Origin: Betaproteobacteria bacterium
Lineage (GTDB): Bacteria; Pseudomonadota; Gammaproteobacteria; Burkholderiales; SG8-41
Length of the DNA: 45,789 nt
NCBI GenBank assembly: GCA_016199485.1
Contig: JACQGO010000112.1
Coordinates: 1-45,789 of the forward strand
Direction: 5' to 3'
The stretch's first letter is position 1. The number at the start of each line of letters is the position of its first letter. The position numbers and the translations under genes were made by a program. Under the pieces are notes generated by a model that did no database searches, was not told the DNA's origin, and saw only the letters and a program-made list of their open reading frames with translations. Shown here piece after piece: positions 1-45,789 of this stretch.

Positions 1-141
1 GAGTAGACGGGGATGCCGGCGGCGCGGCAGGCGCGCGCCATCGCGTTCCCGACCGCCGATTGCGAGGCGCCGGGAAAGACAAGCCGGTTGGGCAGCCGGT
101 CCTCCGGCGGGCAGGTGTCCTCCAGCAAGCGCATCAGCCAC
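1..141. repeat. Terminal overlap, identical to 45649..45789
   Basis: Base-by-base comparison of the two ends shows 141/141 identity. Confidence 0.97.
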
Positions 142-890
142 TCGGGTAGCTGCACCCACCGCGCCCGCCCCGTTTTCGTCTCTCGCGCCCGCAGCCGGAA
201 GCGGCAGCCGGCCACGTCCACGTCGCCCCAGGCGAGCCCGGCGACCTCGCCGATGCGCATCGCGGTTTGCTCCATCACCACCACCGGCAGCCGCCAGCGG
301 GCGGGTGTCAGTCGTTCCAGCAGCGCCAGCACATGCTCCGCCGGCGGCGGGGATGCTTCCGTCCGTTCGACCTTCGGCAGCCGCACCCTGGGGTCGCGGG
401 CCGGGTTTGGCTCCACCCCGGCGAAGTCGAACAGGACGCGTAGCGTCTCCACGTACTTGGCGACGGAGGCGGGCGCGAGCGGGCGCGGCGGAGCCGTCAA
501 CGCCGCCACCCACTGCTGCACGTCCGTCCACGTGACTGTGGCCGGGTCGCGCGCGCCGCCGAAGAACCCGCACAAACGCTGCAGGTGCATCCGCTGCTTG
601 CGCACGCTCTCCGCCGCCAGGTCCACCCGAGACGCCAGATAGCGCTCCGACCACCCTTGGAGAGACAGCGGCGAAGTGTCAGCAACCTGGAGGGCCAGCT
701 CCGTCCGGGGGTTTCTGCCCTGGGCGAGCCAGCCGGCGATCAGGTTGCGCCGCTCCACCGCCTCTCGTCGGGTGGCGAACATGCCGCCGTGCTCGAGCGG
801 GAAGCCGCGCCCGCCGCGACGGAAACGCACTTGGAAGCGTCGGCTTCCCTTCGCGGTGATCCGAGTACGGATGTGGACGGAGCCGCTCAC
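1..890 (-). CDS. int: Tyrosine integrase, 5' portion (continues at 45648..45474; whole gene 1065 nt, 354 aa)
   Basis: Manual translation from GTG 888-890, which is preceded by GGGGGGATT. N-terminus VSGSVHIRTRITAKGSRRFQVRFRRGG... looks like an arm-binding domain. The SAM-like middle region and the box I Arg in TAMRIGEVAGL are present. The frame is open to position 1 and in phase with the ORF at 45474..45782. Confidence 0.88.
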   Translation of the reverse strand, partial: MSGSVHIRTRITAKGSRRFQVRFRRGGRGFPLEHGGMFATRREAVERRNLIAGWLAQGRNPRTELALQVADTSPLSLQGWSERYLASRVDLAAESVRKQRMHLQRLCGFFGGARDPATVTWTDVQQWVAALTAPPRPLAPASVAKYVETLRVLFDFAGVEPNPARDPRVRLPKVERTEASPPPAEHVLALLERLTPARWRLPVVVMEQTAMRIGEVAGLAWGDVDVAGCRFRLRARETKTGRARWVQLPEWLMRLLEDTCPPEDRLPNRLVFPGASQSAVGNAMARACRAAGIPVY

Positions 891-915
891 AATCCCCCCA
901 GCCGTGACTGCCCAG

Positions 916-1245
916 TCATACCTTTGCAAGCTCCCGTAGCTGCATGAGTCGCCAAGAGAGGGCGAGCCGCATGTCGCCGTGCGCCTCGTTGAACGATCCC
1001 GCCAGATATGCCGCGTTCCCGTGCGGATGTGCAAACTCATCGGCAGCCGCGCGAGACACTTCATGGGTAAGCCAGTCGCTCGCGGCGCTGATCCAGCCTG
1101 CGTAATCTTGCTCGAACGCCGCCAGTTCCGCATCTGAGGAGACGAGACACCTATAGAGCCCCTGTCCCTCCAAAAGAAACCGATCGATCCCACGCTGGAA
1201 GTGCTCAGCGTGGCGTTCTGACGGAAGCAGCTTTAGAAGCCTCAC
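916..1245 (-). CDS. Hypothetical protein immediately upstream of int
   Basis: 109-aa ORF. GAGGG lies 4 nt before the GTG start. G+C is visibly lower than in the flanks. No recognisable motif. Confidence 0.5.
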   Translation of the reverse strand: MRLLKLLPSERHAEHFQRGIDRFLLEGQGLYRCLVSSDAELAAFEQDYAGWISAASDWLTHEVSRAAADEFAHPHGNAAYLAGSFNEAHGDMRLALSWRLMQLRELAKV

Positions 1246-1390
1246 ATCGCCCTCGTCGCCTTCTTACGCCAATACGACCAGGCTAGCCTGAGTGCCCGTC
1301 TGCGTGAGTACGGTGAACCAAGAGTAGGGTCTCGGAAGGGATCATGCCGAAAGTAGGAGTAAAGAAACCAAAGACTCACTCGCTCTCTAC

Positions 1391-1573
1391 TCACGGTGCC
1401 CTCGTCACGTCGTCCAACAGCTGGCGCACGTCCGATCGTCTCACGTACACCTTCCGCAAACCGGGTGGCGTCACCTTCGGCACCTGCCGCATGATCTTCT
1501 CCGCCGCAGCACGGCTGACGCCGAGCTCCCGCATCAGCTTCGCGCAGTCTACAAGCTCGGGCAGCTCAGCCAT
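1391..1573 (-). CDS. xis: Excisionase-type HTH DNA-binding protein
   Basis: 60 aa from ATG 1571-1573, with GAGGAG upstream. MAELPELVDCAKLMRELGVSRAAAEKIMRQ...VYVRRSDV matches the excisionase/MerR-like HTH pattern. The gene lies near int. Confidence 0.7.
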   Translation of the reverse strand: MAELPELVDCAKLMRELGVSRAAAEKIMRQVPKVTPPGLRKVYVRRSDVRQLLDDVTRAP

Positions 1574-1838
1574 CTCCCGACTCCTCGTCAGCGGAGAGAG
1601 CGGCGCGGGCGATCGCCTGAAGATGCGCGGCAGGAGCGTGAGCCTTGGTGATCCGGTCAAGTGCTTCCCGCAACGCCTCCTGTCGCTTGCGGGACTCGGC
1701 GAGGGCAGCCTCGGCGTTCTCAAGGTTCCGCTCTAAGTAGCTCTCACGGTCGCTCATGAACTGCCGGGCCTCATCTCGTTCCCGCCGGGCCTCATCTCGT
1801 TCCCGCTCCACCTGCTCGGCACTCACTGGCACACCCAT
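1566..1838 (-). CDS. Small coiled-coil protein
   Basis: 90-aa charged heptad-like ORF that overlaps the xis start by 8 nt. It contains a 21-bp tandem duplication encoding ERDEARR/ERDEARQ. Confidence 0.45.
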   Translation of the reverse strand: MGVPVSAEQVERERDEARRERDEARQFMSDRESYLERNLENAEAALAESRKRQEALREALDRITKAHAPAAHLQAIARAALSADEESGDG

Positions 1839-1866
1839 TCCCCACGGCGGCTGCCATGCTGGCTGG

Positions 1867-2487
1867 TTAGGGGCGGCGAAGCGAGAGTGGCCCGAGACGC
1901 AGACCGACCAGCCGACCCTCTTGGAACTCGTCCCGCATGTGCTGAGCCTGAGAGCTGTACAGCAGCAGGTTCTCGATCCGATCGTCGGTCGAGTCGCCGT
2001 TCACATGATGGACAACCTCGCCGAACTCGAGTGGCCGATGCAAGTGCGCCTCCATTACAGCGCGGGCATACAACACCTTGCGACCGTTCACGTCCTCGAA
2101 GTACCAGCGCGGCTTTGGGCTGGAATTGAGCTTCAGCAGCTTGCGGCGATGGGCCTGCGGATTGTGCCCTTGTCGCCATCGGGAATGCGGCTTGCTCACG
2201 AGCCTTCCGCATCCGCAGGCGCACTCTGGTCGTTCGAGTCGCATAGCAGCCCATTGACAGATCCGAGAGCAGTACCGGGCTCGCGCCCATTGATTCTTCG
2301 TGTAGCGCGGGTTCTTCTCGAACGAACCGCCGCAGTGTGAGCAGAGCTTCGTCGGCCTCGCGCGAGACCGGTGCTGGACGATGGCTGAGCATCGGCGCGA
2401 GCAAGTTCGTTGGGCTTCCCATTGCCCGTCTGTGCGCCGAAGAGGGCGCTTGAAGAGACGCCCGCAGCCCTCGCACACCTTGCTCAT
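1867..2487 (-). CDS. HNH endonuclease with N-terminal Cys-pair repeats
   Basis: EVVHHVNGDSTDDRIENL is an HNH core. Several CxxC pairs occur in the N-terminal half. Confidence 0.85.
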   Translation of the reverse strand: MSKVCEGCGRLFKRPLRRTDGQWEAQRTCSRRCSAIVQHRSRARPTKLCSHCGGSFEKNPRYTKNQWARARYCSRICQWAAMRLERPECACGCGRLVSKPHSRWRQGHNPQAHRRKLLKLNSSPKPRWYFEDVNGRKVLYARAVMEAHLHRPLEFGEVVHHVNGDSTDDRIENLLLYSSQAQHMRDEFQEGRLVGLRLGPLSLRRP

Positions 2488-2509
2488 GACGTGATACTAG
2501 CACGCCCAC

Positions 2510-3031
2510 TTACGCGCACGACCAGTCGTTTTTCCTGCCCCTTTGCCACATCCAGCCGGTAGCCAGACTCGACGCGACCGGGTCGAAGGGGCTGAAGCGG
2601 GCGAACGGCGTCCCCGCCCACGTCGCTGGGGCGAACTGGAACGGCCCCACATTTCCCCCGGGGGAGCGCGCCCACAAGTAGAAGCGGGACTCGCACCAGG
2701 CGACGCGGCGGAGCGCGGCAGCCGACTGCCGGTACACCACCGAGGCGAGCAGGATCCCGTAGCGCAGGCTGGGATCGACGCGGTGGTGAAGATCGCGCCG
2801 CTGCTTGCGGACCTGGAGCTGCAGCCGCCGCACTCGCCGCCGTTCGAGCCTGAGCGCGGCGCGGGCTCGCTCGAGCTCGGCGCCGCGCCGGTCGGCCTCG
2901 CCCGCCCAGTCGTAGATGTCGCGGTTGAGGAATGTGGCGGGCGGGTCGGCGCCGAGGCTGGGGCGGGCGAGCACGAGCAGGGTGAGCGCACACAGGCCAG
3001 CGGCGAGGTAGCGAGGCAGCCGCTCGCTCAC
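2510..3031 (-). CDS. Secreted transglycosylase-like (Rpf/SLT-like) protein
   Basis: N-terminal signal-like segment LAAGLCALTLLVLARPSLGA. AWCESRF...GGNVGPFQFAPATW resembles the CES...G(L/P)xQF...tW transglycosylase-like motif. Confidence 0.6.
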   Translation of the reverse strand: MSERLPRYLAAGLCALTLLVLARPSLGADPPATFLNRDIYDWAGEADRRGAELERARAALRLERRRVRRLQLQVRKQRRDLHHRVDPSLRYGILLASVVYRQSAAALRRVAWCESRFYLWARSPGGNVGPFQFAPATWAGTPFARFSPFDPVASSLATGWMWQRGRKNDWSCA

Positions 3032-3747
3032 GCCGCCTCCAGCTCTACTAGTAGGTAGCGCATGAGCATCTCCGTCTGCCAGGCGCGCTCGACGTCCCAG
3101 GCGGCGGCCGAGGCGGCGTCCCTGGCGTCGTCCCAGGCGGCGGCCCTGGCGGCGGCCCAGGCGGCGTCCCCGGCGGCGGCCCAGGCGGCGTCCCAGGCGG
3201 CGGCCCTGGCGGCGGCCCTGGCGGCGGCCCAGGCGGCGTCCCAGGCGGCGTCCCTGGCGTCGTCCCAGGCGGCGGCCCTGGCGGCGGCCCTGGCGGCGGC
3301 CCTGGCGGCGACAAGCTCCTCGCCGCCAGCTTTCCCGTTAGCGTAGGCGCGAGCGACCTCGACCGCCCGCCACGAACGCCCGTCCGGTTCCCGTCCCGCC
3401 TTGCGCTCCCGCCGCAACGCCCGCTCCGCACAGTCGCAGGCGAACAGCCGTGCCGTCCGCTCGTCCCACGCCTCCACGCGGGAGAGCAGTCGCGCCCTGC
3501 GCACCACCAGCTTGTCGCCGTCGCCGAGCCGCTCCTTGCCTGCCTGAGCCAGCCAGATCGTCGGCCCCAGCCAGTAAACGAGCTGGTCGGGGCGGCACAC
3601 GTGCAGACCATTCGCGCATGGCTCCAGCCGCCCCTCGACCTTCACCCACTTGCCCGGCTTGCCGTTTTGGGGTAGCGGCCACACTCCTGTGCCGCCGTGG
3701 TAGGGGCGGCCGTCAGCATCGAGCACCTTGAACAGAAGCTCGCTCAC
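3028..3747 (-). CDS. Two-part protein: conserved-looking globular N-domain plus C-terminal AAxx (A/W/D/R) 4-residue repeat region
   Basis: GTG 3745-3747 overlaps the upstream TGA (GTGA), with AAGGAAG upstream. The C-terminal about 70 residues read AARAAARAAAWDDARDAAWDAAWAAARAAARAAAWDAAW... Confidence 0.7.
   Translation of the reverse strand: MSELLFKVLDADGRPYHGGTGVWPLPQNGKPGKWVKVEGRLEPCANGLHVCRPDQLVYWLGPTIWLAQAGKERLGDGDKLVVRRARLLSRVEAWDERTARLFACDCAERALRRERKAGREPDGRSWRAVEVARAYANGKAGGEELVAARAAARAAARAAAWDDARDAAWDAAWAAARAAARAAAWDAAWAAAGDAAWAAARAAAWDDARDAASAAAWDVERAWQTEMLMRYLLVELEAA
3094..3310. repeat. About 12-nt-period tandem repeat (GGCGGCGGCCCNGG-like) encoding the AAxx repeats
   Basis: Direct reading shows about 18 imperfect 12-nt units. 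Confidence 0.85.
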
Positions 3748-4890
3748 GCCGCTTCCTTGAGCCTGCGCCCGATCCACTCGGCCACATTCACTGTCACCGC
3801 ATCGCCGAGCGCAGCGTAGCGACGCGAGTCGGGCGTCTTCGCGTCTAGCTTCGTCCAATCGTCCGGAAGGCCCTGGAGGCGCTCACATTCGCGCGGAGTC
3901 AGGCGACGAACGGTGAGAATCCCACTAACGAGGTTCGGGTCGTACTCGCTACGCCGACCAGCGCCATAATCCCCCCCTCCGAACGGGCCGGTGACAAAAT
4001 TCTCGTCATCCTCCCGTCGCCTGCCCGCCATGTTCAAGCTCGGATTGGACCCGTGGGATAGGGGAGTGGCGATGATGGGGACGCCTCGCCCCGAGCCGTC
4101 CTCGCTCGCATCGTGGCCTTCGCTCGTCAAAGTATGGGAGACGACTGGGGGATCGCTCGCGTCCGAGTCCGTGCCCTTGCTATAGCGCGCCGTGATGCTC
4201 GGCACGGTCACGAGCCTGCCTTTGCCCGTCGTTGTCGTCCGGGCCACCGCTTCCAAGGCTGCTGAGAGATGTGACGGCAGCGTCCTGCCGCATCTCTCTG
4301 CACGTCGCAGGATGCCTCTCGCAGCCCTGGCCGACAGCGAGTATTTCCCTGGCACGTTCTGCGGCGGCTCGAGGATCTCGCTCAGCGAGGGCTCCGAGGA
4401 CGAACACCTGCCGTCAGCGCTGCGGCACTCCGAAGTAGCGGCTATCGAGAACCCGCCAGGCCAAGCCGTACCCGAGCTCGGCCAGCGTTCCAAGCACGAC
4501 TCCGAAGTCCCGACCGCCGTTCGAGGAGAGCAGCCCGGGTACGTTCTCGATGAGAAGCCAGCGGGGTCGAACAGCCTCGGCGACCCGGGCGAACTCGAAG
4601 AAGAGGCTGGATCGCTCTCCGGCGAGTCCCCGCCGTCGTCCGGCGACGGAGACGTCCTGGCAGGGTCACGGGAAGCCTCCGCAGAGCAAGTCGGTCTGTC
4701 TCGCGGGGCTTCCGGTGGCATCACCCCCAACTTCGCAAACGTCCTCGTAGATGGGGATTCCGGGGAAGCGGGCGGCGAGGATGGACCGCCGCCAGGCATC
4801 GGACTCGCAGAAGAAGGCGTGCTCAAAGCCTGCTCGCCGGAGTCCTTCGTCGAGTCCGCCGATCCCGGAGAAGAGCGAGCCGACATTCAC
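3744..4890 (-). pseudogene. dcm: C5-cytosine DNA methyltransferase, disrupted (two in-frame TGA codons plus one frameshift)
   Basis: Motifs appear in canonical order but are interrupted. Motif I is LFSGIGG. Motif IV is GGFP-TGA-PCQDVS (TGA at 4666-4668). ENVPGL follows. Motif VIII is GVPQR-TGA-RQVFVLG (TGA at 4414-4416). The frame changes near 4215-4235. RRLTPRECERLQGLPDDWT and GDAVTVNV then appear in the other frame. Confidence 0.85.
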
Positions 4891-5681
4891 GCCGCCTCCC
4901 CATGAACGCCGTGCACGTTCTCCCGGTGCCGGTTCAGGTCCCACTTCCGCTCCTGCCGCTCACCGCACTCCGGGCAAACCAGGGCGGACTGCTTGTCAGC
5001 GAGGGCAAGGAACTTCTCCACCTGCTCGTCGCTGCGGAAGATGATCGTCAGGTCGTCGTAGCGTGGGCGCTCATCCCAAGGGTCGAGCGCAACGGCCTCG
5101 ATGGCACGTATGAGCTCTGACGCTGGGAAGGTGCGCAGCCTGGCCTTGATCTTGTCGCGGCGGCCCTCGGTGAGCTTGGTGCGGACGGGCTTGGCCCGTG
5201 CGAGCAGCCACCGAGCGAAGACCTCTTGAACGGCGGCGAGTTCCGCCTTTCTTTCTTGGTCTCTTTGTAAAAGAGACTTCTTTCTTTCTCTTCTCTCCTC
5301 TGGCGTTGAATCTTTCGTGAACGATTCATGACTCTTTCGTGAAGCTTTCGTGAAAGGCTGCAAAAAGCCTGCAAACAGGAGGGTCGTGAGTGACGCTTGA
5401 ACGCTGGTCGTCTTCTCGAGCTGGATCGCACGGCCGATCCACTTCGCGTCGTTGGGGATCTCGTTGTTCATGCGGGCGGCGAGTTTCCACATCTCCATCA
5501 ACAGCCCGCGCTCGGCCAGCGACAGCTGCGTGTAGGCGTAGTCGTCGGAGGACGCTGTGTGCAGCTTGATCCACGGCGGCCGCCAAAACCCGCCCGATGT
5601 GCGCTTCCGGCCTGCTCCCTGATACCGGTCCCACTTGTCGGGAGGGACGCGGAGAAGCTCAACAGTCTCATCCAAGCTCAT
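4887..5681 (-). CDS. Replication-organizer-like protein with C-terminal C2H2-type zinc finger
   Basis: VFARWLL...KLTEGRRDKIKARL...ELIRAIEAVALDPWD...DDLTIIFRSDEQVEKF resembles the conserved C-terminal region of phage DnaD-like replication proteins. The end reads CPECGERQERKWDLNRHRENVH. Confidence 0.5.
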   Translation of the reverse strand: MSLDETVELLRVPPDKWDRYQGAGRKRTSGGFWRPPWIKLHTASSDDYAYTQLSLAERGLLMEMWKLAARMNNEIPNDAKWIGRAIQLEKTTSVQASLTTLLFAGFLQPFTKASRKSHESFTKDSTPEERRERKKSLLQRDQERKAELAAVQEVFARWLLARAKPVRTKLTEGRRDKIKARLRTFPASELIRAIEAVALDPWDERPRYDDLTIIFRSDEQVEKFLALADKQSALVCPECGERQERKWDLNRHRENVHGVHGEAA

Positions 5682-5916
5682 CCTCGGCGGCTAGCAGGCT
5701 TCGGTGGGCTCGGCAGGTGTACCCTCGTGAGCGTTGGCCGCAGAACGCGCACCAGCCCGTGCTCGGCGGCTCACGGCGTTTCTGCTTGCGGCTGACAAGG
5801 CGGAGCTCGCGGCCCAGCTCGTCGGCGCGCTTCTGGTGTGCGTCGCGCTCAGCCAGCGCCTTTGCGAGTTGCCGGCGGAGGTTCGTCGCGATGATGGAGC
5901 TGGTAGGTGAAGTCAT
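5668..5916 (-). CDS. Small hypothetical protein
   Basis: ATG 5914-5916 overlaps the upstream TGA (ATGA). 82 aa, coiled-coil plus a Cys pair. Confidence 0.45.
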   Translation of the reverse strand: MTSPTSSIIATNLRRQLAKALAERDAHQKRADELGRELRLVSRKQKRREPPSTGWCAFCGQRSRGYTCRAHRSLLAAEDELG

Positions 5917-6140
5917 AGCCGTGGCGGATACCATTGCCAATTCTTCTCTCGATGAAGCCGCTTGTAGCCTCGTCGAGCCGCACGAGCAGCAAGGATGGTG
6001 GTGTTGAGCATGAGCCCGATTCTTGCGCGGTCATCCCCGTCTGCTGAGTTGCGTTCGTAGGCTTCGCATTGGCGGATGAGATACTCGGCTTTACGACGGA
6101 TCTCGCGCACGTCGGCGGTGTAGAGATGCTCACTACTCAT
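5913..6140 (-). CDS. Small hypothetical protein
   Basis: ATG 6138-6140 overlaps the upstream TGA (ATGA). 75 aa. Confidence 0.45.
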   Translation of the reverse strand: MSSEHLYTADVREIRRKAEYLIRQCEAYERNSADGDDRARIGLMLNTTILAARAARRGYKRLHREKNWQWYPPRL

Positions 6141-6334
6141 TGGCGGGTGATGCGAGCGATGTTGAGGCGGGGATTGGGAAGCCTGAAAAGGCATGCGGTG
6201 TGGAAGGAGCGGGCGGGCGGACCGTGAGCATGGAAAGATGCCGACTCTGCGAGCGTGATCCGCTCGCCGCAGACGTGGCACACCCGCGGCTCCCAGCCAT
6301 CTTCTGACCAGGTGACGTGGGAGCCTTTAGCCAT
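6137..6334 (-). CDS. Small hypothetical protein (CxxC...H)
   Basis: 65-aa ORF starting with ATG. It sits in the chain of overlapping early genes. Confidence 0.45.
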   Translation of the reverse strand: MAKGSHVTWSEDGWEPRVCHVCGERITLAESASFHAHGPPARSFHTACLFRLPNPRLNIARITRQ

Positions 6335-6473
6335 GCTGGGGGGGGCCGCCGGGGCGCTGGGCGTGCGGGGCCCTTCGGGATGCGCCCCGGCGGTTTGGGG
6401 AGAGAAGGCGGAGAAGAATCGCGAGGGTGGGCAGGGTGACGGCGATCCCGGCTGCGGCGATGAGTACGCTCAC
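6327..6473 (-). CDS. Small single-pass membrane protein
   Basis: GTG 6471-6473 overlaps the upstream TGA (GTGA). VSVLIAAAGIAVTLPTLAILLRLL is a transmembrane-like segment. Confidence 0.4.
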   Translation of the reverse strand: MSVLIAAAGIAVTLPTLAILLRLLSPNRRGASRRAPHAQRPGGPPQHG

Positions 6474-6835
6474 ACCGCCGCCTTCTGTTTCGTCCCCCAG
6501 CGGCGTGCTGCTGTCAGGCGGTTGGAGCGGCACGGGCGGCATAACATCAGTCCGTCAGCGGCCAGGTAGCCTCTTCGCTGGGAGCGAGGTCGGCCGCACT
6601 CATCGCACCGCTCGCATGTCGAGTGCCGGTAGGAGGCTTGCAACCTGTAGCGCTCTCGGGCCTCATCGTTGGTTGCGCAGTAGACAGCCCCGTGTGACAC
6701 GCCGAAGTGGTCGGCCAGCCTCCTGTACGTCCAAGCTTGCGGGTCTTGCGCGCGCAGTCGCCGCGCCTCGTCCCAGTCGAACTTGCGCTGGTACACACGC
6801 TTCCGCTTCGTCGACACGGTGACGAGTCCGCTCAT
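6470..6835 (-). CDS. HTH DNA-binding protein with C-terminal Cys4 ribbon
   Basis: WTYRRLADHFGVSHGAVY is HTH-like. CERCDECG...CRPC follows. ATG is at 6833-6835. Confidence 0.55.
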   Translation of the reverse strand: MSGLVTVSTKRKRVYQRKFDWDEARRLRAQDPQAWTYRRLADHFGVSHGAVYCATNDEARERYRLQASYRHSTCERCDECGRPRSQRRGYLAADGLMLCRPCRSNRLTAARRWGTKQKAAV

Positions 6836-6912
6836 CCGAGCAGCCCTTCCCGCCAGGCGTTGGAGAGCGCCCAGGCGAGCAAGCCCAGGCCGAGCACGAG
6901 AACGGCGAGCAT
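6832..6912 (-). CDS. 26-aa hydrophobic mini-ORF
   Basis: GGGAGGAG precedes the ATG. MLAVLVLGLGLLAWALSNAWREGLLG. ATGA overlap with the next gene. Confidence 0.3.
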   Translation of the reverse strand: MLAVLVLGLGLLAWALSNAWREGLLG

Positions 6913-6929
6913 GGCGCGCTCCTCCCGGC

Positions 6930-7139
6930 TCACCGCGGCTGCTCCCAACAGTCGAAACACTCGAAGCGGCGCCTGTGCTCTTGGCGGGCGACAAGCAGCG
7001 GCTTGTCGTAGCCCGCAAACGGCTCATGCGTGCGGCTGCAGATATCGCAGAGGCCGAAATGGACGTGGCTGGCACCCGCGAGCCAGTGCCAGTGCGCCTC
7101 CCGCTCAAGCGGACTGAGCGTGTCCAGCTTCGAGGTCAC
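6930..7139 (-). CDS. Small Cys/His-rich protein
   Basis: GTG 7137-7139 overlaps the upstream TGA (GTGA). 69 aa containing CDIC...CFDC. Confidence 0.45.
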   Translation of the reverse strand: MTSKLDTLSPLEREAHWHWLAGASHVHFGLCDICSRTHEPFAGYDKPLLVARQEHRRRFECFDCWEQPR

Positions 7140-8026
7140 CAGTTCTCTTCTCCCGCCCACCAGGGGCAAGATGGACGATAGCCACACCAATTACAGGCCC
7201 ACCCGTAGTCGGGCGCATGGGTCGGCCACGGCTCGTCCGGGCCGAACGTCCGAATTAGGTGGAGCAGTGTGGTTACGAGCTTGCGCACTCGCTCATGCGT
7301 CGCTTCGACCGCTGCCGGCGACGGCATCAACAGCAAGCCGAGCTCAGTCGCAGCTGTCACAACCGTCGGCGTCTTCGTGCGCGCCTTCACATGCCACTCG
7401 AGCGGTTTCGCCGCCGGTAGGGCGCGCGGCTTCTCGGCGGCGGCGGCTTGGTACAGCCTGGCCTGTGTGCGCCAGTGCTGCTTCGGCTGCCGCTCCACGC
7501 GGGCAGTGACCTTCCACTCGACTAGGGCGCTCGCGGTCTCCAGGTCGATGCGGCCGATGATCGGTACAGGCAGTCCCGCCACCTGGTAGGAGAACTCTTC
7601 CTGCACTGCCACCGGCTGCACGCTGGGGGACACCTGCTGGTGGTAGACGGCGGCGAGCCTGGCACCACGGTCCTTGAGGAGGCCGGGCTTGTCGTCTCCC
7701 CAGTCGATCTCGTCGGGGCCGCCGCCGCGTTCGACCTCTTGGTCGAAGCCTTCCGCGAACGCGAGCGTGACGTCGCTTTCGGGCAGGTCGACGCCGCTGG
7801 CGATCTTCTGCCCGAAGTTGAGCGTGTGCGCGTAGTCGTCCGCGCTGCCCCAGATCAGGGCGCCGCCGGGCCGCTGGCGTTCGCCGAGCATGTAGCGTCT
7901 GCGAAACTGCTCCGCTGTTGGCGGACACCGCGAGAACGTTCCGAGTGACGTTGCGGAAAGATGGTCGTGCGGCAGCAGCGTGCCCGGAGCGGGCAGCAGC
8001 TCGTCAAGCGAAAGTGGCGGTGTCAA
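7136..8026 (-). CDS. PD-(D/E)xK exonuclease, Cas4/RecB-like with Fe-S-type Cys quartet
   Basis: GRIDL...LVEWK is a D...ExK core. A single N-terminal Cys (FSRCP) plus a C-terminal CNWCGYRPSC match the Cas4-like pattern. The start (TTG 8024-8026) is uncertain. Confidence 0.7.
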   Translation of the reverse strand: MTPPLSLDELLPAPGTLLPHDHLSATSLGTFSRCPPTAEQFRRRYMLGERQRPGGALIWGSADDYAHTLNFGQKIASGVDLPESDVTLAFAEGFDQEVERGGGPDEIDWGDDKPGLLKDRGARLAAVYHQQVSPSVQPVAVQEEFSYQVAGLPVPIIGRIDLETASALVEWKVTARVERQPKQHWRTQARLYQAAAAEKPRALPAAKPLEWHVKARTKTPTVVTAATELGLLLMPSPAAVEATHERVRKLVTTLLHLIRTFGPDEPWPTHAPDYGWACNWCGYRPSCPWWAGEENW

Positions 8027-8170
8027 GGAAGCATCACCCCCCCCGTCACAGGAGGGTTTGAGCCATACGTGTTCGCGCGGCTGCCGCCTACTACCCGGTG
8101 GGGCACGACGAGCCGCGCATCCGGGTCAAAAAGAGAGGCGGCAGCCGCGCCAGCGCGCTGGAAGGTCTGG

Positions 8171-8452
8171 TCACTCATCTGGTCCGCTCTCAGTGCGGGA
8201 CTGTCTTTTCGATTGCGGTTGAGGGGCCTCAGGATCTTCCAGATCCGGGTGGACTCGCAGAAATGAACGTGCGGTATGAATGCCCAAATTGCGGGAAGCG
8301 CGGCGAAACATCCGTGCGTTACGGCACAGCTCCTCCCGAACAGGACTAAGCGCCCTATCCTGGTAACTAACGCCTAGTATCGCGTCGGAGCCATTGACGA
8401 CAACGCAAATCCCGGCACCGTGCCAATGCGTTTCGTTTCGCCAAACCCTCAC
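8171..8452 (-). CDS. Hypothetical protein (low-GC segment)
   Basis: GTG 8450-8452 overlaps the stop of the upstream gene (GTGA). No motif. A competing 28-aa plus-strand CPNCG ORF exists. Confidence 0.35.
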   Translation of the reverse strand: MRVWRNETHWHGAGICVVVNGSDAILGVSYQDRALSPVREELCRNARMFRRASRNLGIHTARSFLRVHPDLEDPEAPQPQSKRQSRTESGPDE

Positions 8453-9396
8453 AGCCCGAGCTCCTGCTCTTTCGCGGACAGCCGCTCGATCAGGTTCAGA
8501 AGCTGCGCGTAGGTGAGGTCGGCCACCCGGGCGGTCCCGTACTCGGCGGTCATGCCATGGTTGATCGCTTCCTCGTCGATCTGGGGCGCAGACCCAGCCT
8601 TGACCAGCTTCGAGATCAGCGCGTGCGCCTGCCGCCGCCGCTTCTTGACCTCGTCTGAAGGGGCGTCTGCGACTGCGCTCTCCACAGCCGGGCCGCCGGT
8701 CGCAGGCGTCGAAGCAGTGGCGGCCGAACCAATGTCAGCCTTGCCGGTATCCTCGAGATCCTGCGTAAAGATGTCGCTGGCCGCAGTCGCCGTCAGCACA
8801 GCATCGACGAGCGCCCGCTTCTTCGCCATCTTCACGACTGTGTTCCAGGCGTCGGCAAGCGCGTCGTTGGGGATGCGCCCGCCCTCCTGGGAGACGATCT
8901 CCGGAGCGTCGTCGGCGAACTTCGCGCCGCACCCGTTTTTCTTCTTGAAGCACAGCCAGCCGCCGCCGTACTCCGCCTTACCCTTGATGATCGCCGGCTT
9001 GGAGCACTTCGGGCACGTCCGCTCAGCCTGCCGGTAGGCGTACTTCGTCTCCCGTGTCGTGCAGGCACCCAGCCCTTCTCCGAAGAAAAGGCCGGTCGGG
9101 ATGTGGGTCAGCTCGCAAGTGACGAACACGTCCAAGTGTCCGTCCGGGTGCGCCTGCTTCTCGGCGCGGTAGCGGGGCGCGAGCCGGAACGTCTCGCACA
9201 GCTTCTCGGCGCCGGGCTTGAGCAGGGACGGCTTGGTTGCGCCGGGGATGACGCCGAAGTGCTCGCCGTCCTTCATCACGGCGCGCTGCACTTGCTGAAT
9301 CTTCTGCACCTGCGCGACGACCTGCTCGACGGTCAGCTCGGCTTGGCTGCGCAGAGCAAGCTCCTGCCTAGGCTCGGCCGTGTCCACGGTGCTCAC
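8449..9396 (-). CDS. Putative single-strand annealing / recombination protein with inserted zinc ribbon
   Basis: Sits 5' of the exonuclease gene in the same operon. It has the conserved-looking blocks KPSLLKPGAEKL and KMAKKRALVDAVL...FTQDLED, and an inserted CPKC...GCGAKF. Family not resolved by eye. Confidence 0.45.
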   Translation of the reverse strand: MSTVDTAEPRQELALRSQAELTVEQVVAQVQKIQQVQRAVMKDGEHFGVIPGATKPSLLKPGAEKLCETFRLAPRYRAEKQAHPDGHLDVFVTCELTHIPTGLFFGEGLGACTTRETKYAYRQAERTCPKCSKPAIIKGKAEYGGGWLCFKKKNGCGAKFADDAPEIVSQEGGRIPNDALADAWNTVVKMAKKRALVDAVLTATAASDIFTQDLEDTGKADIGSAATASTPATGGPAVESAVADAPSDEVKKRRRQAHALISKLVKAGSAPQIDEEAINHGMTAEYGTARVADLTYAQLLNLIERLSAKEQELGL

Positions 9397-9677
9397 GAGT
9401 CGCCCGTCCGCCAGATGCCGTCCGGACCCCACAATGCATCGGGGCCGACGACGCGAACCAGCTTGCCTGCTCGGCTAATCGTGTTTTCTATGTTCACCAG
9501 CGCTATCGCCTCCGTCTCACTGCGCGCCGGCTTCCCATCACGTAAGCGCTCGATCAGCGCGCGGAGGTTGTGCTCGTCTAGCGAGAGCCAGGGCGCGTCC
9601 GCATGCTCGCGGCAGCGCTCACACCCGTCCTGGAGGCCAGCCGTGTGCGTGTCGGGGTGAAAGACGTGGACGCTCAC
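9393..9677 (-). CDS. Hypothetical protein
   Basis: GTG 9675-9677 overlaps the upstream TGA (GTGA). 94 aa. Confidence 0.45.
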   Translation of the reverse strand: MSVHVFHPDTHTAGLQDGCERCREHADAPWLSLDEHNLRALIERLRDGKPARSETEAIALVNIENTISRAGKLVRVVGPDALWGPDGIWRTGDS

Positions 9678-9943
9678 GACACGTCCACCAAGCCTTCGTT
9701 GACGGCCTCCTCGAACTCGGCGGTCCAAGGCAGGCCCGCCTGGTGGTAGGCGTGCCATTTGCGGCGCTCGTCGAGGGTGGGGTCGGGCAATGGCTCTGGC
9801 GGTCGTTTGATGTCGGGCGGAATGTCCTCCCGCTCTTCTACGGACTCGGCGGCGTCCTGCCCGGCGAAGTAGCGGTCGTGGAGTTCGCGCTGCTCGGCGG
9901 CGTCCTGATAGGAGTCGCCGCTCGCGTCGAGGCTAGGCACCAC
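9674..9943 (-). CDS. Highly acidic small early protein
   Basis: 89-aa ORF rich in D/E (DAAEQRELHD..., ESVEEREDIPPD...). Confidence 0.5.
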   Translation of the reverse strand: MVPSLDASGDSYQDAAEQRELHDRYFAGQDAAESVEEREDIPPDIKRPPEPLPDPTLDERRKWHAYHQAGLPWTAEFEEAVNEGLVDVS

Positions 9944-10322
9944 GGCCGTCCTCGGGCAGGCTTGAAAGCAGCGCGTCAGGGCACTCCCACTCGATGATCT
10001 CTTCCGTGTGGGCGGGGATGACTTCCTCGGAGATCTCGCGGGTGCCGGTCACGACCTTGCGGCACACCTGCTCGCGATCGTGGGCGAAGACGGTGATGAC
10101 CCCGGCCTGCCCGAACCGGCGCTCTACCCAGAAGGTGTTGCCGACTCCGTCCTTCTTGCGCTTGCCGCCGAGCGCGCGGACGAGCGCGTAGAAGCCCGCG
10201 GCGTCGTGCGTGTACAGGTTGATGCTTGCGCTGATCGAGCCCTCGAAATCGGGCGCGGCGTCGAGCCAGTCGGCGATCTCACGCAGGGGCGCGGCGACTT
10301 GCTGCGCCTTCGTGGTGGTCAC
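9933..10322 (-). CDS. Hypothetical early protein, first long gene after the Cro-like gene
   Basis: GTG 10320-10322 is preceded by AAAGGAGG. 129 aa. Confidence 0.55.
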   Translation of the reverse strand: MTTTKAQQVAAPLREIADWLDAAPDFEGSISASINLYTHDAAGFYALVRALGGKRKKDGVGNTFWVERRFGQAGVITVFAHDREQVCRKVVTGTREISEEVIPAHTEEIIEWECPDALLSSLPEDGRGA

Positions 10323-10422
10323 GTTCCGGCCTCCTTTCGGGGCGTCTCGGTCTGCACGGTGGAACGGGGGACGGAACCCCCAGCCCCGGAGGACCCCCGC
10401 TCCACCCTGAAGACCGCGACGG

Positions 10423-10641
10423 TCACGTAGCGCCCCCGTCCTTGTGCACGCTCAAGAATGCTGAGATTCGTCGCCGGCGTTTCGGCTGTGGAAACTGGCG
10501 CCCGGCCTCGTATTCCTGCAACGACCTGGGCGCGATCTCAAGTTCGGCTGCGAGCTCGATCTGGGTGAGGTTCGCGCGAATGCGCGCCTCCCGGATCTGC
10601 TCTCCGAGGGCCTTCGCGGCATGTTCGACTCCGGCACGCAC
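10423..10641 (-). CDS. Cro-like XRE-family HTH regulator
   Basis: IREARIRANLTQIELAAELEIAPRSLQEYEAG is an XRE HTH. The first in-frame start downstream of the predicted leftward promoter is GTG 10639-10641. Confidence 0.7.
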   Translation of the reverse strand: MRAGVEHAAKALGEQIREARIRANLTQIELAAELEIAPRSLQEYEAGRQFPQPKRRRRISAFLSVHKDGGAT

Positions 10642-10694
10642 TTGACACGCAACCCGACTGCGACGAAAATAGCACGCGAAGATGGCGAGGTCAA
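10642..10694. promoter_or_regulatory. Back-to-back divergent promoters sharing one -10 region
   Basis: Plus strand: TTGACA (10642-47), 17-nt spacer, GAAAAT (10665-70). Minus strand: TTGACC (complement of 10689-94), 17-nt spacer, TATTTT (complement of 10666-71). Confidence 0.55.
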
Positions 10695-11119
10695 CCCGCA
10701 CCGGAGGGTCGGCGCAAGAACTCGCGGCGAGTAGTTCGCGCTCTTTCCGTACTTTTCTACTCGTGCAGCAGTTCGAGGCGCAGCAGATCGGGGCACGGAT
10801 CGCCCGGGCGCGGAAAGAAGCGGGGCTGACCCAGGAGGACTTGGCTGAGATGGCGTCGTTCTCGAAGCGGTCGCTTCAGGACTACGAGGCTGGCGTCTCC
10901 ATTCCGTACCGGCATCTACGCGAGCTGGGGGAGCTGTTGAACCGGACGGCCCAGTGGTTCCTGTACGGCGAAGTGGGTGTCAGCGAGTCTGCGGAGGCTG
11001 ATCGGCTGCGCCAGATCGTCCGTGAAGAGCTCGCAGCTGCGCTCGCCCCTGTCGAGCGGATGCTGGAGGCCGAGCTTCGTCGTCTAGGTCGCGCTCGAGC
11101 TGACGTAGATACGTCCTGA
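10682..11119 (+). CDS. CI-like XRE-family HTH repressor (start uncertain: near-leaderless ATG 10682 or GTG 10763)
   Basis: IARARKEAGLTQEDLAEMASFSKRSLQDYEAG is an XRE HTH. The gene diverges from the Cro-like gene. Neither candidate start has a Shine-Dalgarno sequence. Confidence 0.7.
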   Translation: MARSTRTGGSAQELAASSSRSFRTFLLVQQFEAQQIGARIARARKEAGLTQEDLAEMASFSKRSLQDYEAGVSIPYRHLRELGELLNRTAQWFLYGEVGVSESAEADRLRQIVREELAAALAPVERMLEAELRRLGRARADVDTS

Positions 11120-11356
11120 GCGCCTGCAGCCATTCGATGGTGGCGCGCAGTGAATCCTCGTTCCGCATGTGAGCCTGTTCCTTCCCTGCGGGCCGCAGAG
11201 CCACAACGGTAAATCGTAGATGCTGACGGGCGACCGGACCTGGGCGGAGTCCGCAAACAGCGAAGGATTCTTCGCCGGCGCTGTCCGCCCGGTCTGGCAG
11301 TCTGCCGGCAGAGGCGAGCGAGCCCCCAGCCCCACCCCTAAGCCGGGAGGGCTGGC

Positions 11357-11737
11357 GTGTACCTGAACGACCCGGACGTCGAGCTCCACCAGGGCGATGC
11401 GCTCGAGGTCCTGCGGACGCTGCCCTGCGAGTCCGTCGACTGCTGTGTGACCGACCCGCCTTACAGCGAGACGTCGTTGATGTGGGACGTTCGACCGAGC
11501 GCATGGCTCGCCGGGGTCGATCGGGTGCTAAAGCCGAGCGGGAGCGTCTGGGTTTTCGGCTCTCTTCGTTCGTTCATGGCTGCCGCTGGCGACTTTCACG
11601 GCTGGCGACACGCCTGGGACGTGATGACCGACGCCGAGCGGCGATCATGGCTGCACCTAGCGCGCGCGGCCGTGGAGGCATACGAGGGCTCGCAACAACT
11701 GGGTTTGCTCGAGCGGGCGGACGGCTGGTGGCGGTAG
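11357..11737 (+). CDS. N-terminal fragment of a DPPY-type (N6-A/N4-C) DNA methyltransferase
   Basis: GDALEVLRTLPCESVDCCVTDPPYS and RVLKPSGSVWVFGS are typical. Only 126 aa, and no FxGxG AdoMet motif follows. Confidence 0.6.
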   Translation: MYLNDPDVELHQGDALEVLRTLPCESVDCCVTDPPYSETSLMWDVRPSAWLAGVDRVLKPSGSVWVFGSLRSFMAAAGDFHGWRHAWDVMTDAERRSWLHLARAAVEAYEGSQQLGLLERADGWWR

Positions 11738-11979
11738 AGACCACCTCGCAGGCCTCGCGGCGTAAATATGGCTTGTCTGCGGCGGCGAAGGAGCTCAACG
11801 CCCGCAGCGACGAGCAGCCGCTAACTGTGCGCTGCATGATCGACGGCTGCCGCTACCGGTACAGCGGGACCGCCGCGGAGGCGCGCGAGCGGGTCAAGCA
11901 GCACAGGCGGCGCCGGCATCCCGGCTGGCCGGTGAAGGCGCCCAAGCCGAGCGAGCGCCGGGCTCGGGCGCGTCTGTGA
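11728..11979 (+). CDS. Small protein with Cx4C...Hx4H zinc-finger-like motif
   Basis: The GTG 11728 ORF overlaps the preceding stop. CMIDGCRYRYSG...KQHRRRRH. Confidence 0.4.
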   Translation: MAVETTSQASRRKYGLSAAAKELNARSDEQPLTVRCMIDGCRYRYSGTAAEARERVKQHRRRRHPGWPVKAPKPSERRARARL

Positions 11980-12533
11980 GCCGCCGTACGCTGGAGATTA
12001 TCCTCGGCCTGCTCGAGTCCTGGCACGACGTCGCCCACCCGTCCGTGCCCGCCGACCACGGCCGCCCCGACGAGTACGGCCACCGCATCCTGTCCATGGA
12101 CCCCCGCTGGCACGCCGGCAGCTACGCCGAGCTGGAGGAATGTCTCCGCTTCATGCGCTCACAGGGCCGCCAGCAGGCGTACCGGGGGCAGCCGGTAGGA
12201 ACCTTGTACTGGCATGTGCAACAGTGGTGGATCAACCCGCCCAGGGCGCAGAAGATGGTGCCGTCACGGATCATCGGCTACAAGCTGACCGCGAACCCGC
12301 GCAAGCGGGCGCCGGTGTGGGAGTACAAGCCGGCGATGGTGGCGCTTAGGCATTCGAACGCCCGCGAGCAGAAAGCGGTGTGGGGGGCCGAGTGGGTGGA
12401 CGCCCACTGGGAGCAGGTGGCCGCCCGCTGCTCGAAAGCCGGGTGGACGGCGAACGGGCGTGCGTTCCGGGGTTTGCCGCAGCTGCCTGCGGAGTCGCTC
12501 AAATATGAGCGGGAACGCAGCGTAGCGGTCTAG
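11976..12533 (+). CDS. Hypothetical protein (185 aa)
   Basis: GTGA overlap with the preceding gene. Trp-rich. No motif recognised. Confidence 0.5.
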   Translation: MSRRTLEIILGLLESWHDVAHPSVPADHGRPDEYGHRILSMDPRWHAGSYAELEECLRFMRSQGRQQAYRGQPVGTLYWHVQQWWINPPRAQKMVPSRIIGYKLTANPRKRAPVWEYKPAMVALRHSNAREQKAVWGAEWVDAHWEQVAARCSKAGWTANGRAFRGLPQLPAESLKYERERSVAV

Positions 12534-12730
12534 CGCCGCGCGCTGCGGACGATCTGCCACACGCGCTGCCGGGACACCCCCAGCACGCGGCCGAGCTCGA
12601 CGAGGCTCGCCCCGTCCTGCGCCTTCCGGCGGATAGCGGCGTGGAGGGCGGCAGTGGCTTGGGCGTGGGCCGCCCGCGCCTCCGTGACGCGGGCGGCCAG
12701 GTCGGGAAGATGGGAGAGGTCAGGCAGCAA
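12530..12730 (-). CDS. Small HTH DNA-binding protein (start uncertain)
   Basis: ASLVELGRVLGVSRQRVWQIVRSARR is a C-terminal HTH. Second gene of a two-gene leftward operon. Confidence 0.55.
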   Translation of the reverse strand: MLPDLSHLPDLAARVTEARAAHAQATAALHAAIRRKAQDGASLVELGRVLGVSRQRVWQIVRSARR

Positions 12731-12935
12731 CGGTCTGCTTGTATGCGTAGTAGAACAGGTTGCTGTACGGGGGGCAGAGCCAGTACGCGTACTCGGTGGC
12801 GTCCAGCGAGAAGCCGTCGATGCCCGCGTGCTCCGCGAAACGCTCGAGCGCCGCCAACTCCGTGGGGGCGTCGATCGTCGCGACAGGTACGTCGAGGCCA
12901 CTCTTGAGGGTCCTGCGGTAGATCGTGACTGTCAT
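12720..12935 (-). CDS. Small hypothetical protein (71 aa), first gene of the 'small protein + HTH' operon
   Basis: GGAAGGAGG lies 7 nt before ATG 12933-12935. MTVTIYRRTLKSGLDVPVATIDAPTELAALERF... Confidence 0.6.
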   Translation of the reverse strand: MTVTIYRRTLKSGLDVPVATIDAPTELAALERFAEHAGIDGFSLDATEYAYWLCPPYSNLFYYAYKQTVAA

Positions 12936-12978
12936 GGCGTATCCTCCTTCCTGGGGCCGGGTGCCTCCGTGGGCTCGG

Positions 12979-13048
12979 ACAAGCGCTAGTTTACATCCTC
13001 CCCGGTCCCTGTCAAGCGCCAGTTCACAAGATCCCCCTTTTGGGGGAT
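12979..13048 (-). promoter_or_regulatory. Predicted promoter overlapped by two 18-bp direct repeats, followed by a 7-bp/TTTT hairpin
   Basis: Minus strand: TTGACA (complement of 13010-15), 16-nt spacer, TAAACT (complement of 12988-93). Repeats are gaCAAGCGCtAGTTtACA (12979-96) and gtCAAGCGCcAGTTcACA (13011-28). Hairpin ATCCCCC-TTTT-GGGGGAT lies at 13031-48. Confidence 0.5.
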
Positions 13049-13149
13049 ACGCGAAGCTCGCCCTCGAGGCGGGCTTGCGCACCCGCCGCCCCGGCTGCTA
13101 CTCTTCAGCGCAGGCGCTCTTGGCGACCCCAAACACGGAGTCCACTCTT

Positions 13150-13545
13150 TTGAGTCGACGCAGCTTTCAAGGCTCAGGCCGTGGCAAGAGACGTGGTCCG
13201 CTGCCAAGTCACGGCGGACACGCCGACCCGACATACGCAGCCGTCAAAGAATCCGTCGACGGCATAAAGGACTACCAGGGCGTCCCCATCCCTGACGAAC
13301 GGCGCGTCTACTTTGTACGCGCAGTCGGCGGGGGCGCAGTCAAGATCGGCCGCAGCCGCAACATCGACCGCCGCATTACCGAGCTTCAGGATGCGTGCCC
13401 CCACAAGCTTGAGCTCGTCGGCAGCATCGACGGGGACGAAACCGTGGAAAGCCTCATGCACGAGCGCTTCCAGGCACATCGGATACGCGGCGAGTGGTAC
13501 GACGAGCGCATCCTTGGGGATGTACTGAACATACTTAGCGTCTAG
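13150..13545 (+). CDS. T5orf172 / GIY-YIG-like domain protein (start uncertain)
   Basis: VYFVRAVGGGAVKIGRSRNIDRRITELQ...LMHERF...RGEWY matches the T5orf172-type pattern. TTG 13150 is the first plausible start. Confidence 0.65.
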   Translation: MSRRSFQGSGRGKRRGPLPSHGGHADPTYAAVKESVDGIKDYQGVPIPDERRVYFVRAVGGGAVKIGRSRNIDRRITELQDACPHKLELVGSIDGDETVESLMHERFQAHRIRGEWYDERILGDVLNILSV

Positions 13546-14474
13546 ATCGTCGACATAGCATGGGCTGTAACCGTTACCCACACGGGAGCAGGCGCGGTCA
13601 AAGCAGCCCCCGCCTTTCCGGGACCAGGTGTAAGCGTGAAGCGCGCGCCACGGCACCCATGCGTTCAAAGAACCCCGGAGCGAGCACGCCTAGTAGGCCT
13701 TTCGGCCGAATGCAGGCGTCTCGCTCCCGGAAAGCCCCTGCTCGAGCTCCCCCACGCTCGAGCTCCCCCACGCTCGAGCAGGGTTAGCTATGGGTGGGCG
13801 GCGGGGTAGGAGGTGACATCTGAAGCGCCGCGAGAGGCCCGTGGGGGACGCCGCGGAACCTACGCCTAAAACCCGATCCGGTTGACGCCTAGCGGAGAGT
13901 CGTTGAGCGCAGCTCGGCCCGACGACTCCCGCCGCGCCAATGTTGAAGGCGCACGTGCGGCCAAACCCGCTTGACAACCCCGGCCGCTATTTCATGTCCT
14001 GCCGCTCGAGCAAAACAACGTCCGTCCGGACGATCCGCTATTGAAGCCCAGCTAAGCACGGGCTTCACCCGCTAACTGCGTCGAGCTCGACGGCGGCGAG
14101 GTGCGCGAGCCTGAACAGTCAAACTCGCTTGACACCGGGCCGAGCAAGTCGAGCAGCCAACCGCACCGAGTTCGCTGCGGCCCGCCGCCGTCGACGCCGC
14201 CGGCGCCGCCCAGTCGAGCAAAGCCGGCCTCGGCCCTCGGGCTGAGTACATCCCCCGTACACGCGCGTCACCCCGGTTGACGGCTCTCGGTGAGGCCCCG
14301 GTGAGGCCTCGACGTTCTTTCAAGTGCGCTTGACCGCGCCACAAGGGGGTTGGGCGGTTCCGGGCGAGTACCACCCGACCCCCACCCCCCCGCCGGCGAG
14401 CGCTAGGCCGGGTCCCTCTATCTGACCACTCGCCCCGCAACCACGCTGCGTTCACATCCTGGGGAGGTTCCTCA
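13546..14474. other. About 0.9-kb non-coding, repeat-rich region upstream of the packaging genes (candidate pac/cos and late-control region)
   Basis: No convincing ORF. Five (C/G)TTGAC motifs with similar flanks. Four TCGAGCA motifs. A 14-bp palindrome CGTCGAGCTCGACG. A tandem CGGTGAGGCC. A 16-bp tandem repeat. Confidence 0.5.
13736..13783. repeat. 16-bp tandem repeat (CTCGAGCTCCCCCACG x2 plus a partial copy) enclosed by an 11-bp inverted repeat
   Basis: CCCTGCTCGAG (13736-46) pairs with CTCGAGCAGGG (13773-83). The tandem units lie at 13741-56 and 13757-72. Confidence 0.85.
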
Positions 14475-14618
14475 ATGCCTGTTCGTAAGGTGAAAGGCGG
14501 CTATCGCTGGGGGAGCAGGGGCAAGGTGTATTCGTCTCGTGCGAAGGCTGAGGCGCAGGGGCGTGCGGCGTATGCGGCCGGGTATCGGGGTGACGGCAAG
14601 AGGCGGCGGAAGCGGTGA
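14475..14618 (+). CDS. Small very basic protein (47 aa)
   Basis: GGGGAGG lies 7 nt before the ATG. MPVRKVKGGYRWGSRGKVYSSRAKAEAQGRAAY... GTGA overlap with the next gene. Confidence 0.55.
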   Translation: MPVRKVKGGYRWGSRGKVYSSRAKAEAQGRAAYAAGYRGDGKRRRKR

Positions 14619-14935
14619 GCGAGGAGGCTGAGCGGAAGCTGGCGCCGCGTGAGGCGATCGCGCGGGCGTTGGCGAACGAGATCGACGTGGACTCGGCGGT
14701 GGCGCTGCTGCAGGATTCTTTGCAGGCGGAGAAGGAGTACTGGGCTTCTTGTCCTCGTTGCAACAAGCGGATTCAGGTGAAGGGGCCGGACATCATGGCC
14801 AGGGTGAAGGGGTTGGAGGCGTTGGTGAAGATGGGGTTGGGGAAGGCGCGGGAGGCGCCGGCGCCGCTGCCTGTGGGTGCGACGCTCGGGGAGATGTCAG
14901 ACGAGGAGCTGGCCGCGCTCGTCGCTGCCGGCTGA
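14615..14935 (+). CDS. Possible small terminase subunit, assigned by position only
   Basis: 106-aa ORF directly upstream of TerL. No diagnostic motif. Confidence 0.35.
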   Translation: MSEEAERKLAPREAIARALANEIDVDSAVALLQDSLQAEKEYWASCPRCNKRIQVKGPDIMARVKGLEALVKMGLGKAREAPAPLPVGATLGEMSDEELAALVAAG

Positions 14936-14942
14936 GGGAAGG

Positions 14943-16652
14943 ATGGCTGCTTTTACGGTGGCTGCGGCGCGGGCGGAGCTCGCCCGCCGCGAGCTCGATC
15001 GGCGCCGCGCCGTCCGCGACCCGCTGTTCTTGGCGTCGCACATGGTCGGGGTCGACCAGCGCGACGGGTCCCGTTTCTCGCTCGAGCATCTGCGCGAGCC
15101 CTTGCAGCCGGGCGAGATCACCCTGGACGGTGAGACGGTGCGCCGCGCCGACACGAGCTGGCGCTGGCAGCGCTACCTGGCCGAGCGGGTCCTGGCTGAC
15201 AAGCGTCTGGTGATCCTGAAGGGCCGCCAGATCGGGGTGACCTGGATCTGCCTGGCCGTGGATGCGGCGGAGGCGGTGACGAGGCCGGGCACGACCAGTC
15301 TTCTGTACCGGCAGCGTGAGGACGAGGCGATCGACAACGTGCGCCGCTGGTGGGTGCTGTACCAGTCGCTGCCCCCCTGGTTCAAGACCGGGATCAAGGT
15401 TCTGTCCCCAGACCGGGTGCCGCAGCCGGGCCGCGACGGCGTCCGCCTGCAGTTCCCCGACGGCCGGATCTCGGATGTGGTGCCGATGACCTCGGCGGTC
15501 GCGTCCGGGCACGGCAGAACCGTGAGACGGGTCCTGCTGGACGAGGGCGCGTACATCGACCTGCTGGAGCAGATCCTGGCTGCTGTCGAGCCCGCCGCCG
15601 GCGCGGGCGCCATCAACCTCGTCTCGACCGCCAACGGCCGCTGGAACCCCGACACCGACGGCGGCAACGAGTTCCACCGCGTCTACTCCCTGGACACGGG
15701 CGGCTACCAGCGCCTGTTCTTCCCCTACGACGTCCACCCCGGCCGCGACCAAGCCTGGTACGACACCGCACCCGAGGTGCAGTCCAGGAAGGTGTACCAG
15801 CGGCACGCGAACTTCCCCCGCAACGCCCACGAGGCGTTCGCGCTCACCTCCCGTACGTTCATCGATGCCGACGACCTGGCCCACTACCGCACCCTCGTCC
15901 GGCAGCCTTCCTCGAGGCTGACGTTCGAGAAGACGGGTCCCTCCCAGGCCGCCGTCAGGGAGCGCTCCGACGGGTTCGTGTCCGTGTTCGAGCGACCCGA
16001 CCCGGATCACATGTACGCGATCGGCGCCGACGTCGCCACTGGCAGGGGCGCCGACTACTCCGCCGCCTACGTGATCGACCTGACGTCGATGGCGCTGGTC
16101 GCGGAGGCGCACGGCAAGATCGACGCCGACCTGTACGCCTTCCAGCTGCACTACCTGGGCCGCTGGTACGGCACCCGCTCCGGCTGCCGCCACGACGCCT
16201 GGCTGGCCGTGGAAACCGGCGGCGGCTTCGGCGAAGCCGTCCTCATCCCGCTCAGGGACGGCCGGGAAGGCCGCCCCGCCTACCCCCGCCTGTACCGGCA
16301 CGTCCTCTCCTCCAGACCCGACCTGCCGCTGTCGAAGCCGTTCGGGTTCCCCACCAACTCCAAGACCAGGCCGCTGATCCTGAACCAGCTGGAGAAGGCG
16401 ATCCGCGAGAGGCAGCTGCCCTACCTGTCGGACGGGCTGATGTGGGAGCTGGAGGAGCTCGTCCAGCACGAGCACGGCCCCTCGCCCAGAGCCCAGGAAG
16501 GCTCCCGCGACGACCGTGTGTTCGCGGCCGCGATCGCCCTGGAGATGTACCGCCTGCACGGGTCCCACCCCGACGACCGGCGCAAACGCTCACGCGCGAA
16601 AAGACACCGGAAGACGATGTACCCGTGGCAGGAAGAGCTCGTGCCCCGCTAG
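14943..16652 (+). CDS. terL: Terminase large subunit
   Basis: ILKGRQIGVT is Walker A-like. LLDEGAY is Walker B-like. A C-terminal nuclease-like half contains GADVATGRGADYSA. GAGGGAAGG precedes the ATG. 569 aa. Confidence 0.85.
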   Translation: MAAFTVAAARAELARRELDRRRAVRDPLFLASHMVGVDQRDGSRFSLEHLREPLQPGEITLDGETVRRADTSWRWQRYLAERVLADKRLVILKGRQIGVTWICLAVDAAEAVTRPGTTSLLYRQREDEAIDNVRRWWVLYQSLPPWFKTGIKVLSPDRVPQPGRDGVRLQFPDGRISDVVPMTSAVASGHGRTVRRVLLDEGAYIDLLEQILAAVEPAAGAGAINLVSTANGRWNPDTDGGNEFHRVYSLDTGGYQRLFFPYDVHPGRDQAWYDTAPEVQSRKVYQRHANFPRNAHEAFALTSRTFIDADDLAHYRTLVRQPSSRLTFEKTGPSQAAVRERSDGFVSVFERPDPDHMYAIGADVATGRGADYSAAYVIDLTSMALVAEAHGKIDADLYAFQLHYLGRWYGTRSGCRHDAWLAVETGGGFGEAVLIPLRDGREGRPAYPRLYRHVLSSRPDLPLSKPFGFPTNSKTRPLILNQLEKAIRERQLPYLSDGLMWELEELVQHEHGPSPRAQEGSRDDRVFAAAIALEMYRLHGSHPDDRRKRSRAKRHRKTMYPWQEELVPR

Positions 16653-16707
16653 ACGACGCTGCAAAGCGTCAGTAGGCGAACCGGCCACGATCGAACTAGG
16701 AGAACAA

Positions 16708-17022
16708 ATGCTGCACCAAGGCTTGTACCAGGCCGACACGACCGGCGCCGGATCGAGCGGCGACGCGATGGCCGCCATGCTCGACCAGGGCGACGAGCTC
16801 GAGCAGGGCGCCGAGCTGTCCCCCGTCGAGCATCTGCGCGCTGCTATCGAGCACGCCCAGGCCGCCCTGATCTCCGAGCCCGACGACCAGGACTCCCAGA
16901 TGCTGGCGAAGATCGTCCAGGGCCTGTACCAGATCCTTGCCGGCCGTCAGGCGGCCGACGACCGGGCCGGCGGCGGCAGCCCCGACCAGCTGCGCGCCCT
17001 CCGGCGCGCCTACCCGGCCTAG
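16708..17022 (+). CDS. Small acidic hypothetical protein
   Basis: AGGAG lies 7 nt before the ATG. 104 aa. Located between TerL and portal. Confidence 0.5.
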   Translation: MLHQGLYQADTTGAGSSGDAMAAMLDQGDELEQGAELSPVEHLRAAIEHAQAALISEPDDQDSQMLAKIVQGLYQILAGRQAADDRAGGGSPDQLRALRRAYPA

Positions 17023-18936
17023 ATGGCAGCCAAAACCGTCAAGCCGCCCGACATCCTCTCCCGCGTCGTCTCGGACTTCGACACAGACCACGAGGAGCAT
17101 CGCGACAGGGTCGCCGACATCGACCGCCGCTACCGCTCCTACCGGGCCGTACTGGAACGACGCTCGCAGGCGGCCGACTGGACGAACAAGCAGCACCCCG
17201 CCCACGTCTTCCAGGCGGTCGAGACGATGGCGGCCAACCTCGTCGACCCCAACCCGAGGTGGCGGATCAGGGTGCAGCCGCAGATGGACGACCCCGAACG
17301 CCTGCTCGAGCTGCAGGAAGGCGCCCGCGTCAACGAGCTGCTCTTGCGCCACCAGCTCGTCCTCGACCACTGGCCGGAGAAGCAGCGGCCCTTCGACCTG
17401 CAAGGGCTGATCTGCGGCGTCACCGCCTCCAAGCAGTATTGGTCTTACCGGGAAGGCCCCCGCCGCTTCCGGCGCTTCTACGAGCAGCCGCTGATCGACG
17501 ACTCCGGCTTCCAGTACGGCAGCGTCCCCCGCCAGGAAGAAGCATCCCAGACCGACGTCCTGCGCGACGACCCCTGCTCCGAGGTCGTGGACGTGCGCCA
17601 CCTCGTCTTCCAGCGCGGCGCCGTCTCGCTGCAACGCTCCGAGCGCATCACCCACCGCGTCTTCTACCCCTACGAGCACCTGAAACGGCTGGAATGCCGT
17701 GTCAACGGAGGCAGGCTGCACCAAGGCCCGTGCGAGCCGGGCCGCTACTACCACAACGTGGACGAGCTCCGGGACGCGAAAGGCATCGCCCAAGAGCACT
17801 ACCAGCGCGAGCAGGACCTGTTCGGGACACGCCCCCACCGCGACGACGTCGAAGTGCTCGAGCAGTGGCGGCGCGAAGGCGACACCCTCAGGCAGGTGGC
17901 CGTCGCCGACCGCAGGGTGCTGCTCCAGGACCGCGCCTCCCCCTACTGGCTCGACCACTTGGAGCACCCGTTCCCGTTCGTCGTCTGCGCCGGCGGCACC
18001 CCCGACTTGTTCCGCATCCCCGGCATCAGCGAGGTCGAGGTGATGGCCGACCTGCAGGAGATGCTGTGGACGCTCACCAACCAAAGGCTCGACAACCTGC
18101 AGCTGATCAACAACGCGATCGTCCTGGTAGCCGAGGACGCCGAAGACCCGGACGCGTTCGAGTTCGCCCCCGGCGAGCGCTGGCTCGTGCCCCGGCCGAT
18201 CAAGGAGACCGTCGACCTGTGGGCGCCCGACGTTCGCGCCGCCCAGGTGTCGCTGGAAGCCGAGGCGCTCTTGAAAGGCGACCTGCAGAACACCACCGGC
18301 GGGATGCCGTTCCTGTCCGGCACCGCCTCGCAGACGATCGACCAGCAGACCGCCACCGGCGTCTCCATCGTCACCAGCCTGGCGCAGAAACGGCTGTCCG
18401 CGAAACGGCAGCAGTTCATATGGGCGAAAGCCAGGATCGGCGAGCAGTGGTGCGCCCTCAACCAGCAGTACGTGACCGCCCCCCGTCTTGTCCCCGTGAT
18501 CGGGGAGGACGGCAGGGAAGCGTTCGAGGAGGTCAGGCCCGAGCTGCTGCAAGGCCTGTACCTGTTCGAGACCGAGCTTCAGGACGAGTCGATGGTCCGG
18601 CAGGAACGGCGGGCCGAGGCGACCGCGAAGTTCCAGATCGCCGTCTCCTCCGCCCAGGTGATGGCGGCGACCGGCAGGCCGCTCAACCTGCGCGCGTTCA
18701 TGGACGACCTCCTCGACGCCTACGACGTCGCCGACAAGGACCGCTATTACGCCTCCGCCGCCCCGCCCGCCCTTCCCGGCATGGAAGCCGCCCCGGAGGG
18801 GCAGGCAAACGGGGTCGGGGTCACGAACCCGGCTCTGGCGGCCGGCCCCATGTCCCCCTCCAACGCTTTCAGCGTCTCCCCGGAGCGGGACATGCAACGC
18901 CTGATGGCGCAGAGAGGCGGTGCCGCTAACGCCTAG
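17023..18936 (+). CDS. Portal protein
   Basis: 637 aa, immediately after TerL. The call rests on size and position; no motif was checked. Confidence 0.7.
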   Translation: MAAKTVKPPDILSRVVSDFDTDHEEHRDRVADIDRRYRSYRAVLERRSQAADWTNKQHPAHVFQAVETMAANLVDPNPRWRIRVQPQMDDPERLLELQEGARVNELLLRHQLVLDHWPEKQRPFDLQGLICGVTASKQYWSYREGPRRFRRFYEQPLIDDSGFQYGSVPRQEEASQTDVLRDDPCSEVVDVRHLVFQRGAVSLQRSERITHRVFYPYEHLKRLECRVNGGRLHQGPCEPGRYYHNVDELRDAKGIAQEHYQREQDLFGTRPHRDDVEVLEQWRREGDTLRQVAVADRRVLLQDRASPYWLDHLEHPFPFVVCAGGTPDLFRIPGISEVEVMADLQEMLWTLTNQRLDNLQLINNAIVLVAEDAEDPDAFEFAPGERWLVPRPIKETVDLWAPDVRAAQVSLEAEALLKGDLQNTTGGMPFLSGTASQTIDQQTATGVSIVTSLAQKRLSAKRQQFIWAKARIGEQWCALNQQYVTAPRLVPVIGEDGREAFEEVRPELLQGLYLFETELQDESMVRQERRAEATAKFQIAVSSAQVMAATGRPLNLRAFMDDLLDAYDVADKDRYYASAAPPALPGMEAAPEGQANGVGVTNPALAAGPMSPSNAFSVSPERDMQRLMAQRGGAANA

Positions 18937-19240
18937 ACCGCCCGACCCGGACGAGCTGGTGCGCCTGTCGGAGCGGGCGGTCAAGCTCCAGGCCCTGGCC
19001 GATCATCCCGCCTGGCCGGAGCTGCGCGCCCGCGTCGAGGAACGCCGCGACAAGCACATGCGCTCCCTGCTCAGAAGGCTTACCGCGGGCGGCGCCCTCG
19101 ACCAGCGCGAGATCGACCGTCAGGCGGGCTTCTGGAAAGGCGCCCTGTTCGTGCTCGACAACCCCGAGCTCGCCGAAAAAGACCTGCAAAACGCCATCGC
19201 AATGGTGAAAGCCGAAGCTGGAGAGGAGAGAACAGCGTGA
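18920..19240 (+). CDS. Hypothetical head-module protein
   Basis: 106-aa ORF between portal and scaffold. Confidence 0.45.
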   Translation: MPLTPRPPDPDELVRLSERAVKLQALADHPAWPELRARVEERRDKHMRSLLRRLTAGGALDQREIDRQAGFWKGALFVLDNPELAEKDLQNAIAMVKAEAGEERTA

Positions 19241-20280
19241 GCGACATGCTCGACGAGGCGCTCGCCCAGATGGACGAGACGCTCGGCATCCAGCCGGAGG
19301 CCTCCCCCGAGGAGCCACCCTCCGACACAGACGAGGCCCCCGCCGACCAGGCATCGACGGCCGCGCTCGTCGCGGACTCCAGCGGCCGCCTGCACGGCCC
19401 CGACGGCAAGTTCGTTCCCAAAGACGCCGCCGCTTCGGCAGCGGAGGCGGAAGCCAAGGCTGACAGCGGCGAGCCGGACGCGGTCGAGGCGTACCTGGCC
19501 AAGTACGGCGGCGACCGCGACCAGGCGTTGCGGGCCGCCGTCGAGGCGCAGTCCACGATCGGCCGGCAGGCGTTCGAACTCGGCGAGCTGCGCAAGACGC
19601 TGGACACTCTCAACGAACGCCTCAGCCCCGCCGAGCCGGAAGAGCCGGCTGTTCAGATCAACCAGTCGACCGTCGACTGGTTCGACGAGCAGTCCGACCA
19701 GAACCCGGCCGCGGCCGCCGTCTGGGCGTTGGAGAACGACCCCTCCGGCGTCCTGTACGGACGCGCCCTGGATGCCTGGCACGAGCGGGCGCCCAGGCAG
19801 GCCGCCGCCTTCGAGCGCTCGCTCGAGCTGAGCCAGCTGCGTAGCGAGTTCGAGCAGCGCCTCTCCGACCAGACCAGGCCGCTGCAGGAGCAGGCGTCCA
19901 AGGCGGGGATCGCGGGAGCGTGGGCGGAAGCCCGCAACACGATCCCCGACCTCGACTCCTACGGCAGCCAGATCCTGGAAGCCGCCAAGGAAGCACCGGA
20001 CGCCGCCACAGGACTCCGCTCCGACGACCCCGCCGACAGGGTGAAGGCGATCCGCGCCCTCTACTACATGGCCAAAGGCATGACCGCGGACGCCGTCTCC
20101 ACACGCGCCGCCGAGGCTGCCGCCGAGGACGCGGCCGCCGCCCGGCAGGCCAAGCAGGCCGCCGGCGTCGCCGTCTCGTCTCAGAGCGGCGAAGCCGAGC
20201 AGGTCGACGAGCAGGAGCAGTGGCTCAGAGCCAACTTCGACCCCTACGCCGGCCGCTACATGGCCAAAAGCGAAACCTAG
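19237..20280 (+). CDS. Scaffolding protein
   Basis: Acidic, Ala/Glu-rich, helical-looking 347 aa directly upstream of the capsid gene. GTGA overlap. Confidence 0.6.
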   Translation: MSDMLDEALAQMDETLGIQPEASPEEPPSDTDEAPADQASTAALVADSSGRLHGPDGKFVPKDAAASAAEAEAKADSGEPDAVEAYLAKYGGDRDQALRAAVEAQSTIGRQAFELGELRKTLDTLNERLSPAEPEEPAVQINQSTVDWFDEQSDQNPAAAAVWALENDPSGVLYGRALDAWHERAPRQAAAFERSLELSQLRSEFEQRLSDQTRPLQEQASKAGIAGAWAEARNTIPDLDSYGSQILEAAKEAPDAATGLRSDDPADRVKAIRALYYMAKGMTADAVSTRAAEAAAEDAAAARQAKQAAGVAVSSQSGEAEQVDEQEQWLRANFDPYAGRYMAKSET

Positions 20281-20414
20281 ACAACACCAAGCACCGAACC
20301 GGGCCTCACCCCGGCAGACACCCCCGCCCGCACGGGCCGGGCCTGCCCCCTTTCCCGAGTCACCCCGGAACGGAACGACACACATAACTCCGTTCATGGA
20401 AAGGAAGGCAGGTC

Positions 20415-21596
20415 ATGGCAACCGTCAAGGTTGGCCTCTTCGACACCGAAGACGAGCTCTCGAACCGCAGAGTCGTCGACATGTCCGAGCGCATGCACCG
20501 GCTGCAGCCCGACGAGCAGCAGTTCCGGGTCATGCTCACGCAGATCGGGTCGAAAGAGGCCGTCCGCGAGATCGTGGAGTGGCTCGAGGACGAGTACCTC
20601 CCCCGCACCTCCGCGCAGGCCGCGTCGGCCGCCTCCGGGGACACGGCGATCACCGTCACCAGCGGTGACGGCAACACCGTGTTCCGCAACGGCCACGTCG
20701 TCCGCAACATGGAGAACGGCGAGGGCTACCTCGTCACGTCCACCTCCGCCAACTCGATCGGCGTCACCCGCTCCTGGGGCGGAACCGCCGCCGCGTCGTC
20801 CACCTCGGTCGCGAAGCTGCTGATCGTCGGCAACGCCTCCGCCCAGGGCGCCTCCTCGGGCGCGTCGCACATCGTGCAGAAGGTGCGCGCGTTCAACTAC
20901 GTCCAGGACCAGCGTGACCCGCTGTTCTTCTCGGACTTCGAGACCGCCATCGAGCTGTACGGCGGCCGCGAGCCGGGCGAGGAGCTGACGAAGAAGGCGG
21001 TCGAGCACGGCCGCGCGATCGAGAACTCCCTGTTCTTCGGGGCACGCGACTTCAACGCTTCCGCCTCCCCCGGCCCGATGGGGTCGTCCGGCGGGGCGCT
21101 GGAGTTCATCTCGACGAATATCACCGACGCCTCGGGGGCACTGACGCCTGCCGAGTTCGACACGTTCCTGGAAGGCCCGTACGGGTACGGCTCCAAGAAC
21201 AAGGCGTTCTTCTGCGCCCCCCGCGTCGGCACCGTCCTGTCCCAGATGCTCAGGGACGCCTGGCAGCCCGACACGGTCGGAGAGAGGCGGTTCGGCGCCA
21301 AGGTCGACGCCTTCATCTCCGGCACCTACGGCTGGACGATCCCCGTCTTCGTCAAACGGGAATGGGCCGACTTCGACAAGACGGGCACCAACTACGGCAC
21401 CTACGGGTTCCTGGTCGACATGGACCACGCCAGGCTGCGCACCCTGCGCGGCCTGAACACCCAGCTGCGCAGGAACATTCAGGAGCCGTCCTCGACGGCT
21501 GTCGTGCACGAGTACCGCACCGCGTTCTCGCTCGAGTTCGGGTGGGAGAAGATGCACGGCATCCTCAAGGGCGTGACGAGCTACTCGGCCTCGTAA
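20415..21596 (+). CDS. Major capsid protein (HK97-fold type)
   Basis: 393 aa after the scaffold gene, with a strong RBS. The N-terminal pattern RVVDMSERMHRLQPDEQQF...VEWLEDEY is typical of a capsid family I recognise. A hairpin follows the gene. Confidence 0.8.
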   Translation: MATVKVGLFDTEDELSNRRVVDMSERMHRLQPDEQQFRVMLTQIGSKEAVREIVEWLEDEYLPRTSAQAASAASGDTAITVTSGDGNTVFRNGHVVRNMENGEGYLVTSTSANSIGVTRSWGGTAAASSTSVAKLLIVGNASAQGASSGASHIVQKVRAFNYVQDQRDPLFFSDFETAIELYGGREPGEELTKKAVEHGRAIENSLFFGARDFNASASPGPMGSSGGALEFISTNITDASGALTPAEFDTFLEGPYGYGSKNKAFFCAPRVGTVLSQMLRDAWQPDTVGERRFGAKVDAFISGTYGWTIPVFVKREWADFDKTGTNYGTYGFLVDMDHARLRTLRGLNTQLRRNIQEPSSTAVVHEYRTAFSLEFGWEKMHGILKGVTSYSAS

Positions 21597-21612
21597 CGCT
21601 CCCACACGGGTC

Positions 21613-21639
21613 GGGGGGGAACCAACCCGGTTCCCCCCC
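21613..21639 (+). terminator. 9-bp G/C stem-loop after the capsid gene (no U-tract)
   Basis: GGGGGGGAA-ccaacccgg-TTCCCCCCC. Confidence 0.4.
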
Positions 21640-21668
21640 AAGGCCCCTCTCGGGAAAGGAGCTTTCTG

Positions 21669-22235
21669 TTGCGCTTCATCAGCCAGTTCCGCAACTACCG
21701 GGTCGTGGCCGTCCACGAGCAGGTGGAGATCCTCGCCTCCGGCCAGGCGAGGATGCTGGCGCCCGGCTACGTATGCGAGTTCCGCCAGGGCGACGTCACC
21801 GACTGGGAGCGCGACCAGGCCAGAGAGCTGCTCACGTTCCGCGGCACCACGCTCAACCTGGACGGCTCGCCGACCGACCCGATCGACCGTGTGTCGTCGT
21901 TCGACTCCGCCCAGGTCGCCGACTCGAAGCTGCGCCACAAGGTCGAGCAGGCTCTGCTCGCACACCCCGCCTTCGGCAAGCAGGACGGGTTCATCCTGAT
22001 CGAGAAGCCGAAGCTCGTGGCGCCCTGGCCCGGCTACGACAAGCTGGTCCGCAGCGGCCGCCGCACAGACGACCACGTCGCCGCCAAGGTGGCCGAGCTC
22101 ACAGCCGACGGAGGCTACGACCCGGCGGGTGTCGCCGCCTACGAGCGGGCGAACCTGAACCGGCAGCCGATCCTGGACGCGCTCGCCGCCCTGGAGCGGC
22201 AGCCGGAGCCGGAGCCGGACCTGATCAGCGCCTGA
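21669..22235 (+). CDS. Hypothetical head-associated protein
   Basis: AAAGGAG precedes TTG 21669. 188 aa. Confidence 0.5.
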   Translation: MRFISQFRNYRVVAVHEQVEILASGQARMLAPGYVCEFRQGDVTDWERDQARELLTFRGTTLNLDGSPTDPIDRVSSFDSAQVADSKLRHKVEQALLAHPAFGKQDGFILIEKPKLVAPWPGYDKLVRSGRRTDDHVAAKVAELTADGGYDPAGVAAYERANLNRQPILDALAALERQPEPEPDLISA

Positions 22236-22239
22236 GAGC

Positions 22240-23355
22240 ATGGCCAGGCAGGCCGACGACCGGATCTGGCTGGCCGACCTGAACGCCGTCCTCGACTGGC
22301 CGACGGTGTTCAAGGCCAGCCAGGCCCGCTACGCCCCAAGGCCGCTGGCCACGTTCTGGGTGCAGGCCACCCCCGGCGTCAACTACTACCGGGCCGAGCT
22401 GCCCGCCCGCCACCTGCCCGGCAAGACCGTCTGGTTCGACTCCGTCGACATCCAGCCGGACGGCTACGGCGGCCACCGCTTCCCCCGCCAGGAAGGGCAG
22501 GCGGCCGTGTGGATGTTCCCCGGCAACACCACCCGCGCCCTGGCGATGGCGGAGATGAAAACCCAGCACGACCTGCGCGTCCTGGTCGAGGTCGACGACA
22601 ACTACACCCGCCAGCCTGCGATGCCGCAACTGTCTGCCTGGCTGACCACCCGCGACCGCACAGGCCAAGACCGGCACTCCTACGATGTGCACCGCAGGAT
22701 CGTGCGCTCGATCTGCGACGGCGTGATCGTGTCCACTCCCAGGCTAGCCCAGGTGTACGAGAGCCTGACCGAACAGGTGTACGTGTGCCGAAACTCGGTC
22801 GACCCGGACGACTGGGACCCGGAGCCGCCGCACGCCCCCGACGGGGTGCTCAGGATCGGCTGGGCCGGCTCCGCCTCCCACGGCTACGACGTCGCCGACA
22901 TCCGCCCCGCGCTCGACTGGGTGGCCCGCCAAAAAGACGTGGAGGTCGTCGTTCTCGGCGAGCTCGTCCCCTTTGGCGTGCCCGTACGGCACATACCCTG
23001 GACGGACTCGCTGGCGGACTACCGCCGCAACGTGCGCGAGCTCGACGTGATGTTGTGTCCCCTTCGTCCCTCGGCGTGGGCGGACTGCAAGAGCGACGTG
23101 AAGGCGCTGGAGGCGGCGATGGGCGGCGCCTGCTCTGTCGTCTCCAAGACGGAGCCCTATCGTCCGTGGTGGGACGGGGAGGCGCCCGGGTATGTGGCCG
23201 AGACGTCCAAAGACTTGATTCGAGTCGTTCAGCATCTCGTCAGGCACCGGAACGAGACGGCCGAGACGGCCAGGCTCGCCCGCGAATACGCCGTCAGCAG
23301 CCGCAACATCCGTCGTGAAATCAAAGCCTGGCAGGAGGCCATAGATGGCTGCTAA
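22240..23355 (+). CDS. GT-B-type (GT1/GT4-like) glycosyltransferase
   Basis: The C-terminal half, RIGWAGSASHG...VVVLGE...ELDVMLCPL...KALEAAMGGACSVVS, resembles the GT1/GT4 nucleotide-sugar-binding half. Confidence 0.6.
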   Translation: MARQADDRIWLADLNAVLDWPTVFKASQARYAPRPLATFWVQATPGVNYYRAELPARHLPGKTVWFDSVDIQPDGYGGHRFPRQEGQAAVWMFPGNTTRALAMAEMKTQHDLRVLVEVDDNYTRQPAMPQLSAWLTTRDRTGQDRHSYDVHRRIVRSICDGVIVSTPRLAQVYESLTEQVYVCRNSVDPDDWDPEPPHAPDGVLRIGWAGSASHGYDVADIRPALDWVARQKDVEVVVLGELVPFGVPVRHIPWTDSLADYRRNVRELDVMLCPLRPSAWADCKSDVKALEAAMGGACSVVSKTEPYRPWWDGEAPGYVAETSKDLIRVVQHLVRHRNETAETARLAREYAVSSRNIRREIKAWQEAIDGC

Positions 23356-23566
23356 GCCTCTACACCCGGCTTTTCGTGTCGCCGAGCTCGAGGCGGAGGT
23401 GGAACGCCTGACCAGGCTCGTTCGCGAGGTCGAAGCGTGCCGCATGTTCGACCGCTTCCACGCCTTCGACGCGCTCCAGGACGACTCCTGCCCCTGCTGC
23501 GGCGGCCCGATCCGCCTGGTCGAGAACCAGCACGGCCATCTGGCGTTGGAGGCGACAAGGCTGTGA
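23345..23566 (+). CDS. Small protein with CPCCG motif
   Basis: 73-aa ORF between the transferase genes, overlapping both neighbours. Confidence 0.4.
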   Translation: MAAKPLHPAFRVAELEAEVERLTRLVREVEACRMFDRFHAFDALQDDSCPCCGGPIRLVENQHGHLALEATRL

Positions 23567-24006
23567 ACGAGCGTCCGCCCGAGCCGGGGATTCACCCCAC
23601 CGCCGTCGTCGGCGATCCCCCTGAGCACCGGGACCGGCCGTACAACTTCACAGGCTTCTACCCGCTGATCGCGGCCAGCGCACGAATCAACGCCTTCGTG
23701 ACAGTCGATGCGGGCATGAACAGGCCGACCAGGATCGGCGCCCGCAGCTTCCTGATGACCAAAAGTCACGTCGGCCACGACGCCTCGGTCGGCGCCGACT
23801 GCGAGATCGCCCCGCTCGTCTCCATCGGCGGCGAATGCGAGATCGGTGACAACGTCAGGATTGGCCAGGGCGCCGTGCTCAAGCCGCGGGTGAAAGTCGG
23901 GACGGGCGCCCAGATCGGCGCCGGCGCGGTCGTGACCACAGACGTGCCCGCAGGTCAGGTGTGGGTCGGAAACCCCGCCCGCTACCTGCGCGAGCGCGAG
24001 CCCTAG
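23563..24006 (+). CDS. Hexapeptide-repeat (left-handed beta-helix) acyl/acetyltransferase
   Basis: Consecutive hexapeptide-like units: IGARSFLMTKSHVGHDASVGADCEIAPLVSIGGECEIGDNVRIGQGAVLKPRVKVGTGAQIGAGAVV. GTGA start. Confidence 0.75.
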   Translation: MNERPPEPGIHPTAVVGDPPEHRDRPYNFTGFYPLIAASARINAFVTVDAGMNRPTRIGARSFLMTKSHVGHDASVGADCEIAPLVSIGGECEIGDNVRIGQGAVLKPRVKVGTGAQIGAGAVVTTDVPAGQVWVGNPARYLREREP

Positions 24007-24014
24007 CTTCTCCG

Positions 24015-24521
24015 GTGGCCGTCAGCGTGGTCACACCCTCTCTTCCAGGCCGCGCAGCCATGCTGGCCGAGTGCATAGCCTCCGTCGCCGCCCAAACCCG
24101 GCCGCCGCTGGAGCATCTGATCTGCGTCGACTACGAACGCGCCGGGGTTGTCGCCACCACCAACCGGCTGTGCGGCTTCGCCCGCGGCGACCGCATCCTG
24201 CCGATCGCAGACGACGACCTGTTGCTACCCGAATGCCTGGAGAAGCTCGAAGGGGGCGGCCCCCCGGACGCCATCGTCTACTCCGAGATGCGCGTCGAAG
24301 GGGAGTGGTGGCCGCCAGTCGGCCCCGACCCGCAGACGCTGCCCTCGACGGCGCTCATCCCCACGGAGCTGTGGCACCGGCTGGGCGGCTACCGGGTCAC
24401 GCAGCGGCCGGAAGACCAGGACTTCTGGCAGCGCGCCCGCGAGGCCGGCACCCGCTTCTGCTACGTCCCCGACGTCACCTGGGTTTACCGCTTTTGGGGA
24501 GGGAATATTTCACGGCGGTAA
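24015..24521 (+). CDS. GT-A (family 2-like) glycosyltransferase, short
   Basis: VSVVTPSLPGRAAMLAECIASVAAQT...EHLICVD, with a DxD-like ADDDLL. Confidence 0.65.
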   Translation: MAVSVVTPSLPGRAAMLAECIASVAAQTRPPLEHLICVDYERAGVVATTNRLCGFARGDRILPIADDDLLLPECLEKLEGGGPPDAIVYSEMRVEGEWWPPVGPDPQTLPSTALIPTELWHRLGGYRVTQRPEDQDFWQRAREAGTRFCYVPDVTWVYRFWGGNISRR

Positions 24522-24596
24522 CGCCTAAGTTTAGAACGCCGATCAGCCCCACGACGACACTCCAGCATTCATGGGTCTTTACGACTTTCGTCCAAT

Positions 24597-24614
24597 AACG
24601 TGCTTCGGCACGTT
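24597..24614 (+). terminator. 7-bp stem with UUCG loop and short T tract
   Basis: AACGTGC-TTCG-GCACGTT followed by T. Lies in the 175-nt gap after the transferase cassette. Confidence 0.4.
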
Positions 24615-24696
24615 TCACGGAGTACAACTTACATGAGATTCCGGACCCCCCGCTTCCACGGCGGCAACCTGTCCCGGCAATAGCAAAAGGAGACCG

Positions 24697-25128
24697 ATGG
24701 AAGGCTCGATCGACCTCTCAGGTGCCAAGCAAGTCACCGGCACCGACCCCGCCGCCAACACCGAGTTCTCGGAGACCGTTCCGGCCGCGAAAGCCTGGAA
24801 GCTGGTTGCCGTCTCCGTCGCGCTCGTCCAGGGTGCCACGCAGACGCCGCAGCCGATCCTCGTCATCGACGACGGCGCCGACGTCTTCTTCGAGAGCTTC
24901 GGCTCCTCCGCCGCCCAGGCGGTGTCCACCACCTGCCAGTACACCTGGGCGCCAGGGCACACGCTGAGCGGGCAGGTCGGGGCGACAACGAACGTTCACT
25001 CCACAGGCCCTCTCCCCGAGGGACTGGTCCTTCCGCCGGGCTTTCGCATCCGCTCCTCGACGATCGGCATCGGTGCCAACTCGAACTACGGCGCCCCCTC
25101 CCTGTACGTCGTCGAGTACCCGTTCTGA
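24697..25128 (+). CDS. Virion-module protein, possible member of a small beta-rich paralogue set
   Basis: AAAAGGAG RBS. 143 aa. The block AAKAWKLVAVSVALV resembles blocks in the 25522, 27634 and 28224 products. Confidence 0.5.
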   Translation: MEGSIDLSGAKQVTGTDPAANTEFSETVPAAKAWKLVAVSVALVQGATQTPQPILVIDDGADVFFESFGSSAAQAVSTTCQYTWAPGHTLSGQVGATTNVHSTGPLPEGLVLPPGFRIRSSTIGIGANSNYGAPSLYVVEYPF

Positions 25129-25514
25129 TGCGCGAGTGGACGGAGCCGGTGTGGATGGAAGACCACCCGCACCGCTACGTCCGCTACGCCTCCGGCGAGG
25201 TCCGCCGCGACGTCGACGTGACCCTGACCGAGGATCAGTACCGGCAGATGTGGCAGGGCTATCGCTGCTGCCGCTGCTACGGGATCGTCTCGAGCGCGTT
25301 CCCGCAGACGTGCGGACTGCCCGGCTGCGACGGCTACCCGGACGGGTTTCCGATGGCCGAAAGGCAGCGGCAGGTGATGGAGGCCGAGTACGACGGCTAC
25401 AAGTGGATCGGCCCCTCGCGGGAGACGATCGCACGCCTGCAGGCGGCGGACGCACCGAAAGGCAAGCCAAAGGGGACGTCCACGATCTGGGTTCCGCGCG
25501 GGGTCGAGGGGTAG
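25128..25514 (+). CDS. Cys-rich hypothetical protein
   Basis: TGATG overlap. 128 aa containing YRCCRCYG...CGLPGCDG. Confidence 0.5.
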   Translation: MREWTEPVWMEDHPHRYVRYASGEVRRDVDVTLTEDQYRQMWQGYRCCRCYGIVSSAFPQTCGLPGCDGYPDGFPMAERQRQVMEAEYDGYKWIGPSRETIARLQAADAPKGKPKGTSTIWVPRGVEG

Positions 25515-25521
25515 GAGGAGC

Positions 25522-25875
25522 ATGAGCGGCTTCAGCAAGTTCGCCTACGGTGACGTCGCCGCCAAGTACGCGTTCGCGAACGTCGCTGCCAGCCAAACCG
25601 ACTCGCAACTTGTCGCAGGCACCACTGGCAAGAAGATTCGTGTGCTGGCGGTCGCGTTCGTGTGCGGCGCCACCGCCACCACCGCCATCTTCAACTCCAA
25701 GCCGGCCGGGGCCGGGGTCGCGATCTCGATGACGTTCGCCAACGCCGCCAACGGCGGCGCCGTCCTGCCCCAGAACCCGCTGGGATGGTTCGAGACCGTC
25801 GCCGGGGAGGCGCTGACCCTGACCACTGGCGCCGGTTCCACCACCGGCGTTCAAGTCGTGTACGTACTCGTCTGA
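25522..25875 (+). CDS. Virion-module protein, same possible paralogue set
   Basis: GGAGGAG RBS. 117 aa containing GTTGKKIRVLAVAFVC. Confidence 0.5.
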   Translation: MSGFSKFAYGDVAAKYAFANVAASQTDSQLVAGTTGKKIRVLAVAFVCGATATTAIFNSKPAGAGVAISMTFANAANGGAVLPQNPLGWFETVAGEALTLTTGAGSTTGVQVVYVLV

Positions 25876-25890
25876 GAGGAGCTTGTCGTA

Positions 25891-26007
25891 ATGGCACTGC
25901 ACGGGAAGCACATGTACGCCGCCAAGGCCAAGAAGGGTTCGAAGGCGTCCGCGCGCACGAAGCGGCAGGCCAACCTGGCCAACACGCGGTCCAAGAAACG
26001 ACGGTAG
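25891..26007 (+). CDS. 38-aa highly basic peptide
   Basis: GAGAGGAG RBS. MALHGKHMYAAKAKKGSKASARTKRQANLANTRSKKRR. Confidence 0.35.
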   Translation: MALHGKHMYAAKAKKGSKASARTKRQANLANTRSKKRR

Positions 26008-26017
26008 GGAGGAACCG

Positions 26018-26314
26018 ATGGCACTGCTGGACAGGCTGCGCTACCGTCCCGGCGACCGCTACGACGGGCCGGTCGCGTTCACCGACGAGGACGGCTACAA
26101 GCGGCTGCCGCTCGGCTACTACGCCCTGACCCGGGACGGGAAGAGCTTGCGAAGGCCGCTGCTTCGGCTCGTCTGGGTAGACGACGCTCCCGGAGACCCC
26201 GACGACGGCAGTGGCCACTACGAGGTCGCCCACCGCTCCGATCCGCCCGTGAAAGCGGGGCGCATCGTCCCACTGCAGTCGCACATGACAGGGAAAGGCA
26301 GCGTGCAGCCATGA
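26018..26314 (+). CDS. Hypothetical protein
   Basis: GGGAGGAA RBS. 98 aa. Confidence 0.5.
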   Translation: MALLDRLRYRPGDRYDGPVAFTDEDGYKRLPLGYYALTRDGKSLRRPLLRLVWVDDAPGDPDDGSGHYEVAHRSDPPVKAGRIVPLQSHMTGKGSVQP

Positions 26315-26916
26315 CCGAGCTCGCCGTCGAACGCTTCCGGCCGGTCACACTGAGCGTCCGCTCGTGGCACGCCGCACCCGCCGCCGAGCTGCTGCGGGAA
26401 CCCTTGAAGGACATGGAGCTGTGCCGGGCGCCGCTCAGGCGGCTCCGGCGCGAGTTCGACCGCATCCTGCTGATGGCCTCCGGCAAGTCCGCCTACCTGT
26501 CGGAGAAGGTGAAGAACGAGGTGCTGGGCGCGGTCGCGTTCGGCGCCCCCGCCACCGTCTACTTCGCCTTGTGGACGACCGCGGCCGGCACCGACATGGA
26601 CGGCTTCGTCGGCAACACCGCCGGTGAGGTCTCCGGCGGCGCCTACGACCGGGTGGCGAAGACGAACAACACCACCAACTTCGCCTCGATCACGGGCGAC
26701 GCGGCCAAGGTCAACTCGAACGCGATCACGTTCGCGACCGCGACCGCGAACTGGAACGGCGGCTCCGCCATCCCCCAGTCGATCGTGTTCGACGGCAATC
26801 TGAAGACCGCCGCCGACAACGGTTTAGTGTGGGGGGACCTTACGACTGCAAGGATTGTTCTGAACGGCGATACGGCCTCCTGGGCGACGTCTGACTTTAG
26901 TTGGACAGAAGAGTAG
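26311..26916 (+). CDS. Conserved phage structural (fibre-associated type) protein; alternative start at ATG 26473
   Basis: LGAVAFGAPATVYFALWTTAAG...GEVSGGAYDRVAKTNNTTNF...ITFATATANWNG...IVFDG is a pattern I recognise from widespread phage virion proteins. Confidence 0.5.
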   Translation: MTELAVERFRPVTLSVRSWHAAPAAELLREPLKDMELCRAPLRRLRREFDRILLMASGKSAYLSEKVKNEVLGAVAFGAPATVYFALWTTAAGTDMDGFVGNTAGEVSGGAYDRVAKTNNTTNFASITGDAAKVNSNAITFATATANWNGGSAIPQSIVFDGNLKTAADNGLVWGDLTTARIVLNGDTASWATSDFSWTEE

Positions 26917-26926
26917 TGCGATCGTT

Positions 26927-27562
26927 ATGCTAAACTGTGACGTTGTGACAGCGCGCAGTTTTAGCGACGAGCAGGAACGAGAGCTCGCCGCCCGCTACGA
27001 AGCGGGTGAGAGTGCGCTCGCCCTCGCCGAACGCCACGGCGTGAACCGCAAGACGGTCATGAGCGCCCTGCGTCGTCAGGGTTTCCAGTCTCGGCGGAGT
27101 GGACGACCCTCACTCGTGACCACGCCCGAGCTAATCGCGAGAGCCATTCAGCTCTACAGCGACGAGAACTACTCGCAGCGTCAGATCGCTGAAGAGCTCG
27201 GGGTGAGTCAACCGCTGATCAGCCGTGTTCTGCACAACGCGAGGGTCCCCCGACGCACTCTTCGCAATCGGGATGGACACGGACACTGGAAGGGGGGCCG
27301 TCTGATCAATGATGGCTACGTGCGCGTGCTCATCGAGCCCGATCATCCACTGGCCGTCATGCGTGACCGCTCCGGATACGTGCGCGAGCACCGCCTCGTC
27401 ATGGCCGAGCAGCTCGGCCGCCCTCTGCTCTCTACCGAGTCCGTCCACCACAAGAACGGCGACCGCTCCGACAACCGGATCGAGAACCTCGAGCTGCGTG
27501 TTGGCCGACACGGCATCGGCGCGTCCGCTCCCCACTGCTCCACCTGCCGCTGCTTCGAATGA
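26927..27562 (+). CDS. HNH endonuclease with two N-terminal HTH-like modules (free-standing homing-type)
   Basis: ESVHHKNGDRSDNRIENL. Two HTH-like modules: ALALAERHGVNRKTVMSAL and QRQIAEELGVSQPLISRVL. G+C is lower than in the flanks. Confidence 0.85.
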   Translation: MLNCDVVTARSFSDEQERELAARYEAGESALALAERHGVNRKTVMSALRRQGFQSRRSGRPSLVTTPELIARAIQLYSDENYSQRQIAEELGVSQPLISRVLHNARVPRRTLRNRDGHGHWKGGRLINDGYVRVLIEPDHPLAVMRDRSGYVREHRLVMAEQLGRPLLSTESVHHKNGDRSDNRIENLELRVGRHGIGASAPHCSTCRCFE

Positions 27563-27587
27563 GACCTATGACGTACCCAAGCCTCCG

Positions 27588-27609
27588 GGCCGCCGCGAGC
27601 GGCCTTTTT
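27588..27609 (+). terminator. Rho-independent terminator
   Basis: GGCCGC-cgcga-GCGGCC followed by TTTTT. Confidence 0.7.
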
Positions 27610-27633
27610 AGTGCCCGCGAGAGGGGGGAATAG

Positions 27634-28224
27634 ATGGCGCTCCCGAACGACTCGATCCTCGTCACGCCCGGGTCGGGCGCGACCGTTGCAACGCACACGG
27701 TCTCGTCCAAGGAGTACCCGACCGTCATCGTCGCGGACGCCGAAGGGCATCTGCTCGGCTCCGGCGACGTCTACTTCGCCTCCAGCACGGTCATCTCGCC
27801 TTCGGTTACGGCGGGGAACACCAACATCTGCCTGTTCAACCCGTCCGCGTCCGGCAAACGCCTGCTCGTGCTCGCGATCTGCATGACGACGCAGGGGACG
27901 GTCAACAAGACCCATCGAGTCGTCCGCACCACCTCGGGCGGTTCGGGTGGGACGGCGATCACCCCCTTCAAGCGGGACACCGACTCGCTCGCCCCCGTCG
28001 GCACGGTGCAGGTTCTCCCTACGACACAACCGACTGGGAAGGACTCTACCGTCGGGCTGCGGCTGGAGCAGCCGATCGAAACGGGCGGGATGCCCGCCTT
28101 CTACGACTTCCGCTCCTACCCGATCGAGCTTCTGCAAGCCGTCGGCCTCGCCCTGGACTCCGACGACACGCTTGTGGCCGTCACCACCGTCCTCACCCTG
28201 ATCTGGCAGGAGGTGGCGGTCTAG
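27634..28224 (+). CDS. Tail/host-recognition candidate, tandem paralogue A
   Basis: Shares MALPNDS.L.TPGSGATVATHTVSSKEY, GTVNKT.R.VR.TSGGSGGTA and VQVLPTTQPTGKD.TVGLRLEQPI with the next gene. Confidence 0.55.
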   Translation: MALPNDSILVTPGSGATVATHTVSSKEYPTVIVADAEGHLLGSGDVYFASSTVISPSVTAGNTNICLFNPSASGKRLLVLAICMTTQGTVNKTHRVVRTTSGGSGGTAITPFKRDTDSLAPVGTVQVLPTTQPTGKDSTVGLRLEQPIETGGMPAFYDFRSYPIELLQAVGLALDSDDTLVAVTTVLTLIWQEVAV

Positions 28225-28847
28225 TGGCGCTGCCGAACGACTCGGTTCTGTTCACCCCCGGCTCGGGCGCGACGGTCGCCACGCACACGGTCAGCTCGAA
28301 GGAGTACGAGGCGGACATCCAGGCCGACCCGGAGGGGGAGCTCGAGGCCACCCGAAGCACGTTCTGGGTCAACGCTGACTTTCGCGTGGCCGCCTGGCCC
28401 GCCGCCGGGGACACGGCCCTCTCCTTGATGAACCCGGCCGCGTCCGGCAAGCGGATCTTGCTGCTAGCCGTCATGTTTGGGAACCAGGGGACGGTCAACA
28501 AGACGCTGCGGCTCGTCCGCGCCACCTCCGGCGGCTCCGGCGGGACTGCGGAGACGCCTTTCGGGCGCAACACAGCCGTCGCCCCCGTCGCCACGATCCA
28601 GGTGCTTCCCACCACGCAGCCGACCGGCAAGGACGCCACGGTCGGGCTGCGGCTGGAACAGCCGATCTCGACCGGGAGGACACTCGCGATCTACCCCTAC
28701 CTGCCCGGCGGGTTGGGCTTCTTCTGCCCGCTCATGCCCGGTTTCCCGATCGAAGTGCTACAGGGCGTCGGGATCGCGCTCGACGCCGACGGTACCGGCG
28801 ACCCCGTCGCCCACGCCTCCTTCGTGTGGCAGGAAGTCACAGCCTAG
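28224..28847 (+). CDS. Tail/host-recognition candidate, tandem paralogue B
   Basis: The GTG start overlaps the TAG of paralogue A. Conserved blocks as listed for paralogue A, with divergent middle and C-terminal segments. Confidence 0.55.
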   Translation: MALPNDSVLFTPGSGATVATHTVSSKEYEADIQADPEGELEATRSTFWVNADFRVAAWPAAGDTALSLMNPAASGKRILLLAVMFGNQGTVNKTLRLVRATSGGSGGTAETPFGRNTAVAPVATIQVLPTTQPTGKDATVGLRLEQPISTGRTLAIYPYLPGGLGFFCPLMPGFPIEVLQGVGIALDADGTGDPVAHASFVWQEVTA

Positions 28848-28851
28848 AACG

Positions 28852-29310
28852 ATGGCGATCCTGCTTTTCTTCGGCGGCGCCGGCGGGCAGGTGGCGTTGC
28901 AAACCGCCGTCGCCGGGGTCGGCACGGTCTCCTCGCGGCTGACCGAGCAGGTGGCACTGAAAACCTCGCTCGCCGGGCTGGGCGCGGTCGCCTCCCGTCT
29001 GACGGAGCAGGTCGCCCTCAAAACCCAGGTCGCCGGGCTTGGGGCGCTCGCGTCCAAGCTGACCTTGCAGACGGCGCTGAAAACCGGTGTCGCCGGCCTG
29101 GGCGCGGTCGCCTCCAACCTGACCGTCACCGGCGCCCAGGTCGCCCTGCAAACCGCCGTCTCCGGCCTCGGCGCGGTCGCCTCCAAGTTGGGGCTGCAGA
29201 CCGCGTTGAAAACCACGGTCGCCGGGGTCGGCACCGTCGCCTCCAACCTGACCGTCACGGCCGGCGGCGTCATCGCCCGCCTGCGCACCCTGCTCGGCAT
29301 CGGCACCTGA
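28852..29310 (+). CDS. Repeat protein: six 20-23-aa Q(V/T)AL(K/Q)T..AG.G.V.S.LT units
   Basis: 60-nt DNA periodicity across 28888-29256. Hydrophobic N-terminus MAILLFFGGAGG. Confidence 0.6.
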   Translation: MAILLFFGGAGGQVALQTAVAGVGTVSSRLTEQVALKTSLAGLGAVASRLTEQVALKTQVAGLGALASKLTLQTALKTGVAGLGAVASNLTVTGAQVALQTAVSGLGAVASKLGLQTALKTTVAGVGTVASNLTVTAGGVIARLRTLLGIGT

Positions 29311-29340
29311 CCGAACCGACCGAAGGAGAATCCTAGAACC

Positions 29341-30045
29341 GTGGCCACGCTCGCCCTGCTCCGCTCCCGTGTCTCCAAGAAGATCGGGCTTGACGAGACC
29401 GCTGCCGGCGCCGAAGAAGTCCTGCTCGACTCCTGGCTGAACGAAGCCGTCGAGCAGGTGCTTCTGCGCAGCCGCTGCTTCGTCAAGAAGGCGACGATCA
29501 CGCTGACAAAGGACGTCAACGAGTACGAGCTCGACACCGTCCTCTCCGGCGGCACTTTGAGCGTGCTCAAGCTGATCAACTCCGACAGCGTCCCGCTGGA
29601 GCGGGTGTCCCCGGAGGAGATGGCCGACCTTCGGCGTTCCACCGCCTCCGGCACTCAAGCATGGAAGTACGCCCTGGACGGCGCCAACCTGCTGATGATC
29701 TGGCCGACGCCGACGGCGGCCGGCACCCTGACCGTCTACCACGTGCCCCGGCCGACGGCGATGACGACCGGGGCGAACGACCCGTCGACCGCCACCTACG
29801 GCGGCATCCCCGCCGAGTTCCACAAGCTGCTGGAGTTCTACGGGTTGTGGCAGGCCGCCGACTTCGACGACGACGCCTCCTCCCAGGTGGGGACGTTGTA
29901 CCGGGCGGCGTTCGACCGGGGGCTGGCGGAGATGCGGCGGGCGCTCAGGCAGCGGGGCGGGCGCAAGCTGGGGCCGGCGCGGCTGGTGTCGTCGAAGCGC
30001 CGCTGGCTGGCATCCGACCCGTCCCAGACCGTCCCCTTCGACTAG
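29341..30045 (+). CDS. Putative head-tail adaptor/connector-type structural protein
   Basis: 234 aa. The call rests on position and a general adaptor-like N-terminal pattern (L..R....IG......E.LL.SWLNEA). No firm motif. Confidence 0.4.
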   Translation: MATLALLRSRVSKKIGLDETAAGAEEVLLDSWLNEAVEQVLLRSRCFVKKATITLTKDVNEYELDTVLSGGTLSVLKLINSDSVPLERVSPEEMADLRRSTASGTQAWKYALDGANLLMIWPTPTAAGTLTVYHVPRPTAMTTGANDPSTATYGGIPAEFHKLLEFYGLWQAADFDDDASSQVGTLYRAAFDRGLAEMRRALRQRGGRKLGPARLVSSKRRWLASDPSQTVPFD

Positions 30046-30052
30046 GCGTCGT

Positions 30053-31543
30053 ATGGCCAGCCCCGTCCCGCTTCAGGACCGCTTCAGCCTCGGCTTCAAG
30101 CGCGACTACTCTCGCGACCAGCTGCCCAAAGGCGCGTTGTGGGATTGCGTCGACTACTTCCCTGACGAGCTGGGGGCGCCGCTCAGAAAACGTGGCGGCT
30201 GGGAATACTTCGGTTCCACACTCAACTCCCTGAATGCTGGTGCTGGTGTCCCCTGGCGCGTCATCTACGCTCCCTTTTCTGGCGGGGCACAGGTTGTCGC
30301 AATGGACATTACGCTCAATAGGGTCTTCGACCTAACGAATAGCGTGGATCGGGGAGTCGCTATAAATCCTGGGTTTCCCGTCTTCTATCGCGAACTTGTA
30401 GTCATCCCTCCATATGATGGGACGGCTGCACCATACAAATATTCTGGGTCGGGAGCGCCAGCCCTATTGGGCGGGTCTCCGCCGACTTTCATGTGCGCGG
30501 CTGTCTACAAGGATAGGCTCGCCGGGGCTGGCGCAGCAGCCGCTCCTAACCGAGTCTACTTCTCCGCAGCGGGCAATCCGGAGTCCTGGGACACCACGAA
30601 CCGCTACCTCGATACATCATCGCCGGTTTTCGCGTTTGCGTCTCTTCGCAACGCGCTTCTTGTCTTCCATCGTGGCACTGTCGAGCGCATCCGCGGTGAC
30701 ATCCCACCTGGCTCCGCAGCGGCGAACATGACGCTTGAGCCGCTATTCAACGAGGTGGGGCTGTGGGTGCGTAGCGGGAGCGCAGCAAGTAATGGTGGCG
30801 CCCTTACCGTCAGTGACGACTATGCTTACTGGGCTGATGAGAATGGCGTTTACCAGTCTGATGGTGCCAGCATCAGTGACCTCGCAGAACAGGGCGGCGT
30901 GTCTACATACTGGCGTAGCGTCGTTTCGTCAGCCGGAGGGAGTGGCTATGTTACTGTGGCTGTCTGGCGCGGACGCGTTTTCGTGTCCGTCATTGACACA
31001 GTTGCGGCCTTCGTGGATATGCTCATCTGCGAAATCAAAACCCGCTCCTGGTTCCGCCTCACAAACGTCCGAGCGCCTTCATTCGCAACTCTCTTTGGTT
31101 CTACCGACGAACTGTACTTCGCCAACCAAGACTCATCCTCGAAGCGCGTGGGGAAGTTGTCTGGCATCTACTCTCCAACATCAGCAACCAAGAACGATGC
31201 TAACGGGACCGCTGTAACCCCCATCCTCGAGTCCGGATTGCTGTCGTTCGGGTCGCAGGCGCGCAAGCGCTTCAAGAAGGTGTACCTGTCCTACGACTGC
31301 CGCGACGCCGCCACCGACAACCCGACCCTGACCGCCTCCTACCTGACCTCGCCGGAAGCCACCTCGTACACCGCGCTCTCACCGACGTTCGCGGAGACGA
31401 CGGCGAGGACGCGCAAGCGGGTGGCGCTGCCGAAGGCCGCCTACGGAGTCGCCCTCAAGGTCGCCCAGACGAACGCCAGCTCGGATACGAGAATCTATGC
31501 GCTTGAGGCTGAGATTTCACCTTCCGAGGCGAGCAGGGTATAA
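30053..31543 (+). CDS. Large tail structural protein (beta-rich; nozzle/tubular-type candidate)
   Basis: 496 aa with repeated beta-strand-like blocks. G+C is lower than the genome average. Confidence 0.45.
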   Translation: MASPVPLQDRFSLGFKRDYSRDQLPKGALWDCVDYFPDELGAPLRKRGGWEYFGSTLNSLNAGAGVPWRVIYAPFSGGAQVVAMDITLNRVFDLTNSVDRGVAINPGFPVFYRELVVIPPYDGTAAPYKYSGSGAPALLGGSPPTFMCAAVYKDRLAGAGAAAAPNRVYFSAAGNPESWDTTNRYLDTSSPVFAFASLRNALLVFHRGTVERIRGDIPPGSAAANMTLEPLFNEVGLWVRSGSAASNGGALTVSDDYAYWADENGVYQSDGASISDLAEQGGVSTYWRSVVSSAGGSGYVTVAVWRGRVFVSVIDTVAAFVDMLICEIKTRSWFRLTNVRAPSFATLFGSTDELYFANQDSSSKRVGKLSGIYSPTSATKNDANGTAVTPILESGLLSFGSQARKRFKKVYLSYDCRDAATDNPTLTASYLTSPEATSYTALSPTFAETTARTRKRVALPKAAYGVALKVAQTNASSDTRIYALEAEISPSEASRV

Positions 31544-31957
31544 GGCGAGTCTGGGGATAGCGCACACCGGGTCGCGGCGGCTGAGCCAGCCGATGGCACA
31601 CTCGGCGTAGGTTTCAGCGAACGCCTCCTCATCCCAAGGCCCGAGACTGGCCTTTGCCCATCTCCGTCTCAACACGGGTGTCATGTAACGGTAATCAACA
31701 ACATGTCCTAGCTCATGGTAGAGCGTCAGCCGTCGTTGCCGGACTGAACCGCGCCTGGAGATGTAGAGCGCGCTAATGTTACTGGGATTGTCCACACATC
31801 CGAGCACCCAGGGCGCGCGGGGACAGTTCTCAAGCCGGAGCGCTAAGACAACCGGCGGCGTTGGCACTCGTGACGCCCATACCCACGCCTGATACGGCGC
31901 GGGTGCAGGATGTCCGGCAAGCAGTAACAGCGTCCAAGGCAACGCCAGCACGTTCAC
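31517..31957 (-). CDS. Secreted HExxH zinc metallopeptidase-like protein, antisense to the late operon
   Basis: LYHELGHVVDY is an HExxH motif. N-terminal hydrophobic VNVLALPWTLLLLAG. No plus-strand ORF competes for this region. Confidence 0.55.
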   Translation of the reverse strand: MNVLALPWTLLLLAGHPAPAPYQAWVWASRVPTPPVVLALRLENCPRAPWVLGCVDNPSNISALYISRRGSVRQRRLTLYHELGHVVDYRYMTPVLRRRWAKASLGPWDEEAFAETYAECAIGWLSRRDPVCAIPRLALYPARLGR

Positions 31958-31978
31958 TAGACGCAGTCTAAAGGAACC

Positions 31979-32527
31979 ATGCCTGAGAAGCTAGCCCCTC
32001 CCCGCGAATCCGCCGACCTGTACGCCCCGCTCAGCGAGTTCGAGCGCAAGCTCGCCCATCGGTTGGGCCTGAACCCGCTGGAGTGGCCGCAGCAGTGGTG
32101 GGCCGCCATCCGCGGACGGCTGGAAGTAGACCCGCCCAAGACGCTGGTGTCCGACATCAGCAACCTGCGCGGGGAGGAGTGGCGAGAGGTCGGTGCTTCC
32201 GGGCAGCCTGCGTTCGGAACGAACTGGGGGAACTACGGCACCCCGTGGGAGACAGCGGCGTTCTACAAGGACCCGCTCGGCCGCGTTTATCTCAAAGGCA
32301 TGACCACGAAGACTGGCACGCCAACAATCAACGACGTGATCTTCACGCTTCCCGAGGGCTACCGGCCCGCCAAAGACCTCCTGTTTGGTGTCGCTAGCGA
32401 AACCACCGGTACTTTCGGTGCATCAAGGGTCGATGTGAAAGCAAACGGTGACGTCGTCTGGATCGCGGGCGGGACGAGCGAAACCGATTACACCCAGCTC
32501 AACAACATCAGCTTCCGCGCCGCCTAA
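31979..32527 (+). CDS. Tail fibre / receptor-binding-type protein (short)
   Basis: The C-terminal pattern W.EV......F...W.NYG...E.A.FYKDPLGRVYLKG......IFTLPEGYRP is typical of phage fibre tip domains. Confidence 0.55.
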   Translation: MPEKLAPPRESADLYAPLSEFERKLAHRLGLNPLEWPQQWWAAIRGRLEVDPPKTLVSDISNLRGEEWREVGASGQPAFGTNWGNYGTPWETAAFYKDPLGRVYLKGMTTKTGTPTINDVIFTLPEGYRPAKDLLFGVASETTGTFGASRVDVKANGDVVWIAGGTSETDYTQLNNISFRAA

Positions 32528-32540
32528 GGAGTAGCCCCAA

Positions 32541-33440
32541 ATGCCTCTGAGACTGCCGATTCCTCCGCCCAGGCGGGCGCCCAGACAGCTGCCGCGTGTC
32601 CCGCGCCTGTCTCCGGCCATTGTCGCCGCTGCCCGCCGCGCAGCCGCCGCCGTCGGCGGCCCGCCCGCCTATCCGTTCCTGCCTCCCGGCCAGATCGGCG
32701 TTCCCGCCCAGACGTGGCAGGACGTGATTCGCTCCGACCCGCTGTACCAGCAGAAGGCTGGCGACGTGTCTGCTGCGAAGGCGAGCGCTGCCGCGGGAAG
32801 GGCTGCCGCCGTGCGGGCGGCGCTGATCCGGCTTGGCATCGTCCCAGACGTGAACGCGGCGTTCGCGTCGCTTGGCCTGCCCGCGCAGTACCAGCAGTGG
32901 CTGGGGGAAGACATCGACGAGCCTACCCGCAAGCTCACTGAGAGCAACGAGTTCTCGTTCGCCAGGCAGGCGGCCAAACAGCATGCTGAGAACCTGACCG
33001 CCCTCCAGGACGTTCTCGCCGCCAAGGGCATCCTCCGTTCCGGCCAGACCGGCTTCGAGACCGGACGTGAGAGCGAGCGCTACCAGGGCTCGTTGAACGA
33101 CGCCGTTCAGCAGCTGCTCGACTTCCTGGGCGGCCAGTACGGCGGCTACGCGACAACCGAGTCCGGGCTCACACGCGAACTCGGCACCTTCGGGGAGACG
33201 GTGATGGAGCGGCTGCTCGGCCAGGGCGTGACGCCAGCCGCGGCGTTCACCGCCACCTACGACCCGGAGTCCGGCCTGTACTACAAGGACGGCCGCTACT
33301 ACGACGCCCAGGGCAACCCGGTCGCGCCACCCGAGCGGCCGCCGCCGGAGCCCAGAGGTCGGATCACACCCGTTCAGGCCGCAGGCGTCAGGCCGCGCAG
33401 GCGTGCGGGCTCGTCCCGGCCGCGCGGCAGGCCCTACTAA
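32541..33440 (+). CDS. Internal virion / ejection-type protein candidate
   Basis: 299 aa with Pro/Arg-rich ends. Assigned by position upstream of the large proteins. Confidence 0.35.
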   Translation: MPLRLPIPPPRRAPRQLPRVPRLSPAIVAAARRAAAAVGGPPAYPFLPPGQIGVPAQTWQDVIRSDPLYQQKAGDVSAAKASAAAGRAAAVRAALIRLGIVPDVNAAFASLGLPAQYQQWLGEDIDEPTRKLTESNEFSFARQAAKQHAENLTALQDVLAAKGILRSGQTGFETGRESERYQGSLNDAVQQLLDFLGGQYGGYATTESGLTRELGTFGETVMERLLGQGVTPAAAFTATYDPESGLYYKDGRYYDAQGNPVAPPERPPPEPRGRITPVQAAGVRPRRRAGSSRPRGRPY

Positions 33441-33450
33441 GGAGCTCGAG

Positions 33451-34626
33451 ATGGCCAAGAAGCGCCCACGCCCCTACGACCCGCTCGCACCGCTGCCGCC
33501 GCAGCGGATCAGACGCATCGCCGCCCGCCAGGCGGCAACCGCCTACCAGCCGTTGCGCGCCCAGTACGTCCGGCTGCGCTCGGAGCTGGACGCGGAGACC
33601 GCGCGTGAGCAGCAGCGGGCGGCCGCGGCCGCCCAAGGGCTGGCCGAGCTTTTGAGGTCGGTTGGTCCCGCCACCGGCGAGGCGTACCAGCAGGCGGCGG
33701 GCACGGTGGGGGCGCTCGGCAAAGGATTCTCGTCCGCGCTGGCTGCACAGCAGCAGGCGCAGGCGCAAGCCGCCGCTGATTTCCTGCACCAGATCGTCGG
33801 CGCCCCGCAAGGCCAGATCGAGCAGGTACGGCAGATCGGCGCCAGCGGCCCCGACGTCACCTACGCGCTGGGTGGGGCCATCCCCGGTGGCGCGCTCGCC
33901 CGCGAAGGGGCCGCGTTCGCTTCCGCAGCCAACTTGCTGCCCGCGACCGCGCTCGGCCGTGGCCAGCAGACCGTGCAGATGCTGATCATGGACGCTCTGA
34001 AACGCCGCCGGGAGCTGGCGGGTAGGCAGGCGGAGGCCTTGGCCGGGCTGCCCGGGCTTCAGTCCGACCTGGAGCAGAAGCTGCTGGATCGCGAGCTGCA
34101 GAAGGAGGCTTTGCGAACGAACAAATACCTGGCCGGCGTGACCGGCAAGACGGCAGAGGCGGAAGCTGCGGCAGCGGAGGCGGCAGCGGACCGGGAGGAA
34201 CGGCGCCTCGCCCTGGACAAGCTGAAGAACGACCAGGACCTGAAGCTGAGGCTGCGCGAGCTGGGCATCCAGGAGAAAAACCTGAAGCTCCAGATCGCCA
34301 TACTCGAAGGACAGCAGGCGTCTGCGAGCGCAGACCAGCAGAGCAAGTGGGAACAGGACGCCGGCGCGTCTGCCGAAGACGCCTACTACGGGATTGCGGC
34401 CAGCTACGACGACGAGGGCAAGGTGACCGCCTGGCGGGTACGACCGATGAGCTACAAGGCGGCGCTCAGGCGGATGGTGCTGGCTGGGATTCCGCTCTTC
34501 TACGTCGAACGCGCTCTGAACGCCTACTACAAGCGCGGCCAGCGCGGCCGACCGATGATCACCCCGGGCGAGCGCAGAACCGCCAGGCGGACTGGACAGG
34601 CTGAGGCGCCGCGAGGGCGACGCTAA
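33451..34626 (+). CDS. Coiled-coil internal virion / ejection-type protein candidate
   Basis: TAAGGAG RBS. 391 aa with long Ala/Gln/Glu helical stretches. Confidence 0.35.
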   Translation: MAKKRPRPYDPLAPLPPQRIRRIAARQAATAYQPLRAQYVRLRSELDAETAREQQRAAAAAQGLAELLRSVGPATGEAYQQAAGTVGALGKGFSSALAAQQQAQAQAAADFLHQIVGAPQGQIEQVRQIGASGPDVTYALGGAIPGGALAREGAAFASAANLLPATALGRGQQTVQMLIMDALKRRRELAGRQAEALAGLPGLQSDLEQKLLDRELQKEALRTNKYLAGVTGKTAEAEAAAAEAAADREERRLALDKLKNDQDLKLRLRELGIQEKNLKLQIAILEGQQASASADQQSKWEQDAGASAEDAYYGIAASYDDEGKVTAWRVRPMSYKAALRRMVLAGIPLFYVERALNAYYKRGQRGRPMITPGERRTARRTGQAEAPRGRR

Positions 34627-37479
34627 ATGCCCAGCGTATTCCGGACGCCGAGCCGCAGCGGCTCCGTATTCCGCCGTGGCCGCGGCGGCGGCGCTCCGAT
34701 TCCGGTCGTCCCGAAACAGCGCAGGCCGTCGGGTGTGGGCGGGTTCTTCCGAAATCTCGGCGGTGACGTCGAGGGAGCTCTCCTGGGTCTCCCCGGCGGG
34801 CTGAAAGCTGTCTCCGAGGCGCTCGGCGCCGACCTGTGGCAGACGCTCCAAGAGGGACCGTCCCGGTTCACCGACACCGAGGGCCGCTACGGGTTGAGGC
34901 CGAAGCTGGAGCAGGGGGAACTCGGGCGCAAGGTACTTCGTCCTGTCGCCGAGTCATACAAGCAGACGTATGGGCCGTTGTTCCGCGGCGAAGTGGACGA
35001 GTTCCTGCAGCAGGTGTACGAGCATCCGCTGGGGCCGATCCTCGACATCGCCACCGTCCTCACCCTGGGATCTGGAGCCTCCGCGAAAGGCGCTCAGGCC
35101 GCTTCCAGGGCAGGAGCCGTCTCGAAGACCGGGCGGGTGGGCAGATTCGCGGAGCGGGCGCGGGAGCCCGGGAGGGTGCAGCTACGCGGGCCTGGCGAGG
35201 AAGCGTCGGTGCTGGAAGGCAAGAGATTGTTCGGCAACCCGCTGATCCGCTCGCGGCAGAAGCTGATCGACCGGGCGCTGAAGAGGCTGCCGCCAGGGAC
35301 GCCGCTCGTGGGCGAATGGCAACGCTACGCCCGCGCGGCGCAGCGAGCCCCCCGCCAGGAAGCATTGGGGCTGCGACTCCAGTCGCGCAACTACCTGCTC
35401 GCCGTGGACAAGCTGAACGGCAAGGAGATGGCGGCGTTCAACCTGATCCGCATGGGGCCGTCGCCGCGCGAATGGGTCGCCTACTACCTGCGCGAGGGCG
35501 TCGACACGCCGCTGCTACGGGTACTGGAGAACCCTGAGATCCAGCGGCTGTGGGAGACGCCGTCGAAGAAGCTGCAGATCGCGCTTGACGAAGGCCGGAA
35601 GCTGTCGAAGGTGTTGACGGAGACGAAGCTCGGCCGTGATCTGCTCGGCGAGGTTCCGGCAGCCGAGCGGCCGTGGCTGCATCTGCGGCTTCTGTCCGGC
35701 GCCAGGTTTGTCGTTGACCCCGAAACGGGCCGCTCGCTACTGCAGGGTGGCAAGCCGATCGAGCAACTCCGCGCCGAGCTTGCCGCGGCCGGCAGGCCGG
35801 AGCCGTTCTACGCCCCCGACCGGATGGTAGCCGAGTACGTCGGCAACCCCGCCTTGGCACGCCAGGGCGGCGGCCTGGGCGTCCCCAAGGTGCCCGGCTC
35901 GACGCGGAAGACGCGGGCGGTGCTGGCGCAGACGGGCAGGCTCGCGCTCGAGCCTGACCTGCTCGGCCCCGAGTTCCTTCGCACCGTCAAGTACGGCCTG
36001 TACGAGGACCTGCATGACGCGCTGATGGCGTCCGCCGAGCGGGTGCCGAAAGGCGCCCCGCTTCGCAAGGGCTGGGTGTACGTGCGCCGCAAGGTCGGCC
36101 GCTCCCCCGAGAAGATCCCGTACACGCAGCAGAAGCTGGGCGAGTTCGAGCGCGACCTGGAGCGGCTGCTGCCCGACCTCGACGACGACACGGCGCTGAT
36201 CCAGAGCCTCGCCGGCGAGTCGGGCGAGATTCTCGAGCAGGGCGGCTTCTATCTTGCGGTTCCCAGGCGGTTCGCGAAGGAGCTGACGGGAGAGTTCAAC
36301 CGCGCCTCCTCGGCGACCCGGAAAATCTGGGAAGTGCCAACGACTGTGTGGCGTGCGCTCATCCTCGGCACACGGCCGGCGTTCCTGGTCAACAACCTGG
36401 TCGGCAACAACCTGCTGTACGCGCTCAAGTTCGCCGGCCGTGACGGGCTCGCCGCCTACCTGGACGCGCTTCGCACGACCAAGGGCGGGCAGGGGCTCGC
36501 GAAGCTGCTCCGCTCCGACAGCACGCGGGGGCTGATCGACGATGAGTTCATGCGCGAGTTCTTTCCGGAGCAGGTCGAGGGCGTGTTCGGGCTCACGCAG
36601 ATGCCCGGCATCCGCTCGCCGAACATCCGCCGCTCGGTGCGGGCGGGGCGGGTCGGCATCATTCCCGCCACCCAGGCTGTCGCCGAGGGGACGCTGCGGC
36701 GCGCCGGTGTCACGGCTGCGCTCAGGCGCTCGCCGGCGGTGAAGGCGCGGCTGCGCGCGATGCCGAAGGAGACCCGCTCGCTCAAGGAAGCCGCCAGGAA
36801 AGAGCTGGCGGACAACCCGGCCCTCGCCCGCCAGGTGTCCGACAAGGTCAACGACGCGCTCGGCAACTACCTGAACATGAGCCCGGTGGAGCGGGATGTG
36901 CTGCGAGGGCTCGCCCCCTTCTACGCCTGGTATCGCACCATCACCATCATCACGGTCAAGCTGCCGCTGAACACGCCCGGCCGCACGAACGCGCTCGTGA
37001 AGATCGGCGAGATCGGCGCGGAAGACGAGAAGCTGCTCGGCAAGCTTCCCTCCTACCTGCGCGGCGCCATCCCGCTCGGCCCGCCCCGCGGCGGTCTCCA
37101 GGATATCCTGCTCACGCAGGCGCCCAATCCTTTCTCCACCCCGCTTCAGGTCGGCATGGGACTCCGTACGCTCGGCCCCGGCGCGCCCGGACGTGCCGGC
37201 GGCGAGCTCACTGGCAGCCTGAACCCGTACATCATCGCCGCCAGCCGCCTGCTCGCCGCGCTCGAGAAGGGCGAAGCGCCGAAATACGGCTTGCCAGCCG
37301 ACATTCTCGCCGAGGTCGGCCAGACCCTGCCGCCGGTCAGGCTTCTGCTGGGTCCGCGGGAATCCCGTATCTACCCGGAGCGGCGCACCCGCCTCGACGA
37401 GCTGCTGTCGCAGGCCGGGTTCTCCAGGCGAAGGATCAGCCTGGCGGAGGCACGCAGACAGGCCGCCCTGGGCCGCTAG
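34627..37479 (+). CDS. 950-aa internal virion / ejection protein (tape-measure alternative not excluded)
   Basis: Largest ORF in the window. It precedes the virion peptidoglycan hydrolase. No tail-tube or chaperone genes lie nearby. Confidence 0.4.
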   Translation: MPSVFRTPSRSGSVFRRGRGGGAPIPVVPKQRRPSGVGGFFRNLGGDVEGALLGLPGGLKAVSEALGADLWQTLQEGPSRFTDTEGRYGLRPKLEQGELGRKVLRPVAESYKQTYGPLFRGEVDEFLQQVYEHPLGPILDIATVLTLGSGASAKGAQAASRAGAVSKTGRVGRFAERAREPGRVQLRGPGEEASVLEGKRLFGNPLIRSRQKLIDRALKRLPPGTPLVGEWQRYARAAQRAPRQEALGLRLQSRNYLLAVDKLNGKEMAAFNLIRMGPSPREWVAYYLREGVDTPLLRVLENPEIQRLWETPSKKLQIALDEGRKLSKVLTETKLGRDLLGEVPAAERPWLHLRLLSGARFVVDPETGRSLLQGGKPIEQLRAELAAAGRPEPFYAPDRMVAEYVGNPALARQGGGLGVPKVPGSTRKTRAVLAQTGRLALEPDLLGPEFLRTVKYGLYEDLHDALMASAERVPKGAPLRKGWVYVRRKVGRSPEKIPYTQQKLGEFERDLERLLPDLDDDTALIQSLAGESGEILEQGGFYLAVPRRFAKELTGEFNRASSATRKIWEVPTTVWRALILGTRPAFLVNNLVGNNLLYALKFAGRDGLAAYLDALRTTKGGQGLAKLLRSDSTRGLIDDEFMREFFPEQVEGVFGLTQMPGIRSPNIRRSVRAGRVGIIPATQAVAEGTLRRAGVTAALRRSPAVKARLRAMPKETRSLKEAARKELADNPALARQVSDKVNDALGNYLNMSPVERDVLRGLAPFYAWYRTITIITVKLPLNTPGRTNALVKIGEIGAEDEKLLGKLPSYLRGAIPLGPPRGGLQDILLTQAPNPFSTPLQVGMGLRTLGPGAPGRAGGELTGSLNPYIIAASRLLAALEKGEAPKYGLPADILAEVGQTLPPVRLLLGPRESRIYPERRTRLDELLSQAGFSRRRISLAEARRQAALGR

Positions 37480-37494
37480 TCATCGGAGGCTGCT

Positions 37495-38340
37495 ATGCCG
37501 CGAACCGACCCGAAAGTGAAGCGGCTGATCGTGTTCTACGCCCGCGCCTACAACGTCGACCCGAACGCAGCCCTTGCTGTTGCCGCCGGCGAGGGCGGCA
37601 TCCGCTACGGCGCCGTCGGCGACCAGGGCTCGAGCTTCGGGCCGTTCCAGCTTCACGTCGGCGGGGCGCTACCGGCCGGTAAGGGGCCGGAGTTCGCGAA
37701 CTCGCCTGCCGGGATCGAGTACGCGATCCGCAAGATGGCGGAGGCCGGCGCGAGCGGGTTGCGCGGCCGGGCGGCGATCGAGAAGATCGTCGGCGGCTTC
37801 GAGCGGCCCGCGGATCCCGCCGGGTCGATCCGGCGGGCGCTGACACGGTACGGCATCGCCGACCTCGCAGGTGGCGCAGCCCCCGCTGGGGCGGCTGCGG
37901 CAGGCGGCCTGCTGGCCGACCCGCGCCTGCAGGCCGTCTATGCCTCCGGTAACGCCTTGGTCGGCGTCCCGACGCCCGACCTGTCGATGGTGGCCGCAGC
38001 CCCGCAGAACGCCTCCCAGGCACCCTCCGGGGCTTCTTCGTCGATAGACGACATGCTCGCCCGCTTTGGCCTGGCCGACGCTGTCACCTCCGGCGACCGC
38101 AGCCCCGGCCGCAACCGCGCGGTCGGCGGCTCCCCCACCAGTTTTCACCTCCAGCCCGGCCGCGCCCGCGACATCAACCCCCAGGCTGCGGCCAGCGGCC
38201 GGCTCGTCAGCTACGCCTACCAGAACCCGCAGCAGTTCGCGGAGTTCTTCGGCCCCTTCGACTGGTACGTGAAGAACGGGCAGATCCGCAGGGGGCGGTT
38301 CCCAGGCCACGGCGATCACATCCACGCCGTCCTGACATGA
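37495..38340 (+). CDS. Dual-domain peptidoglycan hydrolase (SLT-like N-domain plus M15/LAS-like metallopeptidase C-domain)
   Basis: N-domain: AAGEGG...SSFGPFQL. C-domain: SGDRSPGRNRAVGGSPTSFHLQPGRARD...GHGDHIHAV. Confidence 0.75.
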   Translation: MPRTDPKVKRLIVFYARAYNVDPNAALAVAAGEGGIRYGAVGDQGSSFGPFQLHVGGALPAGKGPEFANSPAGIEYAIRKMAEAGASGLRGRAAIEKIVGGFERPADPAGSIRRALTRYGIADLAGGAAPAGAAAAGGLLADPRLQAVYASGNALVGVPTPDLSMVAAAPQNASQAPSGASSSIDDMLARFGLADAVTSGDRSPGRNRAVGGSPTSFHLQPGRARDINPQAAASGRLVSYAYQNPQQFAEFFGPFDWYVKNGQIRRGRFPGHGDHIHAVLT

Positions 38341-38531
38341 GCAACACACGCCACATCACCCCCGCGGAGCTCAACGAGCGGCTGGAGAAGCTGCCGACCC
38401 GCTGGGAGGTTCGCGCCCTGATCCTGGCGAGCATGGTCGGCGGCCAGCTGATCCCGTTCGGAGAGGCCGCCCGGGCGGCACTCCCGTTCCTCTATCTAGC
38501 CGACTCGCTCAGCCGTCTTCTCCTGCGGTAG
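38337..38531 (+). CDS. Small protein with one hydrophobic segment
   Basis: ATGA overlap. 64 aa containing VRALILASMVGGQLIPF. Confidence 0.4.
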   Translation: MSNTRHITPAELNERLEKLPTRWEVRALILASMVGGQLIPFGEAARAALPFLYLADSLSRLLLR

Positions 38532-38701
38532 TTCGGCCCCTTGCAGCCGTGGACGAACTCGAAGCAGTCGATGCACACTCGCGACTCCGGGTTGAGGCCG
38601 CAGCAGTGGTGCATCTCCCGGCAGGTGGCGCAGTCCGCGTAGCCATGGTAGGGGAGCGCCCGCCACGCCCACAGAGTTTGTAACTCCAGCGGCGTCGCCA
38701 C
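38492..38701 (-). CDS. Cys-rich small protein, antisense orientation
   Basis: AAAGGAGGAGGC lies immediately before GTG 38699-38701. 69 aa containing CATC...HHCCG...CIDCFEFVHGC. Confidence 0.4.
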   Translation of the reverse strand: MATPLELQTLWAWRALPYHGYADCATCREMHHCCGLNPESRVCIDCFEFVHGCKGPNYRRRRRLSESAR

Positions 38702-38880
38702 GCCTCCTCCTTTCGAGCAAACCCGCATGGTTACCACATATTTACCATCTTCCCTTTGAGTGACTTTGTGCGACCATGGGATTTGCAGGGGGTTTCTAAG
38801 GACGCCCGCATGGTTGAGCCGCAAACGTCTGCACGTTCGGGCAAGGCCGTTGGCTTTGTCGGCAACGAGAGGAGGCCCTA

Positions 38881-39558
38881 ATGAAGCTCGTCTCCCGCGC
38901 CGAGTGGGGCGCCCGTCCTGCCCGCGACTACGTCTACCTCAAGACCGCCGAGCTCAAGGGCGTCGCCGTTCACTACTCCGCCTTCGAGGGCGACCGCCTC
39001 GACGACCACGCCGGCTGCGCCGCCCGCGTGCGCGGCATCCAGAACTACCACATGGACGTCCGCGGCTGGGTGGACCTCGCCTACTCGTTCATCGTCTGCA
39101 GGCACGGGTACGTGTTCGAGGGGCGCGGCTTCGGCGTCCGCACGGCCGCGAACGGCACGAGCGCCGGCAACGACGGCTACCACGCCGTCTGCTTCCTAGG
39201 CGCCGACCGTGAGGGCCGTGACGATGTGACACCGTCTGGCCGCCGGGCGCTGCGCGAGATTATCCGGGCGGCGCAGCGACGCTGGCCGGCCGCGCTCGAG
39301 GTCAGGCCGCACTCCGACTTCACCGCCACCGCCTGCCCCGGCGACGAGCTGCGCGCCTGGATCGGTCTCGAAGGCTGGAAGCACGACGGACGGCTGCCTG
39401 GGCCTTCCCCCAAGCCGGGATGGTTTTGGCAGTGGGAAGCGTGGCGACTCGCCCGCGCCCGCGGAGAAAGGCCGCCCCGTCCTCTTGGCGTTCCCCGTCT
39501 GATCCCGCCTTGGGCGTGGCTGGCAGCCCTGGAGTTCGAGCGAAGGAGAAGGAAGTGA
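38881..39558 (+). CDS. N-acetylmuramoyl-L-alanine amidase (Amidase_2/PGRP-type endolysin)
   Basis: SRAEWGA...VAVHYSA...VRGIQNYHMDVRGWVDLAYSF...GRG...PHSDFTATACPG. Confidence 0.88.
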   Translation: MKLVSRAEWGARPARDYVYLKTAELKGVAVHYSAFEGDRLDDHAGCAARVRGIQNYHMDVRGWVDLAYSFIVCRHGYVFEGRGFGVRTAANGTSAGNDGYHAVCFLGADREGRDDVTPSGRRALREIIRAAQRRWPAALEVRPHSDFTATACPGDELRAWIGLEGWKHDGRLPGPSPKPGWFWQWEAWRLARARGERPPRPLGVPRLIPPWAWLAALEFERRRRK

Positions 39559-39773
39559 GGTATCTGGTGCTCAGGTCGTTGGTCGCGTTCGACAACTTCC
39601 TTCACGAGCACGAGCGGCTACGGCTTTGCCCGCAGACTGTCCGTGACCGTGTGGGCTGGGCGGCTGAAGTCACCTACGGCTGGGGTCCTCATGCCTCCGA
39701 CTGGCAGCGCGTAGTCACGGCCCGACCCTGGGTGGCCCGCTTTCACGACTGGTACTGGAAGGAGAAGCCTTGA
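39555..39773 (+). CDS. Hypothetical lysis-module protein
   Basis: GTGA overlap. GAAGGAGAAGGAA upstream. 72 aa. Confidence 0.45.
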   Translation: MRYLVLRSLVAFDNFLHEHERLRLCPQTVRDRVGWAAEVTYGWGPHASDWQRVVTARPWVARFHDWYWKEKP

Positions 39774-39781
39774 GGGGGAGA

Positions 39782-39814
39782 AACGCCACCCTCGCCTACA
39801 TCGTCAGCGCCGTC
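39782..39814. repeat. 33-bp direct repeat, copy 1 (duplicate of the 5' end of the holin-like gene)
   Basis: AACGCCACcCTCGCCTACATCGTCAGCGCCGTC. Matches 40017..40049 at 32 of 33 positions. Confidence 0.9.
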
Positions 39815-40004
39815 TCGAACCACAAACCAGAACCGTCAAGCGCATTGAGGTCGGTGAGACGGAGCGCCACCTCCAGCCCCAGGCGAAGTGTCCCGCCTGC
39901 GGGACTTGGGGCGATATCGACGATGACCAACTCCGGGGGAGTGTCTCGCTCGTGTGCGGAATGCCGGACTGTAGATGGCACGGCTACATCCAAAGGAGGA
40001 GCCG

Positions 40005-40181
40005 ATGTCTCTTCGTAACGCCACTCTCGCCTACATCGTCAGCGCCGTCCAGGCGACGCTCGTCCTCGTCGTCGCGTTCGGCCTCAGCCTGTCGGACAAG
40101 CAGATCGCCGCCGTCGTCGCGGCTGTGTCCGCCTGGGGGATCGTCGCGGTCGCGATCAACGACCGCCGCCGCCACCGGTAG
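40005..40181 (+). CDS. Holin-like two-TM protein (58 aa)
   Basis: AAAGGAGGAGCCG precedes the ATG. Two hydrophobic segments and a basic tail NDRRRHR. Confidence 0.6.
   Translation: MSLRNATLAYIVSAVQATLVLVVAFGLSLSDKQIAAVVAAVSAWGIVAVAINDRRRHR
40017..40049. repeat. 33-bp direct repeat, copy 2 (inside the holin-like gene)
   Basis: AACGCCACtCTCGCCTACATCGTCAGCGCCGTC. Confidence 0.9.
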
Positions 40182-40190
40182 ACCAGCGCC

Positions 40191-40475
40191 ATGGCTGCAG
40201 CCGCCTACCGTGAGCGCTTCGTCGGCGCCTACATAGGTGTGTGCGTCGCCATCGTGACGATCCTGTTCTTCTACGTCGTCTCGTCTGGCGGTAAGGCGGC
40301 CGGTGACGCCGCAACAGTGGAGCCGCCGATCATGAAACGCTCGAGCGGCTCCCTGTACACGGCGCTCGGCAATCCCGTCCAGATCCTGGGCGGGGAGAAA
40401 CTGAACCTGCCCGGCACGGTCTGCCGTGTCTACGTCAACCAGGCCGAGCCCTGGGTCATGTTCCTCTGCTCCTGA
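40191..40475 (+). CDS. Membrane-anchored lysis-module protein
   Basis: N-terminal transmembrane-like segment YIGVCVAIVTILFFYVV. 94 aa. Confidence 0.45.
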   Translation: MAAAAYRERFVGAYIGVCVAIVTILFFYVVSSGGKAAGDAATVEPPIMKRSSGSLYTALGNPVQILGGEKLNLPGTVCRVYVNQAEPWVMFLCS

Positions 40476-40491
40476 AGGAGGCCAGAACACT

Positions 40492-40965
40492 GTGCAGAAG
40501 CTTCTCCTAGCCGTCGCCGCGTTCGCCGCGACGCTTTCCCTGGCGACCGCCGCCTACCTCGCCTACGGGCCTGCCAGGCGCCTTCTCGACGATTGTGCCA
40601 AGCCGCGCACGGTGCTGTGGGAACGCGACCTGCAGCCCACCGCCCTGGCGATCGAGGAGTACATCAACGGGCCGCTTCTCGCCGGGGGAGAGTACAAGCT
40701 GCGCGGCAAGGACGCGAGCAGCCTGGACTACGAGGTCAAGCACGCAGTCGCGATCAAGCCCGGTCATGTGCGACTGCTCGTCGAGATCGGCGAGGGCAAG
40801 ACGGACCTGCTCGGCTTCATCGCCTGGGCTTCGGGGTCGCAACGCTTCGACGTGACGCTCGGCCGTGAGTGCAACGACGGTGGCTGGACGGTCACGAAGT
40901 TCGAGAAGGTGCCGGCGCAGCAGCCACCCGCAAGCACCGCAGCTACGGCTGTTCCGGCGCCGTGA
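40492..40965 (+). CDS. Membrane-anchored or secreted protein
   Basis: GAAGGAGG lies 10 nt before the GTG. N-terminus LLLAVAAFAATLSLATAAYLA. Confidence 0.5.
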   Translation: MQKLLLAVAAFAATLSLATAAYLAYGPARRLLDDCAKPRTVLWERDLQPTALAIEEYINGPLLAGGEYKLRGKDASSLDYEVKHAVAIKPGHVRLLVEIGEGKTDLLGFIAWASGSQRFDVTLGRECNDGGWTVTKFEKVPAQQPPASTAATAVPAP

Positions 40966-40966
40966 C

Positions 40967-41134
40967 ATGGCCCGCCACGAGCTCACCTTCTACAGCGCGG
41001 AGATAGAGCTGCCGCAAGGGGAGCCGCTGTTTCTGCCTATCGCGGCCCGAGACCAGCTGGCCGCGCTGGTGACGCTCCGGTTTCTGCACATGCTGCACGG
41101 CTGGAACCTGCGTATCAGAACAGGAGCCGAGTGA
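40967..41134 (+). CDS. Small hypothetical protein (55 aa)
   Basis: ATG lies 1 nt after the preceding stop. Confidence 0.35.
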   Translation: MARHELTFYSAEIELPQGEPLFLPIAARDQLAALVTLRFLHMLHGWNLRIRTGAE

Positions 41135-41304
41135 TGGCCCGCCTGGAGCCGTTCCAGGACACGTCGCAGCCGTGCAGGCTCTGCCGCACGGGAAGCGTGC
41201 AGACGATGCTGAAGGCGCTCACAGCCGCCAAGGGGATGCGCCGCCGCGAGCGGATCGTCGTCTGCCCTCTCTGCGACGCCACCGACCAATGGCCGCAGCG
41301 GTGA
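41134..41304 (+). CDS. Small zinc-ribbon protein (56 aa)
   Basis: TGATG overlap. CRLC...CPLC. Confidence 0.4.
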   Translation: MARLEPFQDTSQPCRLCRTGSVQTMLKALTAAKGMRRRERIVVCPLCDATDQWPQR

Positions 41305-41311
41305 GATCCTC

Positions 41312-41515
41312 ATGGCCGAAGACGAGGTCGCCGTCGAGTTCCCGTCGGAGGAGGACAAGGTGACGGGCTGGCGCATGGACGTGCTCGTCCAGGCCGGCTA
41401 CGACCACGACGCCGCCCTGCGCCTGGCTGTCGAACGCACCGTCGACCTGCACCGAGCCTGCGACCTGCTCGCCCGCGCTGGCTCGGTCGAGCTCGCCCTG
41501 CGCATCCTGCTATGA
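41312..41515 (+). CDS. Small acidic hypothetical protein
   Basis: 67-aa ORF. Confidence 0.4.
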   Translation: MAEDEVAVEFPSEEDKVTGWRMDVLVQAGYDHDAALRLAVERTVDLHRACDLLARAGSVELALRILL

Positions 41516-41763
41516 GCAACGAACGCACCCCAGTAGCGTTCCTGCACGACGCCGTCCAGGAAGCAGTCCGCCTCGACTCCCGTGTGGAGGGGAACTACGT
41601 CACCGGCTGGGTGTGCGTAGCCGAGAGCATCGCCCCGACCGGGAAACGGTGGCTGACGCGCATGTCCTCTTCCGACGGGGAAGAGGAGCTGCCGGCCTGG
41701 ACGCGCGCCGGACTCCTCCATGACGCGCTGTTTGCACCCTGGGAAACCGCGGACACCGACTAG
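41512..41763 (+). CDS. Hypothetical protein
   Basis: ATGA overlap. 83 aa. Confidence 0.4.
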   Translation: MSNERTPVAFLHDAVQEAVRLDSRVEGNYVTGWVCVAESIAPTGKRWLTRMSSSDGEEELPAWTRAGLLHDALFAPWETADTD

Positions 41764-41883
41764 CTTGATCCTCAAAATCAGAATCACGCATCGAACGCCT
41801 TGGGTGAGGATTCCAGCGCGCCCGAATAACTCCTACAGGTCGGTTGGGGGCATCGCTCCCGACAGGCTGAAAGGAGGTCGGAA

Positions 41884-42816
41884 ATGCGGATTGTCCGCAT
41901 CGCTGAGCGGGTGCCGCACCAAGGCGTCATCCGTCTCCACCACCTCACTGACCTGCACGCCGGGGCGCCCGACTTCGCCGAAGCCGAGTTCCTGGAACGA
42001 AGGGCGCTGATCGAGGCCGACCCTTGGGCGCGTTGGACGATGGGCGGCGACGGCGGCGACCTGATTCGCCACTCGGACCCCCGCTACGAGCTCACGTCGC
42101 TGCACCCCAGATACCGGCAGGCGACCGACATCCGCTACACCACCCGCGAGCATCTGGTCGAGCTGTTCCAGCCGATCAAGGACAAGTGCTGGGGCTGGGC
42201 GGACGGCAACCACGAACGCCAGCTGGACAAGTTCTACGGCGGCAAGTTCGGCGTCGAGGTCTGCTGCGACCTCGGCCTGGAGTCACGCTACCTGGGCTAC
42301 CGCGGCTTCGCCGCCGTGTCGGTGACGGTCGGCCAACGCGACGCCCACATGGGGTTGCTGATCGACCTCCAGCACGGCTGGCAGGCAGGCCGTCTCAAGG
42401 GGGCGTTCCTCGTCCAGGCCGAGCGCGAGCTGGGCATGACCGACGCCGACGTCGTCCTGCGCGGCCACAACCATCAGCCAGCAGGGCGTGTGTTCGCCAC
42501 GTTGGGGGTCACTCACCCCGGCAGAGGGCCGGGGCGGGTGGTGAAACGGATGCGCACCGTCATCAACGGCGGCAGCTGGCGTGCGGGCTACCGGGACGAT
42601 CTCGCCCCGGTCGACCCGAGCCGCCTGGGCGAAGTGGAAGGCGACCTGTGGAGCGAGACGAAGGGCTACCGGTTGGAGCCGATCGGGGGGCCGGTGCTGA
42701 TCCTCCGTTTCGACCAGGGGTATACGAGCCGGCGGGGCTACCGGCCCTGCGGGGTGGAGCACACGCTGGTCGAGGGAAGGATCGACGCGCAGAACTTAGG
42801 GCTCAAGACGACCTGA
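41884..42816 (+). CDS. Calcineurin-like metallophosphoesterase
   Basis: The motif series LTDLHAG, GGDGGD, DGNHE, GHNH is present. GAAAGGAGG RBS. Confidence 0.8.
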   Translation: MRIVRIAERVPHQGVIRLHHLTDLHAGAPDFAEAEFLERRALIEADPWARWTMGGDGGDLIRHSDPRYELTSLHPRYRQATDIRYTTREHLVELFQPIKDKCWGWADGNHERQLDKFYGGKFGVEVCCDLGLESRYLGYRGFAAVSVTVGQRDAHMGLLIDLQHGWQAGRLKGAFLVQAERELGMTDADVVLRGHNHQPAGRVFATLGVTHPGRGPGRVVKRMRTVINGGSWRAGYRDDLAPVDPSRLGEVEGDLWSETKGYRLEPIGGPVLILRFDQGYTSRRGYRPCGVEHTLVEGRIDAQNLGLKTT

Positions 42817-43001
42817 CGTTCGCCAGCACCGCCGCCCGCTTTTGCGCTCTGTACGAGGAGCAGTTCGCCAACCCGTCGGGGCTGAACCGGCGGGCGGCCG
42901 GGGATGCTCTGGCGCAGATGCTTGTGCTGGGCTGGATACGGCCGCCTAGGCCGTAGCCCAGCTGCTATACACTTGGGGTAGTAGGCTGGCTGCTCTACCG
43001 A

Positions 43002-43037
43002 GGCCCGCCTCTTCTTTCGGGAAGGGGCGGGCCTTTT
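43002..43037 (+). terminator. Strong rho-independent terminator ending the rightward late arm
   Basis: 13-bp stem GGCCCGCCTCTTC / GAAGGGGCGGGCC (one G-U pair), loop TTTCGG, then TTTT. Confidence 0.8.
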
Positions 43038-43116
43038 CGCATGTAGTCGGGGGGCATAGGGCATCACCTCCTTAGTCTGGCGGGAGTTTGGCGGTACGCT
43101 GCAACGGCTGAGATAC

Positions 43117-43489
43117 GTCGCTTCGGCTCGGGCGGGCCTGAACCGACTCGGGTAGTCGCTTCGGGGCGGGCGGGCTAGGCTTGGACGGTCGCTTCGGCCT
43201 GGCCTGGTCGGGATTGTCGCTGTGGCTGGACTCGGCGTGGCCTGGCCTGTCGCTTCGGCTGGGTGCGGCGTGGGGAGGGCAGGCACGTCGCTTCGGCGTG
43301 GGGAGGCTTGGGCCGTCGCTTCGGCGCGGATCGAAGTGGAGTGGAGCGTCGCTTCGGCGGGGCTAGGCTCGGCACGGTCAGTCGCTTCGGAGCGGGCCGG
43401 TTGGGTTGGGCGAGGCTGGTCGCTTCGGCGTGGTACGGCGTGGATTGTCGCTTCGGCTTGGCCCGATGAGGTCCGGCAAGTCGCGTCGG
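43117..43489 (+). repeat. Array of 12 unidirectional copies of GTCGCTTCGG (two degenerate) with start-to-start spacing of only 28, 33 or 38 bp
   Basis: Copies start at 43117, 43155, 43188, 43216, 43249, 43287, 43315, 43348, 43381, 43419, 43447 and 43480. The intervening segments are G-rich and not conserved. Confidence 0.95.
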
Positions 43490-43514
43490 CGAGGCGAGGC
43501 CCGGTTCGGGGTGT

Positions 43515-44192
43515 TTACTCCTCGATTCGCCTCATCTCCTTCAGGCGGAACACGCCCTCTCCTTGCGACCGGTCTGAGCCGAGGCCGAGCCAGCCGCCGA
43601 ACTCCAGCATCTTACGCAGCTCTTCCTCGCCGACGATCCCGTCGCCGACACCGCCGGAGAGCAGCCTGATCTGGAACCTGAGCTGCGCCTGGTTCACGTA
43701 CTCAAACCGCTTGATCGCTGTTCGCGGCCCCTGCCGTGTTACGACCGAGATCGGACGTTCGTCCGTTCCGTCCGGCTCCATCCGGTCGAGCCTCAGCTTC
43801 TGCCCGCCGTCCACAGCCCGAACGTGGAGGTCGTGCTGCACCACCTGGCGTGCGCCCCGCTTCTGCTTCAACAGGCCGCACCGCTGCGCCGCCTCGCGCA
43901 GCATCGCCTTCACCTGTCGCGCCTCGACGTAAAGGCCGTCGGCGTCACGCCGGAAGCCGGTCGTCATCCCGGCAACCTCAGCGTCCTCGGTCAGAACGGG
44001 CATGTCGCCTTCCTCGGCCAGCGTCTCGGCAAGATCAGAGGCGTCCGCTCCCTCGACGCCTTGCCCGCGAGCCCACGACTCGTAGGCGTTCGCCCGCTCC
44101 TCCGGCTCAGCGGTTTCTGCTACGAGCGGGATACCGCCGACCAGGCGATCGTCGAACTCGAGCTCCACGTCATAGATGCTCCAACCAATCAT
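43515..44192 (-). CDS. Hypothetical protein with RAMP-like C-terminal glycine-rich loop (an in-frame upstream extension to 44411 is possible)
   Basis: AAGGAGG lies 7 nt before ATG 44190-44192. 225 aa. The end reads EELRKMLEFGGWLGLGSDRSQGEGVFRL. The internal block GLYVEARQVKAMLREAA is also present. Confidence 0.6.
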   Translation of the reverse strand: MIGWSIYDVELEFDDRLVGGIPLVAETAEPEERANAYESWARGQGVEGADASDLAETLAEEGDMPVLTEDAEVAGMTTGFRRDADGLYVEARQVKAMLREAAQRCGLLKQKRGARQVVQHDLHVRAVDGGQKLRLDRMEPDGTDERPISVVTRQGPRTAIKRFEYVNQAQLRFQIRLLSGGVGDGIVGEEELRKMLEFGGWLGLGSDRSQGEGVFRLKEMRRIEE

Positions 44193-44403
44193 TTCTTCGC
44201 CTCCTTCTATTCGATGGCTTCGCGCAGGATCGACTTCCCGCTCGTTCAGTTTCCGCTGTGCTTCCATCTGCTCAAAACGATCAAGGCGACAACGAGGGTC
44301 AGTCTGCGCGCAGATGGGTCCTGGCCCCGGATAGCCAAGCTGGGGTAGGCCACAATACCCGCATGTCCTCCACCACGGCCAAGCCAGCTTGGGTGCTGTG
44401 CGA

Positions 44404-44606
44404 GGCATCACCGGGGCCTCACACCTGCACCGCTCTACAGCGTCTACAGCATTCTCGGCTGGCGTGGTTGAGCCGATGAGCGGCTTGGCGGGGGTGCGGC
44501 TGGTTCGAGCCCAGTACCGCCCATATCCACCCTGGACCGCATGGTTGAACGAAAAGCCTGCACGCCGTCGGTGCTCTGGGCATCACGGGGGCCTCACGTC
44601 TACAAC
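44404..44606. promoter_or_regulatory. Candidate attP: tRNA 3'-end-like core flanked by 19-bp direct repeats
   Basis: Positions 44499-44523 read GCTGG-TTCGAGC-CCAGT-ACCGCCC-A (T-arm, acceptor 3' strand, discriminator) with no matching 5' half. GGCATCAC(C/G)GGGGCCTCAC occurs at 44404-22 and 44579-97. Confidence 0.45.
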
Positions 44607-44836
44607 TCCTCCCATGACGCTTCCACGGTAGAGAAAACCACGTTACTGCCCTTCGGGAAAACAAGGTTAGGTACTCCTACCGGCGAAGCCTCGGGGATAA
44701 CCTCAACGGTGTAAACACGCTCCGTACATGTGCCCGTTCCAGAAGGTACCTCCGAGATGAGCAAGATGCGGCCAATACGCCAGCCCGGTTCGCTGAACTC
44801 TTGTCCTTCACGTAGTCGAACGATGCGGGCGCTCAT
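44600..44836 (-). CDS. Hypothetical protein (78 aa), low-GC cassette
   Basis: ATGA overlap with the upstream gene. No motif. Confidence 0.45.
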   Translation of the reverse strand: MSARIVRLREGQEFSEPGWRIGRILLISEVPSGTGTCTERVYTVEVIPEASPVGVPNLVFPKGSNVVFSTVEASWEEL

Positions 44837-45108
44837 CCCTTCGTCTCCTTGTGATCCTCTGGCTTAGCCCGAGCACCCCTCGGCAATACAAGTAGTTCTC
44901 GCGCAGCGTCGTATATGTCCCAGATCACCTCAGCGGCATCGTGAAGCAAGTCGTCATGCTTCGAGCACGTGGTCGTCTCAATGCCGACCCGCAGTCCGTC
45001 CAGCTTCACCCAGACGCTATGGGTACTCGCTCCTGTATTCGGTCCTGCGCCGCATCCCGCCATAAAACATCTGCGCCCATGACCTTGGATTGCCCAGCGT
45101 TCATCCAT
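44833..45108 (-). CDS. Hypothetical protein (91 aa), low-GC cassette
   Basis: ATG 45106-45108 overlaps the upstream gene end by 8 nt. No motif. Confidence 0.4.
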   Translation of the reverse strand: MDERWAIQGHGRRCFMAGCGAGPNTGASTHSVWVKLDGLRVGIETTTCSKHDDLLHDAAEVIWDIYDAARELLVLPRGARAKPEDHKETKG

Positions 45109-45283
45109 CGCTGCTGCGCTCCTCCGATGAGGGTTGGCCACTGAGATAACAACTGCGGTTTGAACATCGCACCGAACCCGGAAAACCCGGTGTCGTAATC
45201 AGGTCGCTACCGCACGCGGGACAGGTTATTATCGGCTGCTGCCGAGCATGGTCTCGCCTCAGCTCCACCTGCTCGCCGCTCAT
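45101..45283 (-). CDS. Small zinc-ribbon protein (60 aa)
   Basis: CPACG...CSNRSC. ATGA overlap. Confidence 0.45.
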   Translation of the reverse strand: MSGEQVELRRDHARQQPIITCPACGSDLITTPGFPGSVRCSNRSCYLSGQPSSEERSSDG

Positions 45284-45477
45284 CCCTCCGTCTCCTTGTG
45301 GTGCACGGTTGGTGTCCAGTCAGCCCGGGGCAGATGGACGAATCTTCGGATGCCAAGAGGGCCGATCTCCACCCAGTGAAACGAGGCGAACGGGTACTGT
45401 GGCATCCAGCGACCGAAGCCGACATGCCAATCCCGCGGGTTCCACCACCACACAACTATCCAGCGCTTCCCCTTCAC
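45280..45477 (-). CDS. Trp-rich small protein (65 aa) translationally coupled to int
   Basis: The GTG start overlaps the int stop (GTGA). KRWIVVWWWNPRDWHVGFGRW... Confidence 0.45.
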   Translation of the reverse strand: MKGKRWIVVWWWNPRDWHVGFGRWMPQYPFASFHWVEIGPLGIRRFVHLPRADWTPTVHHKETEG

Positions 45478-45789
45478 CGCAGCACCTCCGCGTACTGACT
45501 CGCCCCGACTTCTTTATCCGGAATCAGGTGTGAGTACACGTCCAGCGGCATCGAGACTTTCGCCCAGCCGCCCCGCTCGGCCAGCTCCCGGCCCGACAAT
45601 CCTTGCCCGTGCCACAGGCTCGCCCGCCGATGGCGCAGGTCATGGGGCGAGTAGACGGGGATGCCGGCGGCGCGGCAGGCGCGCGCCATCGCGTTCCCGA
45701 CCGCCGATTGCGAGGCGCCGGGAAAGACAAGCCGGTTGGGCAGCCGGTCCTCCGGCGGGCAGGTGTCCTCCAGCAAGCGCATCAGCCAC
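45474..45789 (-). CDS. int: Tyrosine integrase, 3' portion (catalytic C-terminus)
   Basis: SPHDLRHRRASL (HxxR box II) and LDVYSH (catalytic Tyr). Positions 45649..45789 duplicate 1..141. Confidence 0.9.
   Translation of the reverse strand, partial: WLMRLLEDTCPPEDRLPNRLVFPGASQSAVGNAMARACRAAGIPVYSPHDLRHRRASLWHGQGLSGRELAERGGWAKVSMPLDVYSHLIPDKEVGASQYAEVLR
45649..45789. repeat. Terminal overlap, identical to 1..141
   Basis: Base-by-base comparison of the two ends shows 141/141 identity. Confidence 0.97.

What the first reader, a model, noticed from the sequence alone, without database searches (positions are those of the whole stretch)
43117..43489. Twelve-copy unidirectional GTCGCTTCGG array with spacing restricted to 28/33/38 bp, in a ~700-bp non-coding gap
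Seen directly:
- Ten exact copies of GTCGCTTCGG and two one- or two-mismatch copies (GTCGCTGTGG, GTCGCGTCGG), all in the same orientation.
- Start-to-start distances are 38, 33, 28, 33, 38, 28, 33, 33, 38, 28, 33. Only three values occur, each differing by 5 bp.
- The first two triplets of copies each sum to exactly 99 bp, which hints at a higher-order unit.
- The intervening 18-28-nt segments are not conserved, but all are G-rich on the plus strand and contain many GGG/GGGG runs.
- No frame gives a credible protein, and 28 and 38 are not multiples of 3.
- The array starts 25 nt after the stop of the 43515..44192 gene with no terminator between them. It ends about 80 nt from the late-operon terminator.

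What it does not fit:
- It is not a CRISPR array. The repeat is only 10 bp and the spacers are low-complexity.
- It is not a tandem satellite, because the spacers differ.
- The stems around the internal c-UUCG-g are not conserved, so a DNA-binding-site array is more likely than RNA hairpins. Candidates are iteron, centromere or decoy sites for a phage protein.

I cannot match this arrangement to any described phage element.
Basis: partly seen in the sequence, partly recalled or inferred. Interest (0 to 1): 0.8.

Follow-up and report, generated by a model that had tools for sequence, protein, structure and literature searches.

The report
Phage VIPR guide-RNA repeat array
The repeat array is most likely the guide-RNA array of a phage VIPR system, a CRISPR relative first described in 2026, sitting beside its Cas7-like protein gene; in this branch of the family the repeats lie on the opposite strand, relative to the gene, from the published examples.

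Summary
In detail: there are 10 exact GTCGCTTCGG copies (0.39 expected) and 2 variants, all on the + strand, spaced 28/33/38 bp.

The whole tract 43117-43514 is a run of 5-nt NNNGG repeats, with GTCGC plus 3 extra bases at each unit boundary. That gives unit lengths of 5n+3.

The adjacent minus-strand gene (43515-44192) folds as a single-domain Cas7-like RAMP. At profile level it is homologous to SUSP1 Vipr (E=2e-8).

About 80 related loci carry the same kind of array directly next to the same gene.

This matches VIPR systems (bioRxiv 2026, Doudna lab). In those, Vipr protomers coat pentanucleotide-repeat vrRNAs and read double-stranded DNA through the variable bases, silencing competing phages.

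It is therefore not an iteron, centromere or decoy DNA array.

This clade differs from the characterised type II in several ways:
- Units are short (23-48 nt).
- There is no structured tail.
- No accessory gene is conserved.
- The C-rich strand, not the G-rich strand, is always the gene-sense strand. One contig carries both types on one strand.

Which strand is the guide is unresolved; I lean towards the sense, C-rich RNA (about 0.6).

No expression data were available and no targets were found.

The parts
43117..43514 (.). Pentanucleotide-repeat (vrRNA-type) array of 12 units. On the + strand each unit reads GTCGC-TTCGG-(NNNGG)3-5-NNN. On the - strand, the sense of the RAMP gene, it reads NNN-(CCNNN)k-CCGAA-GCGAC. 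Units start at 43117, 43155, 43188, 43216, 43249, 43287, 43315, 43348, 43381, 43419, 43447 and 43480. The strand that is transcribed as guide is unresolved.
   Evidence: There are 10 exact and 2 variant punctuation motifs, G at pentamer position 4 in 49/49 variable pentamers, and a period-5 z-score of 19. The same grammar is seen next to homologous genes.
43515..44192 (-). vipr-like gene of 225 aa encoding a single-RRM RAMP. Features: a helical insertion at residues 30-60, a long beta-hairpin 'thumb' at 142-167 (TRQGPRT at its tip), and a glycine-rich loop GLGSDRSQGEG at 203-213.
   Evidence: The AF2 model has pLDDT 92.8. Foldseek against the PDB returns Cas7-family chains: Cmr4 6s6b_I at 2e-8, type VII Cas7, Csm3 and Cas7-11. 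PADLOC gives Cas6_IIIa at 2.9e-4 and Pfam gives CRISPR_Cas6 at 0.058. hhalign against the SUSP1 Vipr family gives Prob 95.3% and E=2.2e-8. The family has 1,549 representatives at 50% identity.
44200..44204 (-). Shine-Dalgarno GGAGG, 7 nt upstream of the ATG at 44192. It fixes the start of the RAMP gene.
   Evidence: Read from the sequence. Homologues start at the equivalent residue.
43002..43039 (+). 14-bp GC-rich hairpin followed by UUUUCG. It terminates the convergent + strand late operon and also bounds the far (sense-3') end of the vipr-array module.
   Evidence: -39.7 kcal/mol for 42990-43060, z = -4.3.

Best explanation
The tract is the guide-RNA array of a VIPR (Viral Interference Programmable Repeat) system, and the adjacent gene 43515..44192 encodes its Vipr protein, a minimal Cas7-like RAMP.

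Shown here:
- A strictly 5-nt-phased repeat with an invariant dinucleotide and three variable bases. It is cut into 12 short units by a constant motif plus a 3-nt phase shift.
- A RAMP-fold protein that is homologous at profile level to the structurally solved SUSP1 Vipr.
- The same gene-plus-array pair in about 80 other phage or metagenome loci, always with the same relative strand.

Inferred from the two VIPR preprints, which characterised type II systems:
- The array is transcribed.
- Vipr protomers polymerise along the RNA, one protomer per pentamer. They bury the conserved bases and expose the variable bases.
- The filament pairs those bases discontinuously with double-stranded DNA and blocks transcription there.
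- The likely targets are genes of competing phages, satellites or prophages.
- In this temperate phage the module sits between the late-operon terminator and the integrase region.

My inference on polarity (about 0.6): in this clade the guide is the C-rich RNA co-transcribed with vipr from the minus strand. Each unit would be 5'-(NNNCC)k-NNN-GCGAC-3', with GCGAC as a minimal 3' cap or processing mark. That mirrors the published 5'-(YNNGG)n-tail-3' with CC in place of GG.

Each unit has 4-6 pentamers, so it would specify only about 8-18 bases. The 12 units probably act as a battery of short guides.

The confidence given (0.85) is for the identity claim, a VIPR-type RAMP plus its guide array. 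The polarity sub-claim is rated separately, at about 0.6.
For: Anatomy.

Protein:
- AF2 model, pLDDT 92.8.
- Foldseek against the PDB: top 50 hits are all Cas7-family RAMPs at probability 1.00.
- Foldseek against BFVD: A0A8S5R426, annotated as a Cas system-associated RAMP superfamily protein, at 4.9e-12.
- hhalign of 205 family members against 120 SUSP1-Vipr relatives: Prob 95.3%, E=2.2e-8 over 131 columns including the G-loop.
- The SUSP1 protein used in that comparison is PDB 36pp, 'SUSP1 Vipr protein'.

Linkage of gene and array:
- A period-5 tract abuts the gene in 27 of 36 loci, in 4 of 4 closer relatives, and in 50 of 80 metagenome loci, many of the rest having almost no flank.
- Variable bases differ between loci while the phase and the GTCG[C/A] punctuation persist.

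Literature: VIPR is defined as a phage-borne RAMP plus YNNGG or NNNGG pentanucleotide-repeat RNAs.

Polarity towards the sense, C-rich RNA:
- CC lies on the gene-sense strand in every locus with an array, whether upstream or downstream.
- Upstream arrays run to within about 10-20 nt of the vipr Shine-Dalgarno sequence in L013, L014, L019, L023, L039 and L002.
- In L041 the last unit lies 5 nt from the next gene's Shine-Dalgarno sequence.
- Contig L105 carries a SUSP1-type Vipr with GG arrays and a window-type Vipr with CC arrays on one and the same strand.
- In SUSP1 and a Rhodococcus type II locus the sense strand is the verified or terminator-marked RNA strand.
- The guanine-contacting G-loop residues D177 and W178 of SUSP1 align to A/S206 and D207 here.
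Against: - No expression, processing or binding data exist for this locus or this clade.
- All published VIPR motifs are G-based (GGY/NN, NNNGG, YNNNG, NNNNG). In this window the base after GG is a pyrimidine in 72% of pentamers. Both points would fit the + strand as the guide.
- Similarity to characterised Vipr appears only profile-to-profile. The shallow alignment gave E=0.0065, and a profile search of the PDB does not find 36pp.
- There is no structured 3' tail and no conserved accessory gene.
- No target was found. Gapped-code searches against 370 kb of related phage DNA equal the shuffled controls, and two exact IMG/VR scans with an 11-pentamer tract gave 0 hits.
- Units of 4-6 pentamers specify little sequence.
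Confidence: 0.85

Rival explanations
1. Same VIPR system, opposite polarity. The guide would be the G-rich + strand RNA, 5'-GUCGC-UUCGG-(YNNGG)k-NNN-3', transcribed convergently (antisense) to vipr from a promoter in 43040-43116. GUCGC would act as a 5' handle or processing site. This shares the identity claim and differs only in which strand is the guide; the confidence is my share for that sub-question.
For: Every VIPR type described so far uses G-containing pentamers, and guanines are read specifically by Vipr. In the window the position after GG is C or T in 72% of pentamers, which matches YNNGG. A TACGCT -10-like hexamer lies about 15 nt upstream of the first unit (read).
Against: Across the family the position after GG is a pyrimidine in only 51% of pentamers. 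No consensus promoter or terminator was found. In loci where the array is wedged between co-directional genes, or forms the vipr leader, there is no room for an antisense promoter. An antisense guide would also be fully complementary to the obligatory sense transcript. The fixed strand relation for both upstream and downstream arrays has no mechanistic basis under this model. L105 keeps GG and CC arrays on one strand. The + strand RNA would be very strongly self-paired, -208 against -116 kcal/mol.
Confidence: 0.35
2. One reading: an array of double-stranded DNA binding sites (iteron, centromere or decoy) for a phage protein that recognises the 10-mer.
For: A 10-bp motif repeated 12 times in one orientation in a non-coding gap. 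In L001 and L040 the homologous array lies just upstream of the terminase genes.
Against: - The conserved feature is the 5-nt phase of a dinucleotide through the 'spacers', not only the 10-mer.
- Spacings of 5n+3 put successive motifs on changing faces of the helix.
- The only conserved neighbour is a RAMP-fold RNA-binding protein. No Rep, ParB or other neighbour is shared among 38 loci.
- The strand relative to the gene is invariant.
- The position next to terminase is not conserved, and it does not hold in the window.
Confidence: 0.04
3. An RNA-protein module that does not target DNA. Examples would be a viral Cas7 mimic plus repeat RNA that poisons host type I or III CRISPR complexes (RNA anti-CRISPR-like), or a sponge RNA.
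For: The protein's closest solved folds are Csm3, Cmr4 and Cas7. That phages carry CRISPR-repeat mimics is my recollection of the RNA anti-CRISPR literature and was not checked here.
Against: The repeat does not resemble a CRISPR repeat: the constant part is 5-10 nt and there is no hairpin. Homology is to Vipr, whose function as a DNA-targeting repressor was shown experimentally. The hypervariable bases between relatives look like guide information.
Confidence: 0.05
4. Slippage-generated low-complexity junk with no function.
For: The composition is G-rich and repetitive.
Against: There are 10 exact 10-mers against 0.39 expected. The phase z-score is 19. The architecture is conserved next to a conserved gene across proteins only 30-69% identical, in about 80 loci.
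Confidence: 0.01

Closest known systems
VIPR systems, type II archetype (Escherichia phage SUSP1; P. fulva prophage). bioRxiv 10.64898/2026.04.26.720920 and 10.64898/2026.04.26.720927; PDB 36pp
   Same: - Phage-borne small RAMP of about 20-25 kDa with a single RRM, a thumb, a helical insertion and a G-loop.
- Non-coding tandem pentanucleotide repeats flanking the gene, upstream and/or downstream, with a conserved dinucleotide and hypervariable bases.
- Profile-level protein homology.
- A fixed strand relation between the gene and the array.
   Different: - In SUSP1 and in a Rhodococcus relative, GG is on the gene-sense strand. Here CC is.
- Units are 23-48 nt with 3-8 pentamers, against about 100 nt with 9-16 pentamers.
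- The constant part is only GTCGC plus one pentamer (a 3-nt phase shift), instead of a 50-nt structured tail or pseudoknot.
- Arrays hold 12 to more than 35 units, against 1-5.
- The third position is unconstrained across the family (NNN rather than YNN).
- There is no conserved vap gene.
- The guanine-contacting residues D177 and W178 are not conserved.
Class 1 CRISPR-Cas (Cas7 backbone on crRNA; CRISPR arrays)
   Same: RAMP fold, with best structural matches to Cmr4, Csm3 and Cas7. An array of short units with a constant part and a variable part next to the gene. The expected mode of action is one protomer per fixed RNA step.
   Different: The step is 5 nt rather than 6 nt. The constant part is 5-10 nt rather than a 23-47-nt repeat. 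The 'spacers' are themselves periodic. There are no cas1, cas2, cas5, cas6 or effector genes. The locus is phage-encoded.
Type III toxin-antitoxin systems (ToxIN). From my own knowledge, not tested beyond anatomy.
   Same: A tandem RNA-repeat array beside a single small protein gene in mobile elements.
   Different: ToxI repeats are near-identical units of about 36 nt, and ToxN has a Kid/MazF-like endoribonuclease fold. Here the units are variable and the protein is a RAMP.
Iterons and parS centromere arrays
   Same: Unidirectional short repeats in a non-coding gap.
   Different: There is no Rep or ParB partner. The spacing is not in helical phase. The 5-nt dinucleotide phase continues through the spacers. 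The array is tied to one strand relative to a RAMP gene.

Membership tests
VIPR system | Vipr protein: a small single-RRM RAMP with a thumb and a glycine-rich loop, outside a cas operon | tested here: met
   AF2 model, pLDDT 92.8, with secondary structure beta-alpha(2)-beta-alpha-thumb hairpin-beta-alpha-G-loop-beta. Foldseek best hits are Cas7-family RAMPs. No cas genes or other conserved neighbour were found.
VIPR system | Sequence homology to an experimentally characterised Vipr (SUSP1, PDB 36pp) | tested here: met
   hhalign of deep alignments gives Prob 95.3%, E=2.2e-8 over 131 columns. Shallower alignments give only E=0.0065, and a profile search of the PDB finds nothing. The relationship is therefore remote.
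VIPR system | At least 4 tandem pentanucleotide repeats of YNNGG (or NNNGG) type in the non-coding DNA flanking vipr | tested here: met
   61 phased NNNGG pentamers in 12 units. Position 4 is G in 49/49 and position 5 is G in 43/49 variable pentamers; position 1 is a pyrimidine in 73%. The period-5 z-score is 19. The array abuts the stop codon.
VIPR system | Variable bases are hypervariable between relatives while the scaffold is conserved | tested here: met
   Units in L001, L008, L012-14 and L039-41 share the phase and the GTCG[C/A] punctuation but not the variable bases. Within the window the variable positions are 29% identical between units.
VIPR system | The G-rich repeat strand is the same strand as vipr (as in SUSP1, where sRNA-seq and co-expression from one promoter were reported) | tested here: not met
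   SUSP1 and Rhodococcus type II loci have GG on the sense strand. The window and all roughly 80 related loci with arrays have CC on the sense strand. L105 shows both types on one strand. I cannot tell from the text held whether the preprint treats this orientation as defining.
VIPR system | The repeat tract is followed by an invariable, structured 3' tail | tested here: not met
   The only constant element is 10 nt (GTCGCTTCGG, or CCGAAGCGAC on the other strand), with no conserved stem. Neither strand of the array is more structured than its shuffles. The preprint mentions other architectures (staggered, ribozyme-interspersed), whose figures I could not see.
VIPR system | vap accessory gene | tested here: not met
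   No neighbour family is shared among 38 loci. The preprint states that some Vipr genes are stand-alone, so this feature is not strictly defining.
VIPR system | Phage or provirus context | tested here: met
   The window encodes TerL, portal, major capsid protein and integrase. The contig ends overlap by 141 nt. Relatives are IMG/VR contigs and a Microcystis phage.
VIPR system | vrRNA is expressed, co-purifies with Vipr, and directs gapped (1-nt-skip) recognition of double-stranded DNA | not testable with these tools
   Only target prediction could be tried, and it gave no signal above shuffled controls locally and 0 exact hits in IMG/VR. This is inconclusive because the guides are short and the databases searched were small or required exact matches.
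CRISPR array | Direct repeats of 23-47 nt separated by unique spacers of similar length, with cas genes nearby | tested here: not met
   The constant part is 10 nt, the spacers are 5-nt periodic, and no cas operon is present.
Iteron / parS DNA-site array | Repeats bound as duplex DNA by an adjacent Rep, ParB or similar protein, with spacing in helical phase and strand relative to the gene irrelevant | tested here: not met
   The adjacent protein is a RAMP. Spacing is 5n+3. The strand relation is invariant over about 80 loci. Binding itself could not be tested.

The most novel reading that the evidence does not exclude
This large Vipr clade (1,549 clusters at 50% identity) may use a mirror-image repeat code. 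The guides would be the C-rich sense transcripts, short units of (NNNCC)3-8 closed by GCGAC, read by a Vipr whose dinucleotide pocket has switched from GG to CC and which leaves three bases per pentamer free.

That would be a second pentanucleotide guide code, orthogonal to the published one, and it could explain how two VIPR systems share one operon strand in contig L105. It would also mean arrays of tens of mini-guides (12 here, at least 35 in L041, about 3 kb in L022) rather than a few 100-nt guides.
Probability: 0.5. Interest if true: 0.8.

Novelty: new member of a known kind. Interest (0 to 1): 0.6.

Why it matters
VIPR is a newly described RNA-guided DNA-recognition system proposed to pre-date CRISPR. 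This locus places a temperate-phage example in a very large, mostly metagenomic Vipr clade whose array grammar differs from the one that has been characterised.

The differences are short punctuated units, no structured tail, three free bases per pentamer, and the repeat on the opposite strand relative to the gene. If the sense C-rich RNA proves to be the guide, there are at least two orthogonal repeat codes. That bears on how RAMPs read RNA, on co-existence of systems within one phage, and on tool design.

Even under the conservative reading, the locus is a compact single-gene system to test: 678 bp of gene plus a 398-bp array holding 12 guides.

Tried and rejected
- Near-identical DNA in GenBank phages: none. 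Only one isolate phage, Microcystis phage Mae-JY09, encodes a homologue.
- Rfam families and tRNAs: none in the window.
- Consensus promoter and terminator scan around the array: nothing. My own terminator scan of 27 loci found a few sense-direction terminators (L005, L033, and the type II control L043) and two weak antisense ones (L017, L042). This is suggestive, not decisive.
- Cas6 idea from weak Pfam and PADLOC hits: superseded by the fold search, where Cas7-like chains match best.
- Packaging-site idea (array next to terminase in L001 and L040): the position is not conserved.
- Rho-loading tract, G-quadruplex or i-motif: considered but not needed once the RAMP partner and the VIPR grammar were found.
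- 99-bp higher-order unit: not supported.
- Conserved accessory (vap) gene: none.
- Target prediction: six gapped codes were run against 370 kb of window plus related loci, and results equalled shuffled controls. Exact IMG/VR scans of an 11-pentamer tract from L002 under two codes gave 0 hits.
- Supplementary tables of the preprint, which could show whether this clade is one of its seven types, are not held.

Full report
OBSERVATION

The window holds ten exact copies of GTCGCTTCGG and two variants between 43117 and 43489. All are on the + strand, and the spacings are those reported. Exact copies occur nowhere else in the window; shuffles give 0.39.

Every unit is GTCGC, TTCGG, then 3-5 further NNNGG pentamers and 3 extra bases. 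This is why only 28, 33 and 38 occur. G is invariant at pentamer position 4 (49/49) and nearly so at position 5 (43/49).

Its period-5 signal is 19 sd above the rest of the window. The 99-bp sums are not significant, P about 0.12.

THE NEIGHBOUR

The 225-aa product of 43515..44192 has weak Cas6 and Csm4 profile hits at its glycine-rich C-terminus. An AlphaFold model built on 63 homologues is confident, pLDDT 92.8. Its best matches in the PDB are all Cas7-family RAMPs: Cmr4, type VII Cas7, Csm3 and Cas7-11, at probability 1.00. Among viral models it matches a protein annotated as a Cas-associated RAMP.

The family is large and almost entirely metagenomic. There are 70 close relatives and 1,549 cluster representatives at E<=1e-3.

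COMPARATIVE EVIDENCE

I fetched the DNA around homologues from JGI, ENA and Logan contigs, MAGs, IMG/VR and metagenomes. A 5-nt-periodic tract lies directly against the gene in:
- 27 of 36 loci in the first set;
- 4 of 4 closer relatives;
- 50 of 80 metagenome loci.

Units again have length 5n+3, or 5n+4 in some subclades. They are closed by a clade-specific form of the same motif: CCGACGCGAC, CCAATGCGAC, CCCATTCGAC and so on when read in the gene's sense. The variable bases differ between relatives. Arrays range from a few units to 35 units (L041) and about 3 kb (L022). No other gene is conserved next to the pair.

WHAT IT IS

A literature search found two 2026 preprints on VIPR systems. They describe:
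- phage-encoded minimal RAMPs (Vipr);
- vrRNAs built of YNNGG pentanucleotide repeats, with NNNGG and other variants noted;
- one Vipr protomer per repeat, sequestering GGY and presenting NN;
- gapped pairing to double-stranded DNA with a 1-nt skip;
- transcriptional silencing of competing phages, satellites and prophage regulators.

I located the SUSP1 locus in KT454805.2 and confirmed its Vipr against PDB 36pp. With deep alignments, the window's family and the SUSP1 Vipr family align at Prob 95.3%, E=2.2e-8, across helix 1, the thumb and the G-loop. The window itself is a tailed temperate phage with TerL, portal, capsid and integrase genes and overlapping contig ends. I therefore file the locus as a VIPR system with confidence about 0.85.

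HOW IT DIFFERS, AND THE OPEN QUESTION

In SUSP1 and in a Rhodococcus prophage of the same type II family, the G-rich repeat strand is the sense strand of vipr. Each vrRNA there has about 10 or more pentamers and a structured tail of about 50 nt.

In the window's clade the sense strand is always the C-rich one, whether the array is upstream or downstream. Several observations show that a sense, C-rich RNA must be made:
- Upstream arrays run to within 10-20 nt of the vipr ribosome-binding site.
- In L041 the last unit is 5 nt from the next gene's ribosome-binding site.
- Contig L105 carries a SUSP1-type Vipr with GG arrays and a window-type Vipr with CC arrays, all on one strand.

Read in that sense, the unit (NNNCC)k-NNN-GCGAC keeps the published 5'-tract to 3'-constant order. 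Two G-loop residues that read the guanines in SUSP1 (D177, W178) align to A/S206 and D207 here.

Against this, every published motif is G-based. In this window, though not in the family as a whole, the base after GG is a pyrimidine in 72% of pentamers. No promoter or terminator settles the matter. I put the sense, C-rich guide at about 0.6 and the antisense, G-rich guide at about 0.35 to 0.4.

WHAT FAILED

Target prediction gave nothing. Six gapped codes searched against 370 kb of related DNA equalled the shuffled controls. Two exact IMG/VR scans found no match. Units of 4-6 pentamers are too short for the exact-match tools available. The preprint's supplementary tables and figures are not held, so I cannot say whether this clade is one of its seven types or how its strand was drawn.

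VERDICT

The DNA-site interpretation is replaced by a guide-RNA array of a VIPR system. This is a new member of a recently described kind, with a strand and array grammar that may turn out to be a new variant.

Noticed in passing
window 1-141 and 45649-45789: The first 141 nt of the window repeat its last 141 nt. The contig is therefore a circular or terminally redundant assembly of about 45,648 bp, and the integrase gene (45474 onward, - strand) crosses the junction.
   Followed up: partly
window 42995-43074 (- strand): About 40 nt past the last array unit, the minus strand reads TAAGGAGGTGATG, a perfect extended Shine-Dalgarno sequence. Its + strand complement resembles the 16S rRNA 3' end. 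ATG codons lie at 43064 and 43057. The ORF from 43057 is 20 codons long and ends inside the terminator hairpin. L041 has AAAGGAGGTGATCTATG 5 nt after its last unit.
   Followed up: no
L105 (Ga0222697_1004349) 1-3700: One 4.2-kb contig carries two VIPR paralogues on the same strand. The first is a SUSP1-type Vipr (ORF 254-853) with GG arrays at 1-250 and 1340-1460. The second is a window-type Vipr (2583-3275) with CC arrays at 1975-2110 and 3226-3700.
   Followed up: yes
L043 4100-4690 (Rhodococcus globerulus prophage): Five type II vrRNAs lie in tandem. Each constant tail contains GGCGGTTCGATTCCGCC, a tRNA T-arm-like hairpin, which suggests processing by tRNA-maturation enzymes. A sense terminator follows the array.
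   Followed up: no
L022 1900-4000 and 6050-7100: A single RAMP gene is flanked by about 2 kb of array upstream and about 1 kb downstream, dozens of units in all. These are by far the longest arrays seen.
   Followed up: no
window 44205-44832: About 630 nt upstream of the RAMP gene has no convincing ORF. There is only an in-frame extension to a GTG at 44411 that homologues lack. The promoter of the module is presumably here.
   Followed up: no
window 22240-23355: A glycosyltransferase-like gene (PHROG 7162, 3.6e-25) sits among the head and tail structural genes.
   Followed up: no
L033 4574-4616: In this distant relative a strong sense terminator (a 14-bp stem followed by CGTCTTTT) and then TTGACA lie between the RAMP gene and its C-rich array. 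The array may be a separate sense transcription unit there.
   Followed up: partly
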